Positions 1-64,000 of a stretch of 64,000 nt of DNA are shown here, one piece after another (position 1 is the first letter of the stretch; each line of letters begins with the position of its first letter). The notes under the pieces were generated by a model. That model searched no databases. It had not been told where the DNA came from and worked only from the letters and a program-made list of their open reading frames with translations. The DNA is from Chrysomallon squamiferum (lineage: Eukaryota > Animalia > Mollusca), in contig CM022668.1 in NCBI GenBank assembly GCA_012295275.1, forward strand, positions 3,782,001 through 3,846,000, written 5' to 3'. Both the position numbers and the translations under genes were made by a program.

Positions 1-369
1 GAAAACAAACTGTCAGAAGTGATTTGTAATTCTAGAAAACAATTTGTGTAAATAGTGGATTTCATTTCCATAAAATAAAACATTTGTAAATTGTAATTTC
101 AGAAAACAAAACATTTGCATATTGTAATCTTAGAAAATAAAAAAGTTGTAGATTGTAATTCCAAAAAAAAATATTTGTACTGTAATTTTAAAAATTAAAA
201 TCACTGTCTGCAGTGTACAGTAATTCTGGACTAATACATGTAGCAGACTGTAATTCTAGAAAACATTTTTTAAAAATGTTAATATATATATATATATATA
301 TATAAAAAAATACTGGAACTGGTTGTTACAGAAGTGAGAAAAAGAAAGTGATGAGATTTCAAGACAAAC

Positions 370-866
370 CTGATTATCTGGAATTCCCTTACACACCGCG
401 GTAGACTTGGAACAGCATTTCTTATGACATGTGTATTTACAAACTGAAAATAAATTATTTTTGTCACAAAATAAAAACTATTATTCCTTTATGTGAAATT
501 TGTCACTTACTGTATTGTTAAAATAGACATTAATTATAACTTTCATAATATATTATTCAGATTCCATAAAAAAATTAAATGTATTTTTTCCTAAATCATT
601 TAAAAAACCACGAAAACAAATCAAACAGTTTATTAACATGCTTTATTTTTATTGTTTTTTGTTGTTGTTGTTGTTGTTATAATATTATTACTACTATTAT
701 TATTATTATTATTTCAAACAGCTACACAAGCTAAGCAATGGCATGAAATGATGTACTGACCTTGACATACTTGACCTTTCTCCATGATCCAGATGATATT
801 TGAGCAGTACTCACAGAATGTAGGAATATTAAACTGAACTTGGAAAAATTTGTGACCTAAATGTTC
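370..866 (-). CDS. MYO9: Myosin IX C1 (zinc-binding, phorbol/DAG-type) domain exons
   Basis: [31 protein letters not shown]|[18 protein letters not shown] fits the H-x12-C-x2-C...C-x2-C-x4-H-x2-C-x7-C C1 pattern. Exons 866-761 and 443-370. Confidence 0.92.
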
Positions 867-3502
867 CTGCAAGTAAAAATTCATATATCACATTTTAAAA
901 CTGATTTTTTGATTTTCAGTATAAAAATCCAGTAACAGATTAAAACTATTTTATTTTTTAGTCACTTGGAATGATCTCAGAACTGTTTAGGAACAAACCT
1001 GATTATTACTACTACTATTATTATTATTATTATTACTACTAATACTACTACTATTATTAGTATTAATTTTTACTTACTATTATGGCATCTTTTTTGTGTT
1101 TGTCTCTCTTCACTGGTTTATTTTCTACTTTTTTAAATTTCTTTCTCACTTCAGGAGTTTTCATAAACTCATCAAGGAATCCACGGAAAGCATTGATTCC
1201 CAGAGTTATTGGAAGCACAGCATTCGTTCTCTCACCTTTGACCTCCGCTGACATGATCTGCTCGAAGTTTGCCAGCAGGTCACGGTACCGAACACAAACT
1301 GTCTCTTTCTGAAAAACAAAGCCAATAATCCAGTTAGAAATACCACAATCAGGCCATTTAATTTTAAAAGTTTATATAATCCCTTTTTTTTCTCAAGAAA
1401 CAACAATAAAACTTTCAACACTTTTAAAGTATATAAAATATATTTAAGGTGTCTTTGTACACAACAAGTACACCTTGCTTTAAGTCTAGCACTGAGGAGT
1501 TACCTGCATCTCTACAGCTATGGAAGACTTGAGTTCCTTGCGGAAAGATTCTATTGAGCTACGGAAAATTGTTTCAAAAACTGTCGATCTCTTTCCTTCA
1601 TCTTTCCCATACAGTTCCTCTTGCTGGAAAAACCATGTAAGTGATAAAAATGTGTAAATCATACAAAGAATGCACATACTAGAATGCACAAAAAACACAT
1701 AATATATCTCCATATATTTATGAAGTAAATAAGATTATTTCATGTTTCTCTGATAAAAATAAAACATATGTATACAAGTTATTCACATAAACTAATTTCC
1801 TTGAGCTAAAATGACACAGTTTTCTAAGAAAGCTAGATGTGAATTTGTAATGGAAAATATTATAAAAATCAGCCAGTGTGACTGACTGCAGCTTCAAGGT
1901 GAGAAACTCATCAGCAGTGAAAGAAAATTTAGTTTTAGACTACACATCAGACAACTCACTTTCAGGCTGTTATTACTGACAGTTACATAATTTATTACTG
2001 ACAGCAGGGGAGATAACTGACCTTCTTGGCTATGAATGTGTCGAGACAGTAGAGGTCGGACAGGTCGGTGATGCACAGTTCAGCGGGGTACTGCCACTGC
2101 GTCATCCCTGCAACGTTCCAGTTACTGCGTGCTGTCTGGGGTTCACTCAACTTCCTGTTTCGCATTCTCTTCTTCTTTGGTTTGCCATTTCTCTGTTTGA
2201 GGGGCTCACCCCCTGGTACGACAGGGTGTTCCTTCTTGTGCAGTGGGGGTGTAACAGGGGAGTCTGGAGGTTCCTCTGCATGACAAGGTGGGAGAACAGG
2301 CACACCCACTGAAACAGAACAACTTTGCTTAGCACATTTACAAACAAACATGTTCTGTGTAACAGGGTTACGAAATCTGCTACCATCAATTCATGGGTTA
2401 CGGTTACTGAATAATAGCAAGAGATATGCATAATCTGACAGAAAAAATATTAGGAAGATTAAGTGATTATGCAGCAGTCCAAATGACAAAATGTATTAGA
2501 GGAATGATCTTCTAAAATTTGTTTCAAGTAAGCATTCTAAGCAAAAAGCTTTATTATTAAGTAACAATTATTATATTAAAAAAAACATAGAAAGGAGATG
2601 TTCACTGGTACAAAAAAATTCATAAACTGGTCCTCAAGTTACATATTAGAATATAGTGAAAATAAAATGGATAATTATGTTTAAACAGTGTTAACTAACA
2701 ATCTTGAGGTCGTCTGTGGGGTGAGGGTTTTGCTGGGGACCCACTTTCCTCTACCTCCTCATCACTGTCCTTCTTCTTCCGACCTGAAACAAAAACACGT
2801 CATCTGTTACACACCTAGACATTACCTCTTCTTGTAAGAAAAACAACAGTCAAACATTAATGTGCTTAAAACATATTAAATTTAAAATATATCAAACAAA
2901 TGAGTTAAAGATATGAAATTTGTTAATGTTGAAATTAATTAAAAATTCTGCTTAAAGACACATGCTGACACACACACACGCACACACGCACAGACACACA
3001 CACACATTCATTCTCTTTCTTGCCTTCTAAAACACACATCATTAATAAAAATTAAAGCAAAACCTTTTAGTGGTATGCTAAACTTTAACTTCTGAAATAT
3101 TATTATTTGATAAAAAACTAAATTAAATCTAATCTATACTGAGTATATCATATTTATGCAATTAATCTTAAACTTTATAACTTAAAGGTAAATAATTATT
3201 TGTGAAATTCTAGTAGATTGTACAATGTGTTACGAAGCAAATCCCCCACAATGAGGAAACACACAAAAAAGCATGATGCAATGTAAATAAAGGTCAAAAA
3301 TAAATAAATAAACAAAAGTTTCACTTCAACAAGCTCATTACTTTCTAAATTTCAAGCTAAATTATCTTGCAATCTTTCTTAGTCATGGAAATAAATAAAT
3401 AAATAATAGTAATGAAAGTAATAAAAGCAATAATGTAAAATAAATAAGTAAGATAAGTAATAAATTAATATTTAAAATAACATATTCTATAATTAAAACA
3501 GC

Positions 3503-3534
<32 letters not shown>

Positions 3535-6057
3535 AAATAATAAATGGAAATTAGTATATCTAGGTATGTGAAAGGTATGTGAGTTATGCACACAACATGC
3601 ATCATACCACATTCCTCAAAGACTGTTTGGGAGAGAAAGAAGAAGTAATGTCTTTAGTAAATTACAAACAAGACAACTGTTAATAACTGAAAAGAAATTT
3701 ATTTTTCCCTACCATCTGAAAAATTAATCAAAATTCATCTTGATTTCCTCATTACAAATATTTTTTTTTTTTTTTTAAATGGTTTTGTTTTATTAGCCAT
3801 GAATTACCTTGGTAAATTTAGTATTTAAACAACACACTGCCTACAAAGACTGTTTCTGTATTTCAGAAATGAAAATGATAAAGACTGAGACTAATTTCTG
3901 ATGATAAGAAAATAGTTACTAAGAAGGCGAATTTGTTCAACTTGAACTGTGCTACTGGTTCTTCACCAATAAAAAACTGTTCAAAACACTTACTTTTTAT
4001 TGATAACACAGGTTTTTTAATGATGTTAAAAAAATAAAAACCAGTTTCATGTAATGTAACATTTATAGACTGGTCAAATAAACATTTTTATATATTAAAT
4101 ATTATTATATATTAAATACCAAAACAAATGTTTGGGTATATTGTGGACATTTTAAAGGGTCTATATTAATCTTTGAAAGAGGTATTTATTTATTAATAAT
4201 CTAATCCATAGAAACTGTTTTTACTTGTTCATGCATACCAACTGATACAAGTATAAAGATTATCTTGTACATAACAGATATATATCAAAGTGAATGCTGA
4301 ATAATAATACTATTAAAAGTTATTACACTGAGGAATACAATTCTGAGGAGGTTTGGGGACAGGTATTAAGAAGAAGAGACTGCTGGTTGAGAGCAGGGTG
4401 TCTATCATTACTTACTTCGACCTCGCAAGTATCGCAGTGAATTGCGAGTATGACGAATGAGACTGTATGAAGGAACACAACCTTTCCCATCTTTAAAATC
4501 AAACACAACAGCACTGTTGTCATGTTTTAAAGGACTATAAGCCTAGCAAATCTGTGTTCTTGTTTAATCACAACCACTGCTATCTTATTCTTAATCATAA
4601 AAGCAAGTGAAAGTAACTGTTCATCATAGTAAAAATAGAGGAAATTCTGCCCATTCAAGTTAAAACTAGCTAGTTGTAAAGTAGACCTGTTAGCTCTATG
4701 TTAAAGCTAAACATTAGCAAAACCCTAAAGACATAAAGATTTTAATTTTTGACTACCAATTAGTTATATGTGTGTGAGTATAGGGAATTATGTATGTAAT
4801 AATTTTGAACTGGCAGATGTATCTAGAGTACAACTACAAATTAAAGATTAGTGAATATAGTGAATTATTTACACATGAAATTGTGTACTGACCTATGTAT
4901 CTAGAGAAAATGAGTGAGTGTGTGTGTGTTTGAGTACACTGACCTATAACCACACTTTTGAGATGTTTAATGGCTGATCCCAGGGCACTCCGGTGTTGGG
5001 CTTCTGGTGGGATGTTCTTCTCACTGTCCGAAACCTGCTGTGTTAGTCTCTCCCTCCCCTTCAACACTGCATCACCAATAGCCTGGATCTTCTCCTGGGC
5101 AGGGAATACATTCTCTGAGGTTTCAGGCGTGGCTGGAGATGAATCCTGAATGAGAAATAATTAGTTTCACTAGTAGAACATGTATCAGTGTTAAATAGCA
5201 GTCTCAGAACCAGTGCTTGGTTGATTATAGATCATGTAGAAACATGACCAACAGCTATTTGACTTTAAATTTTAATAATAATAAAACAATACCATGAACA
5301 TGTGATTACTGATCAGTAAAATAAACATTTTGCATCTAAAGGTAATGAGGATAAAGTAATTTGATAAATTGCACACACACACACACACGCACAGACACAC
5401 ACACACACACACACACAAATACACACATGTATGTTTAATCAGGTTTTGTATTAAACAACTACTATTTAATCTATAAAACAGTTTATTTAAGAAATACCAA
5501 CATAAAGCTTTTTATTAGTACCCAGAACACAACAGGATTAACACAAGTACAAAACACTTAACACTGTACAACAAAGCTTTTCTCCAAACACATTACATTT
5601 TCCTATTGTTGTTTCTTTTTTCTTTTTTTAATGTTGTAGCACATTCAGAATCATTCCATGCTTCTTCAGTTTACAAGTTAAAAAAAAATATGTTCAACAA
5701 TCTTTATTCAATAATAAAGCAATGGGTGCATTTAGTAATGTGCAGACTTTATTTCTAATTTTAAACAGTATGTTCAGTTTATATTATCTTAATAAACACT
5801 TTTCATGAAAACTTTGTAATTACTACTTTTTTATTGAGTTCACTGAAAACTGTTACTCCTGTTCTATGATTCAGTGTTTACTTATCTGAAATGGTGGATT
5901 ACAAGGTTTTTATCTCACCTTGAAGACAGTTTTCTTTAGAAATAAATAATATCTATATACTGTACAATATGTGGGATGTTTTACAGAACATCTAAAAATA
6001 ATAAATATACATTTCCATTATTTAAAAAATAATAATAATAATAAAAATAGAAAAGAA

Positions 6058-6089
<32 letters not shown>

Positions 6090-7372
6090 CACAGCAAAAT
6101 TTAAATAACAGACTGGAATGCTAAGATTTATTTCATATGAAATATATTTCTTTAGAAACCTTTCCATTTATAGAGAAACACTGACATCATTTGTATGTAT
6201 TTTCAAAATACTATTATGGTTTATATTGTCGAACATGAACTGGACATACAAAAAAAAAGTAAAAAAATAGAACTTTAAAAGAAAAAAGTACCCACTACTT
6301 TATACACTGCCACAGCAAAGCTGCTATTTTATCAAATTAAGAAATAAAAGTGTGTTAAAGTGTTAATGATGTTTTAGCATGAAAACACTGTTACTGAACA
6401 CTGTTAGTAGTCACAATGAATGCTTTAACACAGCAAATAGGTATCAAATCCATTTTTAAATTAAAAAACCAAGAAAAACCCAACTCACAAACACAAACAC
6501 ACACATTATATGCATGCACTAAACAGACACATAAACACTTACATGCTCACCCCCATGCATGCACGTAACACACACAAATGTAAATGAAAACAATTACAGA
6601 AGTGTATGTTCAAGGCATGATAATGATGACTGCCAGTTTTTGTATCACTTACAAACAAGATGTGTTCAGTAACAGAGAGACACTACAACATCATAATGCC
6701 AACACAAACATGAACATATGCAGTCACAAAATAAAAAAATAAACAAAAATAATAATAATAATAATAATAGTAATAATAATATTTAGGAATAGTATTACTT
6801 ATCCGAACTTTGCAACAAAACAAGACAATGCAGCAACAAACAAGTCAAAAATGAGACTGGTGCCACTTTTCAAAATACATCAACACAGGAGAAGTAGTGC
6901 ACAACGGAACAGTATGAGGTTATGACTGAAAGCTCTACACTAAGCTGTGTGAGTAAAACGTGAAAAGAAGCAGCTGGCTCACCAAGTCAGAAAAAGATTC
7001 CTGTGTGGCCAGTGGTGCTGGTGATGGTTTTAACGGTTTCCATTTCTGAGAGCCTCGTCGTATAAATACCATACGTCCATCCGTCTGACATGTTAGAAAG
7101 ACAAGTTTAATTCTAGCAACTGTCTTACTTTAACAAAATACTTACTCACTCACATTCACACACACTCACACACTATATATACATATACACACACACATTT
7201 GACATGTTAGGCAAGTTTAATACTAGCAACTGTCTTACTTTAACAAAATACTTACTCACTCACATTCACACACACTTACACACTATATATACATATACAC
7301 AGACACATTTAACATGTTAGAAAGACAAGTTTAATACTAGCAACTGTCTTACTTCAACAAAATACTTACTCA

Positions 7373-7438
<66 letters not shown>

Positions 7439-10119
7439 CATACATACACACACACACACACACACACACGCATACATGGACACACTCACAGATACATACA
7501 CATGTACTCAGAGATGGAATTGCACGTACTCACATATGTAGACACTTTACATACACAGAAACACAGACACACACACACATGCATATAGGCACATAATCAC
7601 ACACATGTACTCACTCACTCACATGCAAACTATATTCTCACAAGCACACATTCACATGCAAGCACATCACACAAAACATACTCAAATAAATATATATTTA
7701 TACCGACAAACATACACACACAGACCACCAAAATTATATACCTTTACAAAACCTTGCACACGTGTGCACACACACACACACACTCACAACAAAAAAACAC
7801 ACACATTTTTATGTGAAATGTTATTTGTTGATTATGTCACACAGGCTACCATATTAAAACAATCAAAACAAACACATAAAGAAAAGTAATTTATATCAGT
7901 GTCAGAGAATATTTGTTCCCTCATTATGTGATTGTTTTCAGGTATAGTTCTGTATTCTGTTTGTGGTAAATACTGTGTCTACTAAAACTGACTAAACACC
8001 ATGCAGTAGATATTCATAAAAACACATTTAAAATGTAGATTGGTAGAGAAATAATTGGGGGATATATTTTACTAATACCACCTTGAAAAAAAGAGATATT
8101 CTTCTTTTTTTAATATGAAGGTGAAAATCCTTTTATCACTGATTATTCTTTTTATTATCAATAATTCTGTGTAGATTTCAAAGCATACCTGCAGTAATTT
8201 TGAATTTCTTTGAAATTTTGCTATTAATTTGACTCACCTGATACTTATGATAATTATCTTCAGTATCACTCTACCTGAAGTCTCAGATGGATGACAAAAA
8301 AGACCAAGTAATGAAGACAATAACCCAACCAAGTAAGAAACAGAAATCTATGCCAACATCACAGAAAGGGAAGAATCCTCAGCCTCATCTGAAAAGTCTG
8401 AGGACTCTCATGGAGGAAAAGAAGAGAATCCATGTCAACAGCACCAAAATGGATACAAATCTGCAAACTCCTTGGGCTTTTATGAATGAATGAAGAAAAT
8501 GAACGTGCTAATCAGAGAAAGCTGTGTGAAGCACGTCTACGACAGGCACACTTTCTCACAGGTCAGCGGGCGTGTCCGTCACAGAACTTGGGCTTTTATC
8601 ATGTTCGGCATGTTAAGAGTGTCTACTTCAGTACAGAGGGACATAATCTTTCACAACCAAAGTGCATACTCCACATAAATGGGAATCACTTCAGTGTTGT
8701 CCTATCATTAAATTCATAGAGACTTAGAGGAAATCAGATTAAAGTAGATTAAGTTAGAAGGAAATGCTACGTGTATTGTACAGTCAGCAGGTTAAGTTAC
8801 CTGATAGTCATATTTCCACTGGGTGATGACAAAACATTTAAGTAAAGTGTTTATTTTGTGGAAATTGAAAGAAGGAAAGTAGCTTTAAATTGGGCAAATC
8901 TCATTGAAAACTTTCATTATGTCTTTTACCTTACAGCATCAAAAACCCAGATTTTCTGGGTAACTGTAAAGTTCTGGTATGCTTTTTATGCAACCAGCAA
9001 TCACTAAGCAAAAGTTTGTCTCTTAACTGTCACACACACACCCTGTATACATACATCTACTGAATACGCATTCTCGTCTATTTATCATTTAACATTAGGA
9101 AAATCTGAAGTTTAGACTGGATAATCTGCTCTCGCACTTCTGCAGCTTTTAACTTTATTTTTCAAAGTTATATTTCTAGTTATCAAACAGGTGTGAAAAT
9201 ATTGAAGAAAATGAGTTTTAAAAAATGCATAATTATCCAAGTATGAAAATTCCACTTTAATTCCATAACTTAAGGCACTGGGAACCAATAGTTCCTCCAT
9301 GCGTGTAGGGGAACAAATGTCCATGGATAGGAACAAATATTCTTTTACACCGACCATTAAAATATAAAACATTATATCCTGCACTGAGAGATTTTAAAAC
9401 TTACTCAAATAAAAATAAATAAAAGACAAAAACACAAAGAAAACAAATCTTTTCAAAAAGGAACCTGAAATAATAATGTAATTAAGAACTAAGTAAGAAT
9501 GTACTTAATTGATAAAAGGATCCTTGTTAGTAATTTTCTTTTAATATGTATTTTTGGAAAGGGGATCTTCTTGACAAAAATTCAGTTAATTTGAAAACAT
9601 TTAACAACAACTAACCTGTTCTCTGTCTGGTGTGTTGAAGGCTTTTGCCAGTTGAAGAACTCTGAAAGAAAACATAAAATTATATTCTCTCACATCTCCT
9701 GTACATTTACCTTTGTCTCTGTATCTGTGTTGACAATATTTACTTTGATAATTGTTTCATAACTTTGATAACATTAATGTTAAACATGTACCACTGACTA
9801 CAAATGAGCTATTTGTTATGCATACAACAGGTATAAAATTTGCTGTCTAACCTTCCTGAATTTCTGTTTGACTCTGAGTCATCTTTCTCTGCAGGAATGA
9901 ACACGTGGCCAGAGCCAGTGGGTGTGACCGGTGGACTGACCACTGAGTCCATCTGGCTCCTACTGTCTGTCAACATTGTTTCTGACTCAGAGTCTTCTAG
10001 GATTCCACTGCTCCTTTTAAAAATAAATGAATAATATTACATGAATTAAATTAAACTAATTTAAAACAGACAAAAAATAAATAAATTAATTAATTAATTA
10101 AATTATATTAATTTAAAAC

Positions 10120-10162
<43 letters not shown>

Positions 10163-13100
10163 AATAAAAAAAGCTTTCAAAACCAAATAAAAGTGAACTA
10201 CCAACACAGAAATAATTCAGTTAGTAAAGTATTATTGAGTTAGAAACATATTAGTGTATTTTTCAATCTTCATGCTAACATACTAATACAATTTACACTT
10301 TGATTTGTCATGAAACTCTTTATATTTCAACTCTGTATTGAAAGTGACTAACAAAGAACACACAGAAGAAACAGCAAGTTCAACAAAGACTCACTCCTCC
10401 GAATCTCTCCTCTGTACTGGACCAATATCACGTTCCAACTCTTCAGCACTTGACTCCTTTATCAGCACCCCCTCATCACTGGTGGAGGACTGCATGTCCT
10501 CACCTTGCTTCAACCTCACCCTCTCCTCCTCATCCCTCCTCTGTTTCATTCTCAACATCTCACTGTACCTACAAAACATTGTCCATTAACATTATTTTGA
10601 TGCGAATGACATCTTGTTTTAAAATTCACGTAAAGTATAATTTTCTTGAACTATTTATATAAATATCTAATCAGTTTAGAATATTAAAAGTAATATATTA
10701 GTATTTTAGAAGCACTATGTCTATGATTGTAGATTCTCTTTTGTGTGTATACATGAGGAGAACCTACAATCATACTGCTTTAAGATACAAAATGATATAC
10801 ATATAGTGAAATGTGTCCGAACCTATTGATACTGGGGATTGTTTTGTTTTTGATTCAGTAAGAAATAGGAATGACTGAGGTCTGCCATCAGAATCTAAGA
10901 AAGACTTTGAGGAATGGAGTAATCTAAGGATTAGACCATTTTTATTTGTTACTGGATGACAGTCTCACTAGAAACATTTTTCACTGACTGTGAAAGTGAA
11001 AATACAATTACAGCTTATTTTAGCCCTATACTGGACAAAGTCTGTGTTAACGACTTACTTTCTCCTTGCCAGATGTCTGCGACACGCTGTCTGAACAACA
11101 ACCACGCGAGACAGATACTGTCGATAGCGTCGACGTACAACCTGTCCACGATACCACTTCTGTACAGTGACAGCAGCACTGTGACGTTCACGCAGTCGTG
11201 CCAGTTGTCGCTGAGCAAGATATCGTCTTGTGAATTTCTGAAAAAATTTATTTGAAATGTTTATATCTTATATAAAATGTCAACATAAACTTGTAACACA
11301 ATACAAAGTATTTATAAAACATAATACTAAAAAAGTATTCAATAAAATACTAATATAAAGTTGCATTATAAAGTATTTATAAAACATGATACTAAAAAGC
11401 TATACAATAAAATAGTAATATAAAGTTGTATTACAAAGTTTCACTACACAATTTTGAATCTCAAGGTATCACAATTTAATATATGTGTCTTAACGGGAAA
11501 CTTCAATACAAAATATCAACACCAAACAGTGTGAAAATAAAGCTGAGCTTTCTGCTCTCTAAAAGATATTGTAACTCAAAGACTTTTTACCTGTACTACA
11601 ATTACAGCAGCTCTGAGCCGAAGGAAGTTTTGATGTTCAAGGATTGTTTTTGCCCAGCGCTGAATTTTGACAACTCTCTCCATGATGGCTCGGTGCAAGG
11701 CCTCGTCCAGTAGTATCTTCTCACTCTCTCGTAAAAACAGCTGACAAAACATCACATTCTCATTTAAAACATGAACCAAATATCTTCTCACTCTCTCGTA
11801 AAAACAGCTGACAAAACATCACATTCTCATTTAAAACATGAACCAAATATCTTCTCACTCTCTCGTAAAAACAGCTGACAAAACATCACATTCTCATTTA
11901 AAACATGAACCAAATATCTTCTCACTCTCTCGTAAAAACAGCTGACAAAACATCACATTCTCATTTAAAACATGAACCAAATATCTTCTCACTCTCTCAT
12001 AAAAACAGCTGACAAAACATCACATTCTCATTTAAAACATGAACCAAATATCTTCTCACTCTCTCGTAAAAACAGCTGACAAAACATCATTCACATTTAA
12101 AACATGAACCAAATATCTTCTCACTCTCGTAAAAACAGCTGACAAAACATCACATTCACATTTAAAACATGAACCAAATACCTTCTCACTTTCTCGTAAA
12201 AACAGCTGACAAAACATCACATTGTCATTTAAAACATGAACCAAATACCTTCTCACTCTCTCATAAAAACAGCTGACAAAACATCACATTCACATTTAAA
12301 ACATGAACCAAATATCTTTCTCTCTCTCTCGTAAAAACAGCTGACAAAACATCACATTCACATTTAAAACATGAACCAAATATCTTCTCTCTCGTAAAAA
12401 CAGCTGACAAAACATCACATTCTCATTTAAAACATGAACCAAATATCTTCTCACTCTCTCGTAAAAACAGCTGACAAAACATCACATTCTCATTTAAAAC
12501 ATGAACCAAATATCTTCTCACTCTCTCGTAAAAACAGCTGACAAAACATCATTCACATTTAAAACATGAACCAAATATCTTCTCTCTCTCTCGTAAAAAC
12601 AGCTGACAAAACATCACATTCACATTTAAAACATGAACCAAATACCTTCTCACTTTCTAAAAAAAACAGCTGACAAAACATCACATTTTGTCATTTAAAA
12701 CATGAACCAAAACCTTCTCACTCTCTATCATAAAACAGCTGATAAAAACATCACATTCACATTTAAAACATGAACCAAATATCTTCTCACTCTCTTTATC
12801 TAAAACAGCTGCTGAAAAAACATCACATTCACATTTAAAAAACATAACCAAATATCTTCTCACATTTTAAAATAAATTTCTAAGATAACAAATTAAAAAC
12901 AGCTGACAAAACATCACATTCTCATTTATTTGAACCAAATATCTTCTCACTCTCTCGTAAAAACAGCTGACAAAACATCACATTCACATTTAAAACACGA
13001 ACCAAATATCTTCTCACTCTCTCGTAAAAACAGCTGACAGAACATCACATTCTCACCAACCAAATGTCAAATTCAAAATGAAGGTATATGTGTGTGTGTG

Positions 13101-13665
13101 TGTGTGTGTACAAACAGACAGGTCAACAATGAAATGATTTAATAAAGAGAAATACCTTTAATCCATCTATCCACTACAAACAATATTAATAATCACTGAG
13201 ATAAATATAAATTAAACAATTCTTATGTGTTCATAGTGGGAAAAAATAAAGAAAATGTTTGTGTTCAACTTGTTGAATGTTAATTATATAGAATTCAAAA
13301 ATGTTTAAATCTTTATCTGAAACTTCACAGACAGTGCTGAGCAAATTAATTAAGGAGGAAATAAACATACAATGACAATTTTTTTTAAAACTACACAAAA
13401 CATTTTAAAATAAATTTTAAGATAACAAATTAAAAACAACTTTAACAAGAAATAAACACACCTTGTTGATGCCAATCTGATAATTTTCTTGATTCATTGC
13501 CATTTTGTCGAGAAAAGATTTCACATCCTTTTTGGAACTGAGCAATCCTTTTGGCAGCAATATTTTATACAACTGAATAAACTCCTAAAACAAACCAGTA
13601 CAGTTTATATCTGTCACTAATAATGCAATGTTCAATTGGTGTAGTCCAACAGTACTACTGCTACC

Positions 13666-13696
<31 letters not shown>

Positions 13697-16600
13697 CTTT
13701 AAATACTAAATACTATTATCTCACAAACTGTATTTTAGAAGCTTTGGATAAAATTATTTTTCAATAAAAGTATCTTCAAGTAAAAATCACAGCTTTATGT
13801 GTATGTTATTTCTTTAGGTCAATTTTTATTAATTTTATTAAGTTTATTTTATTTATTTATTTATTTATTTATTTATTTTGAAACAGAAGCTGAATACTGG
13901 AAGACTTTGATTCAGAAATGCTGCCTGTTTATAGACAAATTTATTCTTGTTTTTTAACATGTCTATTATAATGTGATTTTTTTTTTTTTTTTTTTTAAAT
14001 ATTATGTTTACATCTGTGTTTACCTCGAATGTTAGTCTGTAGTTGTAACCAGACTGTCTGATCTTCACCGTGGCCAGCATCCCCGTGTACCTCAACTGTC
14101 GCAGAACAATTTCATCATCAAACACACAGGCAGCCTGAAACACAACACACAGAAGTTAAACAATTTCATCATCAAACACACGTGCAGCCTGAAACACAAT
14201 ACACAAAATTTAAACAATTTCATCATCAAACAAACACAAAGCTTGGAACACAATACACAAAATTTAAACAATTTCATCATCAAACAAACACAAAGCCTGG
14301 AACACAACACACAAATTTAAACAATTTTCAAAGTTTGTTTCTGGGCATAAAAATTACTCTGTATATCCTTTATCTTTGGTTAATATAACAATTCAAATTT
14401 GGTATTTTGGTACTTATTATAACATTTATATATTTAAATAATAATAAGAACAACAACAACAAAACATTAACTATAAAAATATTATTATTATTATTATTAT
14501 TATTATTCTCCATCTTTATTAATTTTGTGCTCAATACTACAGGCTAAAAAAAAAGTTAAAAAAAATAATAATAAAATGAAATAATAATAAAATGAGTTTT
14601 GTGTTCTGTTTATCAACACTAAAGTTGATTTCTACTCTTGTTATCACACAGGACTGAGATGAGAGTTTTGTGTTCTGTTTATCATCACTAAAGTTGATTT
14701 CTACTCTTGTTATCACACAGGACTGAGATGAGTTTTTTGTGTTCTGTTTATCATCACTAAAGTTGATTTCTACTCTTGTTATCACACAGGACTGAGATGA
14801 GAGTTTTGTGTTCTGTTTATCATCACTAAAGTTGATTTCTACTCTTGTTATCACACAGGACTGAGATGAGAGTTTTGTGTTCTGTTTATCATCACTAAAG
14901 TTGATTTCTACTCTTGTTATCACACAGGACTGAGATGAGAGTTTTGTGTTCTGTTTATCATCACTAAAGTTGATTTCTACTCTTGTTATCACACAGGACT
15001 GAGATGAGAGTTTTGTGTTCTGTTTATCATCACTAAAGTTGATTTCTATTCACTCTCTGTTATCACACAGGACTGAGATGAGAGTTTTGTGTTCTGTTTA
15101 TCATCACTAAAGTTGATTTCTACTCTGGTTATCACACAGGACTGAGATGAGAGTTTTGTGCTCACCTTATCAACATTTGACTTGATGCAGCGGATGAAGA
15201 ACGGGTTTGCTTGATTTAAAGCTGTCATCAGTCGAGACAAAGACCACTAAAACACAACAGTAAAATTTAAAATAAAAACTCAATGAATTAAAACATTTAA
15301 CATTATACTTGATCAAAATAACTTCAGATGTTTTTTTTAAAGTTTTTATTTATTACGCTGAAAACTACATCAAGCAAAATGGTCCACTATGCCTGGGGCA
15401 ACAACAACAAAAAATGTACTGTGGTTGCTAATGCACTAATGCAAGATAAAGATAGTTCAGTAAGTAGGTGTCACAGGGTAAAGTTATATTATCTCAAGGA
15501 GTGACTCAGAACACACTTATAAACATATATGATTTCAATCAATTCAGCTACAATTTCATTTCTATATTTTGTTTTACTTGTTGTATGAACAGATAAAACT
15601 GAAATTAGCTGCAGTTATTTCAAATTAAAACAGGCTGCTCTAAACAAAATGCAAAATAAATAGAAAATGAACTAAACAAGTAGTAAAGACATCATCTCAC
15701 CTGGAACTGGGCACCAACACTCGGTGACTGCTTTTTAGATCCGTGACGACTTCCTCCGACATTGAGCATTGTTCTATGAGCAATTGCTTTTAATGTCTTG
15801 ATATCCCTGAAACTCTGAGTGAAGATCAAAATAGTTCACAGTTATTTTATATACAACAGGTTACTTCATTCAAATCACTATACAACTCTTTTGATACAAC
15901 TGTTAAAACATAACTCTTTCAATTAGCACTACAATTCTAGTCACCACCTTGTTCCAAATACACAGTCATAATTATTAAACTCACACTGACAGTAAGTCAT
16001 ACAAGAAAATAAATTAAAAGTCATTTAATTCTATTGGTCATATGATAATAAATGTTACAGTTATAAATTTCATATATTTATTTCTATTTAAGTAAGCACA
16101 TACCAGGGAAGGTCGAGGTCGTGGTTTGAAAGACTTGTTTTTTCTGAAACATCAAACATAAACATTTTATAACAACCAAAGCACATTAATATAAATATCT
16201 TTCTCTTTATTTAATTTTTACTTGTTAAATTTGATAAATAGGTAAGTTATTTAACTCAAATTATGAAAACAGTATTAAACACATTTTTGTATCTTCAAGA
16301 CATTCAAGTTTGCTAACTTTAATTAAATCACACACACACACACACAAAAAAAACCACAGTTACATCACAGACAAACAAATTCATACAGTTACAAAAATAT
16401 TATACACATACAGAGAGACATATCAAACATACAGGTGAATAGACATAAAAATGTATCCTTTTATTTTAAGACATATTCCATTCTTATGTAAAGAACACAT
16501 AAAAATACACAAAAACAAAAATCAGAAATACATTATCTCAGTTAAGCAAACAGTTAAAAAAGCTAGTAAACTAGTGACAATATTAATTTTGAAATAAACA

Positions 16601-16806
16601 AAATAAAAAGAAAAAAAAAAAAAAAGAAAGAATAATTGTAACAATAACAACAACAACAACTGCTTGGTGACAACGCCAGCAATGCTGATGTGATAGGATG
16701 AAGCCATGTTATTATATGTACGCACACACACACACATTATTAATAACAACGATGGTTCATATTTTGGTGTTTTGAAACAAAATGCAAGCACACAGACACA
16801 CACACC

Positions 16807-16870
<64 letters not shown>

Positions 16871-18695
16871 AACACAAACACATTATTAATAACAACGATG
16901 GTTCATATTTTGGTGTTTTGAAACAAAATGTGAGCACACACACACACACTGACACACACACACGCACGCACACATGTACATGCACACACAAACACGCACA
17001 CACAAACACAAACACACATATATGGTTTTGCTACTGATTAAAAAAAAAGTAAAGTGGAAAAATTTAAATACTATAAAAGTTAAAAAGAATTGTTTTTCTT
17101 TGGTCTTTATAAAATGTTAGAAATTATTTTGAATTATTTTGTTTATTTCCAAGTTTAATTCTAGTTTATCATTATACAAGTATATGTATATATGTATGGT
17201 TTTTAACTACAGCAATTTATCATAAAGTAATTTCAAATTTAGACTATTTCTGGTTTATTTTAAACAATTTTATATTATTTCAGAGTTTTGGCTAGAACCA
17301 ACTTAATGGACTTATTGTTAGACTAAGTATCTAGTTTTCATTTATATAGTATTTCACAGTTCAGACTATTTACATACTGTTTTTTGTTTTTTTACTTTAT
17401 TCAGTTTTTGAGATTTCAAAAATAACTCAATTATCTGTTGATGTTTGTTTGGTGAAACAAAATTGTGAAACATACTTCAGAAGTTTTCTTGCTTTTCGGA
17501 TCACTTTTGTATCAACTGCATTTAAGTATGACTCCAAAATATGTGTCTCCAATAACTCATGCTTGTTCATGTATGCATTCTCATCATCACTAACTGCAAC
17601 AGCGAGGTCATCATTGCATGCAAACTGCTGACTGTCAAGCAGGGGAGACAATCTGTCTGGTCGGAGTGACAGGTCAGTGGAATGGACAGTGCTAAATGTA
17701 ACACATCAACAACGTAAGTGCAAACAAACAAAATTAATAATGAAAGCATTTGAAACAAACATGCAACAACAATCGTATGTTAAACAACAACAAACAAAAT
17801 AATAAAGGCAAAAAAAGCTAAGCTATTTGAGATTATTTTAAGATTTTTAGCATGTCTTTTTTTTACTTTTTTCAAAGTACCGAAAATTAGGAAACTGGTT
17901 TTTTTTTATGTTTATTTTTTAAATCATATTAATATGTAATGTGTGTTTTGTGTTTATCTGGTGTTATTTTAAAAATTCCACAGCCATAATTAGTTTTTCT
18001 GCTAGACAGCTGATGTCACTGATTAAAGTTTCCTTTTTATCTGACAGACACAGAACTGTGTGGATCTGGAAACAGTAAAAACAATGAATTTCTTATAAAT
18101 TCTTTTAGAAAATATATAAATAAATTTATATTAAGTTTTATGGTAAATATTTCTTTTTCTTTTATTTATTTCTTTATTCATTATTATTATTATTATTATT
18201 ATTATTGTTTTTTGTTTATTGTTTTTTTTTAAATCAAAACTTTTAGGAACCAAATTACAGAATATCTGTATATCAGTATGTAGCTTCCACATGCAGGCAA
18301 AACAGTGCAGTTTTGTAAGAGCATATTAAAAAAAAAAAAAATTATGTACTTTTACATTAGTTTGAAAGTTGTTTAGTTATTAATTTGAAATTCCATGCTC
18401 ATGTGTCATTAGTGGGTCTATTAATTAGTTTAAATGTGGGCAGCAAACACCACATTTAACTTACTGAATCTTACGAAGAATTTTCATGGTATGAGCAACA
18501 TGGTAAAATCTTCAATATAAACAAACAAAACATTAATTCTAAATCTATTTCACAGATTAAGATAAAGAATATCCATTAACTCCAATACTAATCTTAATCC
18601 CATCTTACAGATGTAAGAGATATGTTGTATTAATCTGAAAACAATTTTTATAAAGCTCTGTGTAAAAGCTGAAGATTCTTAAAAATGTATTTATT

Positions 18696-18740
<45 letters not shown>

Positions 18741-19642
18741 TATGTAAAGAAACAAAAATACAAATTTAATTAAAAAGTAGCTTTAACTAAAATAAAACAA
18801 AAAAGTTAAAAAAGCATAGAAAAAAGTTAAAAACAAATAAATTAAATCTTATGTTTGCAAATCTTTATAATTTTAAAAACATATTTTTCAAGTTGAGTGC
18901 TCTCTGACAGTTGTCAACAAACTATAATATCTTGTTTTTAAGAAAGACTGAACTGTTTGTGTAGTACATAAACTATGAAACTACTCATGCCTGTTTGCTT
19001 ATATGACTCTTAGTTTTGTATCTGTGTGTTTGAAAAGAAAGACTGTGACAGTAATATCTATTCATGCAAGAAGTAAGAACTACTAAACAAGGCTGACTTG
19101 TGTGTCAGTCTGCAGCAGTAGAAATAATGAAACTTAAATAAATTAAAAATAACAAGAACTTAATGGAGTGATAACAGAGAGGAACATCTATGAAGCAGAC
19201 AGAGGATTCAGTCAAACATGAGTTGTGTTACAGAGCATCACCACCCAAGCATTGTAATTAATCAGTTGAAAAATAAAACAAAGTCAGGACTTAAATAAAT
19301 AGTCAGACATTAACTTTTGTTATTTTTTGAGCATCACAGAATTCCTGTGTGTGTAATCATTTAAAATAATTTTGTCAATTAATTCCCAGAGACAAGTGAA
19401 AGAGAGAAGTATGTAAACTGGAGAAGAAGAGACATTACATGTGATCATACTTTACAGATGTTCCTGAAGAGCTCAGAAATAACACAATGCACAATAACTA
19501 CTTTATAAATCAACCGATAATTCCTTGTTTATTTTTCTGTTTATTGTACATTTAATCTGAACAGTATTAAATTATTGCTATCAAATTATAAAATACAAAA
19601 ACTCTTGTTTTTACTTCAGTTTTTATAATAATAATAATAATC

Positions 19643-19688
<46 letters not shown>

Positions 19689-22600
19689 CAATAAACATCA
19701 TATGATGATGATGATGATGATGATTATGATAATGATGATGATGATGATAATGATAATGATAATACCTGAGCAGGTTGTCAGTGTAAACAACATCTTGTAA
19801 CTGGGAATCTGAAAGTCGTTTCAGGTGAGCAGGTTTGTTCTCAGAACCTACATACAGAAAGACAGAAGTAAGTTTCCATGACAACAACATGTCTGGCAAA
19901 ACTATTAATTGAATAGAATTCTTATATTTAAATTTTAAAATAATGCAATGAAATTTAGTAATGATAATAGCCATGGATAAATGAATTCAAATGAAGAGAG
20001 TTCTCTTCTGTGTTAATAAATGTATTTTAAAATGTTTGTGTATGTATGGGTGTTATGTTTCTGGATGGGGTTAGGTCTGCTGTCTATAATTATTTTTTAA
20101 TTACATCTGCAAAGCTTCATGTTTTACCTCCATGTTTTCTGTAATTTTTACCAGCACCAATGAAAGCAAAGAAACACCGGAAAAATGCTCTAACAACAGA
20201 CCAGCGTAGAACTGCCACGGGATCAATTCCTGAAAGAGAAAACTTTTAACATCAACAGTCACATTACTAGTCAATCATCAAACAATATATACAAGAGAAA
20301 AATTCACTTAAGAAACATTAATTTTCCATATATTACATTTTCCATTAGAGGGATTGTTTACACAGATCTTCTCTTAGAAAGGAAAGAAAACAGATTTTCA
20401 TAAACAGTCAAATTTGGTATAAAGGTAAACAATTCTTGAACAGGGGGACTAATACTGTCTGTTCAGTTTTGTTTTGGACAATCACGCACTAAATGTACAC
20501 TGAATGAGAGAAAAATGTGTGACATTATTATAGATAAATAATATAAAACACTGAAGTCTCACCTACAAGTTCTCTGACAAAAGAAAAATTACTTTTCTTC
20601 AAAACACCAACAATGTCAGATCTGATCAGGTCAGAATTCTTCTCTCGGAAATCCTTATATTAAACAAAAGTATTTATACATTTAATGCTAAATTATGTAA
20701 ATCAAATTTCAGTTCCATATGTCCTCTAGAGTTAATATTGTCTACAGTGTTCAAAAATTTTAGTGTTATGTATGTATGTATGTATGTATGTATGTATGTA
20801 TGTATGTACGTACATATGTATGTAATGTAATGTATGTATGTAATGTATGTAATGTATGTATGCATGTATGCATGTCATGTTCTCTATATGTATATATAAA
20901 AATGGTTGTGCATGTCTGTCTGTAGCTATACACAGACAGACTCCAAACACCTCTGTTTATTGTAATATTTGGAATCTGTGTCCACTGGTGTTATTTAACA
21001 ACTACATCTAAAAGTAGGTGATTTTTAATGCACTATGTGTAATTTTTATAATGTGACCATCTACATGCGTAATATGCAACAATTTTTGTTGTTATCTCTG
21101 TGATATTTGACTGAAGTTACTTTGATGTGATGTTTGACTGTATTTGGCACCTGTATTTACTTTGATGTGATATTTGACTATATTTACCTTGATGTCATAT
21201 TCGACTGTATTTAACTCCTACATTTACCTGATGTGATATTTGACTGTATTTACCTTGATGTGTTGTTTGACTGTATTTAACACCTGTATTTACCTTTTGA
21301 TGTGATATTTGTATTTACTGTGTATGTGATATTTGACTGTATTATCACCTGTATTTACCGTGATGAATATATTTGTGATGAATATATTTACCGTGATGTG
21401 ATATTTGACTGTATTTACCTTGATGTGATATTTAACTGTATTTACCTTGATGTGATATTTGACTGTATTTACCCTGATGTGACATTTGACTGTATTTACC
21501 TTGATGTGACATTTGACTGCATTTACCTTGATGTGATATTTGACTGTATTTACCTTGATGTGACATTTGACTGTATTTACTGTGATGTGACATTTGACTG
21601 TATTTACTGTGATGTGATATTTGACTGTATTTACCTTGATGTGATATTTGACTGGACCAGCATAGTGCAGGATTACGAAGGACTCTTCTTTTCGTTGTGG
21701 TACTTCATAATATGGATTACTTTTGTGATGCTGAGTGAACTTCGTCAGCATCGTCTCATTAGTTGCTCCAGGAAAACTGATCAGTGAAAACAACAGCATT
21801 AGTTAAAGAACAAAAAATCTTAAAGCCTTAACTTTTTGTTTAATGAGAGGACTGTTATTTTCTGTTATATATTTTTAAATTTAAATAAAAGTATGGAAGA
21901 CTGAACATTTTTATTTTTTATTGTTATCATAAGGATAACAATGATGATGATGATGATGATGATTATTTGACAAACTATAGTAAATGTTTATGAGACCAAA
22001 AAGAAATCATATGAAGAAATACAGACATCAAATAAAAATATTTTTTTATGTTTTTGCTATTATGGTCAAGTAACTATGTCAAACCAACAAACAAGGACAT
22101 ACTGAAAACAAAACACAAAGTTTATAACATGATGACAAAAAAAGAAATGTATATTATTTATAAACATTTACTTACTTGCATTCCTCATCCAGCAGAGCAA
22201 ACAAACCATTTGCTCTTTTAGAAAACAATTCCAGGCAGCCTGTGTTATCTATAAACTCAATATTTTTCCACTGTATACCTTCTCTTTGATATTCTTCCTA
22301 CACAGAGACAAATAGTTTTATATACAAATTTAATATTTTTCCATTGTATACATTCTTTATATTAAATAAATAAATAAATAATAATGATGATGATGATGAT
22401 GATAGTGACAATAACAATAACAAAACATAAATAAATAAACACAACTGTTAAGCTTTATGCCTGGATTTATAAGTAATTAGAAGAAAGGAATCAGTAGTAG
22501 TTTTAAATGGTAGACAACTCTTAGCTATTTCTTTGTAGAGGTAAAAGTAATCAGAAAGATTTCTACCAGCTACTTACACTAATCTTATTCATTCCCTAAT

Positions 22601-23541
22601 TTCACTGACATATTTAGAGTGTGGCAGATAAGTTTGTAATCACATTCATAAATTGTTTATGCCAATTTGGTTGACATGTCTCTCCCTACTCGCTAAGTTC
22701 AATAAGAAATCATGGGTACATCAACATGTAACATAGGTATGCTAGTCAAACTGCTTTCACAGCCCAGATATGAATTCACTGGCAGAAGCATGTCAGACCC
22801 AATTCAAACAATCCTGCACAAAACTTTTTTGGATGGCCTTGCATACAATACTATGTCTTGTCTTTCTGTGTAATTTTGCTTGAATAACAGCTCAAAAACC
22901 TCAGTTATGAGTGATTTCTATACTCTATTCCTATTTTAGGAAAAAGATCAATTTTACTGATTTTCACAGTCTCTTTTTTTCTTCAAATTACATGTCAAAA
23001 CAACAGAAATAAATTCCTATAATTAGTGACTGATAATTAGTTATAAAATACTTAATATAAATATTAGAAGGCTGTTTAAGTATCATTTGTCTTCCCAGCA
23101 ATAACAAGGATCTAATAAGTTTTAGTGTAATTTTTGTTTTTTGAAGGTTTTTTTCATTCCTGTCTCACACACAAACAAACCTAGGATTCTGTGTTGTGTG
23201 ACAAAGATGGATGTTCAATATAAACATTTTTCAAACAGCTGATTTACTGAATGGAAATTCAGTTTGTACCTAACTGAATGGTGATTTCTCCTTTTTTAAG
23301 TGGAAGTGTGTTTGAGGTCAAGAAGAAAAGTGACACCAGAGTTTGTTACAAAACTTATACATGATATTTAACACTGCCTATTTCCTGTTGTATGTTGTAT
23401 TTAAACATAGATTATAATACCACTAATTTCTAATTTACTTATGTATATCTTAAACATTAATTAAACAGGGGTGGCATATTTAATACCACCATTTTCAAAA
23501 TTATATTATATATTTTTAAACTTTGTTATAACATTATACAT

Positions 23542-23611
<70 letters not shown>

Positions 23612-24766
23612 AAAACCAAATTTGGGTTGTATAACAGAAATTAAACTATATACTGACCTGCTCAAATTTGAAAATATGTTGATTGAAGTAATACTGAAGA
23701 TGTTCATTGGCAAAATTGATACAAAACTGCTCAAAACTGTTGACACCAAAATCCTCAAAACCAAAAATATCCAAAACACCAATAGAATTGCCCTGCAGGA
23801 AAACCAAACAATATACTGTAGTAGACATCATAAATTCTGAAAAAAGTTGTATTTCTAAATCTGCTATAAGAAAGATAGTGTTGAGATGATTAATTCAATA
23901 AAATAACTTCACTGCTGAAATGTTAAAATAATACAAAAACACTTCTGCAATGTATCATGAAAATCATGAAAATAAAAACATAATTTGTATGTGCAAATCC
24001 TCACAAGTTAAAAAAGCATCAATGAAACTTTTTGTTTTTCAAAAGTATTATTATTTCTTAATTTAATTTAAAATGTTATTATTATTATTATTATTTTTAA
24101 AAAAAAAAAAAAGAAAGAAAGAAAGAAGAAAAAATCCAACATTTACATGGATTTCATAAAAATATTTAGTATTTGTCATTACTGGTGAATAATAAATATC
24201 TGATTATATTTTGATATATTTCAATGTTTGTTTTCTAATTTGATATCATCAGCATATTGAATTATCACTGAAATAAAAATCACAATAATGATGATAATGA
24301 TGATGAAGATTCTATTAGTCACAACAATAACTTACTCTCTGCTACTTATGGCAAAATTTATATTAGGTCACTAGATAATTTTAACATTCACTGCAAAATC
24401 AAGGAATAGGTACAACTACTAGGAATGCATTTGTGACAGTTTTTAATTACTGACACCTTGCTCAACAGAGTTTCTGTGTACTGCACATAATCATCATTTT
24501 ATTTCATTGATTTTTTTTTAAAATAATTTGTTAGTTTAATTATTACAAAATGTATTTATTTATTTATTCATTTACATAGATATTAACATGATTTCAGCAG
24601 AGAACAACTGATGAAAAAAGGATTTCCTGTTAAAACTGTTTTATTATTATTTAGGAACTTTCACCATATATTTCTTTTTTTCAAAATGTATTATTAAAAA
24701 CCAGAAATAATTAGATATTTATACCAAGGTAAGAAATATATATAAATAAGTGAAAGGTAGGCAGAT

Positions 24767-24797
<31 letters not shown>

Positions 24798-25466
24798 AAG
24801 AAAGACAGACAGACAGAGATAGATGGATAGATTGATAGAGAGATAGATAGATAGATAGACAGACAGATAGACAGATAGATAGGGTACATCATCTATTTGT
24901 GTTTATGTCTATATAAAAAATGAGTAGAGAATTATAAAATATTCCTATAACAATAAAATAAAATAAAACTAAATAAAAAGTTATCATCACACTGTTGACA
25001 TCTATAAAAAGATAAAAAAAAAAATGAAAGTGAATCACATAAACTGTTGAACAAAAAATATAAATCCATGAAGTAAACAAAACTGAAACCTAACAAAACT
25101 GCTTCACATAAATAATAATCACAATAAGCACAGCACTAAACAGAATTCTTTATTGTGGACAGACATACCTACACACAGACAATGTGACATAAATCTGGAG
25201 TTTTATTTCATCATATTTATACAAATAACAACCAACAGCTAGATGTGGTTTTCTTTCCATTAAAAGTGTTATTTATTTAGAAGTTTGGTTTTTAAAATTA
25301 CAGGATGTTTTTATTATGTTAATGATGTAACAAGGTGCTTAAAATGTCTGTTAACATAAATGTAATTAGGAGTAAATGTTTTTAGCATGCACATTAACTC
25401 TAAACATTTAATTTCAAAGTAATGGATTAAACCAGGCTGTTTTTTTTACATGGTCTTTTTCTTCTT

Positions 25467-25501
<35 letters not shown>

Positions 25502-26109
25502 TGAAAATGTATACACTGTACTTATTACACTTCTCGAACAACATAAAAAAATAACATACTGACAACAATCCCTCCTAATTTCATCAAATTACAAATTCAG
25601 AAATATGTCTTATAACAACAACTACATGATTTATAGATATACAGAGATAAATATAATCAATAAAATATTATATAATTTGTAAAACTGAGTACCAGGTTAT
25701 TTAACATGAATTATGAAATTATATGGTATTATTTATCTCAAAACATGTTTTTCACATTAGTTTGTTAGTTATGTTTATATGTAATATAAAACTAATTTTC
25801 TTCAAAATCATTAGTTACTGTAAATAATAAAATAATTTTAGAAATAAACCAATCCTGATATAAAATATTTCTTATCTATCTGAAAAAAATAAAATAACTG
25901 ATGATGGTTGTGAAATGAGAGCAATAAAAATGTATAATAATGAATCATTTTTGCTGAAAGAACGTTTTTGTCTGTATTTGTATCTCATTAAAACATTAAT
26001 GATAATCAAGCAGCTGTAATAATTGTCAAGAACAATTTTGTGTCTGTGTGTGTGTGTGTGTTAGCCTATCATATTTTAAACTTCCTGTAGTCAACAATAT
26101 TTTAAATTT

Positions 26110-26144
<35 letters not shown>

Positions 26145-28866
26145 AATCAGATATATAAAAAAACGGTTAAACAAGGAGTTTTGGTAGATGAAATTTCAAC
26201 CTACTTAGTATTGCTTATAGACTTGTAACTACATTTTCTAGTTAAATGCCTAAATAAAAGGACTTAAATAATAATAATTAAAAAAATAACATTAAAATTA
26301 AAATAGTGTAAATTTTGACATATTTTGTTTAAATTTAAAATAATGAAAGCTGTCAGTCTTATTAGTTCAGTGTTTGTGTTTTTAACAACAGACTGTATTT
26401 GGCCTATTATAACTTATCCTTTATTTTTATTTATTTATTTATATATATATATTTTTTTTTAACTGATTAAACAATATCAGTTTTTAGAATATAATGTTAT
26501 TAAAAAATAATATTAACAATAAAAATACCTTGCTGAATACCAAAGTAAAATAAAATAAATAATAAAAAGCACAACAAAAAAAGCCAACTAAGGTCAGGGT
26601 CAAACTGAAAGAAAAAAAGATGCATGCATCACAACATGAACTGAATAATAAAAATACAGGTAACACAGAAGTGTTTTTCAATCCTACCAATGCAAATGGC
26701 TGACTCTCAGACTGGGGGGCTGAGCCAGCCATGGGGGAGGAGTAACGCTGGCTTACAGATGTCAAATGTGTAACCTCTTGTGCATCAACCTGAAATGGCA
26801 CAATCTTAAACAGATAATCAGTCTGTCTTCAAGATAATCATCATAGTCTATGTTCATAGGATGATCATCTTATGTCTATGTTCACAGGATAATCATCATA
26901 GTGTATGTTAACATGATAATCATCAGTCTATGTGCATAGGATAATCATCATAGTCTATATTCACAGGATAATCATCATAGGTCTGTTTACAGGATAATGA
27001 TCATATGTCTATGTTTACAGGATAATGATCATATGTCTATATTTACAGGATAATGATCATATGTCTGTGTTTACAGGATAATAATCAAATAATAATCAGT
27101 AGAGATCTATGTTTACATGACAATGACTGAATGAAAATCATCACAGGATTTTGTTTACAAGATTATTTTTATAGGGAAATGTTTATAAGACAACATCACA
27201 TGGTGAGTATTATAACAGAGTTTAATGCTCAAAGGGAAATTTCCAGCTGTATGACAATGTTCTTATGATAATTATAGATCATAGATCAATCTTAGGTGAC
27301 ACTGATGACATAACATTGAATATGTTTATACAACACATTACAAGAAATATTTTATTTATGTCTTTTACAATATTCATGTAACAGAGTGGACAATACTGAC
27401 AGAAAATGTAAACAGAAATACACAGGCTATCTTTACAAATCACGAGAAGATTATCAAGTAATTATAAAACAGGATATGAATTAACAATCATCATCATAAT
27501 AATTGAAAGAAATATCCCCCCAAAAAACAACAGCACAGAAATTTGCATGATAACTGGAAGAGACCAGAAAGTAACATCCTAGGATATCTTGATAATGAGT
27601 AGTACAACATTCAAATGAGAATTAAAGTCATTGAATATACTGTTCAACAAAAGAAAATCAACAATCACATTGAAGAATGTTGAAGCCTCTGTTAGAGGAA
27701 ATTATACTAACAGTGATAGAAGCAAACAAAATGCACATGATATGCTTTTTTTCTTCTGCAAGATTTAAGGAAAAGAGTGAAGGAACAGAGATATGGGATA
27801 GAAAGAAAAAGAAAGTATGGAAATGGAAGATGCAAAATAGAAGAGCTAAGAAAGAGATAAAAGAGTGTAAAGAGAGAAACAGACAGAGGATACGAGAGAG
27901 AGAAAAAAAAAAGCAGAGACAGAGTGAAAGAGGGAAAGAGAATAAGAGTGAGAAAGCAATTTAGAAAACAGTTGTGTTTATGTAATCAAACCTCAGCATC
28001 TCTGTGCAGAAGGGATTGAAAGAATATACAAGATTACAATACAGATTGACGTAACAATGAAGAAATACAAATCCAGGCTTTGTACAGAGATAGACACAAC
28101 TTACCGAGCCTCGCTGTATTAAACTGCTACACCTTTTTCTTTTCAACTACACAACAACCAAAAACAAAGTGCAAGCACTGAAATAACTGACATGTTTAAT
28201 TAGATTGAAAAAATATAATAATAATAATAATAACAATTTCAATAAATTTGTATTGTCATTCAGTGTTATAAGTAAGATAAACAAAGAATATATGAAAAGC
28301 TGGTGCAGATACAAATTTATGTTTAGTTTTAGTAACCACAGAAAAAATATTTCAGTCTTATTGAAAGAATGCAGTAATAGATAAGTGGGCAATTCTGTTT
28401 ATTGATTAAATTAATGGACCCATGACAAAATATCAGAAATATACATTCATTACCAGCTTATTGTTGAAGGTAATGAAGATATTTGAAACAAATGCTAGGA
28501 TAAATGACTGACCTAAAGATATTACTGTTGAGATACTGAGGTGAGACTGAACACACACAACATGTTTGTTCTGGTTCATATGAATCACATATGCACTAAC
28601 AGAATTCTGTATTATACAAGTCACTTTAAAATAATTCATTTCTAAAGTCCAAATTGTGTAACAACTTCCTCAATGTGACAGATACTGATGAAAACACTGT
28701 CTCACCTGATGTTCACTGTTGTGTTTCTTTGCCAGAAGAGCTTGATTAACTTTGAGTACAATCCAGTCAAACAGAGATCCATACAAACATTTGGCCATCG
28801 CATCTCGTGTAGCTATAGCCTGCAATGAGCCAAAATTTATGTCAAATTATCATTGCTGAACACATA

Positions 28867-28905
<39 letters not shown>

Positions 28906-31900
28906 AGGACAGATAGATATATATGTATGCACATACAGAAAGACAGAGAGAGATTGACATTGATTGATTTATGCTTTTGAATATTGTGAATATCTAAGAG
29001 AAAATAAATGAGTCTATGATACTTTAATATAAATATGTTATCCACTGTCTCTGACAGACATTGAGACATTAGTTTTGAGTTTGTGATTCTCTATAATGTA
29101 ACATTTCACTGATTTACTGAGTGGTAACAGTCTTACATCATCCATCTTGTAGTTAATGACAACTGTCTCATCTCCTGCCACAGTTTTCTTTGATGTCAGA
29201 GCCTCCATCAGTGTCCTCTCCTTCACCTGGTAAATAAATAGATAAATAAATAGACTTAAAATATATGTTAGTATCATATCTTTATCTGACAAATATATGA
29301 AACCTTTTTATAATGTTAAATTTAAGTTTTCTCCTTCATCAAGATTTGTATTAAGTTAATCAAACTTTGATACACAATAAAGATAACTAACTAACTACTG
29401 AAATAAATAAATAAATAAATGAACAAGTAAATAAATAAATAAATTATAGTAAAATGTAATTACTTTAAGAAGTTGTGAAATAATCTGTACAGTTGTTTCA
29501 TTTTTTACCGTCACTGATTCATCATGATGTTGTTCTCGCTGTGGGAAAAAAAAAAATCAAAAAAAAATATCAGTAAACAATAATTTTATTAATAAGAATA
29601 AAGAGAGGTAAATTTGCTCTGAGAAAAAAATATTTACTAATTATAAACCTAAGTGAGATTGAGAGTTAATATGTTTTAGAACTGTTTCTATAAACAGAAC
29701 AGAGCTGAAAAATTAACCCTCACCCCACCCAAAAACAACAACAACCAAAACCTGAAAGGATAAAGTAATTTCTAGGTTAATGTATAATAATACAATAAAA
29801 AAAATGAATTAAAACTTTGAGCACATCTTTAAAACACGTTTTAATCTGCTTATCAAGTTTATGGTATTTGTAAGAGTAACAGAAGTTTAATTACTTTTAA
29901 TTTAAACAGAAGACATGTTTAGATCTCTGGAGTTTAAACAGACCCTAAATGTGATTAAATCAGGTTTAACCCAAAACTGAAATTTATAAAAAAAATATAT
30001 CTTTCCATAAGAACATTTAAAAAAAGAAGAATGAAGTATAAATAACAAAAAAATGCTACAATTCAGTTATATATCTTATTAATCTTTATCAGAACAGTAA
30101 AAATACTTAAGTTTTGTAGTAAATCTTTGAAGAAATCATCTAAATGTGCTCTTCTTTTATGTTTTATGTTTTACTTTTTTCTTCATTTTGCTTACAGATA
30201 TTTTGTTTTTTTATTACAAATCTTAATTAAAAATTACTTTAAAAAACACCTGAATGCCATCTTTTCATGTGTTGAAAAATTACTCATAAATTTAAGTTCA
30301 AAAGCTTATAAAGGTAAGATTATTAATGATATCAGCTTTGCTCAACAAATAAATACAATCTTCCCAGTTTTAATTTTTTTTTAAATTGCTGTTTACAAAC
30401 AAAAAAAAGTACTTGTAAAGTTTGTAGAGATATCTCTAAAACTAATAAGCATCGAGTTAGGTGAAATATTGTTTCTCTACTAATACTGCTTACAGGTTTA
30501 GCTTAGGTCATGCAAATAAATAGCCTAATAAAAATCTTTTTAGTTCCAGGTTTTTATTCTAATCTTGTAGACAGGCTATAATTGCCCACAATTAAAGTAG
30601 TATTGTCACAAAACATCTGAATCATTTTACAAGCAAAGTCATAATGTTGTTGCATACACACTGGATCAACGTTAGCAAAACTTATAGCAAAATGTTCAAC
30701 ACTGTGAAGTCATAACTAGTGAATCTGGTGAAACCCATATAGTTTTAAACTTATTTTGATCTTGCTTACTTGCCCTCTGTAATCACCTTTTCAAACTGCT
30801 CTCTAAAATATTTTAAACTTTCCATGTTTTTATTTTTTTTAAATATATATATTTTTATTTCATTTTATTTTTTTTTTTTTTTCATATTTTTTTTTCTTCT
30901 AATGAATGGTTAAATGATAACTGATGATAATGAAAAATAATGAAAAATCATTTAAAAGTAAATCATAAATAATTTCATAATTACCCTTCTGAATTCGACA
31001 TTGCCCAGATGCAGAACTGCAGACAAAACTGAGAAGATCCTGGGGAAAAATAAATCAATATAAATAAATAAATAAAATGATATTACCTTTTATGTTTTTA
31101 TTAGGACAATATCTTGTTAGTAATTAAATAAACAGAGATCACATATTAATTAGTTTCTTTTAGGAGTAATTCATTTAGAAAAATAATTTCAAATCTGCAC
31201 ACAAACACACAGAAACGTGTGTGTGTCTGTCTGTCTGTCTCTCTCTCTGGCTCTTTCTCTCTCTGTTTTTATGTTTGTCAACACACACACAAACACACAC
31301 ACACACACAGAAACAGAGAAACACACAACTACCTACAGATAAAATGTTATATAACACACACATGAAGTTCATTCTGTATTTACCGTCTCTGTGTTTCCTG
31401 TGAGAAGCCGACCATCTCCATTGACTGTCTGAGTCGAGCAAACTCGTGAGTTTCATCAACACCTTCCACCCCATAGCAGTCACTCTGCAAACACATCAGT
31501 TTATAGTCAGTGTGGGTGAATGGATTGAAAGAATAAACATACATGTAGTCAGAGTATGAATGGAACAAACAGGATAAACTGACAGATAAACAAATTAACA
31601 GACAGGTGTAAAAAAAAAAATATATATTGTACGTAGATGGACAGATAAATAAACAAACAGAACAGGAAGAAAGTATGAATGACAATATGTTAACAAATAG
31701 CTTTAGATGTTTTAATGACTGAATATTTTTTATTACAATTAAAATATCACTCATCTGGCTTGTTGAAACTTGAGAAAAAAAATGTAAAGATAGAGATCAG
31801 TAATGCTGAGATAAATGTGATTATTCTTTTTGTAAATTAAATACAAATAAAAAGGAAAAAATGGTGTAAGAAAAGAGCTGTAAAGAAAATGAGAAATGTG

Positions 31901-32038
31901 AAAAACAACTCAGCAGACAGGAAAGTTAGTAAGAATGAGAAAAAAGTGAAATGTTACAACATGGTCAGTATTCAGAATGATAACTATTTTACAGATCTTA
32001 CATAGGATACATTAATGTTTTCTTTTTTTTTTTCTTTA

Positions 32039-32069
<31 letters not shown>

Positions 32070-33367
32070 CATCATCATTATTATTATTATTGTTTTGAAT
32101 ATTTAATTATTTTTTTTATTTTTAGTTTAAAAAAATTTCTTTGCTGTTTTTCCCACCTCTTTTTAACTCCACCTTTTTACATCTACTATCTTCCACACCT
32201 TATTCTACTTATACCCACCCCTCTCCCTTCCTTTCATTTTCTCACCTGATTGAGATAGTAATACTCTTCAGCCTTTCTGAGATGTAAACTTTCTTTCTGT
32301 GCAGAGTCTGAGCCAGCCAGCAGGTAATAAAACACATGATAGTTTCTGAAAAAAAGTTAACAAAAATCCGTGACAGAAGTTAGTCTACAGTAGTTGTACA
32401 TATACAGCACCACAGAGTTTGTATATGTATGTGTTTGTATGTATGTATGTATGCATGCATGAATGAAGGTGTATGCACATGTTTATATATGTATAAGTTT
32501 ATGTGTATATATATATGTGTGTGTGTGTGTGTATGTGTGTGTGTGTGTGTGTATGTGTGTCTGTTTGTGTGTATGTGTGTGTGTTTTGAATGTAAGAATG
32601 TACATGTCAGTGTTGTCTTAAATTATATGTATATGTGTAAATATTTCCCTAAGTACATGCACACAGTCACTACAAAGATAACATACTAAAACTCACACAT
32701 GCATACCTGCATGCTTACAATATATTTTATTTTATACTTACTTATTTATATGACGTTTTAATTGTATATGAGTGTATTTTTATATTTGTTTTTTAAGTAT
32801 ACAAGCAAACAGGGACATATAAAAAAGAAATTACCAGATCTGTATATACTACTATATGCAATAGAAAAGCACATTTCATATTGTTGGAATGTTTGTATGT
32901 ATTAGTTACATGTAAATTAACAAAAACAGAATGTAATTTTCTCTTGTTTTTAACAACAATTACAAACTGTAATCTTACAGCTGTTAAAACTTTTAAATAC
33001 ATTATATTTTTACCACTTTATAATAATAGGAGGACTAATACTTATACTTATAACATTGTGTTACGCATGTTATTAAATCAAACAATTAAAGATATTAAAT
33101 ATGAAAAAAATAAAAATAATGAAACACAATAAATACTGATTAATTTTACTTCTGTGATTTAGCATTTTAAACATTGCTAATATTTAGCCTCAAGAGAAAA
33201 GCATTTTATTTTCCATTAGCAACATGTCTTTTTATCTGGACCTTCCCAAAAACATGAAAATACCTTCATCATTTATGACCAGTCATGTGTATCAGACAAG
33301 GATGGGAAATAACCCACTGACCAACCATGCATGAACTCAGTATTAGGTAGGAACAACTACATTAATC

Positions 33368-33452
<85 letters not shown>

Positions 33453-33458
33453 AGATTG

Positions 33459-33512
<54 letters not shown>

Positions 33513-36500
33513 CAACAATATTTTTCAGTTTTATCCTACCTTTCATTTTTGGCTTGTGAAACTATTCTGGACTTTTCTAAGAGATATTTTTCAACAATAG
33601 CACTGAAAGAAAAATATAAGCAAACATATTCACAAAAATAACATTTATATTTTCACAAATAATTACAATATCAATTTTTATTTTTACAAATATAACAATA
33701 ATAGCAATAAGAGTAAATAAATAAATAAAAATATAGAAAATAAAAAAAAAAAATTTGATATCAGATATATTTAGATTAGCAAGGAGTTAGCTAGAGGCAA
33801 GAACTGAAATGTTTTTTTAATCTTAAACTTTTACTTGACTAGATATATCAAATTTCTAAGCATGTAGTTTCTATCTTTCATTACAGCCACTTAAGGCATA
33901 TGATCCTGCTTGTGTTTCAAAGCCTGCAAATAGAGGGTACATGCAAAAGTGCATATTATACAGCATATCCACAGAAATACATTTTATTTATCAAAGACTT
34001 TGCTGATGACAATTATGTGCAAAATATATCAAGGATGACTTTTTTATTTTGTTACATTCTTCTTTGAAATACAGAAAATAAAAACTTTTAAACAAAATAC
34101 ATTATTGCAGTATCTTAATCATTTAATATTTTTAAGGATATTGTTTTAAGATTTACTTAGATACACTCAGCTCAGCTGCAAGCAAATTATTATATAATAA
34201 AAACAAAATGTTAACAGGCATCAAGTAACAATGGTACTTTTACAGGATCAATGTGTGAGACAATAATTTAATAAGGTATACACAACAATTTATATGTACC
34301 AGTGATAAACTATGACAAACAGCATACTTTGACCTTGAATATGTTTTTTTTCCTTTTAAAATATCATCCTAATACAGCATTGAGATAGGAACCTATCTAC
34401 ACCAGTTCAACCACTGAAGTATACTTTATGTCAACTTACCCATGAACCATTCCATTCTCTTTGTAGTTCACCTGAATAAACTTGCCAAATCTGCTTGAGT
34501 TGTTGTTATGTACCGTCTTTGCATTGCCAAATGCCTGGAAATTAAATTAAGCTAAATTAGATTACAGCATGTTGCATTTCTGTTAGACCATTCTAATATA
34601 TAAGTATAAAGCCACACACCCACAGACCCCATACCCACCCACAATGACACTCAAAAAACATTATAAACATTATGAACACAAGAAATGAATACAAAATAAT
34701 TCTGATTAATTCAGATTTATTTCCAGTTTTATTGTTCTGTATGCAAAAGTATAATGTTACTTTTATTATTATTATTATTATTATTACTATTATGATTATT
34801 ATTATTATTATTATAATCATTATTATTTATTTATTTGCTTTTTAAGTAATATTCAGAAAAAAAAGCACTTTTAAAATACAAGAATTCCTAACACATGAAC
34901 AGACCACTGAAATTATCACTTCAAGGTCAGTTTTACAATATGTAAATATTACATAGCAGTCAATGTGCAGCCTCTCTCACACTACCATTTAAAGTAATGA
35001 AAACAAACATTATACTGCAATTAAACAATACAAATCCGCTTTATACAGAGTGTGTGTAGTTATACTTGTTTACACACATGCTGCTTTTTATATCCAAGTG
35101 TGTTAGAGTAAGTAAATGAGAGAGCATGTATGTTAGAGTTTTTACATAAATTATCTCTGAAAGTTCAATAACAGATTCTCTGGATCAATTTAAAGCAAAT
35201 GTTTGATTATATAAATATTTGTCTTTTCTTTAAATAAACATATCATACATTAATGTCGGTAAGCATAAAGCACATATATCTCAGACTTCAGTAATACTAA
35301 AGTACAGATATCTCAGACTTCAGTAAGACTAAAGTACAGATACCTCAGACTTCAGTAACACTAAAAGTAGAGAAATCTTGAACTTTAGTAGAATGTATTT
35401 TATCAGTTCACTTCCTTTTCTGCCCTCATCAAAGAAGGAATCTGCTGGAATAATTCCAGACTGCCTAATGTCTGTCATCCAGCACTGAGTGATTTAGCCT
35501 GGCCAAGTACTAACACAGCACACCACACACCTGCTGTACTAACAACCTCAACATGTGTTTAGTTTTTCTTAGTACTGGCCTTCAGTTTGTTGTTCCTTAA
35601 ATATTACTTGTTGTATTGTATTTCAGATACAACTCACATATCATTTTAAAGTTATGTATAAGCATACAACATAGAACTGTAAAAAACAGTCTTTTTATTT
35701 TATACAAGTTGACATTTTGACAGAGGCACCAGAATGGTTTACATTTTATCTACTGATATTTTGTCTGTATCCCACAGAAATGTCACAATTAATACTCTAG
35801 TGATATCACAAAATTATCCACTAGTCAAACATCCACTGATAAACAGCATGATTATCATGTATAACTGTTAAACATCAAGTCATAACTAATATTTAAAATG
35901 TTTCACAGTTAAAATATCAAGCCATAATTAAATATTTCATATGTTTCATGGTTACATATCAAGACATAATTAAATATTTCAGATGTGTCACGATCAAATA
36001 TCAAGTCATAATTATATATAAAGTGCTGTTTTTTGAGTGGTCAAATGGAAGATTGCAAAACAATCGTTTATTTATTTATTTATTTATTTAATTTGTTATT
36101 TGTACGTGTTATCTTAAATTTTTCTGAGTAACGCAAGGTTTATGATGCACAAACAAGATTAAATCAAATTAAACCTTTCACTGAGTAATTAAAAACAGCT
36201 CCAGCTAAATCAATAAGACTAGAAGAGGAGAGCATGTTGGGCTGGTTGGAAGTCTCTGGACACAAGTAAATCCACTTTCCACAGTTAAGAGAAATAAACA
36301 TTTTAGTGGATATATCCACTTACTGCAACGAAAGACTTAAAATACATTATTTATTTGTTCAGGATAGTTACAAAAATATACTATATTTATTTATTTATTT
36401 TTTAATTTGGTGTTTTTTTGCATACATCATCTTCATTTGGACAGAAAACAACATAAAACATTTTTAAATTTATGTCTAATTTAAATATACATTAAGTTAT

Positions 36501-36917
36501 TCTGCTCAAGATTTAAAAGTTTAACACACAAAAAATAGGAATGATCACTGATCTCTGGGTGATTTTTACAACCTCGCTGCTGGGCTACGTCTCAACAAAC
36601 AAGAACTATTGATAACATTCAACAAACTGTACATTTTAACATCTTTTATAAACCAAATCAATATCAAGATGCTGATACATTGACAACAACTCTTTATCAT
36701 GCTGTTTGTAGACTGGCCAAGCTGGAAAGAAACTATTACAAATCTCGCTGTGATACACTGACCTCTCTATGGGATACACTTATGTTAATATAGATCCATG
36801 TTTTAGAAAAGGATGTATCTGCTTAAATATTTTATTTAATGTGTAGACTATTTATATAAATTGTATGTGTATGTATTTTATATAAACATTAAATATGCAA
36901 GCAAGTGTGTGTATATG

Positions 36918-36963
<46 letters not shown>

Positions 36964-37597
36964 ATTTATATCTATCCAAAAATATATAAAAGTATTTCCA
37001 TAGATAAAGTGCACAGCAGGACAATTTAGAATGAATGTAAACGAGGCACTTATCAGTTGATTATGATCATAAGGTTGTTCTGCTATTTTGTTCAAACTAT
37101 TTATTAATTATTGTTTTAACAGAATTATTTTATGTTAGTATTTTACTGGTTATGACATTGATTACAGATATGAAACCTGTGTCTCCATGAACAAAGCATT
37201 ATGATGTATTTGGTTGTTTTTTTAAATAATTCTAAAATTACAAATTATCTCTTTTTATGAAATAGTTATTATATACCATCCTCCAGAAACAGATCTTCCC
37301 AACTGTTACAAGACTCATTACTGATCTGAATATTCTTTTAAAGATCTGCTACACATACATTTAATTATGAAGATATAAAACATGATGTGGTCTATGTTGT
37401 TGAAAGTGAATGACTCACTGAATGATGGATGATAAAGTTCAGTGTGGCATGTCTCAAATTATCTGTGTTATCTGACAGCAGCCAGAGCTGTATAGTCAAA
37501 CCACATATACCTAATCTCATCTCTTATACACCACAATGTATTTCCTTACATCTACCATACTGCTGGTGATTGTAATACCTCAGCATATACATATAAA

Positions 37598-37633
<36 letters not shown>

Positions 37634-38514
37634 ATAAGACAGAGGTATAGACAGATATGTATCTGTGGATGGCACCATATACATTTACATATGTATCAGA
37701 AGTGTTTTTAATTAATAATTGTTGTATATTTCATTTATTGTATTTCAAATAGCTATGAATACTTGATATAACAAAAAGATAATAAATAAATTGAAAACAA
37801 TAACCCTACATAATTCTAAACACACACACACACACACACAATTACACACACACATCCATATATAAAGTGGTGCCTTGACTTACGACTTTAATTCATTCGT
37901 GACCGAGCTCATAACTCAAATCTGCTCGTATATCAAATAAATTTTCCCAACTGAAATTAATTAAAATACCATTAAATCTGTTCCAGCCACCCAAAACTGC
38001 CCCATTTTTTTTTTAGTAATGTGTTTTTAAGTAAGAAAAATATATTTATAAATGACAAATATTGTAAAAAATAATAATAATAATAATAAAAGAGAATGTA
38101 AAGAAATAAATTGGTTTTGTAAATCAGACATTATTTTAGTGTCTTTGGCTGGAGTTACAGCCTATATCGACTCCATCTGCTTCAGTATGGTACTATGCTT
38201 ATACTGTCTAACCAAATTGACTGTATACACACCTCACTCATGTTTTTCTATGATTTCATGCTTTAATTCAATTGTCATCATCCGATTCTTCTTCTCAGCA
38301 CTGTCATTTGCACTCACTTTCTTACAATCTTTTTAACTTATGTTTTTTACTTTATGTAAAACTGGATATTTTTATGCCAAGATATCAAGATAACTCGCCT
38401 TAAATGGCAACTTTTTTTAAAGTAAATGTGATCACACAGCATAATAAATATATATATATATATAAATATATATTTAGATAAAATAAGTAATCTGTTAGCA
38501 ACCACTGATTCACA

Positions 38515-38563
<49 letters not shown>

Positions 38564-41500
38564 ACACACATGCAAACAGATGCACAGATACAAATACATT
38601 TTAATGAACTTGCATTCACATGTGTGTGTCTGCCGAGATGTCTAACTACTACAAGCAAATGAGTTTGTTATCAACGTGACAGGATCAGCAGTCCTGTTTG
38701 CTGATTGCTTGGAATGTCTGTGTTCTGCTGCTGGTCAGATAGACACAGAACATGTAGATATGTACATCTTGAGATAACTCACAAAACTAGCATGTTTCCT
38801 GTCCTTCCTGCTTCAGTGATCTAAATATACCTCTGCTTACTGTAGTACGTGTAACGTCAGTGTATTAAACACACACCTACTGGTCATGCTTCACCAGCAT
38901 CAACACATGTACTCATCAACACACACATGTATGTATTCTCTCAGATTAAACTGAATATGGTACATTTAATCTACACAAAGCACATGTAATGTATTATAGA
39001 AACTCAATATGTCAAGTTTAATTAATTAAATAGTACACTTAAATACAACAGCTTCAAGTGTTGATGAATTAATGATTATAGTAACTGTCTAACTGTTCCA
39101 GATGTATTTAATAATGAAAATTAAGAAATGTTCTAAACATTTTAGTTATAAATTAAACTATCGGAATATTCATAATGAATGACATTAGAAATAATTACTT
39201 ACTAACAAAAACAATGCTGTAAACATTAGAGATAATTACATTACTAACAAGCAATGCTGTAAATATCAGAGATAAATACATTACTAACATAAATAATGCT
39301 CTAAATATCAGAAATAATTACTTACTAACACAAATGGTGCTTTAAACATCATAGATAATTACTTTACTAACATAAGAATGCTGTAAAGATTAGAGATAAT
39401 TACATTACTAACATAATGTAAGTAAGTGCAGTGACACAAATATTGATAATGTACTATTTGTTATCCAGACTGTGTAAAGATATCACTGACTTGCTTATCA
39501 CAGGTTTATACTTGAAAAGAAAGTAAATACAGTCAACAAGTAGTCATATTGTTATTTTCATATTAATGAACTATTCAATATATTCACATAAAATATCAAA
39601 AACAGCTGAACTATTGTGAATATTCAATAAAGGAAAACGTATTAGTGATAGGTGAACTGTTATGAAAATACAGTGTATGTAAATACATTAATGACTGCTG
39701 ATCTATTATGAACATCCAGTTTATGTAAACATATTAGTTATAATTTGCTATTACAAATATTTATAATGTATTATAACATATTAGTATTATTAAAGAAAAC
39801 AGTGCTGATAGTTAACTATTACTATTATTTGTAATGCATTATATATATATCAGTTATATAAAAGAAAAATACAAGTTGACATGTAAGTAAATTAACATTC
39901 TTCTGAACAGTTCAAGTAGGGCTGTCATGGCACAGTCTCTGTCTTCTGACAAATGATTGTTTACCTCTGGTCAGATACCTGTGTTTTGCCATGACAACAC
40001 TGTTTAACTTTGTAATTACACTGACTGCCAGGTGTCTCCTGTATCTCTTTGTGAAATAGTTCAAAGAGAAACAGTGAAGTTGTAAACTAACTCACTGTCA
40101 TAACCTTCTCAGTAAAAACAATTAAACATCAGCAGTTACACTAGTTTGTACATAATTACTTCAAACGTGGTGACAGGTTATTTATTAATAACATGTAATT
40201 TATTTTAAACATTTCACATCTCTGGAATTCTATTTGAAAACAGACCAAATACTTATTTTCTTCTTTTTTCACTGCTATTCCTACTTATATAATTAAACAT
40301 GAGTTTAACAAGAACAGAAAATTAGATTAAATTAAAAAAAAAATCTTTTTTTTTTTGAAATTATTAATTACTTTCATTTTTATTTATTTTTTACATATTT
40401 CTGTGAAATTAAGTGTCAATACTATAGCTATGTGTAAAAATACTTCATACAAATATGAAATGTTAGTCTTTATTACAAAAGCGCATCTTTACATAAGCAT
40501 GGCTTTTAATTCAAGTCTTGAATGAGATACACTTGAATACCCATCAAATCTTAGCTCTGTACTCTACAACCAGTGTAGTCTGTTTGTGACTAACGAATAC
40601 CAAAGAAAGTTAACTGCATGTGTGAATTCATTTGCCCTGTTTACTTACACTGAGCACAGGAATGAGTGGCCATCACTCACTCAGTCATTGCTCAAAACCA
40701 AAGAAGCGAAATGATAAAGAGGAAAATTGATGTCTTCCATCAGCTAAGCTAGCAAAATGAAAGTTAGAAAGATAAAGCCCCCAAAAAAGAATAGATCACA
40801 GAGATAAAAATGATACACAAAAAGAGTTTATATATATCAAGAAAGAAATATATCATGAGAAACAAATAGTGTGATAAATAGACAGTGTGTGATGTGAGAG
40901 AGAAGCCAATAAAATAGTTTTAAAAACAATAGTAATAAATAGATGTTGGGATTTTTTAATTTTGAATTTAAACTTGGATTCCATCAAGTCCTGCAAATTA
41001 TTTCAAGTTTTTTTTTAGAGTACAAGACTGAGAAAGGCTACATTACATTAATATTACTGTTGAGCAAAATAAACTAACAAAGACAGCTACTGATGAATCA
41101 TCCAGATCAGTCAACATACATATGCATTAACCATGTCAGTTAATATTAAACTACTGACATTGTTTTGTCTACATCTGTATTGTATATTTACTAACTTCAT
41201 GTATGTTTTACTCCAATTCTAGTCATTTTTTTTTTGTATTTATTTCTCAATGAGTCGTTCTGCATAAACTTTCATAATTAACTTTTACTCACTAATTTCT
41301 CTTTTCATTCTTTTCTTTTACTTTTAGTATTAAAAGGACCAAGAAAACAATGATAATTGTTTGTTGGTAGTGTAGTGGAGATTATGTTTGGGGATAAAGA
41401 TACAACAGCATGAGAATGCGTGTCATATCAGTCTAAGTTAAGAACTGCTGATAAAGAAGTCAATAACTGCGACAACAGTGTTGTTGTTGTTCTGTTATGT

Positions 41501-42904
41501 GACATCAGCTGACACAAACCTGCTAGAGTAAACAAGATGAGTTTTATAATATATAAATAATTACAAAGATACCAACCTGGGTATACTGGACACTGAATAA
41601 TAAAGAAAACCTATCTCTTTAAAATTGAAATAGTAAGAAAATAGATAATTACTATATCCTGGACAACATACACACAACATAACACACACAGAACACAAAC
41701 ATAAGATTCACAAAAAATGCAGACAATATATATATGTTGTGTGCATTTTAATATATATATATATGTTGTCTGCATTTTTTGTGAATCTTATGTTTGTGTT
41801 CTGTGTGTGTTATGTTGTGTGTATGTTGTCCAGGATATAGTAATTATCTATTTTCTTACTATTTATAGATGTTACAGAATTGTCTACACACTCAAAACAC
41901 TCATGATAATATGTTAAATATAAATATGTATATAAACATTTAGCATATTATCATGAGTGTTTTGAGTGTATAGACAATTCTGTAACATCTATATATTCAA
42001 ACAAACACTATTTAAAAACTGAACTCACCTCAAGGACAGGTCCAGCACCTAGAATAGTCTGCTCCACTCCACTCCCATGTAAACCTTTGTGGCTCAGTGC
42101 TGTCAGATGATGTAGTAACAAATTAGTACTTTCTGTTTTTCCCGATCCTGACTCTCCTGATATGACAATGCACTGGTTCTGTTTGGTACGCAACATAGTG
42201 TAATATGCTGCATCTGCTATTGCAAATATGTGAGGAGGCAATTCCCCCAACCTTTTGTTCTGGTACATTTTAACATATTTTGGGTTGTAAATAGGGAAAA
42301 ACTTGAACGGATTTACAGCAATTAATATAGAACCAACGTATGTGTAGATATTGGAATTGGAAAATCGAGATTGGAGATTTTCTAAGAGAGTTTTCTCATT
42401 CAGATCTGGCAAATTACATAGATCAGGGTATTCCTTGCTTCCAATTGGCTGTTTAAGAAATGACATCAAAAAAGTATCCACCACACTGGCATCTTTACAT
42501 TCCACCCACCCCAACGAACGGGTTGCATCAGGATCTTTCTTACGGATATAAAACCTGTATCCTGTCAACAGACCTTGACCTGTGTCAATTTCAGCATTGA
42601 TGACCTTTGGCCAGAGAAGCTGAACTCTGACAGGGTTCTCCATAGGTTCAAGTCTTCGTTCCTTACAAAGCTGTCCTCCAGAAGAAAATACTTCAGCAAT
42701 CTCAAAGCTATCAGGAGGACCTAGTTTGAGCTTCCTCACTGCAGTCCTCACAATCTCTATGGCAGGTGAGGTTTTCTCGGCCTCAACTGAAATGAACTCA
42801 CTCTCCTGACTGAGGGGGCCTGTGTAGATTCGAACCATGTATGACTCCATGCTCCCTCGATCAACGAGTTCGACCCTTTTCGGCAGCAGCTCATATTGTG
42901 CCAT
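370..42904 (-). CDS. MYO9: Unconventional myosin class IX (Myo9a/b-like), multi-exon, 3'-truncated by window edge
   Basis: Phase-consistent GT-AG exons (5'->3'): 42904-42029, 34534-34440, 33602-33540, 32345-32246, 31484-31384, 31039-30985, 29538-29464, 29226-29137, 28819-28706, 23792-23658, 22297-22176, 21776-21635, 20653-20563, 20229-20128, 19847-19766, 17691-17476, 16143-16104, 15814-15701, 15246-15166, 14134-14024, 13584-13462, 11740-11591, 11237-11059, 10568-10395, 10013-9852, 9661-9616, 7084-6983, 5145-4944, 2783-2700, 2308-2022, 1623-1504, 1308-1078, 866-761, 443-370. Motifs: P-loop GESGSGKT, switch [17 protein letters not shown], switch [26 protein letters not shown] motifs, C1 domain. 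An N-terminal RA domain and the [10 protein letters not shown] loop-2 insert are class IX hallmarks. Confidence 0.96.
4416..4490 (-). CDS. Candidate 75-nt cassette exon in myosin tail ([24 protein letters not shown])
   Basis: aag|AT...CGA A|gtaagt, phase 1-1 matching flanks, CpG-containing coding-like composition. Confidence 0.55.
7087..7380. repeat. ~113-bp triplication starting at a myosin acceptor
   Basis: gacatgttag...caagtttaa...gcaactgtcttac...tacttactcac at 7087, 7201, 7311. Confidence 0.85.
8287..8719 (+). pseudogene. Frameshifted remnant resembling an OTU-like cysteine protease domain, likely transposon-derived, antisense in a myosin intron
   Basis: Overlapping short ORFs in three frames; ...[10 protein letters not shown]... 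and terminal [16 protein letters not shown] resemble the OTU W-x-x-x-x-E and His-loop (lxHxxgnHy/f) motifs. Recognised by eye only. Confidence 0.4.
11059..15246 (-). CDS. MYO9: Myosin IX end of motor, converter and IQ-motif neck exons
   Basis: [24 protein letters not shown]; [18 protein letters not shown]; YQIGINK/LFLRESE; IQ-like motifs [41 protein letters not shown]. Confidence 0.93.
11714..13055. repeat. 67-bp tandem repeat (~20 copies) spanning a myosin 3' splice site
   Basis: Unit atcttctcactctctcgtaaaaacagctgacaaaacatcacattctcatttaaaacatgaaccaaat; period 67 (cagctg at 11738, 11805). Confidence 0.95.
14106..14327. repeat. 54-bp tandem repeat (~4 copies) spanning a myosin 3' splice site
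   Basis: aacaatttcatcatcaaacacac...gcctgaaacacaa repeated; the first copy overlaps exon 14134-14024. Confidence 0.9.
14594..15160. repeat. 69-bp minisatellite (~8 copies) abutting a myosin donor site
   Basis: gagagttttgtgttctgtttatcatcactaaagttgatttctactcttgttatcacacaggactgagat, nearly identical copies. Confidence 0.95.
15701..20229 (-). CDS. MYO9: Myosin IX class-specific loop-2 insertion exons
   Basis: Starts [17 protein letters not shown], ends [13 protein letters not shown] / [11 protein letters not shown]...[12 protein letters not shown]. Established: class IX myosins carry a large calmodulin/actin-binding insert here. Confidence 0.88.
18465..18509 (-). CDS. Candidate 45-nt cassette exon in loop-2 insert ([14 protein letters not shown])
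   Basis: aag|A TTT...ATT CA|gtaagt, phase 2-2 matching both flanking exons. Confidence 0.4.
20563..23792 (-). CDS. MYO9: Myosin IX motor exons (switch II, relay helix, HYAG)
   Basis: [43 protein letters not shown]; [10 protein letters not shown]...LLDEECN; [10 protein letters not shown]...HYAGPVKY; [15 protein letters not shown]. Confidence 0.95.
21095..21654. repeat. 27-bp tandem repeat spanning a myosin 5' splice site
   Basis: tatttaccttgatgtgatatttgactg units, degenerating away from the exon. Confidence 0.93.
26688..26789 (-). CDS. Candidate 102-nt cassette exon of myosin IX (VDAQEVTHL...QPFAL)
   Basis: ttcag|GTT...TTG|gtagga, phase 0-0, GC-rich island in an AT-rich intron, stop-free. 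Confidence 0.6.
26812..27085. repeat. ~31-bp degenerate minisatellite
   Basis: caggataatgatcatatgtctatgttta-type units immediately upstream of the acceptor of exon 26789-26688. Confidence 0.85.
28105..28146 (-). CDS. Candidate 42-nt cassette exon of myosin IX ([14 protein letters not shown])
   Basis: tag|TTG...TCG|gtaagt, phase 0-0, stop-free, in the intron before the switch II exon. Confidence 0.5.
28706..34534 (-). CDS. MYO9: Myosin IX motor exons 2-9 (switch I to HO helix)
   Basis: [22 protein letters not shown]; [21 protein letters not shown]; [11 protein letters not shown]; [16 protein letters not shown]; [17 protein letters not shown]. Eight exons with matching phases. Confidence 0.95.
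33369..33520. repeat. (AG)n plus (AAT)n compound microsatellite
   Basis: Directly visible. Similar (CA)n, (AG)n, (TAT)n, (TAGA)n and (TATG)n tracts occur at ~7380, 16810, 20770, 23543, 24770, 51150 and 53385. Confidence 0.95.
35275..35372. repeat. 32-bp tandem repeat x3
   Basis: tatctcagacttcagtaatactaaagtacaga. Confidence 0.85.
37865..38323 (-). mobile_element. Tigger/pogo (TIGD1-like) DNA transposon relic: TIR plus truncated transposase HTH
   Basis: TIR-like AGTGGTGCCTTGACTTACGA at ~37866. Minus strand 38323-38126 translates [40 protein letters not shown]...[20 protein letters not shown], a CENP-B-type N-terminal HTH with stops. Confidence 0.85.
39186..39415. repeat. ~41-bp degenerate tandem repeat
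   Basis: agagataattacattactaaca...aatgctgtaaa repeated about 5-6 times. Confidence 0.8.
41628..41993. repeat. Two adjacent long inverted repeats (hairpins)
   Basis: Arms 41628-41726 / 41766-41864 (99 bp, apparently perfect) and ~41864-41914 / ~41938-41993 (near perfect). Confidence 0.93.
42029..42904 (-). CDS. MYO9: Myosin IX first coding exon: Ras-association (RA) extension plus motor N-terminus and P-loop
   Basis: MAQYELL...[19 protein letters not shown]...[17 protein letters not shown]...[16 protein letters not shown]...GESGSGKT...GAGPVLE, then donor GTGAGT. The exon's acceptor is at 43039-43041 and 42905-43038 is 5'UTR. Confidence 0.97.
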
Positions 42905-44122
42905 TGTTCAGAGTAACCAGACTGGGAAAAATGGACAAAACTGCTCCATAGTGTTGAGTTACAGTATCCATCGTTTCATTTCATAGCTCAGTGTAACACA
43001 TATCCAGCAGTTGACGCCAACATATATAAAAAGAAAACCTGAAATAAAAAAGAGAAAGTTTAACATGTATTCTTATTAAGCACTGATTTAGTGATTTTTT
43101 GCTGTAAAGCTTGCTAGGAGGTCTCAATATTTATATAAATAATTTACAGAAATGTCTCATGTTTATATAAATAATTAATAACAATAGAACAAAATAAATT
43201 ACAAAAATCAAACAATTAAACAACTTCTCCACAAATTCTATTAAGAGACTTTTTTGGCATTCGACAAATAAAAACAATTTTTGTTAATGAATTTTATATT
43301 TTTCTATAATTATTTTCTATATCATTCCAAACTCAAAGTCCAGGGAATAATATTAATTTATATAATGGACCATTAATTAATACTTTCATAATTCATTAGT
43401 GGGTTTTTTCAAAAGTGTTACATTCCAATCATTAACAATGTTTTTCTCACTATATTTTTAAAACATGATTACATGTACATATGAATCAACAACAGACTGA
43501 TAACACCTAATTGTTTCTTAAATTATGTGACTGTTAGGTGTAAAACACAGTTATTTTTATACTGATTATGTAAGAAAAGAGTAACAACTGCTGCTACTAC
43601 TCCATATTTTGCTATTACTGGTCAGCAGTAAGATGTATTTTACAAACTATATGATTTTTTTCATTGATAAAAACACATCGTTCATTAATATTGGATACTG
43701 TTGTAACATTAATAACATTAATTACAACTTTCTGTATCACTTCTTCATTTGTGCAGTACAAATGTCTGGATTCTACCATAGTTTGACCTTTTTTCTTTAA
43801 ATAGTGATAAAACTTCAGCAGTAAAGAGATTATGTGTGCATTTTAGCACAAAAAGAGTTTATTGGTATTATTATCATAAAATTCATTATTATCGTCTTCA
43901 TCATCATCATCTTCATCATCACCATCCTCACTATGTTTAATTGGTAATATTAAAATATAAATTCTGTTTTAATTCAACAAAAAATGAAAAATGGAAAGAG
44001 GAAGTAAGAAAATGTTTTATTTTATTTTGTTATTGTTTAGTTTGATGAATGGTGTGAAATAAAAAACCATGATGAAAACAGGAAGTTGTACCAGTCGTAG
44101 TTCACTGTGTAATGTAACTGTG

Positions 44123-45012
44123 TACAGTGGACTCTGTGAAAATCAGCCTCTGACTAATCTGGATTTCTGTATAAATATTTTAAAATCCTATCCAGCTTTC
44201 ATTACTCTATTATGAACAAAACCTTGTCTAATCTGGATGCTGTCTACTTTGGATAACAGAACAAAAGAACAATTTATTTAGTAACCAGCTTTGTCAACAA
44301 TGGTACACAATTTTACAAGTATAATAACTTCTTAAAAATGACATCAATTTGCAATTAATTGAACAAAACCGACCATGTGAGATGAAATGATTGTACTTCT
44401 CTGAAGGCTTACAAAACAGTGATGTCATACTTCTTGTAATTATTATATGCAGCTAAATGAACAAAATTATTATTAATGTGCATGGATATCTAAGTGAATT
44501 CACTCATTTAGTTTTGCACATTTTGCATTATCTTATGGAATTCATCATAAAAAATAACAACACATCGAACATTCAGTGTAGTCTAAAGAAAAATTATTAG
44601 AATAGTTTTCATCAAATCCACAGTGTAGAAAGTTTTAGCTATGAAATTCAAAACATAGTGACATTACCGCCAATTGTATGAAGCCACCATTTCAGCAGTG
44701 AGAAAACAAATAACAACTGGCAAATTAAAAAATCTGATAGTCTTAAAATGAAAAAAGACATTAAAACTATTGCTGCTACTACTGAAACCTGATATTTGCA
44801 ACTGACGTTAAACATGGAGGCCATGACAGAGGAGTTTGCTTTGAAGTGCAATATGAAAAAAATGGTTATCAGCGGCAGTCTATATTTTCCATTTGATAGA
44901 TTTTTAACTTTGTATATTTTATGTCATTTTAATTTTTATAAACTGGCACTCTGTCTGAAACAGCATATCTTGTTGGTCCCAAATGAATCTGGTTTTGACA
45001 GAGTCCACTGTA
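44123..45012. mobile_element. Non-autonomous Tc1/mariner-pogo type element (~890 bp) with TIRs and TA target duplication
   Basis: Left TA|CAGTGGACTCTGTGAAAATCAG; right CTGGTTTTGACAGAGTCCACTG|TA. 20 of 22 positions match as an inverted repeat. Confidence 0.85.
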
Positions 45013-46001
45013 ATTACTTTTCATGAAACTATGAAATAATAGTATCAGCTGTTGTATATACTACATAATTTATGTAACATAGAAATTATATATGTGATAG
45101 TATCAGCTATTGTACAGTACATAATTTATGTAACATAGAAATTATATATGTGATAGTATCAAGTGTTACATACTGTATAATGGGTTATTTTATTGTTATA
45201 GGTGTTGTATAATATATATTACAATGAGATATATATTTGGTGTTGTTTTCTTTTTAATACAAAGTAAAACTATAAGGTACAGTAAATACATTAGTATCAG
45301 ATATATATACACCTGAGTTACAGAAATGTTCAAGCCATCACCTCTGTTTTAATATGGTGTGTATAATAGCATTATATCTGTTGTAAGATCACAACAATAA
45401 TAATAATAATAATCATAATAATAATTTTGAAAAATTATTTGCTATAGGTATAAAACTATGGTCATAACTGCAGCACATTAATTACTTCTCAGTACAATAT
45501 CTTAAACAAAATTATTTTGTACATTGTAATGAAAGCAAGTGTTCTTGAATTATCTATTAAAAAAGGTCTAAATATTTCAAAATGAACTCAGCTACTTTAA
45601 AAATTACTTTGGTAATGAAAGAAAAGCCACCTGACATTAAAACTTCACAAAGGTCCTATAATTCAAAAAACTGCCTGAAGCAGGGAAAAACAACAAAACA
45701 GCTGAAATATACTGTCCTGGTATTCTGAAAATGAAAGTTGAACAGTGATGTTTTTTGCTGAAGTTCTGCATCATGAAGTTTGTTACTGACTGTGAAGATG
45801 CAATAATTTATGGAAAAAAAAACATTTATGAAGATAATCAGATTTTATAGGGAAAACAGCCAAACACACAAAAAACACCATTTACATGTCTTAGATAATA
45901 GAAAAGCTTAACATACTTGCTTAACTTTAACCTGAGATACAAATATTTTTAACTGAAATTCACAAACAAACACAACTCAGAAGTTAACTTTAATTACATA
46001 T

Positions 46002-46161
46002 TAATCTCAAAGTACAATATAGTATACATTCAATATCAAAGTACAATATAGTACACATTTAACCTCAAAGTACAATATAGTATATACTTAACCTCAAAGT
46101 ACAATATAGTATACATTTAATCTCAAAGTACAAAATAGTATACATTTAATCTCAAAGTACA
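46002..46161. repeat. 29-bp tandem repeat (~5 copies)
   Basis: aatctcaaagtacaatatagtatacattt. Confidence 0.9.
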
Positions 46162-49100
46162 GACCTGCATATATTTAACATGAAAGTCCTGTCTCTTATA
46201 TACATTTAACCTCTATTAATAAACATTCATAATGTAAATGTGCATTAACATCAATCAAGTATAAAAATATTTACGTTATTAACTGTTTAAGCAAAGATAT
46301 TTATATTATTAATAGGTGTAACTTCTGTGAATGTGCAAAAACAGTCCATCCAGACTATTAAACCTAGTTGATGAAGTTAATTCATATTTAAACAACTCTG
46401 TTAAAAAATAGATGTCATGAACATACTTTCATTTCACTTGGTTAATATTCAACACTGAAACAAGCTCACATTTAATGTAACTGATGTACACAGTAACCAG
46501 TTAGACATTTAACCTTGAACACATCAAGCACAATCTGGCTGTTTGTCTTATTAAGCTTCATGGTTACAATAACTTTTAGACTTGAGACTATTTATTTTCT
46601 TCTCACTGATTTAGATATATAGCCTGAAGCAAAGTTTTGACTGTTTGTGAAATTTTGACAAACAATAGTTAGTCACAATAATAGCTCAGATTAAAATAAT
46701 GGAATGCAAATTAACTATTTAATAAATTCATTATGAAAACAACTGGCTGAGTTTTAAACTATATTAAATACATAAGCTAGAGATAAGCAGTGTTAATAAG
46801 AATATAAACTATAATAATAAAGACTACAACAAAAAATTGGTTGTTAAATGAAAACGTTATAATTTGTTCAATACAGAAAAAAAATGAAAAAATCATTTGT
46901 TTTTTTGAAAAAGACAGCCGAGTGGAAAAAATATCAAAACATTTTTTTTTTTTTTTTAAATTAATAAATTAAAAAAATTAAAAATTAAAATATTTAGGAA
47001 ATAAATAAATAAAACAGTACAAAACATTTTACCTTTTTTTTACTAATAGTAAGATTTTGGTTACTTATGTAGACTCTGTTTATGTGGGAATGTGTTTGTG
47101 TGCTGAGAAGCAGAGGCATAATTCTGCAGGAAATTAATTGGCATGTTCCATTTTTATGCATACTAACTGAAATGACAGACAGTGCAATCATAATTTGTAT
47201 GAGCACTTCTTTCTTTTTTCTTCTTTTATCAGAAAATCTTTATTGCCTGTCAAATATCAATAACTATTTTCACTCTTTTTTAAAAAATAAATACTTCCTG
47301 GGTCTAAATATCATCCTGAGAGAGCTGATAAATGAAACGTGAGATATCAAACACATAAATGTATTTCTTCTGTTTTCACTTTGCAGCAATGGCTGCGTTA
47401 ATATATTCTAATAGGATCAAGACACAAGCTATGTAGAAAAACCCCATGGATAGTTAAAGAAACCACTGACTTTAAGCCTGTATAAGACACTAACAGAGAG
47501 TTAACAAGCTAAAGATTAAGAAGGTTTTACTGTAATAGCCAGTTTTACACTGCAGTAATTAGTGAGATAATTAAGGGATAACAGATAATAATCCAGTCTG
47601 AACAGCCATGCTGAAATCAGCCAGTATTCAATGACTATGTCCTCCAGTTATTATCATATTATTATGTAATCATGTTGCAACATATCAGATATTTCTACAA
47701 CATCAGGGTATATCTGTTGTTTACATAAAATTTCAAATGTGCTTATCTACAGTCAAATATATTTGTCAAATATGGAAAAGCTATATAGACTGTGTGTGTA
47801 TGTGTGTTCTGAATATATGTATGTTTATGTACACACATAATATAGTGTATACACACCTGATTTATCACTCTACAGTGCAGTGACAACTGGCCAAACTCAA
47901 CAGAGATGATATTAATGAGAAACTTAATTGACTTGGTTAAACTAATATTATTCTACACAGACAGAGACTGACAGGCTTGTTAAGATGTATGTTTTCACTA
48001 CTGCTATGAAATATGACTTTATAATCTATCAAGAATACAAATACTTTTAAAAAAAAGATAATTATTTCTACTAGTAGCACTAACAAGGATTTGCAAAAGA
48101 TAGATTTTCTGAAGATATAGCACCAGTCACACACCATATTATTGAGATATTATAAAATAGTAAAACATATACATCTGTGAATTTTCACAAGCTAAATGTT
48201 AATTGGGATGAAACAGAGTGAGTCATAGCCAGTGTGTTGAACAAATGAATATCATTCAGATAATTTATATTATAGTGATAACAGTTACTATATATAGATA
48301 TGGAATCAAAGGATATAAATTATTATTTATAAATATTTTTTCCCATATGTATGTAAGTATGCATGAGGTTCATTCATTAATATAAATACACACATTTTTT
48401 TTTATTGATACTTTTATCTGCTACAGACCCTTGAGCACATATACTCATTACACATGCACTGACATACATAATTACAAAATACCTAATGAAATATAAATTA
48501 ATATTATAACCTTTATTGTATTTGTTTTTATTGTTAATGGTAGAAGATTAATTAAGCAAAGTCATGTTTCTTTGTTCAAATGTAACTTCCTTACAATACA
48601 TACATTAGAAATTAGCTGGTAGTGAAACACAATTAATTTTTTTTTATTTAGCTTCAAGTACTAATCTACAAACAGTCAGACGCATATGTTATGGCTGCAA
48701 CATGATTAATTATGATAAGAATAAGAATGCGCCTGTAGGCAGTGGTACACAGGAAAATATTAGTTATATCACCAAGTTCAATCAAGTCACAAATTTCAAT
48801 TAGCTATGAGTCTAACAAAAACAGACCTCACTGTCACTGTTCACTGGTTCATTATATAACATTGATGTGTATATTCACTTTACCCATAAAACACTTATTT
48901 TTAGAGTTCATTAATTTGTCCAGCTTACACTGTCTATAGTTGCTGTATAACTCAGTGTTAGGTGTGTACAGTTTATGAATTAGATTGGTGTATGTTTATA
49001 GTCACTGTACAGATCAACTTTTCAGATAGACAAGTTCAGATGAAATAACCAGACCTATTATATGAAATACACTAAAAATAAACAAACATTTAATGACCAA

Positions 49101-51147
49101 CCAGCAGACAAGAAAATACACATAGAAATAATATGCATAGGTGTTCATTTGTTTGGCAAATAAAGACAATACACTACTGATAAAAAATATAAATCTGAAC
49201 TGATTTTCAAATGCTTTTTTGTTAATTCATTAATAGGTAAAACATGAGTTCACACATCAAGCTAAAATGTTATAAAAAGAATAATAATGACGTAATTACT
49301 ACATGACCAGAATATCTAATACTGTATGTGATACAGGTATTATCTGTTATGTAGTAGTAAACCTATACACAGGCTGCCTCTCAGTTCACAGTACTGATAT
49401 ATCAAGTTGAATTACATTAACCAAATGCACTGATAACTTTTAACAGCAATAAATGGTCAAGAGTAATACTTTAAAATTTGATAATGCATGTTCAGCGTGA
49501 AATATAAATTATTGCTTCTTTGTACACTGTTAAGATATTCCCATATTATAATGAAATTGCTTCATTTGCACCTTTCACAAGAAATGTTACAATGATCCAA
49601 GCATTTTACTGCAAGACTTATTTGAAAATTCTATTAAACTATATAATTAGAAAAGAGTAAAGAGTGAATTTCTTATTTCAATCATACATACAACTTTATG
49701 TAAAAATACACATTATAAACCAACAAAAATACACACATACAAACATATACACATTCTACATAATTACATACTTTATAGATAATTACAAAATAAATGCAAG
49801 TAAATATTAACTTTAATGTATCAGTAATATTAATATTGATATATATTAAATAATTAAGTTTGTATTCAAATTTCAATATATTAAACTGACAAAAATAAAA
49901 AATTAAAAAATATTTTCTTTAAATTGTACTTGATGACCGAGATCTGACCTGTGGCAAATAAACTTTTTCTTTAACATATTCATTCCCCTTACAGCTCTAA
50001 CTTAGTAGAAAAAAGTTTTAATGCTATAGCTGATTAGTACTGTTATAGCTACACATGTGTTGATGGACTTAATTTTCTTTTTCTGAACAATCCACATCTC
50101 GGTAAAACTGTAAACACATTAATATTACCTTGATTATCAAAACAGAAAGCTATTTCCAATTAAAATGTGTTCTCTATATTTTATTTTATTTATTTTTTAT
50201 ATTCACCAATTCAGAAAAGTTATAATTAGAAATAACTTCAACTATTTATTTAATAAATAAAATTTATTCTTTCACATTATATGATAAATAAAAATATGTA
50301 TTTAAGAAAAATCATCTGAATCAGTCAAAAATTAAAAAGCAAATAAATCTTTGTTTTGCTAACAACAAACTAAACAGAAGATGGATACAATTTACTTCAT
50401 TTTATATGTGAACAGTTTCAACACAAAACATGATACAGGCCTATCTACTGGCACACTTTTTGAAAAAAGGACAAAAGATGTCATGGTGCTTGAAATAAAA
50501 GTGTTTTTTTTTTTTTTTTTTTTTTTTGTCTTTGTTGTTGTAAGAGTTGTAGTATTATATATTTATTTTTACTATCAGTAATAATACTTTCTATAACTAT
50601 CACATCTTAGTAACTGAAGACAGTTACATTAGTATTTTTTATTTATTAAATACTTTATATATTGCTTAAAATAAAATATATTTCAGAGTAAGAAGTATAT
50701 AATTTTTTTATTAAACTATACTAGCAAGTGGACACATCACCAACTGGTCAGGGTGACCATAGTTCATTTATAAAAGTGTTCAGATTTAGCTCACTGCATA
50801 CAACAGTCTGGTTCATTTGTTTAAGTAGGTCACTTCCTGTTGTTTTATGTTTTTTTACATCAGTCTGCTATATGAAAGTTATCAAGCTTGTAATTGGACA
50901 TTTTCAAAAACAAAACTAGATGAAAACTTGGAAATTACTTCATGTTCATTGATAAGGAAAAAAATGATTGTTCTGTTTTCTTTTTTTGACTTTTTCTTTT
51001 ATTTATTTATTTATATTTTAATTTGTATATTCCCTATTTGCAATGTGTGTTTGTTTTTTTTATTACACTCTGGACTAAAATAGTTGGACTAACATATTAT
51101 TAACAATTATCTAGAATGTTAGTAAATAAAGTAAAAAGTACAGTCTA

Positions 51148-51216
<69 letters not shown>

Positions 51217-52127
51217 CATGCATACATATACATATATACATACATACATACATACACATATATACGTACATACAGATACATAAAAAACATCCTGTGAGTA
51301 ATAGGTTTTAGAATGTGTTTTTAATTACCCTATAGTTACTATTAAAAATAAATGATACTCTGTCAAAACAGACAAACAACTATATCACTGATTCATCTAG
51401 GTTTATTTTACTCCTTACATATCAACTTCCTTTTTCGGCTAACCCTGTAGGCTGTTTTATTTGAACTTTACTGGTTATTTAACAGAAAAAAGGCAATTTA
51501 ATTAATAATGTATTCTAAAATCCTAAATACCAGAGGCAAGATAAGTATTCCTTCAACATCATTATTTTGTTTTATATTATTATGTTTGTTTAGTTGCTCT
51601 TTATTTTATATTTATATTTTGTGGGAGGGGGTCAGAAAAGAAATACAAACAAATTTATTTTTGCTGTGGATATTCATATTGCAGTTTATTGAAATATATA
51701 TATTATAAATCAATTTTTTTAATTAAAAAATTAATCATTATAATTGTTATTATTTTTGGACAAATTAATACATTACAATTCATTACTAATGATAAACAGA
51801 GTAAGACAGGGTAAGAACCTATCAATATGATCGTTCTGTTTAAGTCTGTGACCACTGAAGCGGAAGCCTGCTGTTGAAAGAGGAAGGGAGTAACTTAACA
51901 TACGAGTGTTGCATTTGGTTTGAAATCGACACCAAGTCACAGTTGAGTCTAGTATCTCTAGTTTGTTTACCTCCGTATAGATCTTTAAACGAAACGTGTG
52001 ACGTTGCCAATTATTAGCACTGTAAATTAGTCCACTAAATGTGCAAACCTTCAGTCAGACATAAAAAGTCTAGCAGCAAGCAGTTAACATAAAACTAAAT
52101 TAGTAAATACTTAAAATTGCTACTCAC

Positions 52128-52400
52128 AAATCGTCAAATGTATCTACTTACATCAATACATGTCACGGCTATCTCCAACTTTATGTAAATTCCGACTCAG
52201 CTCGGTCTATTATTCAACTAGGAACACATCCTACGTGTTTTTTCGATCTTTAGTTGCCATGCAAGATAAATCCGTATGTATGTCACAAACAGAAAAACTA
52301 CACCCTACATGTAACACACTGCCTTCCTGACTTCCCAACACAAAATTAATTACTCAATATTTTCAGTCCCGCAGAGACAACGAACCGCAAAGCCGATTGG
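52128..52400 (-). promoter_or_regulatory. Probable non-coding first exon and promoter of myosin IX; divergent promoter region with ANAPC11
   Basis: Local CpG enrichment (51830-52420), minus-strand donor GTGAGTA ending at 52127, CCAAT box on minus strand at 52396-52400. ANAPC11 ATG is ~650 bp away on the opposite strand with a CCAAT at 53004. Confidence 0.55.
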
Positions 52401-53041
52401 TCAATATTAGCAAACCGTGAAAAATTAATATATTCATGTTTAATTATGAATAATTTTCTTCCAAATGTATATTTATTTAATTATAATTTTAACAGTTTAT
52501 CTTGTCGACAATCCCAGAGTATATAATTATTAAAAATAATCTTAAGAATATTTTGGAAACAATTATTATTTTAACTTCATATTAGCAGATATATAATAAT
52601 ATTTTAATATTTAAATATTTTATCATAAACAAAATCTACAATTGTGAATGCAATACTGCGAACTTCATCTTTCAGCTGACAAAATTACAAAATCAGTTAG
52701 TGTTACATATATACTTAAGTTACGCTGTGTTGTACTTGTAGATAACATTTTCCCAAAAATAAAAATTATTAACAACATAGGCCTACGTTACTAAGAAAAA
52801 TATATCATCCATTCAGTGAACTTTGCCTAGTATCAGTTTTAATTAATTATTCAAACTGCAGCTTTCAAAATTGATGTTAACTCTATTTTGTAAAGCATTT
52901 TATTTTATTTTATTTTATTTTATATCTATCTCCACGGGATAATTCTAATTGTTGGTGCTCTAAAGAAATTAGTGGAGATCAAATTATTATGGTGATGCGC
53001 TAACCAATGGTTTCAGACCAGTCAACGCTTAAGAACTAAAT

Positions 53042-53381
53042 ATGAAAGTAAAAATTAAAAGTATGCTATATTTTCTTAAAATCATGGTTAACTAAGTTGT
53101 TATTTGATTAGGTTTATTAATTGTGTTGTTTTGAATGTTGAGCTGAGAATAAGAAAAATCATATTTTCATTACCTAAACTCAAGCAGTAAAGGCGAGAGT
53201 AACCCATGTTACGCATGTAACGTATGTTCAGAATTTACTTTATTTAACCAGACTTTTGTAATATCAGTCAATCTTTTATTCGACTATCATATGAATACTT
53301 TCTTGTTGAGCCACTAAACAGACATAAAATAGACAAGCAGAATATCTGATTTCTCTCTGTATGGTTAACTTTGTTGTTGTG

Positions 53382-53424
<43 letters not shown>

Positions 53425-54890
53425 TATTATTATTATTATTATTATTATATGATATAATTTTTAACTTAAGGATTAAAGCAGTAAAGTAAAATGTTCACCA
53501 GTGATAACAGCTATTTATATAAACTGTATGTATATTAAACTATTATGTTGAAAAATAATAAATATGAAAATGAAATAAACTACAATGCAGACTAAAGTCT
53601 GTGTATATGCTTTAAATTAATAAATGACCATTAATGATTACTAACTAAAAGAATGACTAATTAACACAGAGATAATTTGGCTTTCCAATATGAAATACTT
53701 CAGTATCATAATTAACTCTGATGATGGGGAATCAAAATGTTAGAGAATAATAAATTTAAACTAAACATTTCCTTCTCCTTTTTCTTTCATATTGCTGATT
53801 ACATCAACATACAAAAAGGGTAAGTCGTCATTACTAATACATTCAAGAAAAATGTTTACAATACTTTATTAATAAAACATAAAAATAATTTTAAATACAA
53901 AATGAAAGTAAATTATACATATGTACACATACTCACAATTTTGATCATAAACATTAAAGTGGTGATAGCCATTTAAATTACAAATAGCTACATTGATTGC
54001 ATGTAGAGGTACTCTCATTTCTAATAAGGTAAAATGCAAAAAAAACACAAAAAAACAACAAAAAACAACATGGCAACACTTTAAAATTATTTCAAGATGT
54101 AGCTGTTTTTTCCATTATTTAAAGATTGTTTTAATACTGATGGAACTGATCTTTATAGGTTGTAGTTGTTCCAGACCAAGAGATATTTTAAAATGTAAGA
54201 TTATTTCAAAAAAATCGTTTTACTCTTGTGAAGGTTTTTTGTTGTTTTGTTCATTTGTTGTTATCCAGTAGATTAAATTCAACCATCTTGAGCTACTGTA
54301 GAGATATAAACATAATTTTAACTTGATTATTTTCTAATACAGTTTTAAGTTGTTGTTGTTGTAGCTGGACTGCTGTAGCTACATGGAGGTGGCTTGCTAA
54401 TGATGAAAACTGTGGAATATGTAGAATGGCTTTTGATGGTTGTTGTCCTGATTGCAAGCTGCCAGGAGATGACTGCCCACTAGGTGACTGAACAAAACCT
54501 GTTAACACAGCTTATATCATTAGTTAACATCACATCTGATTGTGCTAAACCTCTGATATAAATTGTATAGCCATATTGTGTTTTACATATTTAAAGATGA
54601 TTGTATTATTTGTTTCTGGACATACATCTGTTATGATAAAATGATTTTTATATTTAATATATTTAATAAATAAAAATAAATAAAAGAGCTCAACAACTTA
54701 TTTTATAATTAAATAATAAATAAACAAGGAAATAAAGTAAAAAAAATAAAAATAATTTTTTTTTATTTTTACAGTATGGGGTCAGTGTTCTCACTGTTTT
54801 CACATTCACTGCATTGTGAAATGGCTGAACTTACAACAAGTACAACAACTCTGTCCCATGTGTAGACAAGAATGGAAGTTCAAGGAATGA
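53042..54890 (+). CDS. ANAPC11: Anaphase-promoting complex subunit 11 (RING-H2), 84 aa
   Basis: Exons 53042-53060, 53819 (1 nt, inferred), 54365-54483, 54775-54890 = 255 nt. Protein [84 protein letters not shown], near-identical to known APC11. Confidence 0.97.
53819..53819 (+). CDS. ANAPC11: Putative single-nucleotide exon (G) of ANAPC11
   Basis: ctaaac branch-like motif (53761), pyrimidine tract 53769-53789, ~70-nt AG-free zone, then aag|G|gtaagt. Supplies the middle base of codon 7 (A|G|C = Ser) needed to join phase-1 exon 1 to phase-2 exon 3. Confidence 0.8.
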
Positions 54891-55606
54891 AATATATATA
54901 TTAGTGACGCACATCACACGACTCACTCCATATCTTGTTGTGTAAAAATACTACATATTTCAAACTAGTCATTGATACAAAAGACAGTGACTGAATTTTT
55001 TATAATGTGTACATCTGATGATTTTAGAAATATTTTACTGAGATCATCATTGAAAACAGTTAAATATTAATCTGATAATAATAATTTTCTTTCTGAACAA
55101 AAATGCAGATCATTTGACAGTTTACTGTGTATGATTTACAAAATTCAAAATAAATTTTTTTTTGATTGTATGCTGGTTTCATTTTTATCTGTAGTTTATG
55201 AAATATTTCACACTATATTTTTAGGTGTTTATTTCTCAGTAACTAGCAGGTCAAATTCAATTTACTTGAGCTTATATTTTAATTTTCAGAATAAATGAGT
55301 TAAGTGCATTTTCTTTAAGATAAATCATGTATCCTTTATCGGCACATCACAATATGCCTAAGAATTATTTTCTACAGCATGAAATGAAATTAATAAGCAT
55401 TCACAAAAATGTTATCTAACTTACTTTCTTGTTCAGGTGTAAATATGTTTAATTTTACATTATTTCAATGAATTTATTATTTTTATTAAATATTTTCATT
55501 TTACTTCTTGAAAAATTGTCCTCCATTAAGAACATATATTTTTATGATTTCAGTTATAGGACAAATGTGACAACACTTTTTCAATTATAAACACTAAATC
55601 ATAAAA

Positions 55607-55648
<42 letters not shown>

Positions 55649-56214
55649 GCAAATGATTTTTAAAAATTATATACTAAATCACTTGTTTTTTTAACACATT
55701 CTTTATATTTATCTGTATCCATCTTAACTGGTTTAACTGATTACTGTGTGGCAGTAAGGTCATATGAAAAATATTTTAATTTCACAAAACAAGACGTTTG
55801 TAAATACATTCCACTGTTTATTTACAATAATCAAGGTCATGTAACATGCAAATATATATTATTTTTACATTTAATTTCTCTTAGTAAATTTTATAACATC
55901 AGTGAATATATGAAGTCCTTATAAATAAATTGTTCACAGTTCACATACAAATTGTCGATGAAAAAAATATCTTGTTTTGTTAATTCACCTCAAAGTGAAA
56001 AAAAAACAAAAAAACAATTTATACATTAGCACTATAAATTTAGTTATTTCTTTTCATGATCAGTACAACATGTAGCAGGCTCTGTTTTCTGTTTTGGTGA
56101 CAGAAGTTAATATGTACAGGAGAAAGCTAGTCTACTAGTTATTGTTCAGAAGTTATACAGTCACATCACAAATGTTCCAAGCTCTTGGTTTCAACAAGAT
56201 CCATACTGAGTTCT

Positions 56215-58536
56215 TCATTCTTGGAGTATTATATTCATGAACGAACAAATTTCTCCAAGTTTTTGTAAGTTTTCATGTGAAACAACATTGGCTGCCTAAA
56301 ATTAAAATAAAATAGAAAAATTACTGAAAGGAAATTGATTATTTTAAAGAGGTTTTTTTTTTTTGGCATAGATACTAAATATATCAGTAGCAGTGTTGAA
56401 GAAACCTCCATAATATTACCACTTACTATTAGATTAAATGTGTATATTTTTATACATATATATATATATATATATATATTCTTATATGTTGCATTTCATG
56501 CACTTTTTAATTCAGAGTACTTTTTTGTAATGTTTGATATGAAGAAACAATTTACCTCTTCTGAAAGGTAACATTCTTGCAAAAGTTCATTCTTTGTCGC
56601 CTCAAGAATTTTCCGTCTTGGAAGCAAGGCTTCCTTTAACTGTTTGTTCTTGTCTACCATTTCTTTCAGAATTCTCTCAAGACTAGCTTTCTCTTTCTGC
56701 TTTACTGAATACAGGTGAGGCAGTACATCTTTTGATGGCTCTCCTGAAGGTCTCCTGAAATAAAACGTAATATATAAATATATTAAAATAGGTATATTTA
56801 TATATGTTCACAGCTAGGAATGTTGTAAAACTATAAAAGATTCAGACTGAAATGTTATAAGTAGTAATCCTGCTTAAGTTTCACATTCATAAGTCTAAAT
56901 TTAAAAAAAAAAGATATATATGAATAAATAAAATTACAGACTAAAAATAATGTTTTAAAAAAAATAACTTCAAAATTTATATGCAGTTTTAAAGATGTCT
57001 TGATTAAAGGGAAAATACATATTCATACGATCTTTAGTTTTATTTCATTTAGATTTTTTTTTTTATTATTATTATTCTTACCATGCTTCAACTGCATGAT
57101 CCAAATTCGATTCCTGAATAATTTTATCTAAATTGTTCATCAGTGAAATAATATTTTCTTCTTCGAACATTGATTTTATTTCTTCCTGAAATTAAAAAAA
57201 TAACAGTATTAGTTATTACTAAAATAAAATTTTAAAGTAATTAAAAACCATCTGCTGCTTCAGATTTACTTAATGCAATTTGATTTAAAAAATAAAAAAT
57301 AAACATTTAGGCAGTGGACTCATAATAAATATTTTAAAATTTAAACATATCAGTCACAATTCAGTGGTATTGTTAATTTCGATTCTTGTATAAAATATAA
57401 AATATAAAATAATTAAAAAGGTTAGTTCACACACATAAAACTTAAGTTTGTGACAAACATTACTGTTTTATCAGTAGGATGATTGTACAAGCAAACTAAA
57501 CACTGATTAAATTTTTGTTTTTCTTAAAATCAATACTAAGTTGAAATCAAGAGATTCATAAAATTTGTACTTTTACAAGTCCTAGATTATACAGTGAATT
57601 TAAAAAATTAAAAATTAATTATTTCTTTCAGTTAAGTTATATTTTTGTATTGTATAGATAAAAAAAAAAAAAAAAAACATACATCAATATTTGACTTCAG
57701 CTGCGTTTCCATTTGTTTATGAATTTGCTTCAGAATATCTGGACCACTTCTTGCTATTGGTAAAAGAATCTTTTCAAACCGGGAATAACTAAAAGGAAAA
57801 AAAGAATTGTATTAATCAAACTGTATTATGTTTCTACTATTCTCAAACCAACTGATCAATATTAATAATGTTAAAAATTAGTTTATTAGATATATATATA
57901 TGACTATTATGAGAAATACCAATAAATTTTGTTTACACTTTCTGACCAAAATGTGAATCATAATTCAGTTTCTCTCCAAGAGACTTTTGACTTAAGACGG
58001 GTAAGTTAAGTATTTGCCGAAATTTGCCTTTTCGCAATGATACCTCACTTGATAGTAAATAAATATGTGATGTTTTGGTTGTCACAAAATCATTTACAAA
58101 GATGAAAGAGTGGGCTACATAAAGTAGCATATGATGTTAATATTATTATAAGTAGTAAGTACATCCGTCATATTAAATGATATTTGAATACAGCTATCAC
58201 TGTTATACTGGCGCTACTTAAAGTTTTAATGAAATGTAATTATAATAACGGAATTTATGCTTGCTTTCAACCCCAAACAAGGTTTGTATAAGTAATACAA
58301 TTAATAACGATGTAGCGTATGTTGAAATTCAGTCGATTCAATGTTGCTCAACGTCTTGATATAAATAATTATTAAACTAGGCTATGATTGACATTAATAT
58401 TTTATAGAACCCAAACATTTTACCTAACTGCAGACAGACATTTTTTAATTGAAGTTTGAATTCCATATTTAAGTAATTGGATACGTCTTCCTCCTGTTGT
58501 GTGTGTTTCTGTTGACTTTCTTTCGCTAGCCTCCAT
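56215..58536 (-). CDS. PMF1: Polyamine-modulated factor 1 / Nnf1 (Mis12 kinetochore complex subunit), 200 aa
   Basis: Exons 58536-58424, 57788-57683, 57185-57082, 56754-56556, 56295-56215 (603 nt, phases match). RIQLLK...SYSRFEK...QLKSNIDEEIKSMFEEENIISLMNNLDKIIQE...AWRPSGEP matches the Nnf1-family pattern (human RVKLL...SYQRF...EEISDIKEEGNLEAVLNALDKIVEE...AWRPSGIP). Confidence 0.9.
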
Positions 58537-58541
58537 TTTGT

Positions 58542-58557
58542 TTTAAATCTTCCCGCC
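58542..58557 (-). promoter_or_regulatory. E2F/CDE site with adjacent CHR-like element upstream of PMF1 ATG
   Basis: Minus strand GGCGGGAAgaTTTAAA just upstream of the ATG, in a CpG-rich patch; fits a cell-cycle gene promoter. Confidence 0.45.
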
Positions 58558-59056
58558 TTTTTATTCGGGACTCGGTTTCGGACACAACCGTTTAGCGAAA
58601 TGTGCATTCCAATAATTTAATATAATATTATTGGTAATTTGCAATCATTTTGAAATAATTTTCCAAACAAATATAAGATAAATGATAGAGTAAAATTACA
58701 AAAATGATAGGAATTTCGTTGTTGTTTTTTGGGGGGATTTATTAAATAATCCTCGAATTAGTCTCGCGTTTTTATTTTTTTATTTTTTTTTAATGTGAAA
58801 AAAAGGAAGAAGGGAATAAAGATTATAATAATGATGACGATGATGATAACAAAAACAATAATAAGAATAATCAAATAAATTATAGAAAGATAGATATAGA
58901 CAGATGGTTTGATACTGCCGTCTCTGGCGTTGTCGTGATATGTGTGTGTGTGTGTGTGTGTGTTTATGTGTGTATATATATTCCTTTATATCTGTCAATT
59001 TCTTTATATTCTCAATAACGTTAAAATTTATTAAATAAATAAATAAAAATGTTTTA

Positions 59057-59141
59057 TGTTGATTATTAGGTGAAAAATGTCTTTTGTTGATTATTAGGTG
59101 AAAAATGTCTTTTGTTGATTATTAGGTGAAAAATGTCTTTT
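59057..59141. repeat. ~28-bp tandem repeat x3
   Basis: tgttgattattaggtgaaaaatgtcttt. Confidence 0.9.
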
Positions 59142-59151
59142 ATAATTGTTT

Positions 59152-59184
<33 letters not shown>

Positions 59185-59329
59185 TATTTTTTATTTTTAC
59201 AAACTGTACATTAAATGATAACACTGTTTCATTACGTGCATAGAATACACTTATGATCGTCATCATCTTTTTCTTTTTGCCCTAACAGAAGGTCAGAGCT
59301 AATTGATAATGGTGGCCCAGTGAAATAGC

Positions 59330-59379
59330 TTTGAACCGCGCTAAAGTGAAACCAGCGAACTTTTAGAACCGTTACGTCA
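59330..59379. promoter_or_regulatory. Second CpG-rich promoter-like patch with E2F, CHR-like and CRE-like motifs
   Basis: TTTGAA-CCGCGCTAAA (minus strand TTTAGCGCGG) and TTACGTCA in an otherwise CpG-poor region. Confidence 0.35.
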
Positions 59380-62300
59380 AAGAGTTATCGGTTGGTTAAT
59401 GGAACATGCTGTCATTAGAAATCACTGTACGATCAAGTATTTGCTATTGTTTTTCCTTTTCATTTCCAGCATAAATATGTAATAACCAGTAGACGTATCT
59501 ATTCCGAATAATAATAATAATAATAACTATACTATTTATTTATTTATTTATTGTCATGCAAAAAAAAAAAAAAATAAATAAAATAATGATAATGATAATA
59601 ATAATCCAAGCTTAACAATTATTTATTTATTTATTATTATTTTATCATTCTCTTTTTGTCTAATTTTGTTCGAAATTTTATGAAAGTATTTGATTAACTT
59701 GAACTAAATTTTTAAGCCATTTTTAGTTAATAAAGAATTTTGATAATTAATTTTTGGTAGATATTTTTATAAACAATAAAATCTTTAAATTATTTCATTT
59801 TTTTTTTTTTTTTCTATTTTTTCATTTTTTTTAATGAGAGAAAAATGAAAGAAATCAGATTTTTGCACCTAGTACACATCTTAGAACATGATTTAGGTGT
59901 GTGTGTGTGTATGTGTGTATATATATATATATATATATTAAAATCAATAATTTAAAGAAATAATTAGTTTATTTTTGGCATGATGGATCCTATTAAAGGC
60001 AATAAACAGCAGTCACACTCCACAATGGGAATGAAATTTTTTTTTATTATGAAGATCACAAGCTTCACTGACTACCATTCACATAATTAACCATTAGCAG
60101 CCAGAAAAAGTGAATGTGGAAGGAAAAACACTGTAGGTTAAGAGAAATTGGACAAACTGGTGTTCAGCTTCAAGATGCAGTCATTTCCGTGTCCAAGCAT
60201 TTTTCTTTCAGTGAAGACAAAAATGTCACAAGACATTCTCTCTGGAAGTGTGTGAAAGTCCATTGCATTTCCATTAGAATTTGTGCAAGAAAAACTCAAT
60301 AGTTAAAAATAAATAAATAAATAAATAAATAAAAAGTAAATAAGATAATTTGTAATTTAAATATTTTGTTGTTGTTGCTGGTTTTTTTCTTAACTGACCT
60401 TTGCAAGAACACAGGACAAATATTTGTATCGGAATGTTTTTTTTAAAATTATGCTGCTTCCTGAAGAGCATCAGTTATGTCTCAAATCATCAGCTAAAAA
60501 ATTCAAATATGGTGCACAAATTAAATGTACTCTTACATTTGTGATTTGTTGAGAATATAACAAATTATATAATATTTGTAGCATGTTATTTTTTTCTATT
60601 TACAGTTATGTAGGCTTTGCTACACATTTTGTCACCCATATCAAGATACTTTGTAATAAAAGATAATAAACACTGTTTGTATTGCTTATTTGAACTTCAA
60701 AGGCCATTAGTGCAATCATAGTGATGTTAACCTAGATTTAACTTAATTCCACAATTTTTTATTCATTATTTTTTTTTAAAAAGAAAATAATAATAATAAT
60801 AAAATAAAATGTCTTATTCAGTGCAGTCAATAATTTGTCTAAATTACAAATATCAATGTGATAATTAATACCAAAAATTAATGTCTGGCCTCCACTTGTG
60901 TTGTTAAATAATATTAGCAATTTGTCATAAAAGTAAATAAATACGAGTTCTGTAATTAAAAAAAAAAAAAAAAAAACAAACAAAAAAAAAAAAAAAAAAC
61001 GAAATTAAAAAGGAGAAAAAGGAGCCATTCTGTAATAAAATTTGATTTCTGTTTACTGATATGTAGTAATATATTAAAATATGCAAACAGATGGTATTTG
61101 ATATACTGGAGTGGAGTTTAAATCATCTGATGAACTTGGTTTCCATGATCAAACCTCCTCAGTGGACCTGACTACTGATGTAACACAACAATGTTAAGGT
61201 CTCTGAAACACAAACCCCTCAAAATTGTCACCCAGCAATTTAGAATTTATGTCATGTCACCGAAATGTAATCGGGTCCATCACTAAAGTTTCATTGTGTG
61301 AACCAAACAGAACAAGTGAGGTAACTCCTACCCCAGTGTATCAGAATTTCTCTATTTGCATATGCATAAAGCACACCTTAATATATTAATTCAGAATGGT
61401 CTACTTTGATTATAAAATGATAAGAAAATAACACATAAATTTGTTTTAAAACCATTTATTTTATAACAAGTTCACATAAAAATATAGTTTAAGTAGTTGA
61501 ATTTACAGAATTTATATTTAATAAAAACTCATTTCTGTAAAGGTATCAATGAAGGTATAACTATTTACATGGAAAATATTGCATCATAAATATATATATA
61601 AGTAAAACAGGTTCTGTCATGACAAACAGTTGGGTTGGTTTGTTGTTGTTTTTCTTTTATTGTATGTAATAGTGTATAAAATAATTTTCAATATTATTAT
61701 TATTATTATTAAGAAAGTTCCCTTAAAAGTTTTGGTTAAACTGTCAGCATCTAAAAAAAAATTCCTTTAAACAGTCCTTTGATGAATGTAAATACAATAA
61801 CACAAGGGTATGAAAACAACATGCAGTTAAATTGGAAAGTAATGAAATCACTGTTATTTTTGGTGATTACAATCAGTAGGATCATTTTTGTATCAGCGCA
61901 TTCCAGTTAGACTCTCAACAGATTATGTAAATGATATTAGAAATGAATTTTGAAAAAACATATTACACAAGGCCTCCAATAAACATTTCGAACACAGAAA
62001 TTATCTGAAATTGTTATTAATAATGAGGTCATCTGGAATTCATAATGATCTTCAACTATCTGCTACACAGACTTAACAGTCACAATCTGAAATATACAAT
62101 ATTTACAAGCATTAAAAGACAATTACATTTATTTATGTGTTATCATTCTTTAAAGAATATCTGGAAACTGAAAAACACAACAACCGTTGCTTCTTCAAGC
62201 AGTTTACAATGTCCAATATGTGTTCCAGAAAACCCCCCAAAACAAACCATAAAGAACATATCCAAAATCCCCCTTCAAAAAAACAACAACCAAAAAACCT

Positions 62301-62489
62301 AACGAAAACAAAACAACAACAAAATAATAGAAATAAAAATTTCTGCAAAAACAAATAAGAGTAAGAAACAAAATAAATTAAATGCATTTAAAAGAACTCA
62401 AATCAAATCAATAAATTAATAAATAAACCAAACTTTAAAATAGCCTAAATGGTTCTTCATTTGAGGTTATTGTATTCAGAAAAAAACTT

Positions 62490-63830
62490 ACCAGTGCTGT
62501 AAATTTAAACAGTTCCAAAATATAACTGATCATTTCTGGTCATTCTCATCCTAGCTTACTCAGTTTAACATAACAAAAACATCTTGCCATTTGCCATGTT
62601 CAAATTGTCTGTCTTTTCGTAATTTAAGTAAATTTTCCCACTTTCCAGCTTCCAATTCAAATGTGGTCTGCATTGGAAGTTGATATATAAAATACTCCTC
62701 AGGTACAGAGCAACCAAGTACTTCTCCCATGGTAAACCTATCTAAAGACTGGGTGGATATAATTTCATCAGTGATTTTATCCTTAACATTATCCTCTACT
62801 GCTACATTACTATACACTGTGACTGAGCTAAGTTTTTCTATATGTTTGGACATACTACATCACCTTCCCCAGGGTTGCCATAATAATTAAGCTCTACTGT
62901 TTCTTTACTACAGTATTTCTTGCCATCTTTCTGTTTAACATCATCAACTGCATCTGAGGTGCTACAATTACCCTTTTATCTTCATCACAGCAAACATTTA
63001 CTTTCTTTTCATTACTGTATCTATACACCAAATACGTTTTCCACTGGCCTTCCCTCAGAAGTACTTTTTCTCTTCTGATTTGTTGTTTACAATATTTTCA
63101 TTAACTGAGAATAAATTATCTGTCACACATTTATTTTTCCTTGTACAAGAAAACGGATTGGACAAAAATGACTTACCTTTAATGTTGTATATCATTTTAT
63201 CTCCTCATCTCTTGTTGCTTCATGGAAGCATGGAATTATTAAACACCTGAAGTGGTACCAAACTAAACACTTTTCACACTGAATCACTGCACTTTTTACT
63301 CATACCATGGCTTCTTGCAAACACAATTTTCTTCAGTGCTTCTGACCATCCTTTTGACATCAGACATACAGGTATCTTTCAACATGCTGCTAAAAACAAA
63401 GTGTTTGACATTTCCTCTGTTATGTGACCATATAATATGCAACCTTTTTCTATTTTTTTGGTTATTCTGTCAACCAAGACTTTCTGCAACCATTACCATA
63501 AGGACCACTTGGTTTAAGATTCCATTCATTTTCTGTTGTGCATTTACCTCTTAAATACTTACCTATAATATTGTAGTCATGACCAGAATTATTTTCATTT
63601 TTACTTACTTCATGGTAGCTACAAATGCCACAAACATTACCCTGATTTTCCATCCAAATTACATGAAGTTTCTTTCTATTATTCAGATTATTTGCATCTT
63701 CAAACTTATTGGATAATTTGAGGAAAAAATTTAATCTGTATTTATTTTATGTGGATCAAAATAATACTTTCCTTATTTCTTCCATAAAATATAATCTTAG
63801 CTTGTAAATAAACAGTATTTACTCCCAGGT
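62490..63830 (-). pseudogene. Decayed ORF remnant with broken PHD finger and CxxC motifs, probably transposon-derived
   Basis: 63328-63240 gives CVCKKPWYE*(frameshift)AVIQCEKCLVWYHFRCL (PHD C4-H-C pattern). Also VCGICS at ~63630 and a 97-aa coding-like ORF at 62853-62560. Many stops. Confidence 0.5.
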
Positions 63831-64000
63831 CAAGTTCCATCAGACTGAAAAACAAATTTATATTTTCATGTGAAATGTTTATTACTAGGAATGGAGAAAC
63901 TTTAAGAAAAACAGAAACAGTTGTTATACTGCTACACCCAGTAAAATGCACTAAAAAAAGATATAAATAAATGAATGGCACTGAAGAACATAAATGTTTT

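Follow-up and report, generated by a model that had tools for sequence, protein, structure and literature searches.

A probable one-nucleotide exon in the APC11 gene of the snail Chrysomallon squamiferum and its counterparts in corals and plants

The mature APC11 mRNA of the snail Chrysomallon squamiferum carries a single G between exon 1 and exon 3, as read at the junctions of two sequencing runs (X6 and X7), and this G restores the reading frame of the message. The most probable source of the G is a constitutive one-base exon at position 53819 of the window, meaning the whole 64,000-nucleotide stretch of DNA analysed here, and the exon was likely inherited together with both flanking introns from the plant-animal ancestor. 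The snail exon is a real feature, the range and age of which are surprising.

Structure of the APC11 gene in the window

The predicted APC11 product consists of 84 amino acids encoded by 255 nt of joined coding sequence, stop codon and one-base G included, and it agrees with bivalve APC11 models at 77 of 84 residues (Table 1). APC11 is a RING-H2 protein, and Pfam PF12861 is found on its homologs. The first-pass annotation of this DNA predicted a protein with Ser7 and the length of human APC11, which is confirmed by the joined reading frame and by the human APC11 chains in the PDB, which are likewise 84 amino acids long. With the G, the coding exon lengths are 19, 1, 119 and 116 nt. The coding part of exon 1 breaks off in codon 7, phase 1, at the donor GTATGC, and the long exon that follows begins in phase 2, a mismatch that was claimed at the outset and the coordinates of which hold; direct joining of the two leads to a stop after 10 amino acids.

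Table 1. Features of the APC11 locus in the window
Feature	Position	Strand	Details
APC11 exon 1	52997..53060	+	5' UTR from 52997 (X6 contig 52997-53059); coding 53042-53060
APC11 intron 1	53061..53818	+	758 nt, GT-AG, donor GTATGCTA; probable U2 type
Alternative donor GTATGT	53222..53227	+	one X9 contig; stop after 17 aa if the message starts at exon 1
AG-free zone	53746..53816	+	71 nt; pyrimidine tract about 53768-53790, ending TTCAT
One-nucleotide exon G	53819	+	most likely the middle base of codon 7 (A-G-C, Ser)
APC11 intron 2	53820..54364	+	545 nt, donor GTAAGT, phase 2
APC11 exon 3	54365..54483	+	119 nt, beginning with C TGG; first half of the RING-H2 domain; spliced contigs X6-X9 and homologs
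APC11 intron 3	54484..54774	+	291 nt, codon 47 phase 1; removed in X6-X9
APC11 exon 4	54775..55108	+	coding 116 nt (54775-54890), TGA at 54888-90; 3' UTR seen to 55108

The 1304-nt interval between exon 1 and position 54365 contains only two AG-N-GT sites, at 53198 and 53819. The second consists of an AG at 53817-18 and a GTAAGT at 53820-25 around the G, and it follows an AG-free zone that had been put at about 70 nt and measures 71 nt. A site counted as strong if it fitted AG-N-GT[AG]AG or GT-A[TG]G and had no AG over a length of at least 30 nt; such a site arises in 28 of 500 dinucleotide shuffles of the snail interval. Judged by its sequence, the snail site is suggestive, being modestly beyond chance and no proof, and it is the RNA and comparative data that carry the claim.

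Candidates for the putative branch point of snail intron 1 are the 'ctaaac' at 53761-66, the A at 53789 in TTCAT and the A at 53798 in CTGAT. The first of these, described as branch-like in the first-pass annotation, is placed as far off as CTAAT is in corals; it does not match YTNAY and is retained as a candidate branch site only. A pyrimidine tract that ends in TTCAT about 30 nt upstream is common to the snail, a bivalve-like locus (L001) and corals, and TTCAT is also present at -30 to -32 in L001 and in two stony-coral-like loci (L023 and L027).

Several other ways of repairing the frame were rejected. The 53198 site has an AG-free zone of 3 nt and has lost its AG in run X5 through a G>A change at 53197, and the mRNA base is G and not the A that this site, raised earlier as a possible source, would supply. 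A GC donor at 53065 and 24 open segments of length 3n+1 (AG to GT) within the interval are excluded by the X6 and X7 junction. Another strong AG-N-GT site with a long AG-free zone, at 51800, lies outside the gene and was taken as chance.

As for the surroundings of the locus, a myosin IX gene (RA domain, motor) occupies 42008-42907 on the minus strand, with upstream exons to about 1000, and is divergent from APC11. It is 80% identical to Pomacea, and one of its exons shares 78-81% identity with gastropod proteins, as against 71-78% with those of bivalves and cephalopods, which marks the animal as most likely a gastropod. Tandem repeat arrays at 14036-15049 and 21281-21802 lie in myosin IX introns and yield long open frames. 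An expressed exon at 52150-52372 is joined in all four spliced runs to sequence beyond the examined stretch; it may represent the 5' exon of myosin IX, the divergent gene, and lies about 630 nt away from the 5' end of APC11. Downstream of APC11, open frames on the opposite strand (56496-56807 and 62560-62859, both minus) resemble exons of another gene.

Transcript evidence in the snail

Contigs were examined from six (X1 and X5-X9) of 11 listed public runs, all of them assembled contigs and not raw reads. X1 and X5 gave unspliced contigs that are gapless over 52931-53367, including exon 1 and its donor, and the contigs of X6-X9 are spliced at intron 3. For X6 and X7 the library is not on record; they were guessed to be 'DNA?', yet they are spliced.

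The exon 1-G-exon 3 junction, for which a search of RNA data had been advised, was read in both X6 and X7. In the X6 contig (514 nt, depth 33.7), positions 52997-53059 are joined to 54363, a skip of 1303 nt as against 1304 nt for a plain GT-AG intron, and the same junction is present in X7 (depth 54.5) as a loose end. Another loose end from X7 fits the G form, and it agrees neither with the window nor with the skipped form or the A form. In addition, an X9 contig joins 53221 to G and 54365 (depth 4.74, with 29 letters on the short side), and the X8 contig ends two letters before the exon and is uninformative on the junction. The extra G is found in three of the four spliced runs (X6, X7 and X9), and neither an A at the junction nor use of the acceptor at 54341-42 was seen in any of the four (X6-X9).

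The snail junctions align equally well when the cut is moved by one or two places, and the contigs cannot name the source of the G, because both donors begin with G and the acceptor ends with it. The G of the snail mRNA would correspond to genomic base 53819. No splicing intermediate across 53819 is present among the snail contigs. An X6 piece of depth 2.6 that covers 53813-54174 was weighed as a possible upstream-first intermediate and rejected: such an intermediate predicts three mismatches at its start and two other letters were reported. The piece holds two variants known from X5 and fits unspliced RNA or DNA better.

APC11 loci of other animals and plants

A scan of metagenome contigs found 154 related stretches, of which 80 were kept. 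The phase-2 acceptor before Trp8 is present in 38 of these loci, 19 are apparently phase 1, 21 are continuous (intronless genes or transcripts) and two are unclear. Among the 38 phase-2 loci, 23 have a 19-nt exon 1 with a phase-1 donor in the available DNA, and the 15 without exon 1 were left out. Exactly one strong AG-N-GT site was found in 22 of the 23 out-of-phase plant and animal loci, a count to be read with the site pattern having been chosen after the loci were seen and with many of the loci being near-duplicates or close kin. In the 23rd, the homologous site carries a weaker donor, and one of the 15 left-out loci (L003) has a strong G site. In the controls, a strong site occurs in 0 of 14 third introns, in 0 of 15 reverse complements and in 3-39 of 500 shuffles per locus.

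The animal loci number six, from about five lineages, and their AG-N-GT sites, in mollusc-like and coral-like APC11 genes alike, bear out the expectation that the feature would be present in other animals. The single base is G in the bivalve-like L001 and the mollusc-like L004, and it is A in the stony-coral-like L023, L026 and L027 and in L020, which is animal-like but unplaced as to lineage. The true phase-1 loci (n = 17, with exon 1 visible in 16) have the upstream intron only, and those that were compared are nearest to insect and mite proteins; arthropod-like loci would likely have lost the downstream intron. The continuous loci have neither of the two codon-7 introns. Furthermore, the position of intron 3 (codon 47, phase 1, after the CPL motif) is common to plant and invertebrate loci.

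Public APC11 protein models break at codon 7 in corals, Nematostella, bivalves, gastropods, echinoderms and many plants. The suspicion that animal annotations miss the exon is thereby substantiated, as many invertebrate models have wrong N-termini at this codon, and some are correct at 84 amino acids. The models of Acropora digitifera and Glandiceps have 85 amino acids with one extra residue at codon 7, which would fit a gene predictor that moves the donor by 4 nt. In six models from coral, anemone, oyster and scallop (P0271, P0044, P0045, P0278, P0265 and P0437), the N-termini resemble what retained intron 1 together with the one-base exon would give on translation. Only for the RefSeq Orbicella protein P0271 was this checked against DNA, which confirmed that it starts with the translated retained intron 1.

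Splicing intermediates in corals

Two of the 19 apparent phase-1 loci, L021 and L022, are splicing products of stony-coral-like genes. L022 equals L027 and L026 up to the single A and then lacks exactly the 533-nt intron that begins with GTGAGT and ends with CAG, with introns 1 and 3 kept. L021 lacks the matching 360-nt GTGAGT...AG intron of L023 and keeps intron 1, and intron 3 and more introns downstream are spliced out of it. As an explanation, precise genomic loss of an intron could hold for L022 but fails for L021. In an animal, the donor that follows the single A is in use, and the downstream intron can be removed first. Since the base in corals is A and not the G of a splice site, slippage of a donor or acceptor is not the source of the extra coral base. 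A coral mRNA that contains the A and is fully spliced did not turn up, and a search of protein clusters for the protein of such a coral message found none. A comparison of L021 with L023 also indicates that the coral contig continues past the APC11 3' end into more spliced exons, possibly of an overlapping neighbour gene.

The coral data point to ordinary splicing in which the downstream intron is removed first. Of the earlier proposal of sequential or recursive-like splicing, the sequential part agrees with the coral intermediates, but 'recursive-like' is inexact, as the base is kept in the mRNA. A moss APC11 isoform with the upstream intron retained, as in corals, is reported in the available portions of Yu et al. 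(2022, PMC8831610).

The plant counterpart

The claim that the snail base lies at the codon of the one-nucleotide exon reported in Arabidopsis is upheld by the plant locus L059, in which codon and phase are the same. In L059, exon 1 is 19 nt long and the interval of 422 nt has its A at position 333, as in the published Arabidopsis layout, with flanks that equal the mutagenesis primers given in the accessible parts of Guo and Liu (2015, PMC4674806); this A is the middle base of codon 7 (C-A-A), at the same place as the snail G. According to the same parts of that article, mutating the base in Arabidopsis APC11 changed the cDNA.

The one-base exons of land plants and the snail are alike in their gene, in the 19-nt first coding exon, in the middle position within codon 7, in the third intron position, in the long AG-free zone and in being usually absent from annotation. 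A further probable likeness concerns splicing order, as the upstream introns of plant microexons, that of APC11 included, tend to be the last ones spliced out (Yu et al., 2022, PMC8831610, available portions). The differences are that the snail exon has an animal host and is G (Ser) whereas that of land plants is A (Gln), and that snail intron 1 lacks the U12-type donor and branch site of the plant loci.

This last difference was assessed in nine plant loci (L037, L047, L057, L059, L066, L068, L070, L074 and L080) against the U12 donor and branch consensus. Intron 1 starts with GTATCCTT, an exact match to the U12 donor, in eight of the nine and with GTATCCAA in the ninth, and seven of the nine have a U12 branch match with no more than one mismatch at -40 to -49 from the one-nucleotide exon. 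Distances of 40-49 nt are longer than usual for U12 introns, and for this reason plant APC11 intron 1 is likely, not proven, to be of U12 type. The snail donor GTATGCTA has two mismatches to the U12 consensus and no matching U12 branch site accompanies it, and the intron 1 donors of the other animal loci have four mismatches, so the animal donors are U2-like and snail intron 1 is probably of U2 type. The closeness of the snail donor to the U12 consensus may be a relic or chance. A search of the open-access literature on APC11, ANAPC11 or AT3G05870 found no report of a U12-type intron, and the term 'U12' is absent from the main text of Yu et al. (PMC8831610).

A model for the splicing and descent of the exon

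In the snail, the strong GTAAGT donor behind the G would be spliced first to the acceptor at 54364, which would fuse the G to the 119-nt exon and turn it into the 5' end of a 120-nt exon. Intron 1 would then be spliced out in the ordinary way, through a distal branch point and with its pyrimidine tract kept free of AG. This order is proposed for the snail on the model of the coral intermediates. Common descent of the snail and plant one-base exons would account for their shared position, and it needs a conversion of intron type, because intron 1 is U12-like in plants and U2-like in animals. By a slight balance of probability, the codon-7 exon has existed since the plant-animal ancestor with a downstream U2 intron that was originally spliced fast and an upstream U12 intron that was spliced slowly after it, plants preserved this arrangement, and cnidarians and molluscs converted the upstream intron to U2 while keeping the exon and the order. 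If such an ancient hand-over between two spliceosomes is true, the upstream intron, when retained, could represent a rate-limiting step of ancient origin that acts on the catalytic subunit of the APC/C.

Alternative explanations

The first-pass annotation also suggested a frameshift/NMD switch. In such a regulated scheme, skipping of the exon or use of the donor at 53222 would send the message to NMD and tune APC/C activity: the stops would fall after 10 and 17 codons, respectively, both well upstream of later junctions, one X9 contig indeed uses donor 53222, and forms that retain the upstream intron exist in corals. However, the skipped form appears in none of the four spliced runs (X6-X9), where contigs drop rare variants, donor 53222 is destroyed by a G>A change in run X5, the retained forms are explained as splicing intermediates, and the plant exon is reported to be constitutive in the accessible parts of the Arabidopsis study (PMC4674806). 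Regulation of this kind is unlikely, and the suggestion of a switch is not sustained.

Also quite doubtful is a reading that accepts the one-nucleotide exon as real but has its two codon-7 introns gained independently in plants and animals. The apparent type of intron 1 differs between the two, none of the 80 loci could be identified as a protist or algal locus with this layout, and Yu et al. (PMC8831610) state, in the available portions, that the APC11 one-nucleotide exon evolved in early plants. Three intron positions nevertheless coincide exactly (codon 7 phase 1, codon 7 phase 2 and codon 47 phase 1). Conversion from U12 to U2 type is known as a one-way change, which also speaks against separate gains.

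An arrangement with no microexon at all, in which a single non-canonical intron is excised with an offset of one base (donor +1 or acceptor -1) and leaves a splice-site G, is very improbable. The shiftable alignment of the snail junctions and the presence of the extra G behind both donors, that of exon 1 and that at 53222, are in its favour, but it needs TA..AG or GT..TA ends, and a unique strong AG-N-GT site is present in relatives whose layout is out of phase in the same way. Moreover, the base is A in corals and plants, the coral donor behind the A is used, and mutation of the Arabidopsis base altered the cDNA (PMC4674806, accessible parts). There is next to no chance that an assembly error or an in-frame acceptor at 54341-42 makes the microexon unnecessary, both of which had been raised at the outset given the run of A that ends exon 1 and the seven residues that the upstream acceptor would add in frame, as the X1 and X5 contigs match the window without gaps, the spliced contigs contain neither an additional A nor the insert, and the X6 and X7 junctions contradict both. 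A constitutive one-base exon at 53819 is the best explanation of the snail G.

Relation to known one-base exons and significance

Other one-nucleotide exons between spliceosomal introns are described in the available portions of the respective articles for Fusarium CYP621A (PMC12940212) and plant VPS55 (PMC8831610). Like the snail exon, they are needed for the frame and have transcript support, but their genes are unrelated to APC11 and each is known within one kingdom. A one-base exon of placozoan mitochondria, demonstrated by splicing intermediates, is also found in an animal (PMC5436844, available portions), but it is flanked by group I introns and not by spliceosomal ones, unlike the snail exon. 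A search of the open-access literature, with subscription journals not covered, found no report of a nuclear one-base exon in animals or of an APC11 case outside plants.

Animal neural microexons follow a 3n rule, as stated in the available portions of Yu et al. (PMC8831610). The snail exon, by comparison with a regulated neural microexon, has a length of 1 and not a multiple of three, skipping it breaks the frame, no skipping is seen, and the APC11 exon is present outside bilaterians. It likewise differs from a recursive (zero-length) splice site in having one base between AG and GT that is kept in the mRNA. Neural microexons and recursive sites resemble it in being a tiny unit with a strong donor, a distant branch point and stepwise removal of the introns.

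To conclude, the animal spliceosome most likely handles a one-nucleotide exon in an essential gene, and the presence of the same codon-7 base in molluscs and corals likely moves the origin of the exon back to near the root of eukaryotes. The series of losses, from loci with both introns through those with the upstream one only to those with none, represents a clean natural test of microexon retention and loss, and the snail or coral APC11 locus is suited to minigene tests of splicing order.
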